Shown here: positions 1-32,000 of the stretch, piece by piece
How positions within the stretch are numbered: position 1 is the stretch's first letter
How the letters are laid out: each line of letters starts with the position of its first letter
NCBI RefSeq assembly: GCF_002920895.1
Contig: NZ_PQVG01000003.1
Coordinates: 259,879-291,878, forward strand
From: Flavobacterium alvei
GTDB lineage: Bacteria > Bacteroidota > Bacteroidia > Flavobacteriales > Flavobacteriaceae
Reading direction: 5' to 3'
DNA length: 32,000 nucleotides
Translations under genes and position numbers: made by a program
The notes under the pieces: model-generated
Seen by the model: the letters and a program-made list of their open reading frames with translations, nothing else
Databases searched by the model: none
What the model was told of the DNA's origin: nothing

Positions 1-177
1 TATACATTTAAATAAAAATTGCGTGCAAATATAATAATAATCAACACGAATCAATGCTGATTAGTCTAAATGTGCAACTAATTGAATAATTGAGTCAAAA
101 ACTAATGGAAATTATCGATTCTTTATATCAGAAACGATAAAAAGCGTGAAATTGTATAGCCTGTTCGCTAAAAACAA

Positions 178-1062
178 TTAATTTCTTCGGTCTTCACCCC
201 AAAAAAGTTTACTACGAAGGGTTTTAAAAAAGGTTTGGTCAGGAATTTCGACCATATTTATTTCGAAAGGTGATTTTTTTATGACTAAAATAGTTTCGTT
301 TTTTACCGAAATAATTCTAGAATCCAGAGACACCATATAGTGATCGTCTCTTCCTGAAACTTTTAGTCTAATTTCGGTTTCATCAGGAACAACCAGTGGT
401 CGAGCATTTAAGTTGTGAGGTGCTATAGGTGTCAAAACAAAGCTTTTTACATTTGGTGTCAAAATGGGGCCGCCACAACTCATAGAATAACCTGTTGTTC
501 CTGTTGGTGTGGCTATTATTAAACCATCTGCCCAATAAGAATTCAAATATTCTCCGTCCAAAGAGGCATCAATAGTAATCATTGATGTAGTTTCTTTTCG
601 GCTTACCGAAATCTCGTTCAAGGCAAAATTAATATCCTGAATCGCTTCATTGTCGGGAGAACAAGTCAAGCTCAGTAAAGTTCTTTTTGAAATAGAATAT
701 TTTTTATCAATGATAAACTGCATAAATTCAGCGATATTGTCTTTTTGAACGGTAGCTAAAAATCCCAATCGCCCAGCATTTATTCCTAAAATAGGAACAC
801 CCGAATCTCGAACTAAAGTTGCAGCTCTCAAAATAGTTCCGTCTCCACCAATGCTAATGAGCATATCAAAACTACTATTCAACTCCGTATAGGATTCGAA
901 AGTCGGATACTCTTTGTCGATGAGTTTTTTTTCGAATAATATGTTCAGGAAATTAGACTCAATGGACATCTCAACATTATTCTTAATCAAAAAAATGAAA
1001 ATGTCTTTGATGATGGGCTCGGTGCTATTTTGATAGTATTGACCGTAAATGGCTACTTTCAT
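178..1062 (-). CDS. nadK: NAD(+) kinase
   Basis: 294-aa ORF with an ATG start. It carries the NAD-kinase GGDGT motif (SIGGDGTILRAA) and the NxGRLGFL box (INAGRLGFLA). Confidence 0.9.
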   Translation of the reverse strand: MKVAIYGQYYQNSTEPIIKDIFIFLIKNNVEMSIESNFLNILFEKKLIDKEYPTFESYTELNSSFDMLISIGGDGTILRAATLVRDSGVPILGINAGRLGFLATVQKDNIAEFMQFIIDKKYSISKRTLLSLTCSPDNEAIQDINFALNEISVSRKETTSMITIDASLDGEYLNSYWADGLIIATPTGTTGYSMSCGGPILTPNVKSFVLTPIAPHNLNARPLVVPDETEIRLKVSGRDDHYMVSLDSRIISVKNETILVIKKSPFEINMVEIPDQTFFKTLRSKLFWGEDRRN

Positions 1063-1070
1063 GAAATTTT

Positions 1071-1104
1071 AGATTTTAGATTACAGATTTTAGATTACAG
1101 ATTT
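1071..1104. repeat. Tandem heptamer array AGATTTT/AGATTAC, about 5 units
   Basis: Read directly: agattttagattacagattttagattacagattt, in the nadK/CBS spacer. Confidence 0.8.
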
Positions 1105-1156
1105 AACATCAAACTGCTGTATTCTAATTTCTTTTTCCCCTTCAGAGGCTGGGTTT

Positions 1157-1816
1157 TTAAATATTAAGATATTTGTCCAAATAATCGGAGCGATCCTTTA
1201 ACGTATTGATATAATTATCTTCAAAATGTTCCGAAATAATTTCGTAGTTGTATCTTCTGAAAGATTGAATAATTTCGTTCATTATTCTTAAACTTATTTT
1301 AATGGTTACTTGTGTGTTTTCAAAATCAGATTGTGAAACAAATAACCCCAATATTTTACCATTATTGCTTTCAATGATTTGAGTGATTTCTCCAACCGAG
1401 TATCCTAAAGTCTTTTTTTGAACCACAATTATTCCGCCAGTTTCTTGTAAAAAAGGAGTTTCATGAAAAAATTTTATGATATCTCTAATTTCATAATACC
1501 CCAAATAGTTGTTATTGTCGTTCAAAACAGGAACTAAATCGGTGTTATTTTTAGCAAAAACTTCCAAAACGTCTAGCCAAATCATTTTTTCTCTGGCAAA
1601 AAAACCTTCGAGAGCATATCTGTAATCGTAAACTTTTTTGTGACTATCAAATGTTTCAATGTCCTCAGATGCGATGCTGCCAATATATATTCCTTCATTA
1701 ACCACAGGGAAATGTGAAAAAGTCAATTCTCCAAAAAAGTCTTGAACAGTTGCAATAGTTTCTTGACTGTCAATCGCTTTATAATCATTGGTGATATAGT
1801 TTGTAATCTCGGTCAT
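1157..1816 (-). CDS. CBS domain-containing protein
   Basis: 219-aa ORF with two CBS-like segments (HFPVVNEGIYIGSIASEDI and LVPVLNDNNNYLGYYEIRDII). The family call rests on pattern memory only. Confidence 0.6.
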   Translation of the reverse strand: MTEITNYITNDYKAIDSQETIATVQDFFGELTFSHFPVVNEGIYIGSIASEDIETFDSHKKVYDYRYALEGFFAREKMIWLDVLEVFAKNNTDLVPVLNDNNNYLGYYEIRDIIKFFHETPFLQETGGIIVVQKKTLGYSVGEITQIIESNNGKILGLFVSQSDFENTQVTIKISLRIMNEIIQSFRRYNYEIISEHFEDNYINTLKDRSDYLDKYLNI

Positions 1817-1881
1817 AAATTAATGCTAAATATTTAATGCAAAATAATCAAAAATATGTAATAACAGCTAGTTTTACTTTG

Positions 1882-1889
1882 TATTTTTG
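1882..1889 (+). promoter_or_regulatory. Bacteroidota -7 promoter box (TATTTTTG) for pdxJ
   Basis: Matches the TAnnTTTG consensus, 26 nt upstream of the pdxJ ATG. Confidence 0.4.
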
Positions 1890-1915
1890 CCCCTCAATAC
1901 CTGAAATTTATTCAA

Positions 1916-2629
1916 ATGACAAAATTAAGCGTAAATATTAACAAAATAGCAACTTTACGAAATGCTCGTGGCGGAAATGTTCCAGATTTACTAAAAGTAG
2001 CAACTGATATTCAAAAATTTGGAGGTCAGGGAATCACCATACATCCACGACCTGACGAAAGGCACATTCGCTATCAAGATGCTCGAGATTTAAAACCGAT
2101 AGTTTATACCGAATATAATATCGAAGGGAATCCTCAGCATAATTTTATTGACTTGGTTTTAGAATGTAAACCTGAGCAAGTGACTTTAGTTCCAGATGCT
2201 ATCGGTGCAATTACTTCTTCGGCTGGTTGGGATACAATAAAAAACGAATCCTATTTAACTGAAGTTATTCAAGAATTTCAACGCAATGGAATTCGAACTT
2301 CGATTTTTGTCGATCCAATTGCGGAAATGATCGAAGGTGCCAAAAAAACAGGAACCGATAGAATCGAATTGTACACCGAGGCTTTTGCGCATCAATATGG
2401 TTTAGGAAACAAAAATGGAATCGATCCCTACGTAAAATCGGCAGTTTTGGCTAATGAATTGGGATTAGGAATCAATGCTGGACACGATTTGAGTTTGGAT
2501 AATATCCAGTTTTTTCATCAAAATATTCCCGGATTACTTGAAGTCTCCATTGGTCACGCATTAATTGCCGAATCGCTGTATCTCGGATTAGAAAATGTAG
2601 TGAATATGTATTTGCATAAGCTAAAATAA
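1916..2629 (+). CDS. pdxJ: Pyridoxine 5'-phosphate synthase
   Basis: 237-aa ORF. The N-terminus [17 protein letters not shown] and the [13 protein letters not shown] motif are typical of PdxJ. Confidence 0.92.
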
Positions 2630-2636
2630 ATTTTGC

Positions 2637-2682
2637 CACGAATTCACGAATTAAAATTTGTGATAATTTGTGAAATTTGTGG
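2637..2682. repeat. Short tandem word repeats: (CACGAATT)x2 followed by (AATTTGTGR)x3
   Basis: Read directly in the pdxJ/hydrolase spacer. The TTG that opens the ORF-track entry at 2677 lies inside this repeat. Confidence 0.8.
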
Positions 2683-2700
2683 TTGAAAAAACATCAAAAA

Positions 2701-3462
2701 ATGATTTATTCAAAAATAGAAGGAACAGGTAAACCACTCCTAATTATACACGGATTTCTTGGAATGTCCGACAATTGGAAAACTATAGGAACACAATTTG
2801 CAGCCGATGGATTTCAAGTGCATTTATTGGATTTACGCAATCACGGCAAGAGTTTTCATTCTGATGAATTCAATTATGAGATAATGGCTCAAGATGTTTT
2901 TGACTATTGCAATGCCAATAATCTAGAAAAAATAAGTATTCTTGGACATTCGATGGGAGGAAAAACTGCCATGCTTTTTGCAGCCAATCACCCCGAAATG
3001 GTCGAAAAATTAATAGTTGCCGATATTGGTCCCAAATTCTACCCGCAACATCATCAAATTATTTTTGAAGCCTTGAATGCGGTAGATTTTTCACTAAAAC
3101 CAAGTCGTGCCGAAGTCGAAGAAATTATGTCTCACTACATAACCGATTTTGGAACAAGACAATTTCTGTTAAAAAGTTTGTATTGGAAAGAGCCAGGGCA
3201 ATTGGCTTTTCGATTTAATTTGGCAGTTTTCAATCTAAACAGGGACGAAATTGGAAAACCACTTCCTGAGGATGCGGTTTTCAACAAACCAACACTTTTT
3301 ATTCGCGGCGGCAATTCGAATTATATTTTGGACGATGATTTTCCAAAAATCCAACAACATTTTCCAGATTCTAGAATAGAAACGATTCCAAATGTTGGGC
3401 ATTGGCTTCACGCCGAAAACCCCAAGATGTTTTACGAAATGACGAGTTTGTTTTTGAAATAA
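2701..3462 (+). CDS. Alpha/beta-fold hydrolase
   Basis: It has the GHSMGG nucleophile elbow, the LLIIHGFLG oxyanion region and a C-terminal catalytic His (NVGHWLH). I prefer the ATG at 2701 over the TTG at 2677. Confidence 0.85.
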   Translation: MIYSKIEGTGKPLLIIHGFLGMSDNWKTIGTQFAADGFQVHLLDLRNHGKSFHSDEFNYEIMAQDVFDYCNANNLEKISILGHSMGGKTAMLFAANHPEMVEKLIVADIGPKFYPQHHQIIFEALNAVDFSLKPSRAEVEEIMSHYITDFGTRQFLLKSLYWKEPGQLAFRFNLAVFNLNRDEIGKPLPEDAVFNKPTLFIRGGNSNYILDDDFPKIQQHFPDSRIETIPNVGHWLHAENPKMFYEMTSLFLK

Positions 3463-3470
3463 TTATTTTA

Positions 3471-3478
3471 TACATTTG
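3471..3478 (+). promoter_or_regulatory. -7 promoter box (TACATTTG)
   Basis: TAnnTTTG match 13 nt upstream of the ATG at 3492. Confidence 0.35.
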
Positions 3479-3491
3479 AAATAAAAAAATT

Positions 3492-3836
3492 ATGAAGCTA
3501 ATTCTTAGGATTTTTATCACAGCGGTTTTAGTGGTGCTTATTGCAGGAGCAATGACATCAGTAGATGTTGACAGTTTTACTACAGCTGTAATTGTTGCGG
3601 CCGTGTTGGGATTGCTTAATATTTTTATCAAACCTATTTTAGTAATTTTGTCATTGCCAGCTACAATACTAACATTTGGTTTGTTTTTATTTGTAATAAA
3701 TGGGGGTATAATAATGTTATGTTCAAGATTAGTTGACGGATTCAGGATAAATTCATTTTGGACGGCTATTATTTTTAGTATAATTCTTTCCATTTGTGAG
3801 TCTATTGTTTATAAAATTGTAGGCGAAGACAAATAA
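3492..3836 (+). CDS. Small 4-TM membrane protein, phage-holin-4/DUF360-like
   Basis: 114-aa ORF with four hydrophobic helices. The KPILVILSLPATILTFGLFLFVINGGIIML pattern resembles the holin superfamily IV / YvlD family, from memory. Confidence 0.6.
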   Translation: MKLILRIFITAVLVVLIAGAMTSVDVDSFTTAVIVAAVLGLLNIFIKPILVILSLPATILTFGLFLFVINGGIIMLCSRLVDGFRINSFWTAIIFSIILSICESIVYKIVGEDK

Positions 3837-3912
3837 ATCACAGTATATTTTGTTCCAAATAAGGGACTTAAATTCAATAGATTAAAAACTTGTTTGGGTT
3901 GTAAAATTTTTA

Positions 3913-3920
3913 TAATTTTG
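3913..3920 (+). promoter_or_regulatory. -7 promoter box (TAATTTTG) for tig
   Basis: TAnnTTTG match 34 nt upstream of the tig ATG. Confidence 0.4.
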
Positions 3921-3954
3921 CAACCCAATTTTATTATGTAAATTAACGAAGAAG

Positions 3955-5280
3955 ATGGATATTAAAAGAGTAGCATTAGACGCAGTAAACGAAACAATTG
4001 TAATGACAGTTGTTCATATGGATTACAAAGGTCAAGTAGCCAAAAGAATAAACGAAAAAATGCCTTTGGCACAAGTAAAAGGTTTTAGAAAAGGAGCCGT
4101 GCCTAAAGACCTTGTTGAAAAACAATACGGAAAAGCAATCAAACAAGAAGAAATTAAAAAAGTGGTTGATTTGGCTTTAGAGCGTTACATCCAGTCTGAA
4201 AGATTGAATCTTTTGGGAACTCCGCTTCCTAAAGTAAACGAAAACTTGGATTGGTCTGCCGAAGAATTAACTTTTGAATTCGAAATTGGTTTGGTTCCAT
4301 CTTTCGAAATTGATTTGGATGCTAAAAACGACATCATTAAATATGTGGTTACTGCCGACGATAAATTGATTGACGGTCAAGTGGCTCGTATCCAAAAACA
4401 ATTTGGAACTGCAATTCCTCAGGATGTTGTAACTGAAGGTGCTGATTTGAAAGGTATTTTTACCAACGAAGCGGAAGGAATTGGAAATGAAACTACGATT
4501 TCTTTGTCTGTTTTCAAAGACAAAGCGACTGCCGATAAATTCATTGGTAAAAAAGTAGGTGATGTTGTGACTGTAAACACAAGCGGTTTATTCGAAGACG
4601 ATCACCAATTGATGGATTACTTGAAAGTAGGCCACGATAATGTACACGGTTTGGCTATTGATGTTGATTTTACTATCGAAGCCATCACTATTTCTGAACC
4701 AGCTGAATTGAATCAAGAATTGTTCGACAAATTGTTTGGTGCTGGAAATGTGGCTTCATTGGAAGACTTGAAAGCAAAAATCAAGGAAGATGCTGAATCT
4801 CAATTTGCTGCTCAAGCAGATCAAAAATTATTAGGAGATGTAACCGAGTTTTTAATCGAAAACACAAAATTCGATTTGCCGGCTGAATTCCTTAAAAAAT
4901 GGTTGCAAACCGTTGGTGAGAAAAAATTATCTCCAGAAGAAGCTGAAGTGGAATATGCACGTTCTGAAAAAGGATTGCGTTTTCAATTAATAGAAGGAAA
5001 AGCATTGGCGCAAAGCGACATCAAAATTACTTTCGAAGATTTGAAAACTTTTACAGCTAAAAATATCCGTCAGCAAATGGCACAATTCGGGCAAACGAAT
5101 CCAACCGACGAAGAAGTTCAAGGAATCGTGGCGAGAGTTTTGTCTAACCAAGAAGAAGTGAAAAGACTTTCAGACCAAGTGGTTGCAGAGAAATTGTTGG
5201 AAATTTTCAAAGAAAAAGCCAATCCAACAACCAAAGAAGTAACTTACGAAGAATTTATTGCTGCGTCTTACGGAGAATAA
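3955..5280 (+). CDS. tig: Trigger factor
   Basis: 441-aa ORF with the ribosome-binding signature GFRKGAVP near the N-terminus. It sits immediately upstream of clpP-clpX, the classic tig-clpP-clpX synteny. Confidence 0.88.
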   Translation: MDIKRVALDAVNETIVMTVVHMDYKGQVAKRINEKMPLAQVKGFRKGAVPKDLVEKQYGKAIKQEEIKKVVDLALERYIQSERLNLLGTPLPKVNENLDWSAEELTFEFEIGLVPSFEIDLDAKNDIIKYVVTADDKLIDGQVARIQKQFGTAIPQDVVTEGADLKGIFTNEAEGIGNETTISLSVFKDKATADKFIGKKVGDVVTVNTSGLFEDDHQLMDYLKVGHDNVHGLAIDVDFTIEAITISEPAELNQELFDKLFGAGNVASLEDLKAKIKEDAESQFAAQADQKLLGDVTEFLIENTKFDLPAEFLKKWLQTVGEKKLSPEEAEVEYARSEKGLRFQLIEGKALAQSDIKITFEDLKTFTAKNIRQQMAQFGQTNPTDEEVQGIVARVLSNQEEVKRLSDQVVAEKLLEIFKEKANPTTKEVTYEEFIAASYGE

Positions 5281-5327
5281 ATTAAAGTTAGAGGTAAGAA
5301 ATTAGAAGTTAGAAGTCGAAAGTTAAT
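5281..5327. repeat. TTAGAGGT/TTAGAAGT word repeats after the tig stop codon
   Basis: Read directly: attaaagttagaggtaagaaattagaagttagaagtcgaaagt. The first 15 nt are identical to the sequence that follows the clpP stop. Confidence 0.75.
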
Positions 5328-5401
5328 TGGATTCAATCCAAAAATTCAAATAACTTTATGATTTTTTTACAAAGCCTAAACCATAAAAAATAGTTATATT
5401 T

Positions 5402-5437
5402 GAGCGTCAAAAATATTTTTTTGGCGCTCTTTTGTTT
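5402..5437 (+). terminator. Rho-independent terminator of tig
   Basis: 12-bp stem (gagcgtcaaaaa / tttttggcgctc, one G-U pair), a 4-nt loop, then ttttgttt. Confidence 0.65.
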
Positions 5438-5460
5438 GAATCGTTTAGGGTTAAATAATT

Positions 5461-5508
5461 ATAAACCATTAAACAATTTTAAACTTTTAAACCTTTAAAC
5501 TTTTAAAA
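5461..5508. repeat. TTTAAAC-type word repeats directly upstream of the clpP ATG
   Basis: Read directly: ataaaccattaaacaattttaaacttttaaacctttaaacttttaaaa. It shares a 16-mer with the block at 27462-27477. Confidence 0.8.
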
Positions 5509-6180
5509 ATGAACTACGGTAAAGAATTTAAAAAATTTGCAACAAAACACCAAGGTGTAAACGCAATGTACTACGACAAAATCGTGGCAGCAATGACTCC
5601 AACGAACATGACTCCTTATATTATTGAAGAGCGTCAGTTGAATATTTCTCAATTGGACGTTTTTTCAAGATTGATGATGGATCGAATTATTTTCTTGGGA
5701 ACAGGAATCGATGATCAAATCGCCAACATCGTTCAAGCGCAGTTATTGTTTTTGGAAAGTGCCGATGCTTCAAAAGATATCCAAATTTACTTGAATTCCC
5801 CAGGAGGAAGCGTGTATGCAGGATTGGGAATTTATGACACAATGCAATACATCAAACCTGACGTAGCAACAATTTGCACCGGAATGGCAGCTTCTATGGG
5901 AGCCGTTCTTTTGTGTGCCGGAGCAGCGGGAAAACGTTCGGCTTTGCCGCATTCAAGAGTAATGATTCACCAACCATCGGGTGGAGCACAAGGAGTGGCA
6001 TCGGATATGGAAATCAACTTGCGCGAAATGTTGAAACTGAAAGACGAATTGTATAAAATTATTTCGCATCATTCAGGCAAGCCTTTTGACAAAGTATATG
6101 CCGATAGCGAGCGCGATTATTGGATGATTGCCGATGAAGCCAAAGAATACGGAATGATTGATGAAGTGTTAAGAAGATAA
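5509..6180 (+). CDS. clpP: ATP-dependent Clp protease proteolytic subunit
   Basis: 223-aa ORF with the catalytic Ser context GMAASMGA and the His context RVMIHQPSGG. It is followed by clpX. Confidence 0.95.
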   Translation: MNYGKEFKKFATKHQGVNAMYYDKIVAAMTPTNMTPYIIEERQLNISQLDVFSRLMMDRIIFLGTGIDDQIANIVQAQLLFLESADASKDIQIYLNSPGGSVYAGLGIYDTMQYIKPDVATICTGMAASMGAVLLCAGAAGKRSALPHSRVMIHQPSGGAQGVASDMEINLREMLKLKDELYKIISHHSGKPFDKVYADSERDYWMIADEAKEYGMIDEVLRR

Positions 6181-6186
6181 ATTAAA

Positions 6187-6242
6187 GTTAGAGGTTAGAA
6201 GTTAGAGGTACGATTGCGGACTTCTAACTTCTAATCTCTGAC
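6187..6242 (+). promoter_or_regulatory. Long stem-loop in the clpP-clpX spacer (23-bp stem, 10-nt loop), no U-tract
   Basis: By hand pairing, 6187-6209 pairs with 6220-6242: 20 Watson-Crick pairs plus 3 G-U pairs. The G-U pairs exist only in the plus-sense RNA. The stem ends 15 nt before the clpX ATG. Confidence 0.6.
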
Positions 6243-6257
6243 CTCCAACCTCAAAAG

Positions 6258-7490
6258 ATGGCAAAACCAAAATTAGAATGTTCATTCTGTGGAAGAAAAA
6301 AACCGGAAACCAATTTATTGATTGCCGGAATCGATGCGCACATTTGTGATAAATGTATCGAACAAGCCCACGGAATTGTAGTAGAAGAATTAAAATCAAG
6401 TAGCAAAAATCATTTGCCTACGGACTTGGTTTTAAGAAAACCAAAAGAAATCAGGGCTTTTCTGGATCAATATGTTATTGGTCAAGATCAAACCAAAAAA
6501 GTAATGGCGGTGGCGGTTTACAATCACTACAAACGTTTGATGCAACAAGAATTGCACGACGAAGTGGAGATTGAAAAAAGTAATATCATAATGGTGGGCC
6601 AAACCGGAACAGGGAAAACATTGGTGGCCAAAACCATTGCCAAAATGCTCGATGTTCCCTTGGCAATTGTTGATGCGACCGTATTGACGGAAGCTGGTTA
6701 TGTGGGAGAAGATGTCGAAAGTATTTTGACACGACTTTTGCAAGCCGCCGATTATGACGTGACCAAAGCCGAAAGAGGCATCGTTTTCATTGACGAAATT
6801 GACAAGATTGCCCGCAAAAGCGACAATCCATCCATCACTCGAGATGTTTCGGGCGAAGGCGTGCAACAAGCTTTGTTGAAATTATTAGAAGGAACGGTTG
6901 TCAATGTGCCACCAAAAGGAGGACGTAAACACCCAGACCAAAAATTTGTTGAGGTGAATACTCAAAATATTTTGTTTATTGCTGGTGGTGCTTTTGATGG
7001 TGTGGAAAGAATTATTTCCAAAAGACTAAACCGTCAAGCTGTTGGTTATTCAACTTCCAAAAATGTGGACAATATCGACAAAGATAATTTGTTGCAATAC
7101 ATCATCCCGAAAGACATCAAGGACTTTGGATTAATTCCTGAAATCATTGGTCGTTTGCCGGTGTTGACGCATATGGATCCTTTGGATAGGGAAACCTTGA
7201 GAGCGATTTTGACACAACCCAAAAATGCGTTAATCAAACAATATCAAAAGTTATTTTTGATGGATGAGGTGGAATTCAGCATCACGGACGAAGCTTTGGA
7301 TTTTATTGTGGACAAAGCTTTGGAGTACAAACTCGGAGCCCGTGGATTGCGTTCGTTGTGCGAAGCCATCCTGACCGATGCGATGTATGAATTGCCAAGT
7401 TCTGATGATAAAACATTGGAAATCGACGTGGATTACGCCAAAGAAACTTTGAATAGAAATTTATTGAAACGATTGGAAATCGCTTCGTAA
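6258..7490 (+). CDS. clpX: ATP-dependent Clp protease ATP-binding subunit ClpX
   Basis: 410-aa ORF with an N-terminal C4 zinc ribbon (CSFCGR...CDKC), Walker A (GQTGTGKT) and Walker B (IVFIDEIDK). Confidence 0.95.
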
Positions 7491-7520
7491 CTCAATTTCA
7501 AGCTCAATAAAAAGTAAAAT

Positions 7521-7553
7521 AAAGCTCAAAAACGTATGTTTTTGAGCTTTATT
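7521..7553. terminator. Bidirectional terminator between the convergent clpX and island genes
   Basis: 13-bp perfect stem (aaagctcaaaaac / gtttttgagcttt) with a 4-nt loop. Both arms are A/T-rich. Confidence 0.65.
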
Positions 7554-7577
7554 CGTTAATGATGGGAGCTTGATAAA

Positions 7578-8702
7578 TTAAAATCTATTCTTAATAATAT
7601 AAAAAGGAATTTCGATTCCAATTTTTGCCAAAGCTTCTCTTTGTTTTAGATGGTAATTTAAATTGGATAAATCATCTTCAAAGCTATCGTCATTATATTT
7701 TTCCCTATATTCATTATCGTTATAAACGCAATATTTTTTGAGCAACTCCTCGTTTTTGGGGCTGTAGTTATTATAAAAATGATAGGCTTCCATACATTCT
7801 TGTCCGTGAAATAGAATTATGGATTTATTATCAAAATTAAAATTTACGAATCCTTTATCAATATTGGTGCTGTATTTAAAATCATAGGGAGTTTGGTCAA
7901 AAATGGGGTAATACTTTACAATCCAATCAATATAATGTTGCTCTGTTTGGAATGTTTTATATTGTACATTAGCCAGTTGGATGAGCTTTAAGTTTGTATT
8001 GAAATAGTCTTTTCTTCTTTTTAAATTGTAATATAAATGAGTAAAAGGAGTCCATTTCATTGTGGGTTCAAAAAAATCATACTCGCCAATTCGTTCAGAC
8101 AAAACAGCATATTTATCAACCCAATAACATAATTGTTCAAAGTCTAACAACTGTGGAGGATTAGTGCATATTTCAGCAAAGGCTTTCTCGGCAGCATTTA
8201 CTTTATATAGATATTCAGGTGTTTTTACAAAAGAGGTAAGTTCATCCTCATCAAACTCCAGACTAGCCTTGCACTCCAGGTATTCAATAGTTTCGGTAGT
8301 CGCGAAACGGGAACAATCATAAATATTGCTGATGTTTTCATCTACCAATTCAAAAATAAAATCAAAATAATTATGAGAATGATTGCCCACAAACCGATAT
8401 CCTGTTTTTCCACAATTATCGCAGTGGCTAATCTCGGCACCACATTTTCCTTGATACGCTATATAATAGTCATCACCTATTTTTTTATGCGCTAGGTATA
8501 ATTCTTCTAACTTCTCCAAAAAAACTTCCTTGGTGGCATCTTGATAGGTTTTAGCATCATCCAAAAGGACTTCCAAAGCCGCAATATTCATTTCGGTAAA
8601 GGCTTTTATTATATGTTCCGCCTTTGTTGGTTCTTGTGCAGCATCGCCCTGATTGTCTAATGCAGCGAGTTGTTCGAGTAGTTTTTGTTTTTCAGGAGTC
8701 AT
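7578..8702 (-). CDS. Hypothetical protein, island paralog B: shared Cys-rich module at the N-terminus plus a unique C-terminal extension of about 220 aa
   Basis: 374-aa ORF with an ATG start. Residues 1-150 align by eye with residues 113-271 of the ORF at 8797-9612 (EKQKLxEQL, IxKAxxEM, GxC...C...GYxFxGN, IFE, C..F, DEEL). Confidence 0.75.
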   Translation of the reverse strand: MTPEKQKLLEQLAALDNQGDAAQEPTKAEHIIKAFTEMNIAALEVLLDDAKTYQDATKEVFLEKLEELYLAHKKIGDDYYIAYQGKCGAEISHCDNCGKTGYRFVGNHSHNYFDFIFELVDENISNIYDCSRFATTETIEYLECKASLEFDEDELTSFVKTPEYLYKVNAAEKAFAEICTNPPQLLDFEQLCYWVDKYAVLSERIGEYDFFEPTMKWTPFTHLYYNLKRRKDYFNTNLKLIQLANVQYKTFQTEQHYIDWIVKYYPIFDQTPYDFKYSTNIDKGFVNFNFDNKSIILFHGQECMEAYHFYNNYSPKNEELLKKYCVYNDNEYREKYNDDSFEDDLSNLNYHLKQREALAKIGIEIPFYIIKNRF

Positions 8703-8714
8703 AATGGTTTTGTT

Positions 8715-8782
8715 TTATTTCCAACCCAAAGTTTTAATTATTTGGTTTCGGTAGGTGGTGGCCATTTGTTTTGGGGTGTTGC
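8715..8782 (-). pseudogene. 3'-terminal relic (about 21 codons plus stop) of a second ChaC/GGCT-like gene
   Basis: By hand alignment, 8721-8782 matches 9634-9695 (the 3' end of the intact 188-aa gene) at 55 of 62 positions. The relic translates as NTPKQMATTYRNQIIKTLGWK*, against NTPKQIATTYRKQIIEVLGWD* in the intact gene. No upstream coding part remains. Confidence 0.8.
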
Positions 8783-8796
8783 TGTTTTTTTCTAAA

Positions 8797-9612
8797 TTAG
8801 AAAGGCAAATCATCTAGTTCTTCATCTGTAAAATTGTAGGAGTCTAATTTTTTTTCTCGAGCTTTATTGATGAATATGTCATCCACTTTAAAACTATTGC
8901 ATTTACATATATCTGTACAAACTCCATTTTCTTGTTCAAAAATAATATTGCAATAGGAATTGGAATTGTTACCTATAAATGTATAACCACTAGTACCTAT
9001 ATTACAATCATAAGCATTACAACTTCCACTATGGGCTATTAATTGAGTGTCGTTGTTTTCTTTGAATTCGTTAAATTTTGACTTAATATATTTTAAAAAT
9101 TCTTCTCTTTTATACTTACTTAAATAATTTTCAGTCAAGATTTCAAGTTGTTCCAGATCCATTTCTGAAATGGCTTTTACAATAAGTTTATTTCGGCTAG
9201 AATCACTTTTGATAAAAGTAACATCGCCCATTTCCAAGAGTTGTTCAATGAGTTTCTGTTTCTCTTCTGACAATGCTGCAAATAATTGACTGTCAATATT
9301 TGTTTCAGAAATAGTTTCTATCTCTTCTACGCTTTCAGGTTTATTACCTACATTAGAAACCATCATAGTTGCTATTTCTTTCATACGTTTGTCTAGATTG
9401 GCTATGGTTTGTTCGGCGTGTTCTATACCAAATTGTGGTGCCAAGTCGTGTGCAAATGCTAAAGTAACCCATAATTCACAAACCGAATCTCCTTCTGTTT
9501 TGCATTCGCATCCTATATTGTCTTCAAGTTTAAAATTAACATCCTCTAAGCTACCGTTTTCCGATAATACCCGAACAACTTCATTGTAATGTGTACAGTT
9601 TTTGTAGTTCAT
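8797..9612 (-). CDS. Hypothetical protein, island paralog A: unique Cys-containing N-terminal domain of about 112 aa, the shared Cys-rich module, and an acidic DDLPF C-terminus
   Basis: 271-aa ORF with an ATG start 15 nt downstream of the preceding gene's stop. It ends ...YNFTDEELDDLPF. Confidence 0.75.
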   Translation of the reverse strand: MNYKNCTHYNEVVRVLSENGSLEDVNFKLEDNIGCECKTEGDSVCELWVTLAFAHDLAPQFGIEHAEQTIANLDKRMKEIATMMVSNVGNKPESVEEIETISETNIDSQLFAALSEEKQKLIEQLLEMGDVTFIKSDSSRNKLIVKAISEMDLEQLEILTENYLSKYKREEFLKYIKSKFNEFKENNDTQLIAHSGSCNAYDCNIGTSGYTFIGNNSNSYCNIIFEQENGVCTDICKCNSFKVDDIFINKAREKKLDSYNFTDEELDDLPF

Positions 9613-9627
9613 AATTCGTTTTTTTTT

Positions 9628-10194
9628 TTAATCCCAACCCAAAACTTCAATTATTTGTTTTCGGTAGGTAGTGGCTATTTGTTTTGGAGTGTTGCGAATG
9701 TATTCTTCGGCTAAAGCACTTTCAGCACCTTTTAAATTTTGTAGATATTCGATTCTATCGTTTGGGTCAATTGTTTTGATAACTACTTTTTCTTCATTTC
9801 TTATTTCCCAATTTTCAGGAAGATTTGTCCAAATTACGGCATCAAAATCAGTGGTTTGAATCCAGTTTTTAATACTTTCTTTAAACAGAAAATCTATTGG
9901 AGAAAATTCATCTTTAGTTTTATCATAATATCCAATGTTTTCTTTCACAGTTCCTTCACGTTTTTTAAGATTTAATACAGCCAAATCAAGGTTGTCAAAA
10001 CTAGAAACAGCATACAATGTTTGAACTTCTGTGCCATTTGGTGTAATGACCAATGTTAATCTTCCATCTTTAGAAATTCTAGCAAACTCAATGGGTAAAA
10101 CGGGGCCGTTTTCTTTCCAACCTATGTTTGTATCAAATTTTAAATCTTTGGGTTGCCAAATTAAGGAACCCCAACCGAGGACTGCTATTTTCAT
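9628..10194 (-). CDS. ChaC / gamma-glutamylcyclotransferase-like protein
   Basis: 188-aa ORF. The N-terminus KIAVLGWGSLIWQP resembles the ChaC motif FGYGSLIWxP. Further on, YAVS...LAVLNLKKREGTVKENIGYYDKTKDEFSP resembles the ChaC block around the catalytic Glu (Y.V...L.YL..RE...GGYD....F.P). The motif comparison is from memory; no search was run. Confidence 0.55.
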   Translation of the reverse strand: MKIAVLGWGSLIWQPKDLKFDTNIGWKENGPVLPIEFARISKDGRLTLVITPNGTEVQTLYAVSSFDNLDLAVLNLKKREGTVKENIGYYDKTKDEFSPIDFLFKESIKNWIQTTDFDAVIWTNLPENWEIRNEEKVVIKTIDPNDRIEYLQNLKGAESALAEEYIRNTPKQIATTYRKQIIEVLGWD

Positions 10195-10197
10195 AAT

Positions 10198-10866
10198 TTA
10201 TGATTTATCGCAGATATGCTTCATTTTGGCTTTGAAATTATCTCTTAATTCAGTGTTTTTTTCTAAATTTTCAAATGAATTGCCTGTATTTATTGCCTGC
10301 GCAATATTTTTATATGAAGTGCCTATTTGTATTGCCAACTTATATTTTGCAATTATATTTTCTAGTTCTTTTTGGAAATTTTCTCTAAAAATTATTTTTT
10401 CGCCATTAAAAACAAGCTTAGTTTGTTCAGTGTCAGAAAGAATTGTCCAACCGTTTTTAGTTTGTGTTTCGTGTAAACAAGCACATCTTACATTTATATA
10501 AAAATCGTAAGCTTTTGATTCCATTATCTTAAATGCATTATGATTTTTAAAAAATGACATAAAAACGTTTTTATTTCCTTTAAAACTATCTCCATCCATT
10601 TTAATATAGTGTGGATGTTCGTATTTCCAACCATTTATAAAACTTTCAATAGTTTCAATTAAAGAGCATTGCAAATTAACAACAGCAAATCCCTCACCGT
10701 TATTTATTTTTAGATCTAAAATTGCATTTATTGGATTCAAGTATCTTGTTCTTATCCTTTCTTCAAAAAAATGGAAAGCTAAACCCCATAATTCATCATT
10801 GTTTAGCACTAATTTTTTTTCTAAATCTTCCCAATCTTTAATTGTTAATTCTCCTGCGATTTTCAT
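10198..10866 (-). CDS. Hypothetical protein with an R-x4-H motif (possible HEPN-like)
   Basis: The ORF track extends to 10956 with a TTG start, but I prefer the ATG at 10866 (MKIAGELTIKDW...). It contains FYINVRCACLHETQTKNGW (R-x4-H). Its stop lies 3 nt from the ATG of the next gene. Confidence 0.65.
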   Translation of the reverse strand: MKIAGELTIKDWEDLEKKLVLNNDELWGLAFHFFEERIRTRYLNPINAILDLKINNGEGFAVVNLQCSLIETIESFINGWKYEHPHYIKMDGDSFKGNKNVFMSFFKNHNAFKIMESKAYDFYINVRCACLHETQTKNGWTILSDTEQTKLVFNGEKIIFRENFQKELENIIAKYKLAIQIGTSYKNIAQAINTGNSFENLEKNTELRDNFKAKMKHICDKS

Positions 10867-11035
10867 ATTGTAGTTTTTATAGTTTCTTAATTCAATAAAC
10901 CACTTAAAAGTATTCCGGTCTAATTTTCCATTCGTCAAATTACTTACAAGTAACAATCAAAGACATTGTATCTAATATTATGGATATTAGTCCTAAAAAT
11001 AAATAACGGTGAGGGATTTGGGTGTTTCTAATTTC

Positions 11036-11815
11036 TCACAACTCATTTGTATTTTGAATTTTTTCTTTCTGTTTGTTTCTGTATGATTTCTCTCTATATT
11101 CTTTTGATTTTATTTCTTTAATGATTCTATTTTTTAATTCTTGATAGTTTTCAACAGGTATATAATAAATAAATATTTTCATTCCGTAATCGTGAGTTGA
11201 AACGATATTTCCAATTACACTTTTTTCTTCTTCTTCTTTATTATGTTTAAAACCCATTGAAATTATAGGATCTTTTAATCCATAAAACTTTGTTCCAAAG
11301 AGGATATACTTATTTTGGTCTACAAATATTTTGTAATCATCACAATATTCTAAACCTATTTTTTCTAAATCAATCTTTGAAGGGATTTGGAGTTTATTTA
11401 ATTTGTATTTTTTATTTAAGATTTTAAAAAAATTATTTTTACACTTATCAAACCATATTCCTTTTTTTGAAAACTCTTTGGCGAATTTTTCATATAATAA
11501 ATAATATTTTTCTTGAACACTATATTCTTCAGAATAACTTAACTTAATTGAGTTTTGTCTTTTTTTGATTTCAAATAAAAATTCTTGACCATCAACCAAC
11601 AACGGAAATTTACCATCTTCAAGTTTACCATTTTTATTCAACTCTTTTATTTTAGTAGAAAATTCATTTTCGGACATATTTGGACTTAACCCTAAAAAAA
11701 TTGATTGATATGTTTTTTTTTCTTTTTTTAAAGGAATTTTACTTTTATCTAGTCTGTTATTACAACTTGAGAATAAAAAAATCAAGCAAATTATTTTTAT
11801 TAGTTTGGATTTCAT
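11036..11815 (-). CDS. Lipoprotein of unknown function
   Basis: 259-aa ORF with a signal peptide and lipobox (MKSKLIKIICLIFLFSSC). It has a Lys/Glu-rich C-terminus and no family I recognise. Confidence 0.7.
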   Translation of the reverse strand: MKSKLIKIICLIFLFSSCNNRLDKSKIPLKKEKKTYQSIFLGLSPNMSENEFSTKIKELNKNGKLEDGKFPLLVDGQEFLFEIKKRQNSIKLSYSEEYSVQEKYYLLYEKFAKEFSKKGIWFDKCKNNFFKILNKKYKLNKLQIPSKIDLEKIGLEYCDDYKIFVDQNKYILFGTKFYGLKDPIISMGFKHNKEEEEKSVIGNIVSTHDYGMKIFIYYIPVENYQELKNRIIKEIKSKEYREKSYRNKQKEKIQNTNEL

Positions 11816-11893
11816 AATTTTAAGTATTAAAGTATCATTTTTCAGTATATAACAATTCTATTTTTAATTCAAATAATGAATACTTGTATATAA

Positions 11894-12373
11894 TCACACA
11901 TCAAAAGGGCCAAACTCAATCAAACAATTTTCTCTTTCCTCATAGAGTTCAACGTATACTCCAAATTGATATCCTAATTGTTTCATATATTCATTTATTT
12001 TTAAATAGTCAAAATCTTTTTTTCTGTTTTTCCAAGACATTTTGATTTCAATTTCTGCTATATTTATACTCGTATCTCTTTTATGAATTATAATGTCTGG
12101 GTATACAAAACTATTTCCCTCTCCTGAATCTTCCCAATTCAATATTTTTCCCATTAAATTACCTAAATCATCGTGTTCATATTTTGTCCTCATCCTATTG
12201 TATTCAACGTCAACATCATATTTGTTATCAATAAATAGGTCAATATAATTTCCAAGTTTATTTGAAATTGTTCTTTCACCTATATTATATTCTTTTTTTA
12301 GTATCTTTTTTTCATTTAGATACAATCTGTCCAGTGATAAATGAATTATTTTTTCCAATTCCTCTCTATTCAT
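11894..12373 (-). CDS. Small PD-(D/E)xK-fold nuclease-like protein
   Basis: 159-aa ORF with the motifs in canonical order: a helix Glu (IGERTISNKL), VDVEYNR, the D of VYPDIIIHKR, and the ExK of IAEIEIKMS. Confidence 0.6.
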   Translation of the reverse strand: MNREELEKIIHLSLDRLYLNEKKILKKEYNIGERTISNKLGNYIDLFIDNKYDVDVEYNRMRTKYEHDDLGNLMGKILNWEDSGEGNSFVYPDIIIHKRDTSINIAEIEIKMSWKNRKKDFDYLKINEYMKQLGYQFGVYVELYEERENCLIEFGPFDV

Positions 12374-12713
12374 AATATATTAATTTTATTAAGTAAATTT
12401 TTTCTTTCACAAAAAAAGATTTGAAAAAGAGTAAAAAATAAAATGTATTCAAATATTAGTAAAAAAAAAGGAACTTAACAATACTGGTTATTCTCTCCAC
12501 AAATCTAAACCCTAATTTTCTATTCTCTTTACGGTTTTCCTCAAAGTCCGTTTTTTTATGTTAATTTAGAACGAATATGAGGTTGTGTTATTGTTGGTTA
12601 GTTTAAAATCAAGTTTGAACTTCCATTTTTCTCTTCCCAAAAAAACATCCAATATCCTTTTTTATCTACAATAGATTGTCGATTTTTGCCCATCTTAAAT
12701 TAATACAATACAA

Positions 12714-13949
12714 ATGGCACTAGTTGAGAAAGAGATTATTTTATTGAAAGTTTCAGGTCAGGATAAACCTGGGGTAACAGCTGGGCTGACTTCTATATTA
12801 GCTAATTATGACGCAGTTATTTTGGATATTGGTCAAGCCGATATTCACGATACATTATCTTTAGGTATTTTGTTTGAAATAAAAGCAGGTTCTAGTTCGG
12901 CAGCAGTTTTAAAAGACTTATTGTTCAGAGCGTATGAATTGGGTATTAATGTGAAGTTTATTCCAATATCTATTCCAGATTATGAAATTTGGGTAAAAGG
13001 TCAGCGCAAACAACGCTATATTATCAATGTATTGGGCGAAACTTTGACAGCAGCACAACTAGCGGCTGTGACTCAAATTATGTCAAACCAAAAATTGAAT
13101 ATCGATTCTATCATTCGATTAACGGGTAGGGTTTCGGTTGTAGAAAAAGAAGAATATCCGCGTTCTTGTGTGCAGTTGTCTGTGACTGGAAATATAAATG
13201 ATAAAACGCTAATGACTGCCAGTTTTATGGAAATTTCGAAGGAATTAAATGTAGATATTTCTTTCCAAGAAGACAATATGTACAGAAGAAACCGACGTTT
13301 GGTGTGTTTTGATATGGATTCAACCTTAATTCAAACCGAAGTAATCGATGAATTAGCCGAGTTGGCAGGAGTAGGCGAACAAGTAAGAGCTATTACTGAA
13401 TCAGCCATGAATGGCGAGATTGATTTTAGCGAAAGCTTCAAAAAACGCATGGCTTTGCTTGAAGGGTTGAGCGAAGATGTATTGCAAAATGTTGCTATCA
13501 ATTTACCAATAACCAAAGGAGCCCATCGATTGATGAAAGCCCTGAAATATTATGGATATAAAACGGCAATTCTTTCGGGAGGATTCACCTATTTTGGTGA
13601 TTATTTGCAAAAGGAATTAGGAATTGATTATGTCTATGCCAACCAGTTGGAGATAAAAGACGGTAAACTGACCGGAAAATATTTAGGTGAAATTGTTGAT
13701 GGTCAAAAGAAAGCCGAATATTTGAAAGCCATTGCCGAAAAAGAAGGCATCAATATCAACCAAACCATTGCAGTGGGTGATGGTGCCAATGATTTGCCAA
13801 TGTTGAATTTGGCGGGATTAGGAATTGCTTTTCACGCTAAACCCAAAGTAAAAGAAAGCGCAGCAACATCCATTTCTAGTTTAGGTCTTGATGGAGTTTT
13901 ATATCTATTAGGCTACCACGACCGACATATTGATATGATGCAAGAGTAA
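12714..13949 (+). CDS. serB: Phosphoserine phosphatase with N-terminal ACT-like domains
   Basis: 411-aa ORF with HAD motif I (FDMDSTLI) and motif IV (GDGANDLPM). The N-terminal region of about 190 aa is ACT-like. Confidence 0.9.
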   Translation: MALVEKEIILLKVSGQDKPGVTAGLTSILANYDAVILDIGQADIHDTLSLGILFEIKAGSSSAAVLKDLLFRAYELGINVKFIPISIPDYEIWVKGQRKQRYIINVLGETLTAAQLAAVTQIMSNQKLNIDSIIRLTGRVSVVEKEEYPRSCVQLSVTGNINDKTLMTASFMEISKELNVDISFQEDNMYRRNRRLVCFDMDSTLIQTEVIDELAELAGVGEQVRAITESAMNGEIDFSESFKKRMALLEGLSEDVLQNVAINLPITKGAHRLMKALKYYGYKTAILSGGFTYFGDYLQKELGIDYVYANQLEIKDGKLTGKYLGEIVDGQKKAEYLKAIAEKEGININQTIAVGDGANDLPMLNLAGLGIAFHAKPKVKESAATSISSLGLDGVLYLLGYHDRHIDMMQE

Positions 13950-13952
13950 CTT

Positions 13953-13968
13953 ATAGTCACATAGTCAC
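13953..13968. repeat. (ATAGTCAC)x2 tandem word
   Basis: Read directly after the serB stop. Confidence 0.7.
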
Positions 13969-13970
13969 AC

Positions 13971-14007
13971 AAAAAAGCCTTAGATTCTTTGAACTAAGGC
14001 TTTTTTT
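13971..14007. terminator. Bidirectional rho-independent terminator (serB / pseudouridine synthase)
   Basis: aaaaaa-gccttag-attctttgaa-ctaaggc-ttttttt: a 7-bp stem flanked by an A-run and a T-run. Confidence 0.7.
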
Positions 14008-14035
14008 ATGCGGTAAAACTATTGATTTTGAAAAG

Positions 14036-14944
14036 CTATGAGTTTTTCAAATTGATAATTTCTTGTTCGGTAAGTAATCTCCAGTTTCCACGAGGCAAGT
14101 TCTTTTTAGTCAAACCTGCAAAAGCAACTCTGTCAATTCTCAAAACATCGTAGCTGAAATGTTCGAAAATAGAACGAACTACCTTCACGTTAGACGATCT
14201 TAATTTTAGACCAATTTCGCTTTTAGCCTCACCTTCAATATAACTTACTTCCTCTACAAAAACACGGTGTCCGTCTAGAACCAATCCTTTTTGTATTTTT
14301 TCTAAATCTTCAAATTTCAAGTTTTTGTCTAAAGAAACTTGGTATATTTTGGATGATTTATTGGTTGGCAAAGTAAACTTACGAATCATATCCGTATCGT
14401 TGGTAAACAATAAAAGACCAGTTGTGTTTTTATCCATTCTTCCAACAGCGCCAATTTTGGCAGTGGTGGAACCTTTTACCAATTCCAAAACATTGCGGTA
14501 TTCCTGACCTTCGTCAAGTGCTGTTGTGAAGTTTTTTGGTTTGTTCAACAAGATATATACTTTTTTCTCTGGAGTTAATTTTACCCCATCAAAATTAACG
14601 TCATCGCTTGGTTTTACTAGATAACCCATTTCGGTTACTGGAATTCCGTTTACTTTTACGTTTCCAGATTGAATATAAATATCCGCATCACGACGCGAAC
14701 ACACTCCCGAATTGGCAATGTATTTATTCAAACGAATTTCGTCTTTCTCTTTTTGTCTCTTTGGAGCCTGATTTGGTTTTTTAGCAGTTTTTGCCGCTTC
14801 CGCCTCCGCTATTTTTACTGCTGGTTTTACTTTTTTAGGTCCTTGTGCTCTTTTTGGCATCGCAGGTTTTGGCTTATTAGAGCTTGGTCTGGAGCTGTTT
14901 GCTCTACCGCCGCTTTTTTTATTGTTGCCTTCCTTGTTATTCAT
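14036..14944 (-). CDS. Pseudouridine synthase, RsuA/RluB family, with an S4 domain and a basic N-terminal extension
   Basis: 302-aa ORF with an S4 motif (IRLNKYIANSGVCSRRDAD) and the catalytic Asp motif (GRMDKNTTGLLLFTND). The first 70 or so residues are a Lys/Pro/Ala-rich low-complexity tract. Confidence 0.88.
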   Translation of the reverse strand: MNNKEGNNKKSGGRANSSRPSSNKPKPAMPKRAQGPKKVKPAVKIAEAEAAKTAKKPNQAPKRQKEKDEIRLNKYIANSGVCSRRDADIYIQSGNVKVNGIPVTEMGYLVKPSDDVNFDGVKLTPEKKVYILLNKPKNFTTALDEGQEYRNVLELVKGSTTAKIGAVGRMDKNTTGLLLFTNDTDMIRKFTLPTNKSSKIYQVSLDKNLKFEDLEKIQKGLVLDGHRVFVEEVSYIEGEAKSEIGLKLRSSNVKVVRSIFEHFSYDVLRIDRVAFAGLTKKNLPRGNWRLLTEQEIINLKNS

Positions 14945-15170
14945 AATATGCTATAATTTGCTGCAAAGATAGTTTATTATTGCTTAATTGTTGATTGTTT
15001 TTGAATTAGGACACGGCATTCAATTTTGTAAGCAAGACAATATTAATAAAAGTTACAGTTTTTAAATTATTGATTCTTGTTATTTGTCAGGCTGAAAGCG
15101 TCTTGTTTTTGTTGATTTAGGAATTCACTTTCTAAAGAAGTCGTGCAAAACTACCGTTTTTGAAGCAGTA

Positions 15171-16187
15171 CTAATTCCATTCGTTTACTTCACTGTCAAA
15201 TTCTTTGGTGTTATGATTTAAGAATTTAAGTTCTAAAACATATTCTTTATCTGTTTTTTTGTAAATAATATTGTCAGCGATGTATTTTTCAATTGGATTA
15301 AAATCAAGGTTATCAATGATGGTTTTTACTTCATTTGGATAATTGCCAAATTCAGTTTTATAAGTTTCTATTTTATTTGTTAATTGAACTCCAATTTTAT
15401 TTGTTGTATAATCATATGTTTTAAAAGCAAGAACTATTAAAATCATATTTGTAAATCCTAAATAAGCTATTCTTTCCGAGTATTTTCTTAAGTTGGAGTT
15501 GTTATTTGTTCCTCTATACCATCTTGCTATCAATCCACCAATACCCATCGCAATCATTATTACCCAAAAAGCATAAAAATTACTCAAAGAAATAACGAAC
15601 ATACATATTAAAATTAGTACGTATGCAACATATTTTTGATTGTCTGAAATTGTATTTATTGTTTGATCAGAATTGAAGTTTTTGATTAGATTATTTCGCT
15701 GATATTTTTCAGTTCTTCTAATATTATTGATAAAATCTGTCAGCTTGGCTTCGTTAATTTTGATTTGACTTAAATTTATGTTTAATTTTTGGGCGCCAAC
15801 ATATTTATTTAAATTGCTTAACCAACTAAACGCATTTTTTTTAAACACAAAAGTATCATCGACAATAATTGAAATAAATTTTTGATTATATATATCTATC
15901 AAATAGCTTTCTTTAATTTGTTCCCATTTGATTTCATTCTGCTTTATTGTTCTGTCCCAAATTCCATTTTCATTTATTATAATTTGTGGTCTTTTGTCTA
16001 ATAAATTAAAAATGCTAATTGGAATTCCTAAACCAAAAAATGAAATAGCAAACCAACCCATATAATAATCAAAAGTTCCATTTTGCTTTTCCGAAATCAT
16101 CCAAATTCCAATTAATATAAAAGGTAAGCTTAAAGCCAAAATTTTAATTCCTTTCGAGTTAGATTTATATAATTTTAGTTCTGTCAT
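15171..16187 (-). CDS. Membrane protein of unknown function (possible N-terminal membrane-anchored PH-like module)
   Basis: Four or more predicted TM helices. The ORF-track start at 16211 is TTG; I prefer the ATG at 16187 (MTELKLYKS...). No catalytic motif recognised. Confidence 0.6.
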   Translation of the reverse strand: MTELKLYKSNSKGIKILALSLPFILIGIWMISEKQNGTFDYYMGWFAISFFGLGIPISIFNLLDKRPQIIINENGIWDRTIKQNEIKWEQIKESYLIDIYNQKFISIIVDDTFVFKKNAFSWLSNLNKYVGAQKLNINLSQIKINEAKLTDFINNIRRTEKYQRNNLIKNFNSDQTINTISDNQKYVAYVLILICMFVISLSNFYAFWVIMIAMGIGGLIARWYRGTNNNSNLRKYSERIAYLGFTNMILIVLAFKTYDYTTNKIGVQLTNKIETYKTEFGNYPNEVKTIIDNLDFNPIEKYIADNIIYKKTDKEYVLELKFLNHNTKEFDSEVNEWN

Positions 16188-16325
16188 TTTCAATTTCGTC
16201 TTTTTCCACAAATTGCAAATATATCACCACAATCCAGTTAATTTGGATGATTATTTCAATTATATAGCTTAGTATTACTCTCGAAAGATACAAAATTTCC
16301 TGTAATCGTCATTATGAAAACAAAT

Positions 16326-16405
16326 GCCCTAGCCCTGATGGTAACGGCATCCTCTTGTGGTGGGGTTCGCCACAAGAGATATAGTGGACAGCAGGATTAA
16401 GCTCC
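16326..16405. repeat. GC-rich palindromic intergenic element
   Basis: Perfect 9-bp stem ctcttgtgg (16352-16360) / ccacaagag (16370-16378) with a 9-nt loop. The flanks (gccctagccctgatggtaacggcat and atagtggacagcaggattaagctcc) are much more GC-rich than the surroundings. It resembles dispersed Flavobacteriia intergenic elements I recall. Only one copy occurs in this window. Confidence 0.5.
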
Positions 16406-16412
16406 TGAAAAA

Positions 16413-17330
16413 TCAAATCGACCGTAACAATTTCTCTCCGTGCCAAAGTACGCTCGGATTGATAAGTATGATGCAGAAAACGCCCGCCACGATGAGGAAT
16501 TTCAAGACGTTGTGAAGTAAAATATACTGTTCTTTGGTGTTAGATTTCCATAGATGCAGCAGGAAAAAAATCAAAATAATGAAAGAAGCATAGAAGTAAA
16601 TATCCATATAGCCCACGTCGAAAATTTCGATTAAAACATAAACCGGAATGATTGTCGTGATGGTGAGAATAGTGATTATTTTCTTAGAAGTTTCTTCGCC
16701 ATAAAGTATTGGAATTGTGTTGTAGTCATTGGCCAAATCGCCTTTGATGTTTTCTAAATCTTTGATCATCTCCCGAATTAAAATCAATAAAAACAAGAAA
16801 ACGGCGTGTCCAAAAATGACTTCATAGAAATTTTTGTAATACAAAAGAATGGCAAAAAAAGGCAAAATAGCCAAAAAAGCTGCGGTCAAATTTCCTATAA
16901 TGACTAGTTTTTTGATTCGGTGTGAATAATACCAAATCAGGAAAATATAGGCTGAAAAATATAAAAAGGCTCGCCAAGAAACTATAATCGCCAGCAAAGC
17001 CACAATAAAATTAAGTGCAAAATAAACCTGAAGTTTAGTTTTTTGGCTGACCAATCGGTCGAGCATTGATTTGTTGGGGCGGTTAATTAAATCTTTTTTG
17101 CTGTCGTAGAAATTATTGATAATATAACCCGAAGCAATAGTCAACGCAGAAGCAAAAACAATAATAAACAAATCAAAATCGAGTAGAACAGACAAGGCTC
17201 TTTTTTCGGGAGCGAGAATGAATATAGCCGAAAGATATTGTGCCAAAACGATTATCGGAATGTTGTACCCTCTAATCACAGAGAACAAACTGGCAATTTT
17301 CATTAAAAGAATCTTGGACTTTCTGTTCAT
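16413..17330 (-). CDS. UbiA-family prenyltransferase (DGGGP-synthase-like)
   Basis: 305-aa polytopic membrane ORF with an Asp-rich prenyl-diphosphate motif (NNFYDSKKDLINRP) and a second one (KDLENIKGDLANDYNT). Confidence 0.8.
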   Translation of the reverse strand: MNRKSKILLMKIASLFSVIRGYNIPIIVLAQYLSAIFILAPEKRALSVLLDFDLFIIVFASALTIASGYIINNFYDSKKDLINRPNKSMLDRLVSQKTKLQVYFALNFIVALLAIIVSWRAFLYFSAYIFLIWYYSHRIKKLVIIGNLTAAFLAILPFFAILLYYKNFYEVIFGHAVFLFLLILIREMIKDLENIKGDLANDYNTIPILYGEETSKKIITILTITTIIPVYVLIEIFDVGYMDIYFYASFIILIFFLLHLWKSNTKEQYILLHNVLKFLIVAGVFCIILINPSVLWHGEKLLRSI

Positions 17331-17374
17331 TTTCTATTTTGGTTGGCAACGGAAAAACGCTAGGTATGTTTTTT

Positions 17375-17412
17375 CCTCCCCTCTCCTTTGCAGAGAGGCT
17401 TGGGGGTGAGGA
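17375..17412. repeat. GC-rich hairpin element between the kinase and UbiA genes
   Basis: cctcccctctc-ctttgca-gagagg-ctt-gggggtgagg: nested C-rich and G-rich arms in an otherwise AT-rich spacer. Confidence 0.5.
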
Positions 17413-17415
17413 GAT

Positions 17416-18354
17416 TTAGAATTGGTAAACGACTTCCAGTTTATACTCTTTCAAGGCGCGTTTTGCTTTTTCTAAGTCTTGTGTAAAACCTAGGATATAA
17501 CCACCGCCGCCAGAACCGCAAAGTTTTAAATAATAATCGTTAGAGTCAATTCCTTCTTGCCAAATGCCGTGAAACTGTTCTGGAATCATTGGTTTGAAGT
17601 GATTCAAAACTACTTTGGATAATTTTTTAGTGTTGGCAAACAACGATTTCATATCGCCTCCCAAGAAATTTTCGACACAAGCATCGGTATGTTTGATAAA
17701 TTGCAATTTCAACATAGTACGGAAACCTTGGTCTTTCAATTTTTCCATAAAAATATTCACCATCGGAGCGGTTTCGCCCACAATTCCTGAATCTATTAAA
17801 AACACAGCGCCGTTTCCTTGTAAACTTTGAGTTGGAATTCCAGTAGCCTCAATATGGTCTTTAGAATTGATTAAAATAGGAATGCTCAAATAACTGTTTA
17901 AAGGATCTAATCCAGAACTTTTTCCGTGAAAAAAGGATTCCATTTGCCCGAAAATGGTTTTGAGTTGCAATAGTTTTTCACGAGTCAAATTCTCAAGAAC
18001 TGTAATTTTATTTTGAGCATATTTATCATAAATCGCCGCAACCAATGCACCGCTGCTTCCTACGCCATAACCTTGCGGAATACTGGAATCAAAGTACATT
18101 CCAGTTTCGACATCGTTTTTTAAAGTAGTTAAATCGAAACTCACTAATTCAGGTTGCTCACTCTGAAGATTTTCCAGATAAGAAACATAGCGTCTCAAAT
18201 GGCCATTGGATTTGATGGCTGCTTCCGAAGGATTTTCATCTTTCTTTAATGCGCCATTGTAAAAATTGTAAGGAATAGACAAACCTTTCGAGTCACGAAT
18301 GATTCCGTATTCTCCAAAGAGTAATATTTTTGAGTAAAATAAAGGTCCTTTCAT
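17416..18354 (-). CDS. GHMP kinase, mevalonate-kinase-like
   Basis: 312-aa ORF with the GHMP ATP-binding motif (PQGYGVGSSGALVAAI) and an N-terminus KILLFGEYGI. It is adjacent to the diphosphomevalonate decarboxylase gene. Confidence 0.7.
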   Translation of the reverse strand: MKGPLFYSKILLFGEYGIIRDSKGLSIPYNFYNGALKKDENPSEAAIKSNGHLRRYVSYLENLQSEQPELVSFDLTTLKNDVETGMYFDSSIPQGYGVGSSGALVAAIYDKYAQNKITVLENLTREKLLQLKTIFGQMESFFHGKSSGLDPLNSYLSIPILINSKDHIEATGIPTQSLQGNGAVFLIDSGIVGETAPMVNIFMEKLKDQGFRTMLKLQFIKHTDACVENFLGGDMKSLFANTKKLSKVVLNHFKPMIPEQFHGIWQEGIDSNDYYLKLCGSGGGGYILGFTQDLEKAKRALKEYKLEVVYQF

Positions 18355-18360
18355 ATGTAA

Positions 18361-19449
18361 TTAATCAATTAATGATTGACTTCCAATTCCAATTTGGTCA
18401 CAAAGGTACTGACCATTTTGACAATAGCCAACTAATTCGTCCTTAATAAATTGTAAAACAGTTTCTTTCACAGTTTCTGGGTATAAAACGTGAACATTTG
18501 CACCAGCATCCAGTGTGAAGCAAACTGGTATTTTGGTTTCGTTTCTGTACTTCCAAATGGCATTGATGATTTGCAAGGTATTGGGTTTCATTAAAATAAA
18601 ATACGGAATCGAAGTCATCATCATCGAATGCAATGTCAAGGCTTCACTTTCGACAATGGTTATGAATTCTTCCAAATTGCCACTTTCGAAAACAGAAATC
18701 AATTTATCCAGATTTTCGTGCGCTTGTTTAAATCGCCTTTCGGCAAATGGATGTCCGTTCATTAAATTATGACCCACAGAACTCGAAACTTGTTTTTCGC
18801 CTTTGTCCACCAATAAAATAGAATCCTGAAAATTCTTGAAATTCTCGTGAATGGCTTTCGGAAATGCTACTCCAAACAAATCAGAACTTCCTTGAATATT
18901 GTTGTGATTGCCCCAAACGACAACTTCACCTTTTACGCTTCGGCAGGCACTTCCAGAACCCAAACGAGCCAAGAATGAAGCCTTGTGGTAAAAGTAATCA
19001 TTGGTCATTTCAGGGTTTAACGCTTTTTCCAAACTCATCAAATTCATTGCCAACGCTGCCATTCCTGACGCTGAAGAAGCAATTCCTGAACTGTGCGGAA
19101 AAGTATTTTGAGTATCAATGGTAAAATGATAGTCTTTCAAAAAAGGCAAGTAAACCAAAACTCTTTCGAAAAATTGCTGAATTTTGGGTTTGAAATCTTC
19201 TTTGGGTTTGCCTTCAAAAAGCAAGTCGAAAGAAAATGTATCTTGATTTTGTTTTTTGTCGAAAGCCAGTTTTGTAATTGTTTTGCAATTATTTAACGTA
19301 AAACTCACCGAAGGATTGGCTGGAATTTGACTGTCTTTTTTGCCCCAATATTTTACCAAGGCGATGTTACTAGGAGAACTCCACTCGAAGTTTCCTTTTT
19401 CTATTGAATGAGAATAGGCAGTTGGTATGAAATCGTTTGCTGAAAACAT
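18361..19449 (-). CDS. mvaD: Diphosphomevalonate decarboxylase
   Basis: It has NIALVKYWGKKD near the N-terminus and the GHMP motif HSSGIASSASGMAA. The ATG at 19449 lies one codon inside the TTG of the ORF track. Confidence 0.85.
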   Translation of the reverse strand: MFSANDFIPTAYSHSIEKGNFEWSSPSNIALVKYWGKKDSQIPANPSVSFTLNNCKTITKLAFDKKQNQDTFSFDLLFEGKPKEDFKPKIQQFFERVLVYLPFLKDYHFTIDTQNTFPHSSGIASSASGMAALAMNLMSLEKALNPEMTNDYFYHKASFLARLGSGSACRSVKGEVVVWGNHNNIQGSSDLFGVAFPKAIHENFKNFQDSILLVDKGEKQVSSSVGHNLMNGHPFAERRFKQAHENLDKLISVFESGNLEEFITIVESEALTLHSMMMTSIPYFILMKPNTLQIINAIWKYRNETKIPVCFTLDAGANVHVLYPETVKETVLQFIKDELVGYCQNGQYLCDQIGIGSQSLID

Positions 19450-19480
19450 CAATTATTTTTTTTGCAAAGATACTTTTTAT

Positions 19481-19518
19481 CGTTTAAAAGTTTAACCGTT
19501 TAATCGTTTAAAAGTTTT
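19481..19518. repeat. CGTTTAA-type word repeats in the divergent promoter region
   Basis: Read directly: cgtttaaaagtttaaccgtttaatcgtttaaaagtttt. Confidence 0.75.
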
Positions 19519-19521
19519 GAT

Positions 19522-19529
19522 TAATTTTG
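19522..19529 (+). promoter_or_regulatory. -7 promoter box (TAATTTTG) for tspO
   Basis: TAnnTTTG match 13 nt upstream of the ATG at 19543. Confidence 0.4.
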
Positions 19530-19542
19530 AAAAAAAATAAAG

Positions 19543-20019
19543 ATGAATAAAATCTCAAAAATTCTCGTTGTGGTTGCCACTTGTTTAGTTGTTGGATATT
19601 TTTCGGGAGTGGTTACGCGTTCGGCAATCACGACTTGGTATCCTACATTAATAAAACCTAGCTTTAATCCGCCGAATTGGATTTTTGCTCCCGTTTGGAG
19701 TATGCTTTACATAATGATGGGAGTTGCGGCAGGATTGATTTGGGATCGAATAGATTTTGAAAAAGAAATTGTCAAAAAAGCTTTGGTGTTTTTTGCCGTT
19801 CAATTGGCATTGAATGCTTTGTGGTCCTATTTGTTTTTTGGTTTAAAAAATCCAATGTTGGCTGGACTCGAAATCATAATTCTTTGGTTGATGATTTATG
19901 AAACCTATTTTAAATTCTCAAAAATCAATAAAATTGCGGGTTATTTAATGATTCCTTACTTGCTTTGGGTGAGTTTTGCCAGTGTTTTGAATGCTAGTAT
20001 TTGGTGGTTGAATCAATAA
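19543..20019 (+). CDS. tspO: TspO/MBR family tryptophan-rich sensory protein
   Basis: 158-aa ORF with 5 TM helices. Signature: WYPTLIKPSFNPPNWIFAPVWSMLYIMMG. Confidence 0.88.
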   Translation: MNKISKILVVVATCLVVGYFSGVVTRSAITTWYPTLIKPSFNPPNWIFAPVWSMLYIMMGVAAGLIWDRIDFEKEIVKKALVFFAVQLALNALWSYLFFGLKNPMLAGLEIIILWLMIYETYFKFSKINKIAGYLMIPYLLWVSFASVLNASIWWLNQ

Positions 20020-20024
20020 TATTT

Positions 20025-20747
20025 ATGAAAAACCTCTACAGCCAAATTCTACAATCAAAATTAGAAAACGAGAAATTGCTCGCCATTCTTCTAGATCCAG
20101 ACAAAATCAATTTGAAGAATGTAGAAACATTAATCGAAAAAATAAATCAGTCACCAGCGACACATATTTTTATTGGCGGAAGTCTTGTCGAAAGTAATAT
20201 TTTGGACGAACTCATCATAAAAGTGAAACAAAATTGTAATTTGCCTGTTGTGTTATTTCCTGGAAATCCATCTCAAATCTCAGGTCAAGCCGATGGGATT
20301 TTATTCCTGTCTTTAATTTCTGGTAGAAATCCGGATTTTCTAATCGAACATCAGGTTCAAGCCGTTCCGATTTTAAAGAAAACCCAACTCGAAATTATTT
20401 CTACTGGGTATATTCTCATCGAAAGCGGGACAAAAACGGCTGTAGAACGAGTTAGTAAAACTAAACCATTAGACCGAAACAATATTGAATATGTTGTTCA
20501 AACCGCACAAGCTGGCGAATTATTAGGCAATAAATTAATTTATCTCGAAGCTGGAAGTGGTGCCAAACAAGCTGTTCCGTTAGAAATGATTCAAAAAGTA
20601 GCTCAAAATATAAAAATCCCGTTGCTAGTTGGCGGTGGAATTGTAGATTTGCTTGGAATTCAAAAAGCCTATGATTCGGGTGCCGATTTGGTGGTGATTG
20701 GAACAGCTTTTGAAAATAATATAGATTTTTTTAATTCAAATGCGTAG
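20025..20747 (+). CDS. Geranylgeranylglyceryl / heptaprenylglyceryl phosphate synthase (PcrB/GGGPS family)
   Basis: TIM-barrel motifs IFIGGS, YLEAGSGA and LLVGGGI. I prefer the ATG at 20025 over the TTG at 20001. Confidence 0.8.
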   Translation: MKNLYSQILQSKLENEKLLAILLDPDKINLKNVETLIEKINQSPATHIFIGGSLVESNILDELIIKVKQNCNLPVVLFPGNPSQISGQADGILFLSLISGRNPDFLIEHQVQAVPILKKTQLEIISTGYILIESGTKTAVERVSKTKPLDRNNIEYVVQTAQAGELLGNKLIYLEAGSGAKQAVPLEMIQKVAQNIKIPLLVGGGIVDLLGIQKAYDSGADLVVIGTAFENNIDFFNSNA

Positions 20748-21374
20748 ATGATAGAGTACTTTTTTTCGCAATATGCAACCTATTCCACCTTGGATATTAC
20801 TTTAGAAATCGTCGCGGTGATTTTTGGTTTACTCAGTGTTTGGTATGCCAAAAAAGACAATATTTTGGTATTCCCAACAGGATTAGTCAGTACATCAATC
20901 TATGTTTATTTGCTGTGGAAATGGGTTTTGTGGGGCGATATGATGATTAATGGGTATTATTTCATAATGAGTATTTACGGTTGGTATCATTGGACAAGAA
21001 AAAAAGGAGATGTTGTTGAATTCCCAATTTCGGTAATTTCGAGGGCTGAGAAACGAATGAGCCTAATTATTTTTATATTTACGGTCACATTTGTAGTTTT
21101 GGTGTATCACTATTTCGACAAATTTACCACTTGGTATGCTTATGTAGATACCTTCCTAACGGGAATTTTTTTCGTAGGAATGTGGTTGATGGCTAAAAGA
21201 AAAATCGAAAATTGGTTATATTGGATTATTGGTGACATCATTTCCATTCCTTTGTATTTTTCAAAAGGGTTTACTTTTACGAGTTTTCAGTATTTAATAT
21301 TCACAATTGTTGCCATTTATGGTTATTTAGAATGGAAAAAAAACTTAAACAACTCTCAAATAAAGGAGATTTAG
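20748..21374 (+). CDS. pnuC: Nicotinamide riboside transporter, PnuC family
   Basis: 208-aa ORF with 7 or so TM helices and the ENWLYWIIGDIISIPLY motif typical of PnuC. Its ATG abuts the preceding stop (tagatg). Confidence 0.8.
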   Translation: MIEYFFSQYATYSTLDITLEIVAVIFGLLSVWYAKKDNILVFPTGLVSTSIYVYLLWKWVLWGDMMINGYYFIMSIYGWYHWTRKKGDVVEFPISVISRAEKRMSLIIFIFTVTFVVLVYHYFDKFTTWYAYVDTFLTGIFFVGMWLMAKRKIENWLYWIIGDIISIPLYFSKGFTFTSFQYLIFTIVAIYGYLEWKKNLNNSQIKEI

Positions 21375-23452
21375 CAATACTTAAAATTGCCCTATTTGGC
21401 CCCGAATCTACGGGGAAGACTACTTTGGCAAAAGAACTTGCCGAGCATTTTCAGACGGCATTTGTTCCTGAATTTGCCCGTGATTATCTACAAGAGAAAT
21501 GGGATACTTCTGGACAAATTTGTGATGTAAACGATATGTTGCCTATTGCTTATGGTCAATTGAATTTAGAAAACCAAAGTCTTGTTTCGGCTAATAAATT
21601 CCTTTTTTGTGATACCAATTTGATGGTAACCAAAGTGTTTTCGGAAGTATATTACAACTTTTGTGACCCATTATTAGACAAAGCAGCTCGAAAACATGAG
21701 TACGATTTGTTTTTTCTTACCGATATTGATGTGCCTTGGGAAAAAGACGATTTGAGGGACAAACCTGAAGGTCGTGCAACTGTTTTTTCGGTTTTCAAAC
21801 AATCGTTAATAGATAACAATAAACCTTTTATTACTATTTCTGGCACTAAAAAGCAGCGTTTAGAAAAAGCTATTCAGATTGTTGATGATTTGGCAAAAGC
21901 TAAAAAAATGGGGCTTTCTTCCCATGATTTTGTTCAAATTTTCGAACACGGAATTTCTATAGATAACATTATAAGTCAATTGGATTTATTTAAAAACGGA
22001 ATTTCAAAAGCAATTTTGGTAGAGCCTGCAATGGTTTCTAAAGGCATTTTGAAACTTTCGGAAAAAGATTTTCAAGCAAAAGCCGATTTTTTTGATGCTA
22101 ATAAAGCGAATTTTAAATTAGAAAAATTTGTTCCTGCATCAGGTGCCGCCAGCAGAATGTTTAAATTTTTGAATGAATTTTTGAATGAATTTGACATCGA
22201 AAAAGAAACCATCAATGCCTATATTAACAGAAAAAAAGCTAGCGAATTATCCATCTTTATTGTTGGGATGAATAAATTTCCATTCTTTGAAACCGTCTAT
22301 TTAAAATTAAAATCTAAGTTTCCCAATTTTGACAGTTTAGAAAGAGATTATAAAAATTATTATTTTATAAAATACCTGCTCTCACCCGATTATTTTGATT
22401 TTGCTAATAAACCAAAAGGAGTTCTTCCCTTTCATAGATACACCGCTCATATTGCAACAGCAATAGAGGAACATTTCTATGAATGTGCTAATTATTCTAG
22501 TTCGAATGGAAAAGCAAGTTTGCATTTTACAGTTTCTGAATCGCATAAAATGCTATTTGAAGACATCGAAAAAAACACCAAAAAGAAAGTTGAAAAGGAA
22601 TCGGGAATAGCAATAGAAACGCATTATTCTTTTCAAAATAAAAGTACAGATACGATAGCTGTTAATCTAAACAACAAACCATTCAGAGAAGAAAATGGAA
22701 AATTGCTTTTCAGACCTGGAGGCCACGGAGCCTTAATTGAAAATTTAAATAGTCTTGGAGCTGATATTGTTTTTATTAAAAACATAGACAATGTTGCTCA
22801 AAATCGCATCAAGAGTATCGAAATGTACAAAAAAGCATTGGCGGGAATTTTGACGGAATTGCAACAACAAGTTTTTAGGTATTTGAATGAAATGGATCAC
22901 TTTCAAGAAGATGATTTAAATGAAATTGTTGCTTTTGCCACTAATGAATTGAATATTGAATTAGAAGAAAATTTTAGAAAATACAAGTTAGAATATAAAA
23001 TTGATTACCTAAAAACCATTCTGGATCGACCCATTCGTGTTTGCGGAATGGTAAAAAACGAAGGTGAAGCTGGTGGAGGCCCTTTTTGGGTTAGGGATAA
23101 CAGAGGAAATCATTCCTTGCAAATTGTTGAAACCTCACAAGTGGATTTGGTTAATGAAAATCAAGTAAAAATACTGTCGAGTTCCACTCATTTTAATCCT
23201 GTAGATTTGGTTTGTGGAATCCGCAATTATAAAAATGAGAAATTTGATCTGACTCAATTTATAGATCATAATAGCGGTTTTATTGTCGAAAAAAATAGTT
23301 ACGGTAAGATAGTAAAAAGCTATGAATTGCCTGGTTTGTGGAATGGTGCGATGGCAAAATGGATCACTGTTTTTGTTGAAGTGCCTTTGATTACCTTCAA
23401 TCCAGTGAAAACAGTCAATGATTTATTAAAAACAGCACATCAACCACAATAG
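21332..23452 (+). CDS. Fusion protein: NadR-type P-loop (ribosylnicotinamide-kinase-like) domain plus a DUF4301-like domain
   Basis: Single uninterrupted 706-aa ORF that overlaps the pnuC 3' end by 43 nt. The N-terminal 190 or so residues carry Walker A (LFGPESTGKTTL) and EFARDY. The C-terminal 500 or so residues carry FVPASGAASRMF, RPGGHGALIENL and FIKNIDNVAQ, which from memory are DUF4301 features resembling UDP-sugar pyrophosphorylase motifs. Confidence 0.75.
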   Translation: MEKKLKQLSNKGDLAILKIALFGPESTGKTTLAKELAEHFQTAFVPEFARDYLQEKWDTSGQICDVNDMLPIAYGQLNLENQSLVSANKFLFCDTNLMVTKVFSEVYYNFCDPLLDKAARKHEYDLFFLTDIDVPWEKDDLRDKPEGRATVFSVFKQSLIDNNKPFITISGTKKQRLEKAIQIVDDLAKAKKMGLSSHDFVQIFEHGISIDNIISQLDLFKNGISKAILVEPAMVSKGILKLSEKDFQAKADFFDANKANFKLEKFVPASGAASRMFKFLNEFLNEFDIEKETINAYINRKKASELSIFIVGMNKFPFFETVYLKLKSKFPNFDSLERDYKNYYFIKYLLSPDYFDFANKPKGVLPFHRYTAHIATAIEEHFYECANYSSSNGKASLHFTVSESHKMLFEDIEKNTKKKVEKESGIAIETHYSFQNKSTDTIAVNLNNKPFREENGKLLFRPGGHGALIENLNSLGADIVFIKNIDNVAQNRIKSIEMYKKALAGILTELQQQVFRYLNEMDHFQEDDLNEIVAFATNELNIELEENFRKYKLEYKIDYLKTILDRPIRVCGMVKNEGEAGGGPFWVRDNRGNHSLQIVETSQVDLVNENQVKILSSSTHFNPVDLVCGIRNYKNEKFDLTQFIDHNSGFIVEKNSYGKIVKSYELPGLWNGAMAKWITVFVEVPLITFNPVKTVNDLLKTAHQPQ

Positions 23453-23454
23453 TT

Positions 23455-23856
23455 TTGGAACCAGAGAAAATCATATCCGAATTACAGTTCAAAGCGGTTC
23501 GCAGTAGTGGAGCCGGAGGTCAAAATGTGAATAAAGTGTCCTCAAAAGTGGTCTTGTCATTCGATTTGAAAAATTCGCAAGCTTTGTCAGAAGATGAAAA
23601 AGCACTGTTAGAATTCAAATTGGCATCAAGATTAACTTCTGATACTATTTTGATTTTGAATTGTGACGAAGATCGAAGTCAGCTCAAAAACAAAGCCATT
23701 GTTATCAAAAGGTTTCTGGATATTATTACCGCTGGCCTCGTAGTTCCAAAAATTAGAAAAGCCACAAAAATCCCTAAATCGGTGATTAGAAAACGAATGA
23801 AGGACAAAAATCATATTTCTGAAATTAAAAAGTCGCGCCGGAAACCTGATTTTTAA
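23455..23856 (+). CDS. arfB: Alternative ribosome-rescue factor ArfB (peptidyl-tRNA hydrolase)
   Basis: 133-aa ORF with the GGQ motif (SSGAGGQNVNKV) and a basic C-terminal tail. The apparent start is TTG, with no nearby in-frame ATG. Confidence 0.8.
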   Translation: MEPEKIISELQFKAVRSSGAGGQNVNKVSSKVVLSFDLKNSQALSEDEKALLEFKLASRLTSDTILILNCDEDRSQLKNKAIVIKRFLDIITAGLVVPKIRKATKIPKSVIRKRMKDKNHISEIKKSRRKPDF

Positions 23857-23871
23857 TTTTTTTGCCAACTA

Positions 23872-23892
23872 ATAATTCATAATTCATAATTT
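23872..23892. repeat. (ATAATTC) heptamer repeats, about 3 units
   Basis: Read directly: ataattcataattcataattt. Confidence 0.7.
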
Positions 23893-23897
23893 ATATT

Positions 23898-23905
23898 TAA
23901 GTTTG
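23898..23905 (+). promoter_or_regulatory. -7 promoter box (TAAGTTTG) driving the riboswitch transcript
   Basis: TAnnTTTG match immediately upstream of the THI-box. Confidence 0.4.
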
Positions 23906-23910
23906 CGTCG

Positions 23911-23990
23911 TCTCAAAGGGGTGCTCTAAATAACGAGCTGAGATTATACCCATAGAACCTGAACAGGTAATGCTGTTAAGGGAAAACAGA
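23911..23990 (+). promoter_or_regulatory. TPP (THI-box) riboswitch
   Basis: The conserved core is read directly: GGGGTGC...GCTGAGA...ACCC...AACCTGA.CAGGTAATGCTG..AAGGGAA. It sits about 100 nt upstream of the TonB-dependent receptor ATG. Confidence 0.88.
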
Positions 23991-24092
23991 AATAAAGATG
24001 AAGTGCACGTCATCCGAAAAGTCTGGAACAACAATCATTTATTAATTTAACAAAAGAATAATTCCCCCTTTTATTCGTAAAACTATTTACGG

Positions 24093-26255
24093 ATGAACCA
24101 TTTATTTTATTTACAAAGACTAAAGTCCAAAGTCCAAAGTCCAAAGTCCAAACTTTTTATAACATCTAGTTTCTTTGTTCTAACTTCTATTTTCTCTACT
24201 GCACAAGAAAAACCAAAAGACACTACTAAAGTCAATCAACTTGACGAAGTTTTGGTCTCTGCAGTTCGTGTAACTACAAAAACGCCTGTTTCTTTTAGTA
24301 ATCTAGACAAAAAGGAAATTAAAACCCGAAATTTAGGGCAAGATATTCCTATTTTGATGAACTATTTGCCCTCAGTAGTGACCACCTCCGATGCTGGAAA
24401 TGGTGTGGGTTATACCGGAATTCGAGTTCGTGGTAGCGATGCCACTCGGGTAAACGTGACCATCAACGGAATACCTTATAACGATTCTGAAAGCCACGGA
24501 ACCTATTGGGTCAATATGCCCGATTTTGCTTCTTCATTAGAAAGTATTCAATTGCAACGCGGAGTTGGAACTTCTACTAATGGTGCTGGAGCTTTTGGAG
24601 CCAGTTTGAATATGCTGACTGAAACGTATTCTAAAAAAGCAACAGCCGAAATTTCAAGTTCATTAGGGAGTTTTAATACTAATAAAAACACAGTAAAATT
24701 CAGTACAGGTTTATTGAACAACCATTTTGAAATGGCAGGACGTTTGTCTGTATTAAAATCTGATGGATATATTGATAGAGCCAGTTCTAATTTGAAATCC
24801 TATTTTCTGCAAGGAACCTATATCGGAAATACAACCTTAATCAAAGCTTTGGTTTTTGGAGGAACTGAAAAAACATACCAATCTTGGAACGGAATTGATG
24901 CTGCAACAATGGCAACTGATAGAACTTTCAACTCGGCAGGAATATATACTGACGAAGCAGGAAAAACTCGTTTTTATGACAATGAAACCGATAATTATAA
25001 GCAAGACCATTATCAATTGCATTGGAACGAAAAGCTATCCGAAAATTGGAGTACCAATCTAGCGTTTCATTATACCAAAGGGAAAGGATATTATGAAAAC
25101 TATAAAGAAGATGCTAAATTTTCGAGTTATGGATTAACTCCAATTGTTATTGGCGGGACAACCATAAATACAACCGATTTGGTACGTCAGAAATGGTTGG
25201 ATAACGATTTTTATGGCACTACTTTTTCAGCTAATTACAAAAGTGAAAAACTGGATGTAATTCTTGGCGGTGGATGGAACAAATACGAAGGCGTGCATTT
25301 TGGCAAAGTAATTTGGGCTAGATATGCTTCGCAAAGCGAATTGGGCGACCGTTATTATGAAGATCAAGCAACCAAAACCGACGGAAATATTTTTGCTAAA
25401 GCCAATTATCAAATCACCCCAAAAATAAGTTTGTTTGGTGATTTACAACTGCGAAATGTAACTTACAAAGCCAACAGTTGGGAAACAGGAACAGTCGATG
25501 ATACCTTTACTTTCTTCAATCCAAAGGCAGGTTTGAATTATGATATTGATGCAAAGAACAAATTGTATTTCTCCTACGCAAGAGCCAATCGCGAGCCGAA
25601 TCGAACCGATTATGAAAATGGAAACCCCAAACCTGAAAAGCTAAATGACTATGAATTGGGCTGGAGATGGAATGCTGAGAAAGTAAAAATCAATACAAAT
25701 ATTTATTATATGGCCTACAAAGACCAACTGATTTTGACTGGAAAACTAGACGATGTAGGAAGTCCAATTCGTTCTAACAGCGATACAAGTTACCGTTTGG
25801 GGTTAGAAGTTGATGCAACAATTCAATTGTCTAAAAAGTTTATTATTCGACCTAATTTTACTTTGAGTGATAATAAAAATGTCGATATGAATATTGGGTT
25901 AGGAGATGTAACCACTAATATTGCTTATTCACCTTCGGTAATTTTCGGAAATATTCTAGTGTATTCTCCAATAGAGCAATTGCATATTTCGTTGTTGCAA
26001 AAATTTGTTGGAGATCAGTTTATGAACAATTTTGATTCAGTAGAATCCAGATTGCCAGATTATTTTGTCAACGATCTTAACATTGTATATTCCATAAAAC
26101 CTAAAACCATTTTCAAAGAAATAGTTTTAACAGGTTTGGTCAATAATATGTTGAACAAGAAATATGTGTCAAATGGCTATATGTGGGATGTCTATCCGTA
26201 TTATTATCCTCAATCAGGAATTAATTTCTTGGCAGGAATGACTTTGAAGTTTTAG
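24093..26255 (+). CDS. TonB-dependent outer-membrane receptor (likely thiamine or thiamine-precursor uptake)
   Basis: 720-aa ORF with a signal peptide, a TonB-box/plug region (LDEVLVSAVRV...GIRVRGS) and a C-terminal beta-barrel ending in F. It is preceded by the TPP riboswitch. Confidence 0.88.
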   Translation: MNHLFYLQRLKSKVQSPKSKLFITSSFFVLTSIFSTAQEKPKDTTKVNQLDEVLVSAVRVTTKTPVSFSNLDKKEIKTRNLGQDIPILMNYLPSVVTTSDAGNGVGYTGIRVRGSDATRVNVTINGIPYNDSESHGTYWVNMPDFASSLESIQLQRGVGTSTNGAGAFGASLNMLTETYSKKATAEISSSLGSFNTNKNTVKFSTGLLNNHFEMAGRLSVLKSDGYIDRASSNLKSYFLQGTYIGNTTLIKALVFGGTEKTYQSWNGIDAATMATDRTFNSAGIYTDEAGKTRFYDNETDNYKQDHYQLHWNEKLSENWSTNLAFHYTKGKGYYENYKEDAKFSSYGLTPIVIGGTTINTTDLVRQKWLDNDFYGTTFSANYKSEKLDVILGGGWNKYEGVHFGKVIWARYASQSELGDRYYEDQATKTDGNIFAKANYQITPKISLFGDLQLRNVTYKANSWETGTVDDTFTFFNPKAGLNYDIDAKNKLYFSYARANREPNRTDYENGNPKPEKLNDYELGWRWNAEKVKINTNIYYMAYKDQLILTGKLDDVGSPIRSNSDTSYRLGLEVDATIQLSKKFIIRPNFTLSDNKNVDMNIGLGDVTTNIAYSPSVIFGNILVYSPIEQLHISLLQKFVGDQFMNNFDSVESRLPDYFVNDLNIVYSIKPKTIFKEIVLTGLVNNMLNKKYVSNGYMWDVYPYYYPQSGINFLAGMTLKF
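24115..24152 (+). repeat. Heptanucleotide tandem repeat (AAAGTCC)x4 plus degenerate flanking copies, inside the 5' end of the receptor ORF
   Basis: Read directly: aaagact aaagtcc aaagtcc aaagtcc aaagtcc aaa. It encodes the KSKVQSPKSK n-region of the signal peptide. Confidence 0.85.
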
Positions 26256-26278
26256 ATTATTTTTATAATGCTTTGTTG

Positions 26279-26315
26279 AATCCTGGCAGTTATTTCAAAC
26301 TGTCAGGATTTTTTT
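26279..26315. terminator. Bidirectional terminator between the receptor and the convergent lipoprotein gene
   Basis: aatcctggcag / ctgtcaggatt: an 11-bp stem with one G-T pair, followed by a T-run. Confidence 0.65.
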
Positions 26316-26316
26316 G

Positions 26317-26766
26317 CTAATTGTAAATGCGTAATACTTCTCCGTTAACCTCCACGCGATATTGCTTCAATGGATATTGTTTGCCAGCACTTTGACCTGA
26401 AAACAAACTGTATTCTGCGTTGTCGCAAGGGCAAACAATTGTTGTTTTGTCAATTTTTAATGGGTCATTAGGGTCTAATTTTTTGAAATTCATTGTAGAA
26501 CAACTTGTCAATGCTTGGTTAGGACAAGCACCATCAAAGGCAACATAACCACTTCCAGTATTGAAAATATACAAACCTCTAGCGCCTTGACTTGGGTAAT
26601 AAACAGCATTACTCACGAATTTTAGACTGGAATAAGCAGGCAAACTCATGTTAATATCAAGAGTAAAAGAGTAATTCGGGATGTAAGGATTGTTGTTATT
26701 CGTAGAATTCGTGTCGCAACCAAAAAGCAATGGAAAGGCAATCAAGAGAAGAAGATATTTTTTCAT
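26317..26766 (-). CDS. Lipoprotein with a degenerate Rieske-like domain
   Basis: 149-aa ORF with a lipobox (LLFGC). It has the Rieske-like boxes DGACPNQ and VCPCDNAEYS, but the positions of both His ligands are substituted (N and D). Confidence 0.55.
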   Translation of the reverse strand: MKKYLLLLIAFPLLFGCDTNSTNNNNPYIPNYSFTLDINMSLPAYSSLKFVSNAVYYPSQGARGLYIFNTGSGYVAFDGACPNQALTSCSTMNFKKLDPNDPLKIDKTTIVCPCDNAEYSLFSGQSAGKQYPLKQYRVEVNGEVLRIYN

Positions 26767-26868
26767 TATTCAGAATATAATTGATTTATTAGTCAGACAA
26801 ATTTAATTTATTTAGTTTTTAAATGGATATGTTTAACTTATATTTATAGATTAAAATAAAAATAGTAC

Positions 26869-26876
26869 TATCTTTG
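26869..26876 (+). promoter_or_regulatory. -7 promoter box (TATCTTTG) for greA
   Basis: TAnnTTTG match 56 nt upstream of the greA ATG. Confidence 0.4.
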
Positions 26877-26883
26877 TGAAAAG

Positions 26884-26908
26884 AAATCCCGTCCTGATGG
26901 GATTTTTT
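26884..26908 (+). promoter_or_regulatory. Terminator-like hairpin plus T-run in the greA leader
   Basis: aaatccc-gtcctgat-gggattt followed by ttt. It begins about 8 nt after the -7 box. Confidence 0.45.
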
Positions 26909-26932
26909 CTATTTTATATAAATGATGAAGTT

Positions 26933-27409
26933 ATGACGAAAGTATCTTATTACACAGCCGAAGGATTAAAAAAATTAAGAGACGAACTAGACTATTTAAA
27001 AAGCGTGATGCGTCCAAAAGCATCTCAAGATATAGCAGATGCAAGAGATAAAGGCGATTTATCCGAAAATGCCGAATACGATGCTGCCAAAGAGGCACAA
27101 GGAATGTTGGAAATGCGAATTGCTAAGCTAGAAGAAGTACATTCGAATGCGAGATTAATTGACGAAACTCAATTAGATATGTCAAAAGTTTTGGTATTAT
27201 CGAACGTGAAAATCAAGAACCAAACCAATGGAATGGAAATGAAATACACACTTGTGGCCGAAAGTGAAGCTGATTTGAAGACCGGAAAAATCTCTGTGAC
27301 TTCACCAATTGGTCGAGGTTTGTTGGGAAAATCTGTTGGAGAAGTTGCTGAAATCACAGTCCCAAACGGTGTTCTGAAATTTGAAATATTAGAAGTTTCG
27401 AGAGACTAA
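26933..27409 (+). CDS. greA: Transcription elongation factor GreA
   Basis: I prefer the ATG at 26933 (MTKVSYYTAEGLKKLRDEL). It has the coiled-coil acidic tip DLSENAEYDAAKEAQ and the C-terminal domain motif SPIGRGLLGK. Confidence 0.93.
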   Translation: MTKVSYYTAEGLKKLRDELDYLKSVMRPKASQDIADARDKGDLSENAEYDAAKEAQGMLEMRIAKLEEVHSNARLIDETQLDMSKVLVLSNVKIKNQTNGMEMKYTLVAESEADLKTGKISVTSPIGRGLLGKSVGEVAEITVPNGVLKFEILEVSRD

Positions 27410-27410
27410 T

Positions 27411-27490
27411 TTTTTGTTTAAGAGTTTAAAAATTGTTTGAAGGTTTAAGTTGTTTTTAGAAGTTTAAACCTTTAAACTATTTTAAACAAA
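27411..27490. repeat. GTTTAA/TTTAAAC word repeats between greA and the HIT gene
   Basis: Read directly. 27462-27477 (tttaaacctttaaact) is identical to 5486-5501. Confidence 0.8.
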
Positions 27491-27508
27491 ATAGTAAATT
27501 TATTAAAA

Positions 27509-27895
27509 ATGACAGTTTTTACTAAAATCATAAACGGAGAAATTCCTTGCTACAAAATAGCCGAGGACGAAAATTTCTTTGCTTTTTTGGATATTAATCC
27601 AAATGCAAAAGGACATACTTTATGTGTTCCAAAACAAGAAATAGATAAATTATTCGATCTCGATGACACTACTTATCTTGGGCTAATGCAGTTCTCCAAA
27701 AAAATTGCAGCAGCACTCAAAAAAACAGTTCCTTGCGATAGAATTGGAATGACTGTCATAGGACTTGAAGTGCCACACGCTCACGTTCATTTGATTCCTT
27801 TGAACGAAATGCGAGAAATGACATTCAAACATAAAGTGAATTTGACTAAAGAAGAATTTGAAGTTTTGGCTAAGGAAATTCAGGCTAATTTGTAA
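27509..27895 (+). CDS. HIT family protein
   Basis: 128-aa ORF with the histidine triad HAHVHLIP. Confidence 0.9.
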   Translation: MTVFTKIINGEIPCYKIAEDENFFAFLDINPNAKGHTLCVPKQEIDKLFDLDDTTYLGLMQFSKKIAAALKKTVPCDRIGMTVIGLEVPHAHVHLIPLNEMREMTFKHKVNLTKEEFEVLAKEIQANL

Positions 27896-27942
27896 GGAAA
27901 GTGAGTTGTAAAATAAAAAACACTAAACTAAAACACGACAAA

Positions 27943-29088
27943 TCAATTTTTTAGAATACTCACTTGCATTGTCGTTCCTTTTCCAATTTCAGAATGCAAG
28001 ACTTTTATTGTTCCTTTATGGTACTCTTCGACAATTCTTTTGGTTAGCGAAAGTCCTAAACCCCAACCTCTTTTTTTGGTCGTAAAACCAGGTTCGAAGA
28101 CGCTTTTGTATTGGTTTTTTGGAATTCCACTTCCTGTATCCGATACTTTTATTTTTACAAATTCGCCCTCTTCTTCAACAGAAACAGATAACTTTCCGCG
28201 ACCTTTCATGGCGTCAATAGCATTTTTTACAAGATTTTCTATTGTCCAGCCGTGTAAAGTGGGATTGAAAGAAGCAAATATTGGATTATCAGGACCTTTG
28301 AATGAGAACTCCACTTGTTTTGAAAATCGGGATTGCAAATATTTATACGATTGATGGGTTTCTTCAACAATATCTCTGTTTTCGAGTTTAGGTTCTGAGC
28401 CAATTTTCGAAAAACGTTCGGTGATGGTTTGCAAGCGTTCAATATCTTTCTCGATTTCATCGGTTGTCGATTTATCGATATTTTCAGATTTAAGAATTTC
28501 GACCCAGCCTACTAATGATGTCAATGGTGTGCCAATTTGATGCGCAGTTTCTTTGGCCATTCCTGCCCAAAGCTTGTTTTGAGTTGCCATTTTGGTACTC
28601 TTATAAAAATTATAAACCAATGCTGCAAACAAGATAATGATGAGTAATAAAGCAATAGGATAATATTTGAGTTTTTTCAATAACTCTGAATCTCCATAAT
28701 ATATTTTTTGAAATTTTCCGGGCACATATTCAATAATGATGGGGTCGTTTTCATTTTTTAGTCCAGACAAAAAGGCATTTGCTCTTTTTTTATCCTCAAT
28801 AATTTTCTCGTCTATATTTTTAGAATTGATGATGCTGTCGTTCTCCGTTAGCATAATCGGAATAGAAGTATTGTTGCTGAAAATTTGAAGGGGAAGTTCT
28901 AAGTCAGTGTTTTCTCCAGCATTGATTAGAATTTTTTCAGCATTGGCCCAAAGACTCATTTTCAATCGTTCTTCGTGTTTGAAAATCTGAAAAAAAGTAT
29001 AGGTGTTCCAAAGTATTAATGAAATAATAAAAAAGGAAGCAAAAATAATAATCCAACGACTGGTGTTTCTACTTTTGGAAAACTGCAT
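27943..29088 (-). CDS. Sensor histidine kinase
   Basis: 381-aa ORF with two TM segments, an H-box (ETAHQIGTPLTSL), an N-box (NLVKNAIDA) and G-boxes (DTGSGIP, GWGLGLSL). No adjacent response regulator. Confidence 0.9.
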   Translation of the reverse strand: MQFSKSRNTSRWIIIFASFFIISLILWNTYTFFQIFKHEERLKMSLWANAEKILINAGENTDLELPLQIFSNNTSIPIMLTENDSIINSKNIDEKIIEDKKRANAFLSGLKNENDPIIIEYVPGKFQKIYYGDSELLKKLKYYPIALLLIIILFAALVYNFYKSTKMATQNKLWAGMAKETAHQIGTPLTSLVGWVEILKSENIDKSTTDEIEKDIERLQTITERFSKIGSEPKLENRDIVEETHQSYKYLQSRFSKQVEFSFKGPDNPIFASFNPTLHGWTIENLVKNAIDAMKGRGKLSVSVEEEGEFVKIKVSDTGSGIPKNQYKSVFEPGFTTKKRGWGLGLSLTKRIVEEYHKGTIKVLHSEIGKGTTMQVSILKN

Positions 29089-29238
29089 AAATTAATTTTT
29101 GAGGCATAAATATAACGAAATAATTTAAGTATGATTGTGTTTATTTGGGAGTTATTCTTTTTAGAGAATATCCGAAAACAATCGAATTAAAATATTTTCT
29201 GAAAATTGTATTTAATTTGAAACTAACTGATAAAATAC

Positions 29239-29246
29239 TATATTTG
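29239..29246 (+). promoter_or_regulatory. -7 promoter box (TATATTTG)
   Basis: TAnnTTTG match 28 nt upstream of the ATG at 29275. Confidence 0.4.
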
Positions 29247-29274
29247 TGTATCACAAAAAAAATAAAAAATTAAG

Positions 29275-29652
29275 ATGGAAGTTATAGGGAAAATCAAAAT
29301 GATTGATCAAACCAAAGAGGTTGGGTCATCGGGTTTCAAAAAAAGAGATGTTGTTGTTACAACTGACGAACAATATCCACAACATATTTTGGTTCAGTTT
29401 GTTCAAGACAAATGTGATTTGTTGAATAATTATCAAGTAGGCGAAGCTGTAAAAATTGACATTAATTTAAGAGGTCGTGAATGGACTAATCCACAAGGAG
29501 AAACCGTTTATTTTAATACTATTCAAGGATGGAGAATAGCAAAAGCACAAGCAGAAGCTCCTGCGGCTCCAGCGCCACCAATACCTGCCGCTGCAGCATT
29601 TCCGCCAGCAACAAGCATCAACGAAGATGAACCAGACGATTTACCGTTCTAA
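29275..29652 (+). CDS. DUF3127-like small protein with SSB-like architecture
   Basis: 125-aa ORF. A beta-rich core of about 90 aa is followed by a Pro/Ala linker (AEAPAAPAPPIPAAAAFPPA) and an acidic tip, EDEPDDLPF. Confidence 0.7.
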   Translation: MEVIGKIKMIDQTKEVGSSGFKKRDVVVTTDEQYPQHILVQFVQDKCDLLNNYQVGEAVKIDINLRGREWTNPQGETVYFNTIQGWRIAKAQAEAPAAPAPPIPAAAAFPPATSINEDEPDDLPF

Positions 29653-29660
29653 ATAAAACT

Positions 29661-29694
29661 AAAAAATCCTTGAAATTTTCAAGGATTTTTTTTG
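29661..29694. terminator. Bidirectional rho-independent terminator
   Basis: aaaaa-atccttgaaa-t-tttcaaggat-tttttttt: a palindrome flanked by an A-run and a T-run, between convergent genes. Confidence 0.7.
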
Positions 29695-29707
29695 GACTTT
29701 GACGAAA

Positions 29708-30445
29708 TTAATTCAACTGAATTAATGCTCCCATCCCGATTTGACTTCCAATTTGGGGATAAACAAAGGCCGTTGTTTTTTTCTTTTTACCCAAAGTCAT
29801 CGAATGAAACGGATTCCAATAGGAAACAATCAATCCTGATGCTAATCCGATTCCAGCTCCGGCAAGAACATCCGAAGTATAATGTTTGTTGTTAGCAATT
29901 CTAAGAACTCCAGTTGCTGTGGCAAACAAAAATCCGCTACTAGCATACCACAAATTTGAATCTTTGTATTCGTAATATAATAAAGAAGCGTTGGTAAAAG
30001 CTAGTGCCGTGTGGCCTGAAGGAAAACTTAAATTATCGGATTGATCGGGTCTTTCTTGGTTGGTAGTATTTTTTAGGGCGAAAACAGTGGTTCCCATAAT
30101 CAAATTGGCAACGACTATATTAATGGTTTGCTGTTTGAAATTGTTTTTGGGTTGAAATCCAAAGGTCTTTCCTAAATAAATTTGAGCAACAGGAACAAAT
30201 TGAAGATAATTATCAGCCGAAGTATGAAAATTGTCGCCAAACAATTTGTTAGCATTCTTTTGTAAATCATCATTCAGTTTAGTGTTCAAAAGCAAGGTTC
30301 CTGTGGTTATCAGGGCAGCGGGAGCAATAAGTTGTTTGTAAGTTATTTTTTCTTTGGGTTTTAGGCTTGAAATAGAATCTTTGGTTTGCGCATTTCCTAT
30401 GAAAACCAATAATAAAAATACAATAATAACAAGTTTTGATTTCAT
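29708..30445 (-). CDS. PAP2-family phosphatase (membrane)
   Basis: It has the three PAP2 motifs: ..QERPD, SFPSGHT and RIANNKHYTSDVLAG. I prefer the ATG at 30445 (MKSKLVIIVF...) over the TTG at 30508. Confidence 0.85.
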   Translation of the reverse strand: MKSKLVIIVFLLLVFIGNAQTKDSISSLKPKEKITYKQLIAPAALITTGTLLLNTKLNDDLQKNANKLFGDNFHTSADNYLQFVPVAQIYLGKTFGFQPKNNFKQQTINIVVANLIMGTTVFALKNTTNQERPDQSDNLSFPSGHTALAFTNASLLYYEYKDSNLWYASSGFLFATATGVLRIANNKHYTSDVLAGAGIGLASGLIVSYWNPFHSMTLGKKKKTTAFVYPQIGSQIGMGALIQLN

Positions 30446-30494
30446 AGATTTTAAGATTGATTTTTTTAAATGTAAATTAGCTTTGCCAAATTTA

Positions 30495-30502
30495 TACTTT
30501 TG
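30495..30502 (+). promoter_or_regulatory. -7 promoter box (TACTTTTG) for aat
   Basis: TAnnTTTG match 9 nt upstream of the ATG at 30512. This argues against the TTG start at 30500. Confidence 0.35.
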
Positions 30503-30511
30503 TTTCAAACT

Positions 30512-31156
30512 ATGTATTTATTAACCCAAGAATTATTTTTCCCTCCCGTTTCCGAAGCCAATGACGATGGAATTCTTGCTATTGGCGGCGATTTGTCTCC
30601 AAAACGATTATTATTGGCTTACCAAAGCGGCATTTTTCCTTGGTTTGAAGACGATGAACCTATTATTTGGTGGTCGCCCAATCCTAGAATGGTTTTATTT
30701 TTGGACGAATTGGTGGTTTCCAAAAGTATGCGAAACATCCTGAATCGGAATATTTTTAAAGTTACTTTCAATCAGAATTTTAGAGCCGTTATTTCCAATT
30801 GTCAAAACATAAAACGCAACGGTCAAAACGGAACTTGGATTACTAATGATATGATTGAAGGGTATTGCAAATTAAATGAAATGGGCATTGCCAAATCAGT
30901 CGAAGTTTGGCAAAACGAGGAATTAGTTGGCGGTTTGTACGGCATCGATTTGGGACATATTTTCTGTGGAGAAAGTATGTTTTCCAAAGTTTCAAATGCT
31001 TCTAAAGTGGCTTTTATTGCTTTGGTCGATCAATTAAAAGCCAATAATTATAAACTTTTAGACTGTCAGGTTTATAACGAACATTTGGAAAGTTTAGGCT
31101 GTCGAGAAATTGACAGAATTGATTTTATGAAAATACTAAAAAGTAAATCATTATGA
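30512..31156 (+). CDS. aat: Leucyl/phenylalanyl-tRNA--protein transferase
   Basis: Motifs GILAIGGDLSPKRLLLAYQSGIFPW, WWSPNPRMVL and GESMFS. Confidence 0.9.
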   Translation: MYLLTQELFFPPVSEANDDGILAIGGDLSPKRLLLAYQSGIFPWFEDDEPIIWWSPNPRMVLFLDELVVSKSMRNILNRNIFKVTFNQNFRAVISNCQNIKRNGQNGTWITNDMIEGYCKLNEMGIAKSVEVWQNEELVGGLYGIDLGHIFCGESMFSKVSNASKVAFIALVDQLKANNYKLLDCQVYNEHLESLGCREIDRIDFMKILKSKSL

Positions 31157-31941
31157 GTTATATCGTAACCGAATTATACATTTATCCCATCAAAAGTCTT
31201 GCAGGTATTGCTGTTTCCAGCGCCAAAGCACAAGAAATGGGTTTCGAAAATGACCGCAGATGGATGTTGATTGATCAGAATAATGAATTGATTACTCAGC
31301 GCGAACACCCTAATTTAAGTCAGTTTTATCCCGAGATTAACGAAGGTAAAATAACCATTTCGCATCAGGATTCAACCCACGAATTTTTTATGGATGAACA
31401 TATAGAAAAACCTATTTTTTCGAAAGTTTGGGACGATGATACTCAAGTTGTTGAAATAAGTAAATTGACTTCCCAATGGTTTAGCGATGCTTTGGGTTTT
31501 AGTTGTAAATTGGTTAAAATTTTAAATAATGGTGATCGAAAACACAGCAGTTCCCGATTGAATCAAACCTTGAATGTGAGCCTTGCCGACGCTTTTCCAT
31601 ATTTGCTAATTGGCTCTAAAAGTTTGGAATTTTTAAACGAAAGATTGGAAGAAAAAGTGAGCATTAAACGATTCAGACCCAATATTGTTATTAGTAGTTT
31701 AACCGCTCACGAAGAAGATTTTTTTGATACCTTTCAAATTGGAAATGTACAATTTAAAAACGCCAAACCTTGCGGCAGATGCGTGATGGTCAACAATAAT
31801 CCTGCAACGGCAAAAGTTGCTAAAGAACCGTTAAAAACCTTAAGCACCTACCGAACGTCGAATAATAATGTTTATTTTGGAACCAATATATTCTGTTTGA
31901 ATGAAGGGATTATTGCTGTTGGAGATGTTGTGAATTTCTAA
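31153..31941 (+). CDS. MOSC domain-containing protein
   Basis: 262-aa ORF with an N-terminal beta-barrel (LYIYPIKSL), RFRPNIVI and the conserved Cys context (KPCGRCVMV). It overlaps aat by 4 nt (atga). Confidence 0.88.
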   Translation: MSYIVTELYIYPIKSLAGIAVSSAKAQEMGFENDRRWMLIDQNNELITQREHPNLSQFYPEINEGKITISHQDSTHEFFMDEHIEKPIFSKVWDDDTQVVEISKLTSQWFSDALGFSCKLVKILNNGDRKHSSSRLNQTLNVSLADAFPYLLIGSKSLEFLNERLEEKVSIKRFRPNIVISSLTAHEEDFFDTFQIGNVQFKNAKPCGRCVMVNNNPATAKVAKEPLKTLSTYRTSNNNVYFGTNIFCLNEGIIAVGDVVNF

Positions 31942-32000
31942 AAATTCATTTCTTTTGTGATGCTATTTTCAATATGATGAATCGTGAAATTATAGGTTTT

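Follow-up and report, generated by a model that had tools for sequence, protein, structure and literature searches.

Toxin-antitoxin (TA) modules with PanA or 'Panacea' antitoxin domains associate one constant partner with many interchangeable toxins, and in the type VII HEPN/MNT modules a HEPN toxin is already controlled by an enzyme. PD-lambda-3, a two-gene abortive-infection system from an E. coli pangenome screen, has a PD-(D/E)xK domain. Enzymes of the gamma-glutamyl-cyclotransferase (GGCT) fold have as hallmarks a YGSL motif and a catalytic glutamate (PMC7022552). The locus described here was compared with these systems.

In the window, i.e., the whole stretch of 32,000 nucleotides that was analysed, the clpX-serB island of F. 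alvei is an AT-rich, horizontally acquired mosaic of small conflict-type units. An earlier note on this DNA had placed six minus-strand ORFs between clpX and serB, and all six were found there (G1 to G6, numbered from the clpX side). The AT-richness that it had pointed out is illustrated by a GC content of 0.286 vs 0.342 ± 0.006 (minimum 0.332) in equal-sized segments elsewhere in the 32 kb. A perfect terminator-like hairpin of 16-17 bp (inverted-repeat search, I5) lies at 7517..7554, where clpX and G1 converge with their ends. Within 7400-12800 it is the sole site of this kind; it is kept at the clpX end in loci L085 and L094, and is likely a bidirectional terminator forming the left boundary of the island. 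When the junction was compared among relatives, it was found to be empty in F. weaverense, where clpX and serB are 165 bp apart, to hold unrelated, stress-type cargo (AraC, VOC, SRPBCC) in two species (L003, L004), and to carry G3 in three distinct arrangements, those of the window, of L085-88 and of L094, in line with an accessory, variable island, as the reading in the earlier note implied. Besides, G3 and G4 together are 84.9% identical over 1,281 nt to cargo that a CTnDOT-like element (RteC, Xis, Exc) carries in Dyadobacter. The empty or variable junction, the low GC content and this nucleotide identity all argue for an integration hotspot and for horizontal transfer. Our main reading, to which we give a probability of about 0.4, has two parts taken together: the 5.2-kb stretch would be an accessory island that undergoes recombination, sits in an integration hotspot between clpX and serB and consists of no fewer than three independent units, and the G4-G3 pair would be an abortive-infection or addiction module of the toxin/regulator type, in which the enzymatic partner is new.

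The first unit would be G6 alone (159 aa, 11894-12373, minus strand), a lone diverged A-type PD-(D/E)xK protein of PD-lambda-3. The complete PD-(D/E)xK signature attributed to it by the earlier note was confirmed: the protein matches the PADLOC model PD-Lambda-3_A nearly over its full length (E 6.6e-17, positions 18-150 of 159) and keeps the E..D..ExK residues of a genuine component A encoded on an E. coli IncHI1B plasmid. Unlike in PD-lambda-3, component B, a 267-aa TIGR02391/HEPN-type protein, is missing (none of the six island proteins matches the PD-lambda-3 B model or TIGR02391), the neighbour of G6 is an unrelated lipoprotein, and the identity to the plasmid A protein is only 28% (E 7e-16). 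Judged by its sequence, G6 is a divergent homologue of component A of PD-lambda-3 that lacks its partner. With regard to named systems, it matches a PADLOC defence component; G1, G3, G4 and G5 have no PADLOC match. The second unit would be the orphan G5 (259 aa, 11036-11815, minus strand; GC 0.223), a Lys-rich protein and a probable lipoprotein according to its N-terminal signal sequence, MKSKLIKIICLIFLFSSC, with Cys18. G5 had no match in Pfam, NCBIfam, PADLOC, PHROG or PDB, nor on plasmids or viral contigs. The third unit, or core, would consist of translationally coupled G4-G3, followed in turn by G2, by what is left of a second, deleted G3, and by G1.

That the six genes form one integrated defence or toxin/immunity system, as the earlier note had it, would agree with their common orientation and their packing between one terminator hairpin and serB, and the tight spacing that it had reported is exact, with 3 nt between the G4 stop and the G3 ATG and 15 nt between the G3 stop and the G2 ATG. 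However, the six-gene set was found at no other locus, and G5 and G6 never accompany the remaining genes in the 98 sampled G3 loci or in any G3, G4 or G1 context locus. The G5-G6 part has a GC content of 0.239 vs 0.312 for G1-G4, and a spacer of 169 nt divides G5 from G4. This spacer contains, on the plus strand at 10966..11020, a 55-nt inverted fragment of the G4 coding sequence (codons ~72-90; inverted repeat I1), which is 80% complementary to 10686-10740, was also recovered by tblastn and resembles positions 7522-7561 of L081; from the sequence comparison, it is a recombination scar. Comparisons with L085-88, L094 and L200-L202 also indicated that sub-blocks of the island recombine independently. 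We consider a single system barely credible. Because no other locus contains G5 or G6, and G6 is without its true partner B, the units are regarded as independent; G2 and G1, moreover, recur without an intact G3, and the gene upstream of G3 is swapped. Outside this genome, co-occurrence holds for the G4-G3 pair and for G2-G1, but not for G5 and G6. What stands of the proposed conflict locus is its accessory and variable nature, the match of G6 to a named defence component and the conflict-like company of G3, G4 and G1 homologues; what does not stand is the idea of one system.

G3 (188 aa, 9628-10194, minus strand) encodes the constant component of the core module, a protein of the ChaC-like GGCT fold. 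Its AlphaFold model has a pLDDT of 97.9 and its best solved match is human ChaC2 (6ky1_A; Foldseek against PDB: E 2.2e-3, probability 0.99, TM 0.51/0.53), which upholds the ChaC/GGCT-like assignment of the earlier note, the likeness being moderate (TM about 0.5, E 2e-3) and the sequence alignment covering only the YGSLIW motif. The motif reads WGSL in G3 (residues 8-11). Across 117 sequences, G9, S10, L11 and E80 do not vary, and these residues are also kept in all G3 fusion proteins. Since they correspond to the GGCT hallmarks, and since the model matches ChaC2, G3 is probably an active enzyme. The G3 family comprises 1,758 clusters at 50% identity and is matched by no Pfam, NCBIfam, PADLOC or PHROG model.

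A same-strand ORF ending at most 30 nt upstream of G3 was present in 36 of 69 non-redundant loci, and these upstream partners fall into 22 unrelated clusters. They include small membrane proteins, Mrr_cat, an nSTAND3 NTPase, SNF2+NOV_C, DEAD+MZB+REase, PIF1 helicases and PrimPol+RNase_T. G3 is also fused to HNH, GIY-YIG, HEPN_AbiV, NUDIX, HIT-like, transmembrane and G4-like domains; in P0328, a Pfam-verified HEPN_AbiV domain fused to G3 occupies the place that G4 has next to G3 in the two-gene loci. Among close relatives, in which G3 is 84-89% identical, the gene upstream of it is either G4 or one for a 149-aa membrane protein. Given these 22 clusters, the fusions and this exchange of G4, G3 most likely represents a widespread unnamed gene family, a fixed component to which different effectors are joined.

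In F. alvei the partner is G4 (10198..10866, minus strand; 222 aa in the deposited protein, the maximal ORF running to 10956). The R-x4-H motif noticed earlier in G4 proved to be well conserved, R127 and H132 being invariant across 22 diverse homologues, and E71 is conserved as well. No HEPN profile (Pfam, PADLOC), other profile or solved structure matched G4. The G4-G3 pairing recurs in Dyadobacter, Polaribacter, F. psychrophilum, Chitinophagales and metagenomes. Because the two genes are adjacent in four bacterial orders, with gaps of -4 to +19 nt, and because a natural fusion of a G4-like domain with G3 exists (P0426), they are considered to be linked. G4 is probably the effector, a putative HEPN-like nuclease using R127/H132; the possible RNase of the earlier note likewise stands at the level of this motif.

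The surroundings of these genes elsewhere bear on whether the cargo belongs to conflict at all. G3, G4 and G1 homologues are carried by conjugative elements and adjoin NACHT, YobI, UvrD, SIR2, CHAT, PLD, PIF1, DUF4238 and methylase genes, and neighbours of G3 homologues also include GmrSD, AIPR, and HmaA- and DrmD-like helicases. In Dyadobacter, G3 lies in cargo of an integrative and conjugative element (ICE) adjoining NACHT, YobI, UvrD and DUF4238 genes. Some G3 homologues have unremarkable surroundings, such as a Pantoea megaplasmid or neighbours from housekeeping Pfam families, and this, like their presence in viral contigs, counts against a conflict module. Ordinary metabolic or stress cargo, with G3 as a gamma-glutamyl-recycling or detoxifying enzyme and the other genes as unrelated hypotheticals, would account for such non-defence neighbours, for the AraC, VOC and SRPBCC cargo at the junction in L003 and L004, and for a fold that belongs to metabolic enzymes. 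It nevertheless fits poorly with the fusion of G3 to HNH, GIY-YIG, HEPN_AbiV and membrane domains, its tight coupling to 22 unrelated partner families, the defence-type neighbours listed above and the homology of G6 to a validated defence protein, and we judge it quite improbable.

Downstream of G3, G2 (271 aa, 8797-9612, minus strand) encodes a unique 113-aa N-terminal part, a Cys-rich module and an acidic tail that ends, as had been remarked, in an SSB-tail-like DDLPF. G1 (374 aa, 7578-8702, minus strand) carries an N-terminal helical and Cys-rich module of ~130 aa, with conserved C87, C94, C130 and a GY.FVGN.S motif, and a C-terminal domain of ~240 aa; its family has 63 members, some fused to TPR repeats, and searches of Pfam, NCBIfam, PADLOC, PHROG and PDB returned no match. 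Residues 1-133 of G1 and 114-241 of G2 share 32% identity (E 6e-17), so that the two are indeed diverged paralogs, as the earlier note had claimed. Its relic of a second ChaC-like gene was also recovered (tblastn, direct repeat D1) at 8708..8793 on the minus strand, immediately next to the stop codon of G2 and the start codon of G1: it retains the 3' end of a G3-type gene, about the last 26 codons, and a 12-nt spacer. Positions 8721-8780 (minus strand) encode NTPKQMATTYRNQIIKTLGW, 80% identical to G3 residues 168-187 (tblastn, 20 aa, E 1.7e-6), and the direct repeat 8708-8793/9621-9706 is 83% identical over 86 nt. The relic stretch is 87-88% identical at the nucleotide level to the G3/downstream-gene junctions of L081 and L085, and the same relic precedes G1 homologues in L200-L202. 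Full-length G2 homologues of 90-92% identity, each with a G1 homologue downstream, occur in L200 and L201. Since L201 keeps G2 and G1 beside G3 stumps only, the two are not strictly dependent on G3, a point against our main reading; most likely, each was formerly preceded by its own G3.

In L085-88, G3 is followed by a 163-aa G2 homologue that also ends in DDLPF, and the last residues of two further proteins with genes downstream of G3 are D-I-I-P-F and D-T-M-P-F. The C-terminal tip of SSB is an acidic peptide (D-[DIL]-[IL]-P-F) on which other proteins dock. G2 and the homologue of 163 aa resemble it in their final residues, ...EELDDLPF and ...ADLDDLPF, but unlike SSB, G2 has no OB fold and its tail would be a mimic. 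An OB-fold, SSB-like ORF of the same window (29275-29652) ends in ...EPDDLPF. This identity of tails could suggest cargo serving the mobile element by anti-defence or establishment functions instead of host defence, G2 and its relatives disturbing host SSB-client enzymes by tip mimicry and G3 destroying a host immune or stress metabolite to the benefit of a conjugative element or phage. The Dyadobacter cassette adjoins the excision operon of the CTnDOT-like element, and 18 IMG/VR viral contigs, as well as plasmids, carry G3 homologues, which would suit such a role. Yet F. alvei and its relatives have these genes in the chromosome, and no integrase, tRNA or transfer gene lies near them there, the Mrr, STAND and HEPN_AbiV partners are typical of defence and not of anti-defence, and no relatives of G4, G5 or G6 were found in viral contigs; we regard this role as highly improbable.

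For the abortive-infection or addiction module of our main reading, we infer the following mechanism. G4 would act as the effector, and G3, as a catalytically competent ChaC-like enzyme, would restrain or switch it. G3 would bind, and probably turn over, a gamma-glutamyl-type small molecule or peptide, the level of which would change on infection or on loss of the element; in other genomes, one G3 domain would serve many interchangeable effectors. G2 and G1 would be accessory adaptors, the DDLPF tail of G2 docking onto proteins that bind the SSB C-terminal tip. Two observations weigh against G3 as a regulator: an invariant catalytic Glu is unexpected in a simple binding antitoxin, and large sensor-type partners (STAND NTPase, helicases) suit G3 as an effector. 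Instead, G3 itself could be a licensed ChaC-like enzyme that arrests the infected cell by destroying an essential gamma-glutamyl compound, e.g., glutathione, gamma-Glu-Cys, folyl-polyglutamate or a gamma-D-Glu-containing cell-wall precursor, the variable upstream proteins being sensors, licensers or independent defence genes. RipAY of Ralstonia, a ChaC-like secreted effector switched on by a host factor, speaks for this, as do catalytic residues that are invariant in all contexts and the sensor-type partners (nSTAND3 NTPase, and SNF2, DEAD and PIF1 helicases with TPR). The depletion of glutathione by ChaC enzymes (PMC7022552) points the same way. However, many partners and fusion domains of G3 are already classical effectors (HNH, GIY-YIG, HEPN_AbiV, Mrr, membrane, NUDIX), beside which a second would be redundant, and we find G3 rather unlikely as the effector.

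Compared with known systems, G3 is like ChaC2 (PDB 6ky1/6k95) in its aligned N-terminal V-x-G-[YW]-G-S-L-I-W motif, in its E80, which comes after a helix and corresponds in position to Glu83 of ChaC2, and in its length (188 vs 184 aa). Unlike the ChaC, GGACT and AIG2 families, it lies below every Pfam and NCBIfam threshold for them; the motif Tyr of ChaC is replaced by Trp, the C-terminal helical region is distinct, with invariant Y165 and R178, and, unlike housekeeping ChaC, G3 occurs in mobile or variable regions, where nucleases, HEPN and membrane domains are coupled to it in operons or fused to it. G4 resembles the HEPN RNases (Rx4-6H) in its R-x4-H followed by a polar residue, and its family member P0212 has the canonical R-N-x3-H, whereas G4 itself stands outside the HEPN superfamily profiles. 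With respect to known TA and defence systems, the difference lies in the GGCT fold of G3 with its preserved active site, a chemistry that was not found for any system in the TA/defence literature searched, and, relative to simple TA modules, in the large helicase or STAND proteins among its partners. The likeness is to the promiscuous-partner TA families and to HEPN/MNT type VII: one small conserved protein is coupled or fused to many unrelated toxin-type domains, and the genes of G3 and its partners, including HEPN-like and small membrane proteins, are tightly spaced or overlapping, as in those TA families.

Six ORFs lie on the minus strand between clpX (6258-7490, +) and serB (12714-13949, +), all at the positions claimed in the earlier note, and are numbered here from the clpX side to the serB side. 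They comprise G1 (7578-8702, 374 aa) and G2 (8797-9612, 271 aa, C-terminus DDLPF), two paralogues with a Cys-rich module, the ChaC-like G3 (9628-10194, 188 aa), the R-x4-H protein G4 (10198-10866, 222 aa from the deposited start, the maximal ORF extending to 10956), the probable lipoprotein G5 (11036-11815, 259 aa) and the PD-(D/E)xK protein G6 (11894-12373, 159 aa). Deposited F. alvei proteins match G3 and G4 with 100% identity. The spacings of 3 nt between G4 and G3 and of 15 nt between G3 and G2 proved exact. The AT-richness of the island is also real, with a GC content of 0.286 vs 0.342 ± 0.006 in equal-sized windows elsewhere in the 32 kb, none of which fell under 0.332; within the island, GC is 0.239 in G5-G6 and 0.312 in G1-G4. 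A perfect hairpin (7517-7554) between the convergent clpX and G1 is the sole terminator-like element. A sigma-70 consensus scan scored no higher than shuffles and the Bacteroidetes-type motif has 0 sites within the island, so that operon structure was deduced from gene spacing alone. The window contains no tRNA gene, no integrase was identified nearby from the unannotated list of window ORFs, and a repeat search returned no convincing direct repeats around the island.

The clpX-serB junction varies between species. It is an empty site of 165 bp in F. weaverense (L002), and in two other Flavobacterium species (L003, L004) it is occupied by unrelated cargo of about 4.8 kb. This cargo (L003 11355-16018, L004 11354-15744) is of stress type: alongside an AraC/GlxA-type regulator stand VOC (glyoxalase-like) and SRPBCC/AHSA1-like genes in a row. 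None of G1-G6 was found beside clpX in a survey of 80 clpX loci of other species. Two further versions of the junction hold G3 (84-87% identity) amid different companions, bringing the G3-bearing versions to three with the window. One sister island (L085-88) encodes an HTH protein, a lipoprotein, a 919-aa protein, a 183-aa and a 149-aa membrane protein, G3 and a 163-aa G2-like protein with a DDLPF end; the other (L094) encodes a 701-aa P-loop protein matching the PADLOC candidates PDC-S68 and PDC-M16A, a 153-aa membrane protein, G3, a 113-aa protein ending in DIIPF and a 183-aa membrane protein. Because the content of the junction varies and includes an empty site, the island is accessory, and the syntenic, invariant core locus that the earlier note had named as the contrary case is clearly not what is observed. 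With the same G3 and differing partners, this junction offers a convenient natural "swap site" in Flavobacterium that helps to dissect partner specificity.

Besides, the 919-aa protein (L085 3719-6478, +) has a signal or membrane N-terminus and a C-terminal RecB/Cas4-like motif (GTIDMLY...IFDWKRS), and gave no PADLOC match. The 183-aa membrane protein is conserved (L081 8726-9277, L085 6592-7143, L094 7365-7916, L095 and L096); it occurs with G3 in the cassette of Dyadobacter as well as in the two sister islands of Flavobacterium, and is absent from the window, where a sequence search found no relics of the 183-aa and 149-aa membrane proteins.

Traces of recombination were found within the island itself. 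The succession of G3 and a gene of the Cys-rich module forms a second conserved junction, with a spacer of 12-15 nt in the window, in L085 and at a stump before G1. This stump (8708-8793) is what is left of a second, deleted G3, namely its final ~26 codons, and is also found upstream of G1 homologues in three other loci, with a KilA-N gene between stump and G1. In L200, the order is a 149-aa membrane protein, G3 (89%), G2 (92%), stump, KilA-N and G1 (82%), and this cassette adjoins a PIF1 helicase and an AAA_15/DUF3696 ATPase; in L201, G2 and G1 are present and G3 persists as stumps only. Overall, such G3 3'-end stumps of ~20-28 codons (L200 6090-6149; L201 3596-3679 and 6624-6683; L202 1081-1140) lie upstream of G2- or KilA-N/G1-type genes. 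Their retention in several genomes suggests that the 3' end of G3 is useful to the downstream gene, as promoter or RBS, or is the recombination breakpoint of the cassette. In addition, an inverted 55-nt copy (80%) of an internal G4 segment (10686-10740) is located at 10966-11020 (+), in the G5-G4 spacer; this fragment also resembles the Dyadobacter G4 copy and is probably the scar of an inversion or recombination event. Given these junctions, stumps and the G4 fragment, the island is a recombination mosaic rather than a fixed system, accessory and horizontally moving.

G6 matched the PADLOC model PD-Lambda-3_A (E 6.6e-17, profile positions 18-150 of 159). G6-like proteins of 28-36% identity were detected by tblastn on enterobacterial and Photobacterium conjugative plasmids, among them the A protein of an E. 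coli IncHI1B plasmid (28% identity, E 7e-16), in comparison with which the E...D...ExK residues of the PD-(D/E)xK signature noticed earlier are kept. On this plasmid, the G6 homologue adjoins BREX and is followed by a TIGR02391 protein, and the reference pair scores 2.3e-100 with the A model and 1.2e-179 with the B model of PADLOC, B also matching Aga_HEPN. Published work employs PD-lambda-3 as a control for abortive infection and lists it as containing PD-(D/E)xK, and these alignments indicate that G6 is homologous to a validated defence protein. However, PD-lambda-3 combines component A (a 159-aa PD-(D/E)xK protein) with an adjacent B of ~267 aa (TIGR02391/HEPN-type), whereas the island has the A-type G6 only, 0 of its 6 proteins matching PD-Lambda-3_B or TIGR02391 (PADLOC, NCBIfam). 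Because no B-type protein is found among the six, G6 is a diverged A-type protein without its partner, and not a PD-lambda-3 system. G4 was considered as a diverged B component of G6 and rejected, as it has no B-model match and pairs elsewhere with G3 without G6. On E. coli plasmid p22Q34-1, the bona fide PD-lambda-3 pair (L192 5296-6729) immediately follows the BREX locus (BrxL) and precedes a 477-aa "restriction endonuclease" for which PADLOC has no model.

A signal sequence with Cys18 opens G5, for which no relatives were retrieved in Pfam, NCBIfam, PADLOC, PHROG, PDB, plasmid or viral-contig searches. In all context loci compared, G5 and G6 are absent from every other locus holding G1-G4 relatives. 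The earlier reading of the six genes as one conflict locus therefore stands for the accessory, conflict-type content and finds no support as to a single system: the island recombines in parts, two of its members never accompany the others elsewhere, and a true six-gene system is very improbable.

G1 and G2 share a module of ~130 aa (32% identity, E 6e-17) with three conserved Cys and a GY.FVGN.S motif. The module family is small, with 63 matches, some of them TPR-repeat fusions, and its named members come from Flavobacterium, Dyadobacter and Mariniphaga. G1 relatives lacking G3 adjoin SIR2, RadC or CHAT-TPR genes; they are also present in a further RteC/integrase element. The DDLPF end is common to G2 and its 163-aa relative. 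The same tip closes a 125-aa OB-fold/SSB-like ORF of the window with a DUF3127-type look (29275-29652, +, ending ...EDEPDDLPF), and similar ORFs with DDLPF ends occur in two Flavobacteriales loci (L059, L065). Since these OB-fold-like ORFs all end in DDLPF, this motif would be the local SSB-type tip, putatively mimicked by G2. A different small protein family located just downstream of G3 (L094 6586-6927, L107 1308-1691) ends in D-I-I-P-F or D-T-M-P-F, so that several unrelated genes 3' of G3 in Bacteroidota bear SSB-tip-like "...PF" ends.

The G3 family is large, with 1,516 matches in a 90%-clustered set and 1,758 clusters at 50% identity (E <= 1e-3), and none of its members is represented by a model in Pfam, NCBIfam, PADLOC or PHROG. 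When all six proteins were scanned against Pfam, NCBIfam and PHROG, only chance-level matches came up, and PDB sequence and profile searches were empty for G3, G4, G1/G2, G5 and G6. A structure model of G3 was obtained from an alignment of 117 diverse sequences (pLDDT 97.9, pTM 0.92; a shallow 20-sequence alignment gave a pLDDT of 53). This predicted structure adopts the GGCT fold, its best solved match being human ChaC2 (6ky1_A, E 2.2e-3, probability 0.99, TM 0.51/0.53), ahead of GGACT and AIG2-like structures. What defines an enzyme of the GGCT fold is a YGSL motif together with a catalytic Glu, Glu83 in ChaC2 (PMC7022552). Indeed, VLGWGSLIW of G3 aligns with VFGYGSLIW of ChaC2, placing W8-G9-S10-L11 opposite Y6-G7-S8-L9; G9, S10 and L11 are invariant in the 117 sequences, with Trp in place of Tyr. 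The candidate catalytic residue E80, also invariant in the 117 sequences, ends helix 69-80 ahead of strand 87-91 in the model, and ChaC2 Glu83 shows the same order of elements, a helix end and then a Tyr-bearing strand, in a comparison of element order rather than of superposed residues. The initial "ChaC/GGCT-like" call is thus supported at the level of fold and, putatively, of the active site by the model, the motif alignment and the invariant residues. Pfam ChaC is touched by 3 of the 117 members only, below threshold (E ~0.003), and G3 itself matched no curated ChaC, GGACT or AIG2 sequence model in Pfam and NCBIfam; judging from these profiles, G3 is not a member of the curated ChaC sequence family. 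The model points to a ChaC-like fold with a conserved active site that looks catalytically intact.

The immediate neighbour of G3, G4, belongs to a family of 298 matches, all annotated "hypothetical". The R-x4-H motif that had been noticed in G4 holds across the homologues aligned, R127 and H132 being invariant in 22 sequences, down to 22% identity; E71 is nearly invariant, and one member has the canonical R-N-x3-H. From this motif we infer that G4 may be a HEPN-like RNase. No HEPN family was matched by G4 in Pfam, PADLOC and PHROG, nor by its 22 relatives in Pfam; a PDB profile search found no matching solved structure, and hhalign was negative against the HEPN_AbiV part of P0328, a HEPN_AbiV-G3 fusion, and the R-x4-H part of protein P0363. 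Since profile, structure and hhalign tests were all negative, the HEPN assignment stays at the level of the motif.

G4 and G3 repeatedly occur as neighbours, separated by -4 to +19 nt across loci and by 3 nt in the window. This pair was found in Dyadobacter, Polaribacter, F. psychrophilum, Chitinophagales and metagenomes, and as a natural fusion of a G4-like domain and G3 (P0426). In F. psychrophilum, a PLD-type gene is located ahead of the pair and G3 has a zinc-ribbon tail; the co-oriented operon (L090 4451-8510) reads PLDc_2, a 394-aa protein, G4 and G3. A co-oriented series is also seen in Polaribacter (L089 5188-9089), with a 180-aa protein, a 425-aa protein, G4, G3 and an alpha/beta-hydrolase with overlapping stop and start codons. 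In Dyadobacter, the pair is carried as cargo by a CTnDOT-like conjugative element and adjoins RteC, two Xis-type HTH_17 genes and an Exc topoisomerase, with NACHT, YobI-ATPase, UvrD-TPR, HNH and DUF4238 genes nearby. Window positions 9621-10901 (G3 and G4) are 84.9% identical to this copy over 1,281 nt, far above the inter-order expectation, and their transfer is therefore recent. The pair could be carried on such elements as anti-defence cargo in their service, an explanation that we hold to be quite improbable; viral-contig scans gave no relatives of G4, G5 and G6. G4-G3 is a tightly coupled, conserved pair in mobile or variable regions, as in a TA or Abi module.

The partners of G3 were then surveyed in 98 further loci (80 metagenomic and 18 IMG/VR viral contigs), 69 of which were non-redundant with sufficient upstream sequence. 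A same-strand ORF ends <=30 nt before the G3 start in 36 of these 69 loci, and clustering of these 36 partners gave 22 groups with no relation to one another. Most common are G4-like proteins and membrane proteins of ~150 aa; the others include Mrr_cat, FRG, nSTAND3 NTPase, PrimPol+RNase_T, ClpP and DUF6441, and the helicase types SNF2+NOV_C, DEAD+MZB+REase and PIF1+TPR. In multidomain members, G3 is fused to HNH_5, GIY-YIG, HEPN_AbiV, NUDIX, a HIT-like domain, transmembrane segments, a zinc ribbon, a papain-like protease (weak match) or a DUF429-like domain, and the WGSL/RE residues are retained in every fusion protein. Whether as a neighbour or as a fusion, G3 is the constant component and its counterpart is highly interchangeable; that counterpart is frequently a classical effector domain. 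On IMG/VR contigs (L174 5345-7699, L175-L182), the G3 homologue follows a ClpP-type protease or DUF6441 protein and precedes a conserved 139-153-aa protein, and one IMG/VR homologue precedes a DNA methyltransferase-like ORF, recognised solely by its SPPY motif. Proteobacterial plasmids also carry the family: Rhizobium pRL10 has DUF4238, G3, a hypothetical gene, an N6-methylase and a PLD gene in succession, and the neighbours of a Pantoea megaplasmid copy are unremarkable. Wider neighbourhoods contain HmaA-, DrmD- and BrxH-like helicases, GmrSD, AIPR, DUF4420 and TrwC relaxase, and also plain housekeeping genes. In this plain listing, many neighbours are of defence type and some are housekeeping; that the family belongs to accessory metabolism outside any conflict is unlikely.

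From these associations, we favour, at a probability of roughly 0.4, a reading in which G4 would be a toxic effector and G3 its constant regulator, a sensor of some gamma-glutamyl-type ligand that it would probably also turn over. In the main alternative, with the roles inverted, G3 would be a metabolite-depleting effector, and the upstream proteins would act as sensors or be independent of it. The STAND and helicase partners speak for this inversion, as does the parallel of glutathione depletion by ChaC enzymes; the Ralstonia effector RipAY depletes glutathione. However, the nuclease, HEPN and membrane fusions favour G4 as effector and G3 as regulator instead, and the inverted roles are the less likely. 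More broadly, and as a tentative proposal, the G3 family could supply the catalysis at the heart of a large class of conflict modules that has escaped recognition. In such modules, a small-molecule or peptide cue would undergo a gamma-glutamyl-cyclotransferase-type reaction that toggles interchangeable effectors (G4-type R-x4-H proteins, HNH, GIY-YIG, HEPN-AbiV, NUDIX and membrane toxins), the Flavobacterium versions also recruiting host SSB-client proteins via SSB-tip-mimicking G2 adaptors. If true, this would bring new chemistry to bacterial immune or addiction control and a function to ~1,750 sequence clusters unnamed in domain and defence databases. Should the G3 family control effectors of conflict modules, or itself be one, a new enzyme fold and gamma-glutamyl cyclisation chemistry would enter immunity and TA biology, for which G4-G3 provides a simple two-gene model. 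No literature linking GGCT/ChaC enzymes to antiphage defence, TA systems or HEPN was found.

Compared with known systems, the island itself is ordinary, a hotspot of defence-island type in which a known component has degenerated. The unusual element is the G3 family, large, unnamed and of ChaC fold, whose members in different phyla behave as the fixed half of a conflict module would. By analogy, the action of G3 may be likened to that of ligand-degrading sensor domains or enzymatic antitoxins, and we rate the G4-G3 type as a putative toxin-regulator/Abi module, two-gene or fused, whose enzymatic partner is without precedent.

Follow-up and report, generated by a model that had tools for sequence, protein, structure and literature searches.

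In polymorphic toxin loci, orphan toxin-tip/immunity cassettes lie downstream of the cdiA, rhs and mafB genes; there, a variable toxin tip comes after the retained piece of the upstream gene and is paired, as the toxin, with its cognate immunity protein. The locus described here lies in a 32,000-nt stretch of Flavobacterium alvei DNA (the window, WIN in comparisons with related loci, numbered L001 onwards) and may be likened to these arrays by analogy: a short conserved piece of an upstream gene stands before each displaced cassette, this piece would supply the homology for swapping or stacking cassettes, and divergent paralogous genes appear arrayed behind one intact conserved gene. It differs from them as follows: what has been retained is the gene's extreme 3' end with its stop codon, and the gene (called B) has no variable tip; the downstream genes belong to unrelated families, namely the Cys-rich D genes, a gene for a 183-aa membrane protein (183TM), and KilA-N; and there is no secretion or delivery domain, while nothing marks the D proteins as immunity proteins.

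Among structures in the PDB, the one nearest to the fold predicted for B is human ChaC2, which belongs with E. coli ChaC and the Ralstonia effector RipAY among the ChaC/GGCT enzymes; RipAY degrades host glutathione. B carries GWGSLIW near its N-terminus where ChaC has GYGSLxW, and in the alignment with E. coli ChaC its invariant E80 falls on a conserved Glu. However, it has no Pfam ChaC/GGACT, NCBIfam or PDB sequence match, the TM-score is only about 0.5, its C-terminal helical third has no counterpart in ChaC, and it is found in defence-island operons instead of a housekeeping context. The gene upstream of B (called A) recalls the HEPN toxin-antitoxin and abortive-infection modules (HEPN/MNT, Abi families): its product has an invariant Rx4H motif (RNGxLH in distant homologues), the two genes are tightly coupled, and small membrane proteins can take the place of A, a kind of substitution common among effectors. 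Yet A matches no HEPN family model, the partner enzyme would have a GGCT fold and not that of a nucleotidyltransferase, and no such pairing was found in the searchable literature, where no ChaC or gamma-glutamylcyclotransferase was linked to HEPN, anti-phage or conflict systems. Finally, the clpX/serB site resembles the known defence-island hotspots in its varying cargo, its lack of an integrase, and the defence-type genes around the module; it differs from them in that exchange seems to take place partly inside the island, with the cargo gene B and not the core flanks as the homology.

The probable operon and its gene products

The features of the region, all on the minus strand, are as follows (window coordinates).

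7517..7554, minus strand: terminator-like hairpin after D374, the only one in the region
7578..8702, minus strand: D374, Cys-rich partner gene with a putative NTF2/SnoaL-like N-domain and a helical C-domain
8703..8714, minus strand: 12-nt spacer AACAAAACCATT from the relic stop to the D374 start, defined by comparison of junction sequences
8715..8793, minus strand: relic of the 3' end of the ChaC-fold gene B, about its 25 last codons, stop at 8715-8717
8797..9612, minus strand: D271, second Cys-rich partner gene, a D163-like domain with an N-terminal extension (blastp)
9628..10194, minus strand: B, intact gene for a predicted ChaC/GGCT-fold protein of 188 aa (AF2 and Foldseek)
10198..10866, minus strand: A, upstream partner of B, 222 aa from its ATG, ending 3 nt before the B start, with a HEPN-like motif
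8710..10197, minus strand: mosaic block [B - D271 - relic], a unit common to other genomes

As the only terminator-like hairpin follows D374, the array A-B-D271-relic-D374 looks like one operon.

From its fold and motifs, B is predicted to be a ChaC/GGCT-fold protein. In a Foldseek search of the PDB, its AF2 model (pLDDT 88, pTM 0.83) had three human ChaC2 chains as the best matches (E 1.5e-3, probability 1.00, TM 0.51/0.53), with all remaining matches at a probability of 0.23 or less; the ChaC2 match being modest, we read it as similarity at the level of the fold and not as orthology. Residues W8, G9, S10, L11 and W13 are invariant in 31 homologues. The program hhalign places GWGSLIW of B on GYGSLMW of E. 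coli ChaC and IAVLGWGSLIWQP on VWIFGYGSLMWNP, and aligns the invariant R79-E80-G81, at a hhalign probability of only 39%, with K-R-E127, E80 being paired with E127, which would be the catalytic Glu. Neither the Pfam models (PF04752 ChaC, PF06094 GGACT) nor NCBIfam matched B at E <= 0.1 (E. coli ChaC, as the control, matches PF04752 at 4e-57); against the PDB sequences, a profile of the 31 homologues did not find ChaC and the single sequence found nothing significant. The 1516 homologues collected are without Pfam annotation, and this family of over 1500 members has no Pfam, NCBIfam or PADLOC model. The label 'ChaC-like', which an earlier note made from the letters of the window had given to B, thus holds for fold and motif and is not borne out by family sequence models.

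The two Cys-rich proteins share an N-domain that is putatively NTF2/SnoaL-like. In D374 it covers about residues 27-135 and has three nearly invariant Cys; D374 has 63 homologues, some with fused TPR repeats. The best PDB matches of the D374 model (AF2, pLDDT 89) in Foldseek are all NTF2-like, at E-values of 0.05-0.2, none of which reaches 1e-3, probabilities of up to 0.97, and target-normalised TM-scores of 0.41-0.59. D374 belongs to no Pfam family, scanning the D family against Pfam member by member gave scattered noise only, and Foldseek against viral structures returned nothing. D271 and D374 are homologous over about 130 aa only, with 33% amino acid identity: D374 alone has a C-terminal domain of ~240 aa, and D271 alone a 113-aa N-terminal extension, with homologues in L110 and L111 only, ahead of the D163-like residues 114-271 (57% identical to D163 of L001). 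That extension was considered as a fused copy of the 113-aa gene behind B in L038, to which it has no similarity. The 'RES domain' label that UniRef attaches to the D homologue P0181 was also set aside, the domain being absent from that protein.

The relic and its junctions

Between D271 and D374 lies the relic, which has no start codon, ends in an in-frame stop, and is 1 nt out of frame relative to the stop of the preceding gene, D271. Its minus-strand reading is (S)NTPKQMATTYRNQIIKTLGWK-stop, and its counterpart in the intact gene is the last ~27 codons of B (9628-9708). The hand alignment of the earlier note, with 55 identical positions out of 62 between 8721-8782 and 9634-9695, was reproduced exactly without gaps; the runner-up 62-mer on either strand of the whole window matches at 32/62. 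A formal gapped local alignment of 8687-8792 with 9598-9708 scored 105, against 20.4 +/- 2.9 (maximum 33) in 500 shuffles, about 29 standard deviations above, and the similarity that had been noted is confirmed; tblastn with the 188-aa B protein as the query recovered the relic as well (E 2e-5). As had been noted, the homology continues, with indels, through the spacers to the ATG of the downstream genes (TAAAACAAAACCATT-ATG and TAAAAAAAAAAACGAATT-ATG). The in-frame stop and the identity as a gene tail also stand; the length of '21 or so codons' was an underestimate, the 5' limit being reached at ~8793 across a 3-nt gap and a few codons further on, which gives ~25 codons. The relic has no match in Rfam and no stable structure (fold z = 0.45), nor any hairpin or att-like structure. 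A DGR template/variable repeat was rejected: there is no reverse transcriptase among the window ORFs, and the seven mismatches are of mixed types, not adenine-specific. The 79-nt element is most likely a non-functional scar, the 3' tail of a B gene that once directly preceded a D374-type gene.

Tail relics of this kind are present in 10 loci, at junctions of three types. The first, D271-relic, is found in WIN, L110 and L111; the second, 183TM-relic-D374, in L012, L109, L124/125 and L128/129; and the third, helicase-relic-183TM-D354, in L108, which corresponds to L012/L005 with the upstream partner and codons 1 to ~163 of B removed. Relic lengths vary between the types (about 55, 77 and 85 nt), while in all three the start points cluster at B codons ~160-176, each abutting the stop of the preceding gene. 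All D374 genes without a preceding KilA-N or YhcG have a tail of 55-85 nt and the same 12-nt spacer upstream, and keep the tail across 72-94% protein identity; D354 and D375/376 have spacers of 8-14 nt and no tail.

The tails of B co-vary with the gene downstream of them. The tail ...GWD-stop with a poly-A spacer stands before D271 in WIN, L110 and L111, ...GWE-stopTAAAACAAAACCCTGATGACTCT before 183TM, and ...GWK-stopTAAAACAAGAACACAATG before KilA-N, where the single-gene insert always starts right behind TAAAACAA. The relic bears the signature GWK-stop/AACAA, unlike the resident B, and is closer in nucleotides to the B tails of L010/L043 (63/69) than to the resident one (59/69), a contrast of four nucleotides plus the spacer signature; as the segment is short, the support for a closer kinship with other alleles is moderate. 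The spacer at 8703..8714 is identical to the intact B-D163 spacer of L001, a locus at the same clpX/serB site, and the whole relic-D374 junction, GGAAATAAAACAAAACCATTATGACTCC, is that of the intact B-D163 junctions of L001 and L037. A ChaC-fold gene therefore once stood directly upstream of the Cys-rich gene.

The region is a mosaic. From the B start codon to the end of the relic, WIN and L110 are 93.3% identical; identity drops to 84% in D374, and L110 has an unrelated upstream partner and lies at an unrelated chromosomal site. Over the same block, L111 is 92.5% identical and has KilA-N and YhcG interposed before D376. L109, which has 183TM ahead of the relic, is 94.5% identical to WIN from mid-relic through D374.

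Origin of the scar

We consider it probable, at odds of about two in three, that the scar was left by the stacking of heterologous cassettes, with recombination through the conserved gene tail. The array A-B-D271-[B tail]-D374 would come from recombination between two versions of a modular defence-island operon, and the local B-D pair would not have been copied. B is highly conserved (76-89% amino acid identity between operon versions) while its neighbours are freely swapped, and so its body and its last ~80 nt would serve as arms of homology. At any recipient locus, the single B could give way to a donor block [B-D271-B tail], and the recipient's own downstream gene would end up behind the tail copy: D374 in the window, KilA-N in L110 and L111. 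We infer homologous recombination via the tail from its end products, and the first D271-tail junction would have taken one illegitimate join. Among the surveyed loci, no intact B stands directly before a D374-type gene; only B-D163 is seen intact, and the direct precursor of relic-D374 is therefore missing from the survey. If the duplication were old, a relic overwritten by the resident B through gene conversion might in principle pass for a young one. No donor/recipient pair was caught in the act of exchange.

Integrative elements can target the 3' ends of genes, and integron cassettes invite a like comparison. Site-specific insertion at an att site in the B tail, by which circular cassettes carrying a replacement tail would displace the tail copy downstream, fits the clustered relic starts at three independent junction types, the co-variation of tails with the downstream gene, and the fixed start of the KilA-N insert. 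We nevertheless hold it to be unlikely: no integrase or recombinase occurs among the window ORFs or beside the module in the gene lists of related loci; the relic forms neither a hairpin nor an att-like structure; its length differs between junction types where a fixed core is expected; and the block identity spans the whole of B, as in homologous exchange. An integron-like or site-specific cassette array was rejected on the missing integrase (in the window), the missing structured site, and the variable relic lengths.

The earlier note had read the relic as the product of an in-situ tandem duplication of a [B-D] unit, in which the second B was mostly deleted and D374 stayed behind as an orphan that neutralises a toxic B. 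Such an event would leave the geometry B-D-(B tail)-D, and D271 and D374 do share a homologous domain of ~130 aa. ChaC-fold proteins such as RipAY can be harmful effectors, and in L108, without B and the upstream partner, the downstream genes persist. The junctions of L001 and L037 also bear out that a ChaC-like gene once lay directly upstream of a D374-type gene. The duplication itself is improbable, however, for the two halves of the supposed unit have diverged unequally: D271 and D374 are 51% identical in nucleotides and 43% at third codon positions (127 aligned codons), near saturation, against 59/69 (86%) and 18/23 (78%), respectively, for the B tail and the relic. The relic of a duplicated unit is expected to be closest to the resident B, and this one has the signature of other B alleles. 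The block [B-D271-relic] recurs at ~93% between different flanks, before KilA-N in L110 and L111, which argues against one in-situ duplication, and relic-D374 stands behind 183TM in L109, L012, L124 and L128. Relatives with two intact B-D units in tandem are absent from the 129 surveyed loci; the two B genes of L072 belong to different modules and are separated by 5.8 kb.

The reading of B as a toxin and D as its neutraliser is not supported either. D374 is no orphan: it still seems to share an operon with an intact B, which lies 0.9 kb upstream with no terminator predicted between them. A D-family gene directly follows B in 5 surveyed loci only, 18 B genes have no same-strand downstream gene, others are followed by other families, and L113, L114 and L116 have D homologues but no B. 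The partner that is conserved across phyla, and is fused to B in L100, is the upstream A. Cys-rich partners of B are rare and optional, and also occur alone; the D proteins would not be a dedicated antidote to B. The relic proves neither that a unit was duplicated locally nor that there is a toxin/antidote pair.

The tail could be kept upstream of D374 genes for a reason, for example as a translation-initiation region, instead of being simply neutral. That it is functional (a promoter, an A-rich translation-initiation region or another cis element), and is kept by selection when B is displaced, agrees with the presence of tail fragment and 12-nt spacer before all D374-type genes that lack a preceding KilA-N or YhcG, and with the finding that, between WIN and L012, the relic (79%) has diverged no faster than the adjacent coding sequence, the relics being too short for a rate test. 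There is also a weak sigma-70-like match in the relic and at the homologous place of the intact B. On the other side, promoter-like matches number 38 against 29 +/- 5.6 in shuffles, which is not above background in a scan that does not model Bacteroidota promoters; the TAnnTTTG motif was not found in the relic by eye; and D354 and D375/376 are expressed from spacers of 8-14 nt without a tail. We regard a functional tail as very improbable. An internal promoter in the relic was rejected, its 9/12 sigma-70-like match being not above background and its motif not of the Bacteroidota type. Chance similarity of AT-rich sequence, which has the low G+C of the region in its favour and nothing else, is already refuted by the distance of the 55/62 match from the window-wide runner-up, by the alignment score, and by the conservation of the same relic in L110 and L111.

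Partners of B and the role of the module

The protein A has R127-x4-H132, invariant in 42 homologues, and the motif reads RNGVLH in L100 and RNGILH in L105. Its 302 homologues are without Pfam annotation; a Pfam scan over 42 members gave scattered noise and no consistent family, and the A profile had no match among the PDB sequences. From its context and this one motif, A is a candidate, putative HEPN-like protein. It lies directly upstream of B in 29 of about 89 non-redundant loci, with a gap of -4 to +22 nt, and in 19 of these 89 or so loci the place is taken by a protein with 2-3 TM segments. In L105, L085, L096 and L104 the genes stand in the reverse order, B before A, and L100 has them as a single B-A fusion; both the B-A order and the fusion are found in other phyla. 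Judged from these sequences, the conserved partner of B is most likely the upstream protein with the HEPN-like motif, for which a small membrane protein may stand in, and this partner would be obligate. A candidate defence or abortive-infection-type module may have B as its conserved hub; the Cys-rich, putatively NTF2-like D proteins would be accessory cassettes to it, optional and stackable, that perhaps serve for sensing or specificity.

A bolder reading, which we put forward tentatively and as possible rather than probable, places the B family at the enzymatic centre of a multi-gene defence system not described so far, with a HEPN-like or membrane effector, and takes the conserved 3' tail of B as a portable recombination handle through which accessory or sensor cassettes (NTF2-like Cys-rich, 183TM, KilA-N) are stacked and pass from genome to genome, in an integrase-free analogue of orphan-cassette arrays. 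Taken alone, the relic is an ordinary gene fragment; it matters as a marker. With nine further loci bearing the same scar, it would indicate how a small Bacteroidota defence-island operon is rebuilt, namely by whole-block exchange via the conserved ChaC-fold gene and its last 80 nt with no integrase involved. The relic also points to three protein families, all uncharacterised, that are carried along together: the predicted ChaC-fold hub, the Rx4H partner, and the NTF2-like Cys-rich accessory. Should the module turn out to be anti-phage, such systems would gain a new type of component in a protein with the gamma-glutamyl-cyclotransferase fold. The practical lesson in annotation is not to take this relic as evidence of a toxin-antidote pair.

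The surroundings of the module contain defence-type genes: PD-Lambda-3_A, PLD/DrmC-like, AAA_15/DUF3696, PIF1/UvrD helicases, NACHT, SIR2 and ICE genes. When six island proteins were compared with Pfam, NCBIfam, PHROGs and PADLOC, the sole match was that of a 159-aa protein to PD-Lambda-3_A. A PADLOC scan of the neighbour families (TM149, 183TM, c3, c7, the B-A fusion and a 318-aa protein) had as its only matches the DrmC-like PLD ones of a 453-aa protein. The clpX/serB site is occupied by differing cargo in L001, L010, L037, L038, L042, L111 and L128.

Island layout and the gene-tail relic

The genes of interest are all encoded by the minus strand and occupy an island of 4.8 kb flanked by clpX (6258-7490, +) and serB (12714-13949, +); they are listed here in order of transcription.

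Features of the clpX-serB island
11894-12373, minus strand: 159-aa protein, first in transcription order
11036-11815, minus strand: 259-aa lipoprotein, second in transcription order
10198-10866, minus strand: A, 222 aa counted from ATG
9628-10194, minus strand: B, the 188-aa ChaC-like protein; start 3 nt past A
8797-9612, minus strand: D271, Cys-rich partner gene; start 15 nt past B
8715-8793, minus strand: relic of the last ~25 codons of a B gene, after D271
8703-8714, minus strand: 12-nt spacer from relic to D374
7578-8702, minus strand: D374, the other Cys-rich partner gene, last in transcription order

The sole terminator-like hairpin of the region lies past D374 (7517-7554). The 159-aa protein (11894-12373, -), which matches the PADLOC model PD-Lambda-3_A (E 6.6e-17), and the lipoprotein (11036-11815) fill the rest of the island; outside it the window holds housekeeping genes, and no integrase was found in the window.

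The relic is a solid observation. Ungapped comparison reproduces exactly the 55 of 62 identities between 8721-8782 and 9634-9695, the B tail, that the earlier note had counted by hand, against 32/62 for the runner-up 62-mer on either strand of the window; with gaps allowed, local alignment pairs 8687-8792 with 9598-9708 at a score of 105 (shuffles: 20.4 +/- 2.9, n=500). With B as query, tblastn finds NTPKQMATTYRNQIIKTLGW in the relic (E 2e-5). The in-frame stop is present (8715-8717), and the similarity does extend, with indels, across the spacer as far as the start of the following gene. The relic itself lacks a start codon, is out of frame relative to D271, gives no Rfam match and has a fold no more stable than those of shuffled sequences.

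Origin of the relic

Among the 129 loci fetched for comparison, L001 (Flavobacterium sp. UBA5153, same clpX/serB site) and L037 carry B followed after 12 nt by a 163-aa D-family gene (D163) starting MTPEQQKL. Their junction, ...TTGGGTTGGAAATAAAACAAAACCATTATGACTCC, is the relic-D374 junction of the window; a B-type gene therefore once stood directly upstream of a D374-type gene, as had been proposed. The tails of B co-vary with the next gene downstream:

B tails (asterisk, stop codon) and the gene that follows
...GWD* and poly-A spacer: D271
...GWE*TAAAACAAAACCCTGATG: 183TM, a 183-aa membrane-protein gene
...GWK*TAAAACAAGAACACAATG: KilA-N
...GWK*TAAAACAAAACCATTATG: D163/D374

The signature of the window relic is that of the D163/D374 type, not that of the resident B, and the relic is closer to the tails of L010/L043 (63/69) than to the resident tail (59/69). 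The D271-relic junction recurs in L110 (GCA_965191265.1, different chromosomal site) and L111 (JGI Ga0671657_0003748, clpX site), where a KilA-N gene and then a D375/D376-type gene come after the relic, with a YhcG-type gene between these two in L111; the sequence at this relic-KilA-N junction is also the one that links an intact B to KilA-N in L010 and L043. The KilA-N gene (274 aa, PF04383; L010 722-1546, L043, L110 5168-5992, L111 3621-4445) is a single insert, placed constantly right past TAAAACAA behind the B tail, whether that tail is an intact B or a relic. L111 also repeats, at 89% identity, the ~68 nt with which D271 begins and the 5 nt ahead of them (4473-4545, matching window 9545-9617). 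This copy lies past KilA-N and ahead of the YhcG-type gene, and is therefore another type of scar within that array.

Shorter tail relics lie between 183TM and D374 in L012, L109, L124/125 and L128/129. In L108 a deletion has left the tail directly past a helicase stop codon and ahead of 183TM-D354: the locus corresponds to L012/L005 without B codons 1 to about 163 or the partner gene upstream, and homology sets in sharply at its position 510. Tail relics therefore mark three different junction types (D271-relic, 183TM-relic-D374, helicase-relic-183TM) in 10 loci.

The window and L110 share 93.3% identity over 8710-10197, a block that runs from the start codon of B through the end of the relic, and 84% in D374; nothing similar is found past D374 or upstream of B, where L110 has a membrane protein in place of A. 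Against L111 the values are 92.5% for this block, 73% for A and 84% for the stretch from D374 into clpX; against L109 they are 94.5% from mid-relic through D374 and only 89% in B. By these identities the relic is the seam at which two independently travelling blocks meet.

From the anatomy of the locus, which is observed, we infer recombination as the mechanism, and consider the relic a recombination scar with a probability of roughly 0.7. Because B is conserved at 76-89% identity among module versions and the genes beside it are exchanged, it could act, together with its final ~80 nt, as homology arms. A B-D271-tail block could thereby replace the single B of a recipient, whose downstream gene (D374 in the window, KilA-N in L110/L111) would then be left behind the tail copy. 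The D271-tail junction, being identical in three genomes, would have a single origin, probably in an illegitimate join. Neither scars of gene tails nor the stacking of cassettes through homology is new, the closest analogy being orphan cassettes as found at CDI, Rhs and MafB loci.

A site-specific, att-like mechanism would fit the clustering of breakpoints at codons ~160-176, adjoining stop codons, but is unlikely: there is no recombinase and no structured site, and relic lengths vary. Tandem duplication of a two-gene unit in place, the model of the earlier note, is about as unlikely. D271 and D374 share 33% of amino acids, 51% of nucleotides and 43% of third positions (127 codons aligned), the last figure being close to saturation for this AT-rich DNA, whereas relic and resident tail, 59/69 identical overall, agree at 18/23 third positions; a single duplication cannot yield both divergences unless gene conversion followed. 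The nearness of the relic to the L010/L043 tails also speaks against it, as does the lack of two intact tandem B-D units among the 129 loci: the two B genes of L072 belong to separate modules 5.8 kb apart. Homologues of the N-terminal extension of D271 (residues 1-113; gene 8797-9612, -) occur only in L110 and L111, and the extension resembles no other gene of the module. That the tail is kept for a function in cis is likewise unlikely, for although it is present at every D374 gene without interposed KilA-N or YhcG, D354 and D375/376 have spacers of 8-14 nt and no tail.

The B protein and its partners

Sequence searches with B against Pfam, NCBIfam, PHROGs, PADLOC and PDB sequences gave no match. 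The AlphaFold model built from 31 homologues (pLDDT 88) has human ChaC2 chains as its top three PDB neighbours (E 1.5e-3, probability 1.00, TM 0.51), other matches being far weaker, and a profile alignment with E. coli ChaC (probability 39%) sets the invariant GWGSLIW opposite GYGSLMW and the invariant R79-E80 opposite R-E127. Since fold and motifs agree with the ChaC-like label but sequence models do not, we accept B as a predicted ChaC/GGCT fold that keeps the motif residues, outside the curated ChaC family. All of its 1516 database homologues are unnamed. Flavobacterium and further Bacteroidota are their main source, distant members occur on Acidobacteria-like contigs, and viral contigs contribute a few; L117-L123 (IMG/VR, predicted viral contigs) supply seven distant homologues at 33-44% identity.

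In roughly 89 non-redundant loci classified, the gene directly downstream of B is a D gene (5), a 170-aa family (16), 183TM (6), KilA-N (2) or another gene (19), and 18 loci have no same-strand gene there. Eight loci (L024, L027-L032, L061; B genes 289-310 aa), mostly without a closely spaced downstream partner, carry a fused zinc-ribbon-like C-terminal extension of ~100 aa with four CxxC pairs; thus Cys-rich modules recur adjoining or fused to B in unrelated forms. D homologues, some of them TPR-repeat fusions, also occur without B (L113, L114, L116). In the D374 model (pLDDT 89) the closest PDB neighbours of the N-domain are without exception NTF2/SnoaL-like, though the matches are weak (E 0.05-0.2), and the helical C-domain has no structural match.

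Directly upstream of B, at a gap of -4 to +22 nt, stand A (29 loci), a 2-3-TM protein of 140-165 aa (19) or another family (5). Distant contigs from outside the Bacteroidota place A downstream of B (L105, L085, L096, L104) or encode both as a single fused protein of 449 aa (L100 6001-7350). A has an invariant R127-x4-H132, RNGVLH/RNGILH in distant forms (canonical RNxxxH), which is the HEPN signature, but A matched no HEPN model.

The earlier note had cast B as harmful and the Cys-rich protein as its neutraliser, D374 being an orphan. Context argues against B and D as a cognate pair, D lying downstream of B in 5 of ~89 loci and occurring elsewhere without it, and D374 is no orphan, since an intact B appears to belong to its operon. 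More plausibly A, or its membrane substitute, would be the effector-type part, B a conserved enzymatic hub, and the D proteins optional accessory, possibly sensor, cassettes. B may still have a toxic role; ChaC-fold effectors such as RipAY exist. The evolutionary reading needs correcting and the functional one has no support; the module behind them would be a sensible candidate for study at the bench.

Genomic setting

Pfam, NCBIfam, PHROGs, PADLOC and the searchable literature contain neither the three protein families nor their association. Neighbours of the module are of defence type: the PD-Lambda-3_A homologue in the window, PLDc_2/DrmC-like and DnaJ-like proteins, AAA_15/DUF3696 ATPases with PIF1 helicases, UvrD helicases, and NACHT and SIR2 proteins, besides ICE genes (RteC). 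At the clpX/serB site (window 6258-13949) the cargo differs among seven or more Flavobacterium loci (L001, L010, L037, L038, L042, L111, L128), with no integrase there in the window or these loci, and the site looks like a chromosomal hotspot for defence-type genes. The B module is often preceded by a 453-aa protein (L018 4598-5959) with a PLDc_2 domain (HKD nuclease, DrmC-like) and a DnaJ-like HPD segment, with homologues in L021, L022, L024, L025, L031, L044, L048, L051 and L058. Adjoining it is a WxW/LSxN repeat protein of 450-890 aa, and some of these repeat proteins end in an A-type domain (e.g. L027, 707 aa).

Follow-up and report, generated by a model that had tools for sequence, protein, structure and literature searches.

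Thiamine uptake in Bacteroides thetaiotaomicron proceeds through an OMthi-PnuT-TPK system under TPP riboswitches (PMC5613172), and nicotinamide riboside uptake through NadR and PnuC works by metabolic trapping (PMC5749112). We compared these systems with a locus in a 32,000-nucleotide stretch of Flavobacterium alvei DNA (contig NZ_PQVG01000003.1), the whole of which is referred to here as the window. As in B. thetaiotaomicron, a Pnu-family channel and an adjacent kinase are clustered in the window, a TPP riboswitch-like element lies directly upstream of a TonB-dependent receptor, and the host appears to rely on imported thiamine. In contrast to that system, the kinase next to the channel belongs to the AAA_28 P-loop type and is not a thiamine pyrophosphokinase, the riboswitch stands downstream of the channel-kinase pair, and specificity for thiamine is putative. 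NadR-PnuC systems (for example H. influenzae, 1lw7, and L. lactis, 6gye) likewise have a PnuC-family channel followed by an RNK-homologous kinase. Whereas NadR combines NMNAT and RNK domains, with or without an HTH domain, the kinase ORF of the window has neither NMNAT nor HTH; its kinase is joined instead to an enzyme with the predicted UDPGP fold, and the true NadR-PnuC pairs of Bacteroidia form a lineage separate from its channel and kinase.

All features described here are on the forward strand. The pnuC ORF (20748-21374; 208 aa) matched PF04973 above the gathering score (E 3e-55, 187 bits) and the PnuC equivalog model TIGR01528 (99.6 bits vs a cut-off of 42.45). It overlaps by 43 nt an uninterrupted 706-aa ORF (21332-23452), an arrangement reported in the preliminary description and borne out by the ORF calls and PF04973. 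Pfam assigned residues 18-176 of this ORF (21383-21859) to AAA_28 (PF13521; E 2e-39), and a PDB search with its N-terminal part retrieved NadR RNK domains as sole matches (E 6e-18 to 4e-13; 9x6f at 6e-18, then 8x7f and 1lw7). In TIGR01526 and NF005988, too, the domain matched the RNK portion, in TIGR01526 at positions 165-319 only, and Pfam found no NMNAT, HTH, or CTP_transf_like domain in the 706 aa. These results uphold the view of the preliminary description that the first 190 or so residues are a NadR-type ribosylnicotinamide-kinase domain and that the other domains of NadR are missing; the strings quoted there (LFGPESTGKTTL, EFARDY, FVPASGAASRMF, RPGGHGALIENL, FIKNIDNVAQ, and KKMGLSSHDFVQI) are all present in the translation. 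The Walker A, Walker B, and lid motifs are kept, and G23, P24, E25, G28, K29, D94, T95, D133, W136, D139, R142, and R148 are invariant in the kinase alignment. We predict a NadR-RNK-type P-loop kinase whose catalytic site is intact.

The flanking genes were also followed. A PcrB/GGGP-synthase-like prenyltransferase gene (20001-20747; NF003198, 285.7 bits vs a cut-off of 247) abuts pnuC and was seen upstream in 45 of 80 Flavobacteriaceae-related loci; none was near DUF4301 or rnk in the loci surveyed from other families. On the other side lies arfB (23455-23856; NF006718, 121.8 bits vs a cut-off of 100), coding for the alternative ribosome-rescue peptidyl-tRNA hydrolase. In most Flavobacteriaceae loci this gene follows DUF4301, and it is probably a conserved but functionally unrelated neighbor.

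The remainder of the 706-aa ORF, residues 197-704 (21920-23443), proved to be a full-length DUF4301 domain, as had been suggested for the C-terminal 500 or so residues (PF14134; E 3e-198, 660 bits vs a cut-off of 27, model positions 2-507 of 507). The fusion of kinase and DUF4301 is genuine and no assembly artifact, since the same architecture recurs in hundreds of Flavobacterium proteins; a frameshift unique to this assembly, the caveat raised initially, is ruled out by more than 100 Flavobacterium clusters with PF13521 plus PF14134 in 702-706 aa among the matches listed. Fused proteins were present in 19 of 80 species-representative loci. In three unfused relatives (L057, L029, and L064), the rnk stop and the DUF4301 start overlap as ATGA at the junction position, and their DUF4301 proteins line up with the window's ORF from residue 193 on. 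The internal Met pointed out earlier at the domain junction (Met193; ATG at 21908-21910) thus matches, in the alignment, the very codon at which unfused DUF4301 genes begin, and is the relic start of a once-separate gene. Two translationally coupled genes with an ATGA stop/start overlap were brought into one frame, giving a 706-aa two-enzyme fusion that was then inherited across the genus. According to the DUF4301 tree, the domains were joined once at the root of Flavobacterium and, separately, at least once in Flagellimonas/Croceivirga; the kinase domain was later lost three times or more in Flavobacterium lineages that retained DUF4301. A transcriptome paper on F. psychrophilum gave no operon detail for the kinase-DUF4301 locus.

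Our literature search found no functional paper on DUF4301 or PF14134. The AF2 model of the domain (pLDDT 96.4, pTM 0.94) was compared with the PDB by Foldseek, and the best 50 matches were all UGPase or UAP (probability 1.0, E from 2.5e-10; TM 0.4-0.55). The fold is thus shared with the eukaryote-type UDP-sugar pyrophosphorylases (UDPGP, PF01704: UGPase and UAP1/AGX1; 2icx, 6tn3, 3r2w, and 5nzj), with an identity of just 10-17%. Across 113 DUF4301 members, G77, R81, K168, Q241, R267, G270, H271, G272, N290, N293, E406, and K499 are invariant, and their succession along the chain agrees with that of the motifs in a true bacterial UGPase. The series common to DUF4301 and the UDPGP enzymes comprises a glycine-rich loop with Arg, PKG, SxQ, GHG, NxDN, GGG, E..Q, FN, and FxPVKTxNDLL; the last, C-terminal motif aligns by profile to true UGPases and was the only one aligned by hhalign of the DUF4301 alignment with one true UGPase, the others being paired with those of a true UGPase sequence by their order and not by structural alignment. 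Four DUF4301 proteins gave no match to PF01704 up to E 10, and a PDB sequence search with a single DUF4301 domain gave no match. A PDB profile search returned a weak C-terminal UGPase match and nothing else credible; a designed protein in that search was dismissed as spurious. Compared with the UDPGP enzymes, DUF4301 has two helical insertions of ~85 residues each, which follow the glycine loop and NxDN, respectively, adds an N-terminal helical segment, and is missing the UGPase C-terminal domain. The modeled structure, with which the ordered motifs agree, identifies DUF4301 as a diverged nucleotidyltransferase of the UDP-sugar-pyrophosphorylase fold; the resemblance to motifs of such enzymes seen by eye is therefore borne out by the fold match, the ordered motif set, and the C-terminal profile alignment. 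From fold and motifs, the reaction would very probably be NTP + X-phosphate giving NMP-X-phosphate + PPi. A sugar-1-phosphate is the putative substrate, with a product of the UDP-hexose type, as a default guess by family resemblance.

Taken further, that resemblance would make DUF4301 the cell's UDP-glucose/UDP-hexose pyrophosphorylase in place of GalU, with the vitamin-gene link owed only to a gene order passed down by descent and to chance joining of the reading frames. The nearest folds and the complete, ordered set of UGPase motifs are in keeping with this, as is a genome without GalU (best match 47 bits vs a cut-off of 327) and without a PF01704 member. Isolated sugar genes adjoin distant members, with galactokinase directly upstream of DUF4301 in one locus (L079) and phosphoglucomutase/phosphomannomutase divergently adjacent in another (L132), but such neighbors do not recur, and galK and PGM were rejected as partners for this reason. 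DUF4301 was present in 9 of 14 genomes with the UDP-glucose-using GT3 glycogen synthase, an overlap that is partial and confounded by phylogeny, and the Flavobacteriaceae carry DUF4301 without a GT3 synthase. Since GalU and UDPGP are nearly absent from the Bacteroidota sampled (2 of 301 each) and yet DUF4301 occurs in only 50 of the 301, DUF4301 cannot be the phylum's general UGPase; with both enzymes so rare, complementarity between them and DUF4301 is uninformative. The two large insertions and the missing C-terminal domain also make the acceptor pocket uncertain, and repeated fusion to a kinase, with a predicted interface, would be left unexplained. We consider this explanation rather unlikely, though a serious competitor.

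The preliminary description had gone another way and proposed a riboside salvage module in which nicotinamide riboside enters through PnuC and is converted to NMN by the kinase, with DUF4301 as a non-orthologous NMNAT that replaces that of NadR and completes NAD synthesis. Several results fit: the kinase and the RNK domain of NadR are homologs, the channel passes the PnuC equivalog score, the nucleotidyltransferase motifs of DUF4301 are intact, and neither a NadR-type NMNAT nor NadM is among the genome's five cytidylyltransferase-like genes. The genes are moreover coupled throughout Flavobacteriaceae, with at least two fusions, and a complex model described below favors contact of the domains. 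However, there is no gap in NAD synthesis for DUF4301 to fill, because NadA, which shows de novo synthesis, NadD, and PncC are present, and NMN can be converted to NAD by way of NadD and PncC. All 301 Bacteroidota sampled have PncC, so an anticorrelation of DUF4301 with PncC is impossible. To our knowledge, UDPGP-fold enzymes act on sugar-1-phosphates and not on ribose-5-phosphate nucleotides.

The distribution of DUF4301 (~2,600 clusters at 50% identity, among them proteins of B. thetaiotaomicron and most Flavobacteriaceae) also counts against the NMNAT proposal. Neither pnuC nor rnk lay within 9 kb of DUF4301 in any of 29 loci from 12 families other than Flavobacteriaceae, and DUF4301 was absent within 5 kb of all 40 rnk loci outside Flavobacteriaceae. 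Proximity of DUF4301 to pnuC or rnk is therefore limited to this one family, and adjacency or fusion is not general. Three of five complete genomes with DUF4301 (G106, G183, and G212) have neither PnuC nor AAA_28, while in G214 and G242 pnuC-rnk is present but far from DUF4301; B. thetaiotaomicron, used as a control, also has DUF4301 and points the same way. Because the family mostly stands alone in genomes without PnuC or the kinase, the substrate of DUF4301 is not set by the kinase. The loci surveyed outside Flavobacteriaceae showed no conserved DUF4301 neighbors; an apparent 11-locus neighbor cluster was produced by chaining of receiver and histidine-kinase domains. Together with the three or more kinase losses after which DUF4301 was retained, and with the one clear nicotinamide riboside module that we found (TonB receptor-PnuC-NadR with NMNAT), which belongs to a different PnuC/kinase lineage, these observations make it improbable that DUF4301 is the missing nucleotidyltransferase acting on the kinase product.

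Phylogeny of the channel set the pair itself apart from NadR systems. In the PnuC tree, the window's copy fell in a clade linked to RNK-only kinases, beside the TPP-linked copy of G214, whereas the NadR-linked PnuCs grouped in a clade that excludes it (support 99). Identity to the TPP-linked G214 pair is 44% for the window's PnuC and 41% for its kinase, vs 28% and 29% to the NadR-linked pair, which forms its own clade. By these comparisons, pnuC and the RNK-only kinase appear to be an orthologous group distinct from PnuC-NadR. Papers on PnuT and NadR structures offered no specificity-determining residues applicable to the window's proteins, and we regard the channel as a candidate transporter of thiamine (PnuT-like) or of nicotinamide riboside.

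Between arfB and a TonB-dependent outer-membrane receptor gene (24093-26255; Plug and TonB_dep_Rec_b-barrel domains), we found the sole TPP riboswitch match of the whole genome (23907-24001; RF00059, full model covered, E 7e-7), which at 45.9 bits is below the gathering score of 54.3. Homologous elements occupy the same position in 68 of 80 related loci when searched with the covariance model, which was used in place of a strict TPP-core regex that gave 10 sites only. Counterparts in this position in other families scored 57-74 bits and reached the gathering score. In 31 of 40 loci from those families, rnk came immediately after pnuC, and a TPP riboswitch stood between rnk and the following TonB receptor in 11 of 12 such loci. 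Across Flavobacteriaceae, the receptor keeps its position behind the riboswitch, and by analogy it is a candidate thiamine receptor, OMthi-like. ThiC and ThiE were not found in this genome, which has TPK on another contig and an "orphan" ThiL; from this gene content it is predicted to be a thiamine auxotroph. With ThiC and ThiE missing and ThiL kept, a thiamine channel and a thiamine kinase are therefore the likelier reading. Of the riboside salvage module, then, the RNK-type kinase, the nucleotidyltransferase fold of DUF4301, and a real fusion stood, but the channel and kinase belong to a pnuC/RNK-only lineage distinct from PnuC-NadR and recurrently tied to a TPP riboswitch and TonB receptor.

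We favor, at somewhat better than even confidence, a genuine two-enzyme fusion in which the RNK-only pair serves thiamine and DUF4301 is an independent nucleotidyltransferase of the UDPGP fold. PnuC and the kinase would act as a facilitated diffusion plus phosphorylation trap, by the same logic as the metabolic trapping of NadR/PnuC. Their lineage lies directly upstream of a TPP-riboswitch TonB receptor in many Bacteroidia families, as in the window, and most likely they would bring thiamine, or a compound closely related to it, across the inner membrane and phosphorylate it. As to the substrate, we lean slightly towards thiamine, with nicotinamide riboside a substantial second candidate. For nicotinamide riboside and against thiamine speak the homology of the kinase to a proven nicotinamide riboside kinase domain and the score of the channel above the TIGR01528 cut-off. 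Against thiamine, it can also be said that the riboswitch is downstream of pnuC-rnk and could regulate the receptor only, that TPK alone could trap thiamine so that a thiamine kinase is not strictly needed, and that the window's TPP element is under the Rfam threshold.

The kinase and DUF4301 domains were also modeled as a complex. The ipSAE was 0.75 vs 0.00 for the best control, a mark that was attained by 58 of 80 solved complexes but by just 2 of 110 mismatched pairs; contact agreement across three runs was 100%, with partner pLDDT at or above 80, for an interface that adjoins the site where the fusion protein was cut. The model supports binding of the kinase to DUF4301. Tight translational coupling throughout the Flavobacteriaceae and at least two independent fusions point the same way, and on the basis of two fusion events and the predicted contact some functional coupling of the two domains is possible. 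In its most specific form, thiamine phosphate made by the kinase would be adenylylated by DUF4301 to adenosine thiamine di- or triphosphate. Bacteria do contain adenylated thiamine nucleotides, which have been described in E. coli, and we know of no synthase gene identified for them; the link of the pnuC-kinase pair to thiamine, the fusion events, and the contact would suit such a route. Yet DUF4301 occurs in many genomes without the kinase or PnuC and was not found in our control genome of E. coli, where these compounds were described, and we deem this route very improbable. A broader version is a long shot: the RNK-only AAA_28 kinases found behind PnuC-type channels in Bacteroidia would be an undescribed thiamine-kinase class feeding the orphan ThiL, and DUF4301 of Flavobacteriaceae would dock on the kinase and nucleotidylate what it makes, or else a vitamin phosphate akin to it (NMN or a thiamine phosphate), to a dinucleotide.

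No function has been published for the large DUF4301 family, and assigning it to the UDP-sugar-pyrophosphorylase fold reduces the range of assays to be run. RNK-only and fusion proteins may be mislabeled where databases call them, for example, "nicotinamide riboside kinase" or "NadR-type NMNAT". Set apart from NadR-PnuC and tied to TPP-riboswitch receptors and an orphan ThiL, the RNK-only kinase with its PnuC is a testable candidate for a thiamine-trapping kinase, and this candidate is relevant to the abundant thiamine auxotrophs of the environment.

The preliminary description reported a pnuC gene, coding for a PnuC-family channel, that runs into a single 706-aa ORF, and we could confirm this observation: pnuC (20748–21374, + strand; PF04973, E 3e-55) overlaps the fusion ORF (21332–23452, + strand) by 43 nt, with coordinates as claimed and with all the quoted motifs present in the translation. 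Pfam places an AAA_28 kinase domain at residues 18–176 of the ORF and a DUF4301 domain at residues 197–704 (E 3e-198). Matches of the N-terminal part were confined to the ribosylnicotinamide kinase (RNK) half of NadR models and solved NadR structures, and domain searches found neither an NMN adenylyltransferase (NMNAT) nor an HTH domain in the ORF. The genes here are close-packed in the order tspO, a pcrB-like gene, pnuC, the fusion, and arfB, followed by a 236-nt gap and a TonB-dependent receptor gene. The TspO/MBR gene overlaps the PcrB/GGGP-synthase-like prenyltransferase gene (together 19543–20747, + strand), and the latter abuts pnuC, an adjacency kept in 45 of 80 Flavobacteriaceae loci; pcrB was not seen near DUF4301 or rnk (the RNK-only gene) in other families. 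Elsewhere in the window, a Flavo-1 RNA (RF01705; 16327–16402, + strand; 65.9 bits, gathering score 42) sits just before a minus-strand ORF (16413–17330).

The fused ORF is genuine, as the same two-domain architecture occurs in more than 100 protein clusters of 702–706 aa among the matches listed, and as kinase and DUF4301 are fused in 19 of 80 species-representative loci, nearly all from Flavobacteriaceae. Within this sample, pnuC lies just upstream in 74 loci; a separate rnk abuts or overlaps DUF4301 in 46 (spacings run from 17 nt of overlap to a gap of 7 nt, with a 4-nt overlap the most common), except at L083, where rnk is ~2 kb upstream; and the kinase is missing in 8, so that pnuC is directly followed by DUF4301. 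In relatives with separate genes, the stop codon of rnk overlaps the start codon of DUF4301 as ATGA, and the equivalent ATG in the window encodes Met193 (nt 21908–21910), in frame with the kinase. The internal Met is thus the relic start codon of DUF4301, and the fusion came about through one change of frame. In a DUF4301-domain tree (quick search, SH-aLRT support), fusion maps once to the base of Flavobacterium and separately, once or more, to Flagellimonas/Croceivirga, whose unfused sister is Muricauda; within Flavobacterium the kinase domain was subsequently lost at least three times while DUF4301 was kept.

The DUF4301 family comprises 2,632 clusters at 50% identity and is overwhelmingly a stand-alone protein of about 500–530 aa. 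An AlphaFold model from an alignment of 113 diverse members was very confident (pLDDT 96.4, pTM 0.94), and a Foldseek comparison with PDB structures gave UDP-glucose or UDP-GlcNAc pyrophosphorylases for every one of the 50 best hits (TM 0.4–0.55, E from 2.5e-10, probability 1.0). This relationship to the UDP-sugar pyrophosphorylase (UDPGP) family is barely visible to sequence methods: a Pfam model search returned no PF01704 match for DUF4301, and profile alignment with UGPase recovered the last motif alone (FNPVKTVNDLL versus FxPVKTxxDLL). The invariant residues of DUF4301 and the motifs of a true bacterial UGPase sequence come in one common order, namely a glycine-rich loop containing Arg, PKG, SxQ, RPGGHG, KNIDN, GGGP, VE..Q, HFNP, ELPGLWNGAM, and FNPVK. 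Compared to UGPase, DUF4301 has an N-terminal helical segment and two added helical insertions of ~85 residues each, whereas the UGPase C-terminal domain is missing. The nucleotidyltransferase fold suspected from the motifs is therefore borne out, and from fold and motif order we infer that DUF4301 is an active UDPGP-fold nucleotidyltransferase.

It had further been proposed that DUF4301 is the missing NMNAT of a riboside salvage module. In the F. alvei genome, which is 100% complete, NAD synthesis shows no gap: NadA, NadD (176 bits), and PncC are present, and with NadD and PncC, NMN is able to reach NAD by known steps. Since PncC is present in all 301 Bacteroidota genomes sampled, it cannot anticorrelate with DUF4301, which is present in 50 of them. 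Within 9 kb of DUF4301 at 29 loci from 12 other families, none harbored pnuC, rnk, arfB, pcrB, or a TonB receptor gene, and the neighbours were heterogeneous. Among five complete genomes of other families that encode DUF4301, three had neither PnuC nor a true AAA_28 kinase, and the other two carried pnuC-rnk pairs hundreds of kilobases away from DUF4301; Bacteroides thetaiotaomicron, our control, has DUF4301 and no AAA_28. This separate occurrence, together with the repeated kinase-domain loss, shows that DUF4301 can do without the kinase. With no pathway gap, and with no tie between DUF4301 and pnuC or rnk beyond a single family, we consider the NAD-salvage mechanism quite unlikely. Isolated sugar-metabolism genes also adjoin distant DUF4301 genes, namely a same-strand galactokinase immediately upstream (L079:8778–9947) and a divergently adjacent phosphoglucomutase/phosphomannomutase (L132:4233–5579), neither recurring in the remaining loci. 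Canonical GalU (TIGR01099, E<1e-60) and eukaryote-type UDPGP were each found in only 2 of 301 complete Bacteroidota genomes.

Directly before the TonB receptor gene lies a TPP-riboswitch-like element (23907–24001; E 7e-7, full model covered), the only one in this genome, scoring 45.9 bits and thus below Rfam's cut-off of 54.3. With a covariance model derived from ten of these elements, we located a counterpart at the equivalent place in 68 of 80 related loci, always between DUF4301/arfB upstream and the receptor downstream. Within the class, 72 of 151 genomes encode RNK-only homologues. Among 40 rnk loci from about 25 families, pnuC was directly upstream in 31 and a TonB receptor directly downstream in 12, with a TPP riboswitch in between in 11 of the 12; 4 of these 11 reached Rfam's gathering score, as did the locus of G214, a genome of another family outside the 40-locus set. 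DUF4301 was near rnk in 0 of the 40. The rnk-TPP riboswitch-receptor link thus holds beyond Flavobacteriaceae. At L151 (G134:C1:1771600–1782100), pnuC, rnk, a TPP riboswitch (57.5 bits), and a TonB receptor are followed, after another ~1 kb, by a thiamine pyrophosphokinase homologue in the same orientation. At L160 (G154:C28, minus strand 4063–5508), an RNK-like domain within a ~480–498-aa frame is fused to a non-DUF4301 partner, upstream of a TPP riboswitch and TonB receptor.

The channel and kinase of the window have their closest match in the TPP-linked G214 pair (44% and 41% identity, versus 28% and 29% to the NadR-linked pair), and a PnuC tree groups the NadR-linked channels in a separate clade (support 99) that excludes those linked to RNK-only kinases. 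One genome carries both modules, TonB receptor-PnuC-NadR (NMNAT+RNK) and a separate PnuC-RNK-only. A compact TonB receptor-PnuC-NadR operon in another Bacteroidia family (L123; G242:C1:2792703–2796269), with a 326-aa NadR of NMNAT+RNK and no HTH, resembles a full nicotinamide riboside uptake module that includes an outer-membrane receptor. The set of thiamine genes in F. alvei points the same way as the RNK-only lineage of its channel and kinase, toward thiamine. ThiC and ThiE are absent, so the organism must import thiamine; TPK and ThiL (315 bits) are present, and TMP, the only substrate of ThiL, has no biosynthetic source in this genome. An adjacent kinase turning imported thiamine into TMP would account for ThiL without such a source, and we infer, short of proof, that this is its reaction. 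Nicotinamide riboside, favoured by the kinase homology and the PnuC equivalog score, is still allowed as the substrate of channel and kinase. The genome also has a very divergent second PnuC-family gene between phoU and polA (C16:186030–186779, i.e., L008:5030–5779, minus strand; PF04973, 66 bits; no NCBIfam match), an alternative candidate for the thiamine or nicotinamide riboside channel, and a stand-alone 182-aa AAA_28 kinase adjoining recQ (C1:242903–243451, i.e., L007:4904–5452), only ~25% identical to the window kinase domain.

Modeling the two halves of the fusion protein as partners in three runs gave an ipSAE of 0.75 (best control, 0.00), a mark attained in 58 of 80 solved complexes and in 2 of 110 mismatched pairs, with contacts 100% in agreement across runs and partner pLDDT of at least 80. 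In the predicted interface, the C-terminal portion of the kinase meets the first two DUF4301 helices; the interface adjoins the cut point in the fusion protein, and these helices are also present in stand-alone DUF4301s. The model supports, rather than shows, binding between the halves. Predicted contact and two fusion events keep alive a possible functional kinase-DUF4301 link in Flavobacteriaceae. Our best reading is that channel and kinase would form a trap for thiamine (or nicotinamide riboside), with the kinase joined, through a frame change at the ATGA overlap, to an independent UDPGP-fold nucleotidyltransferase.
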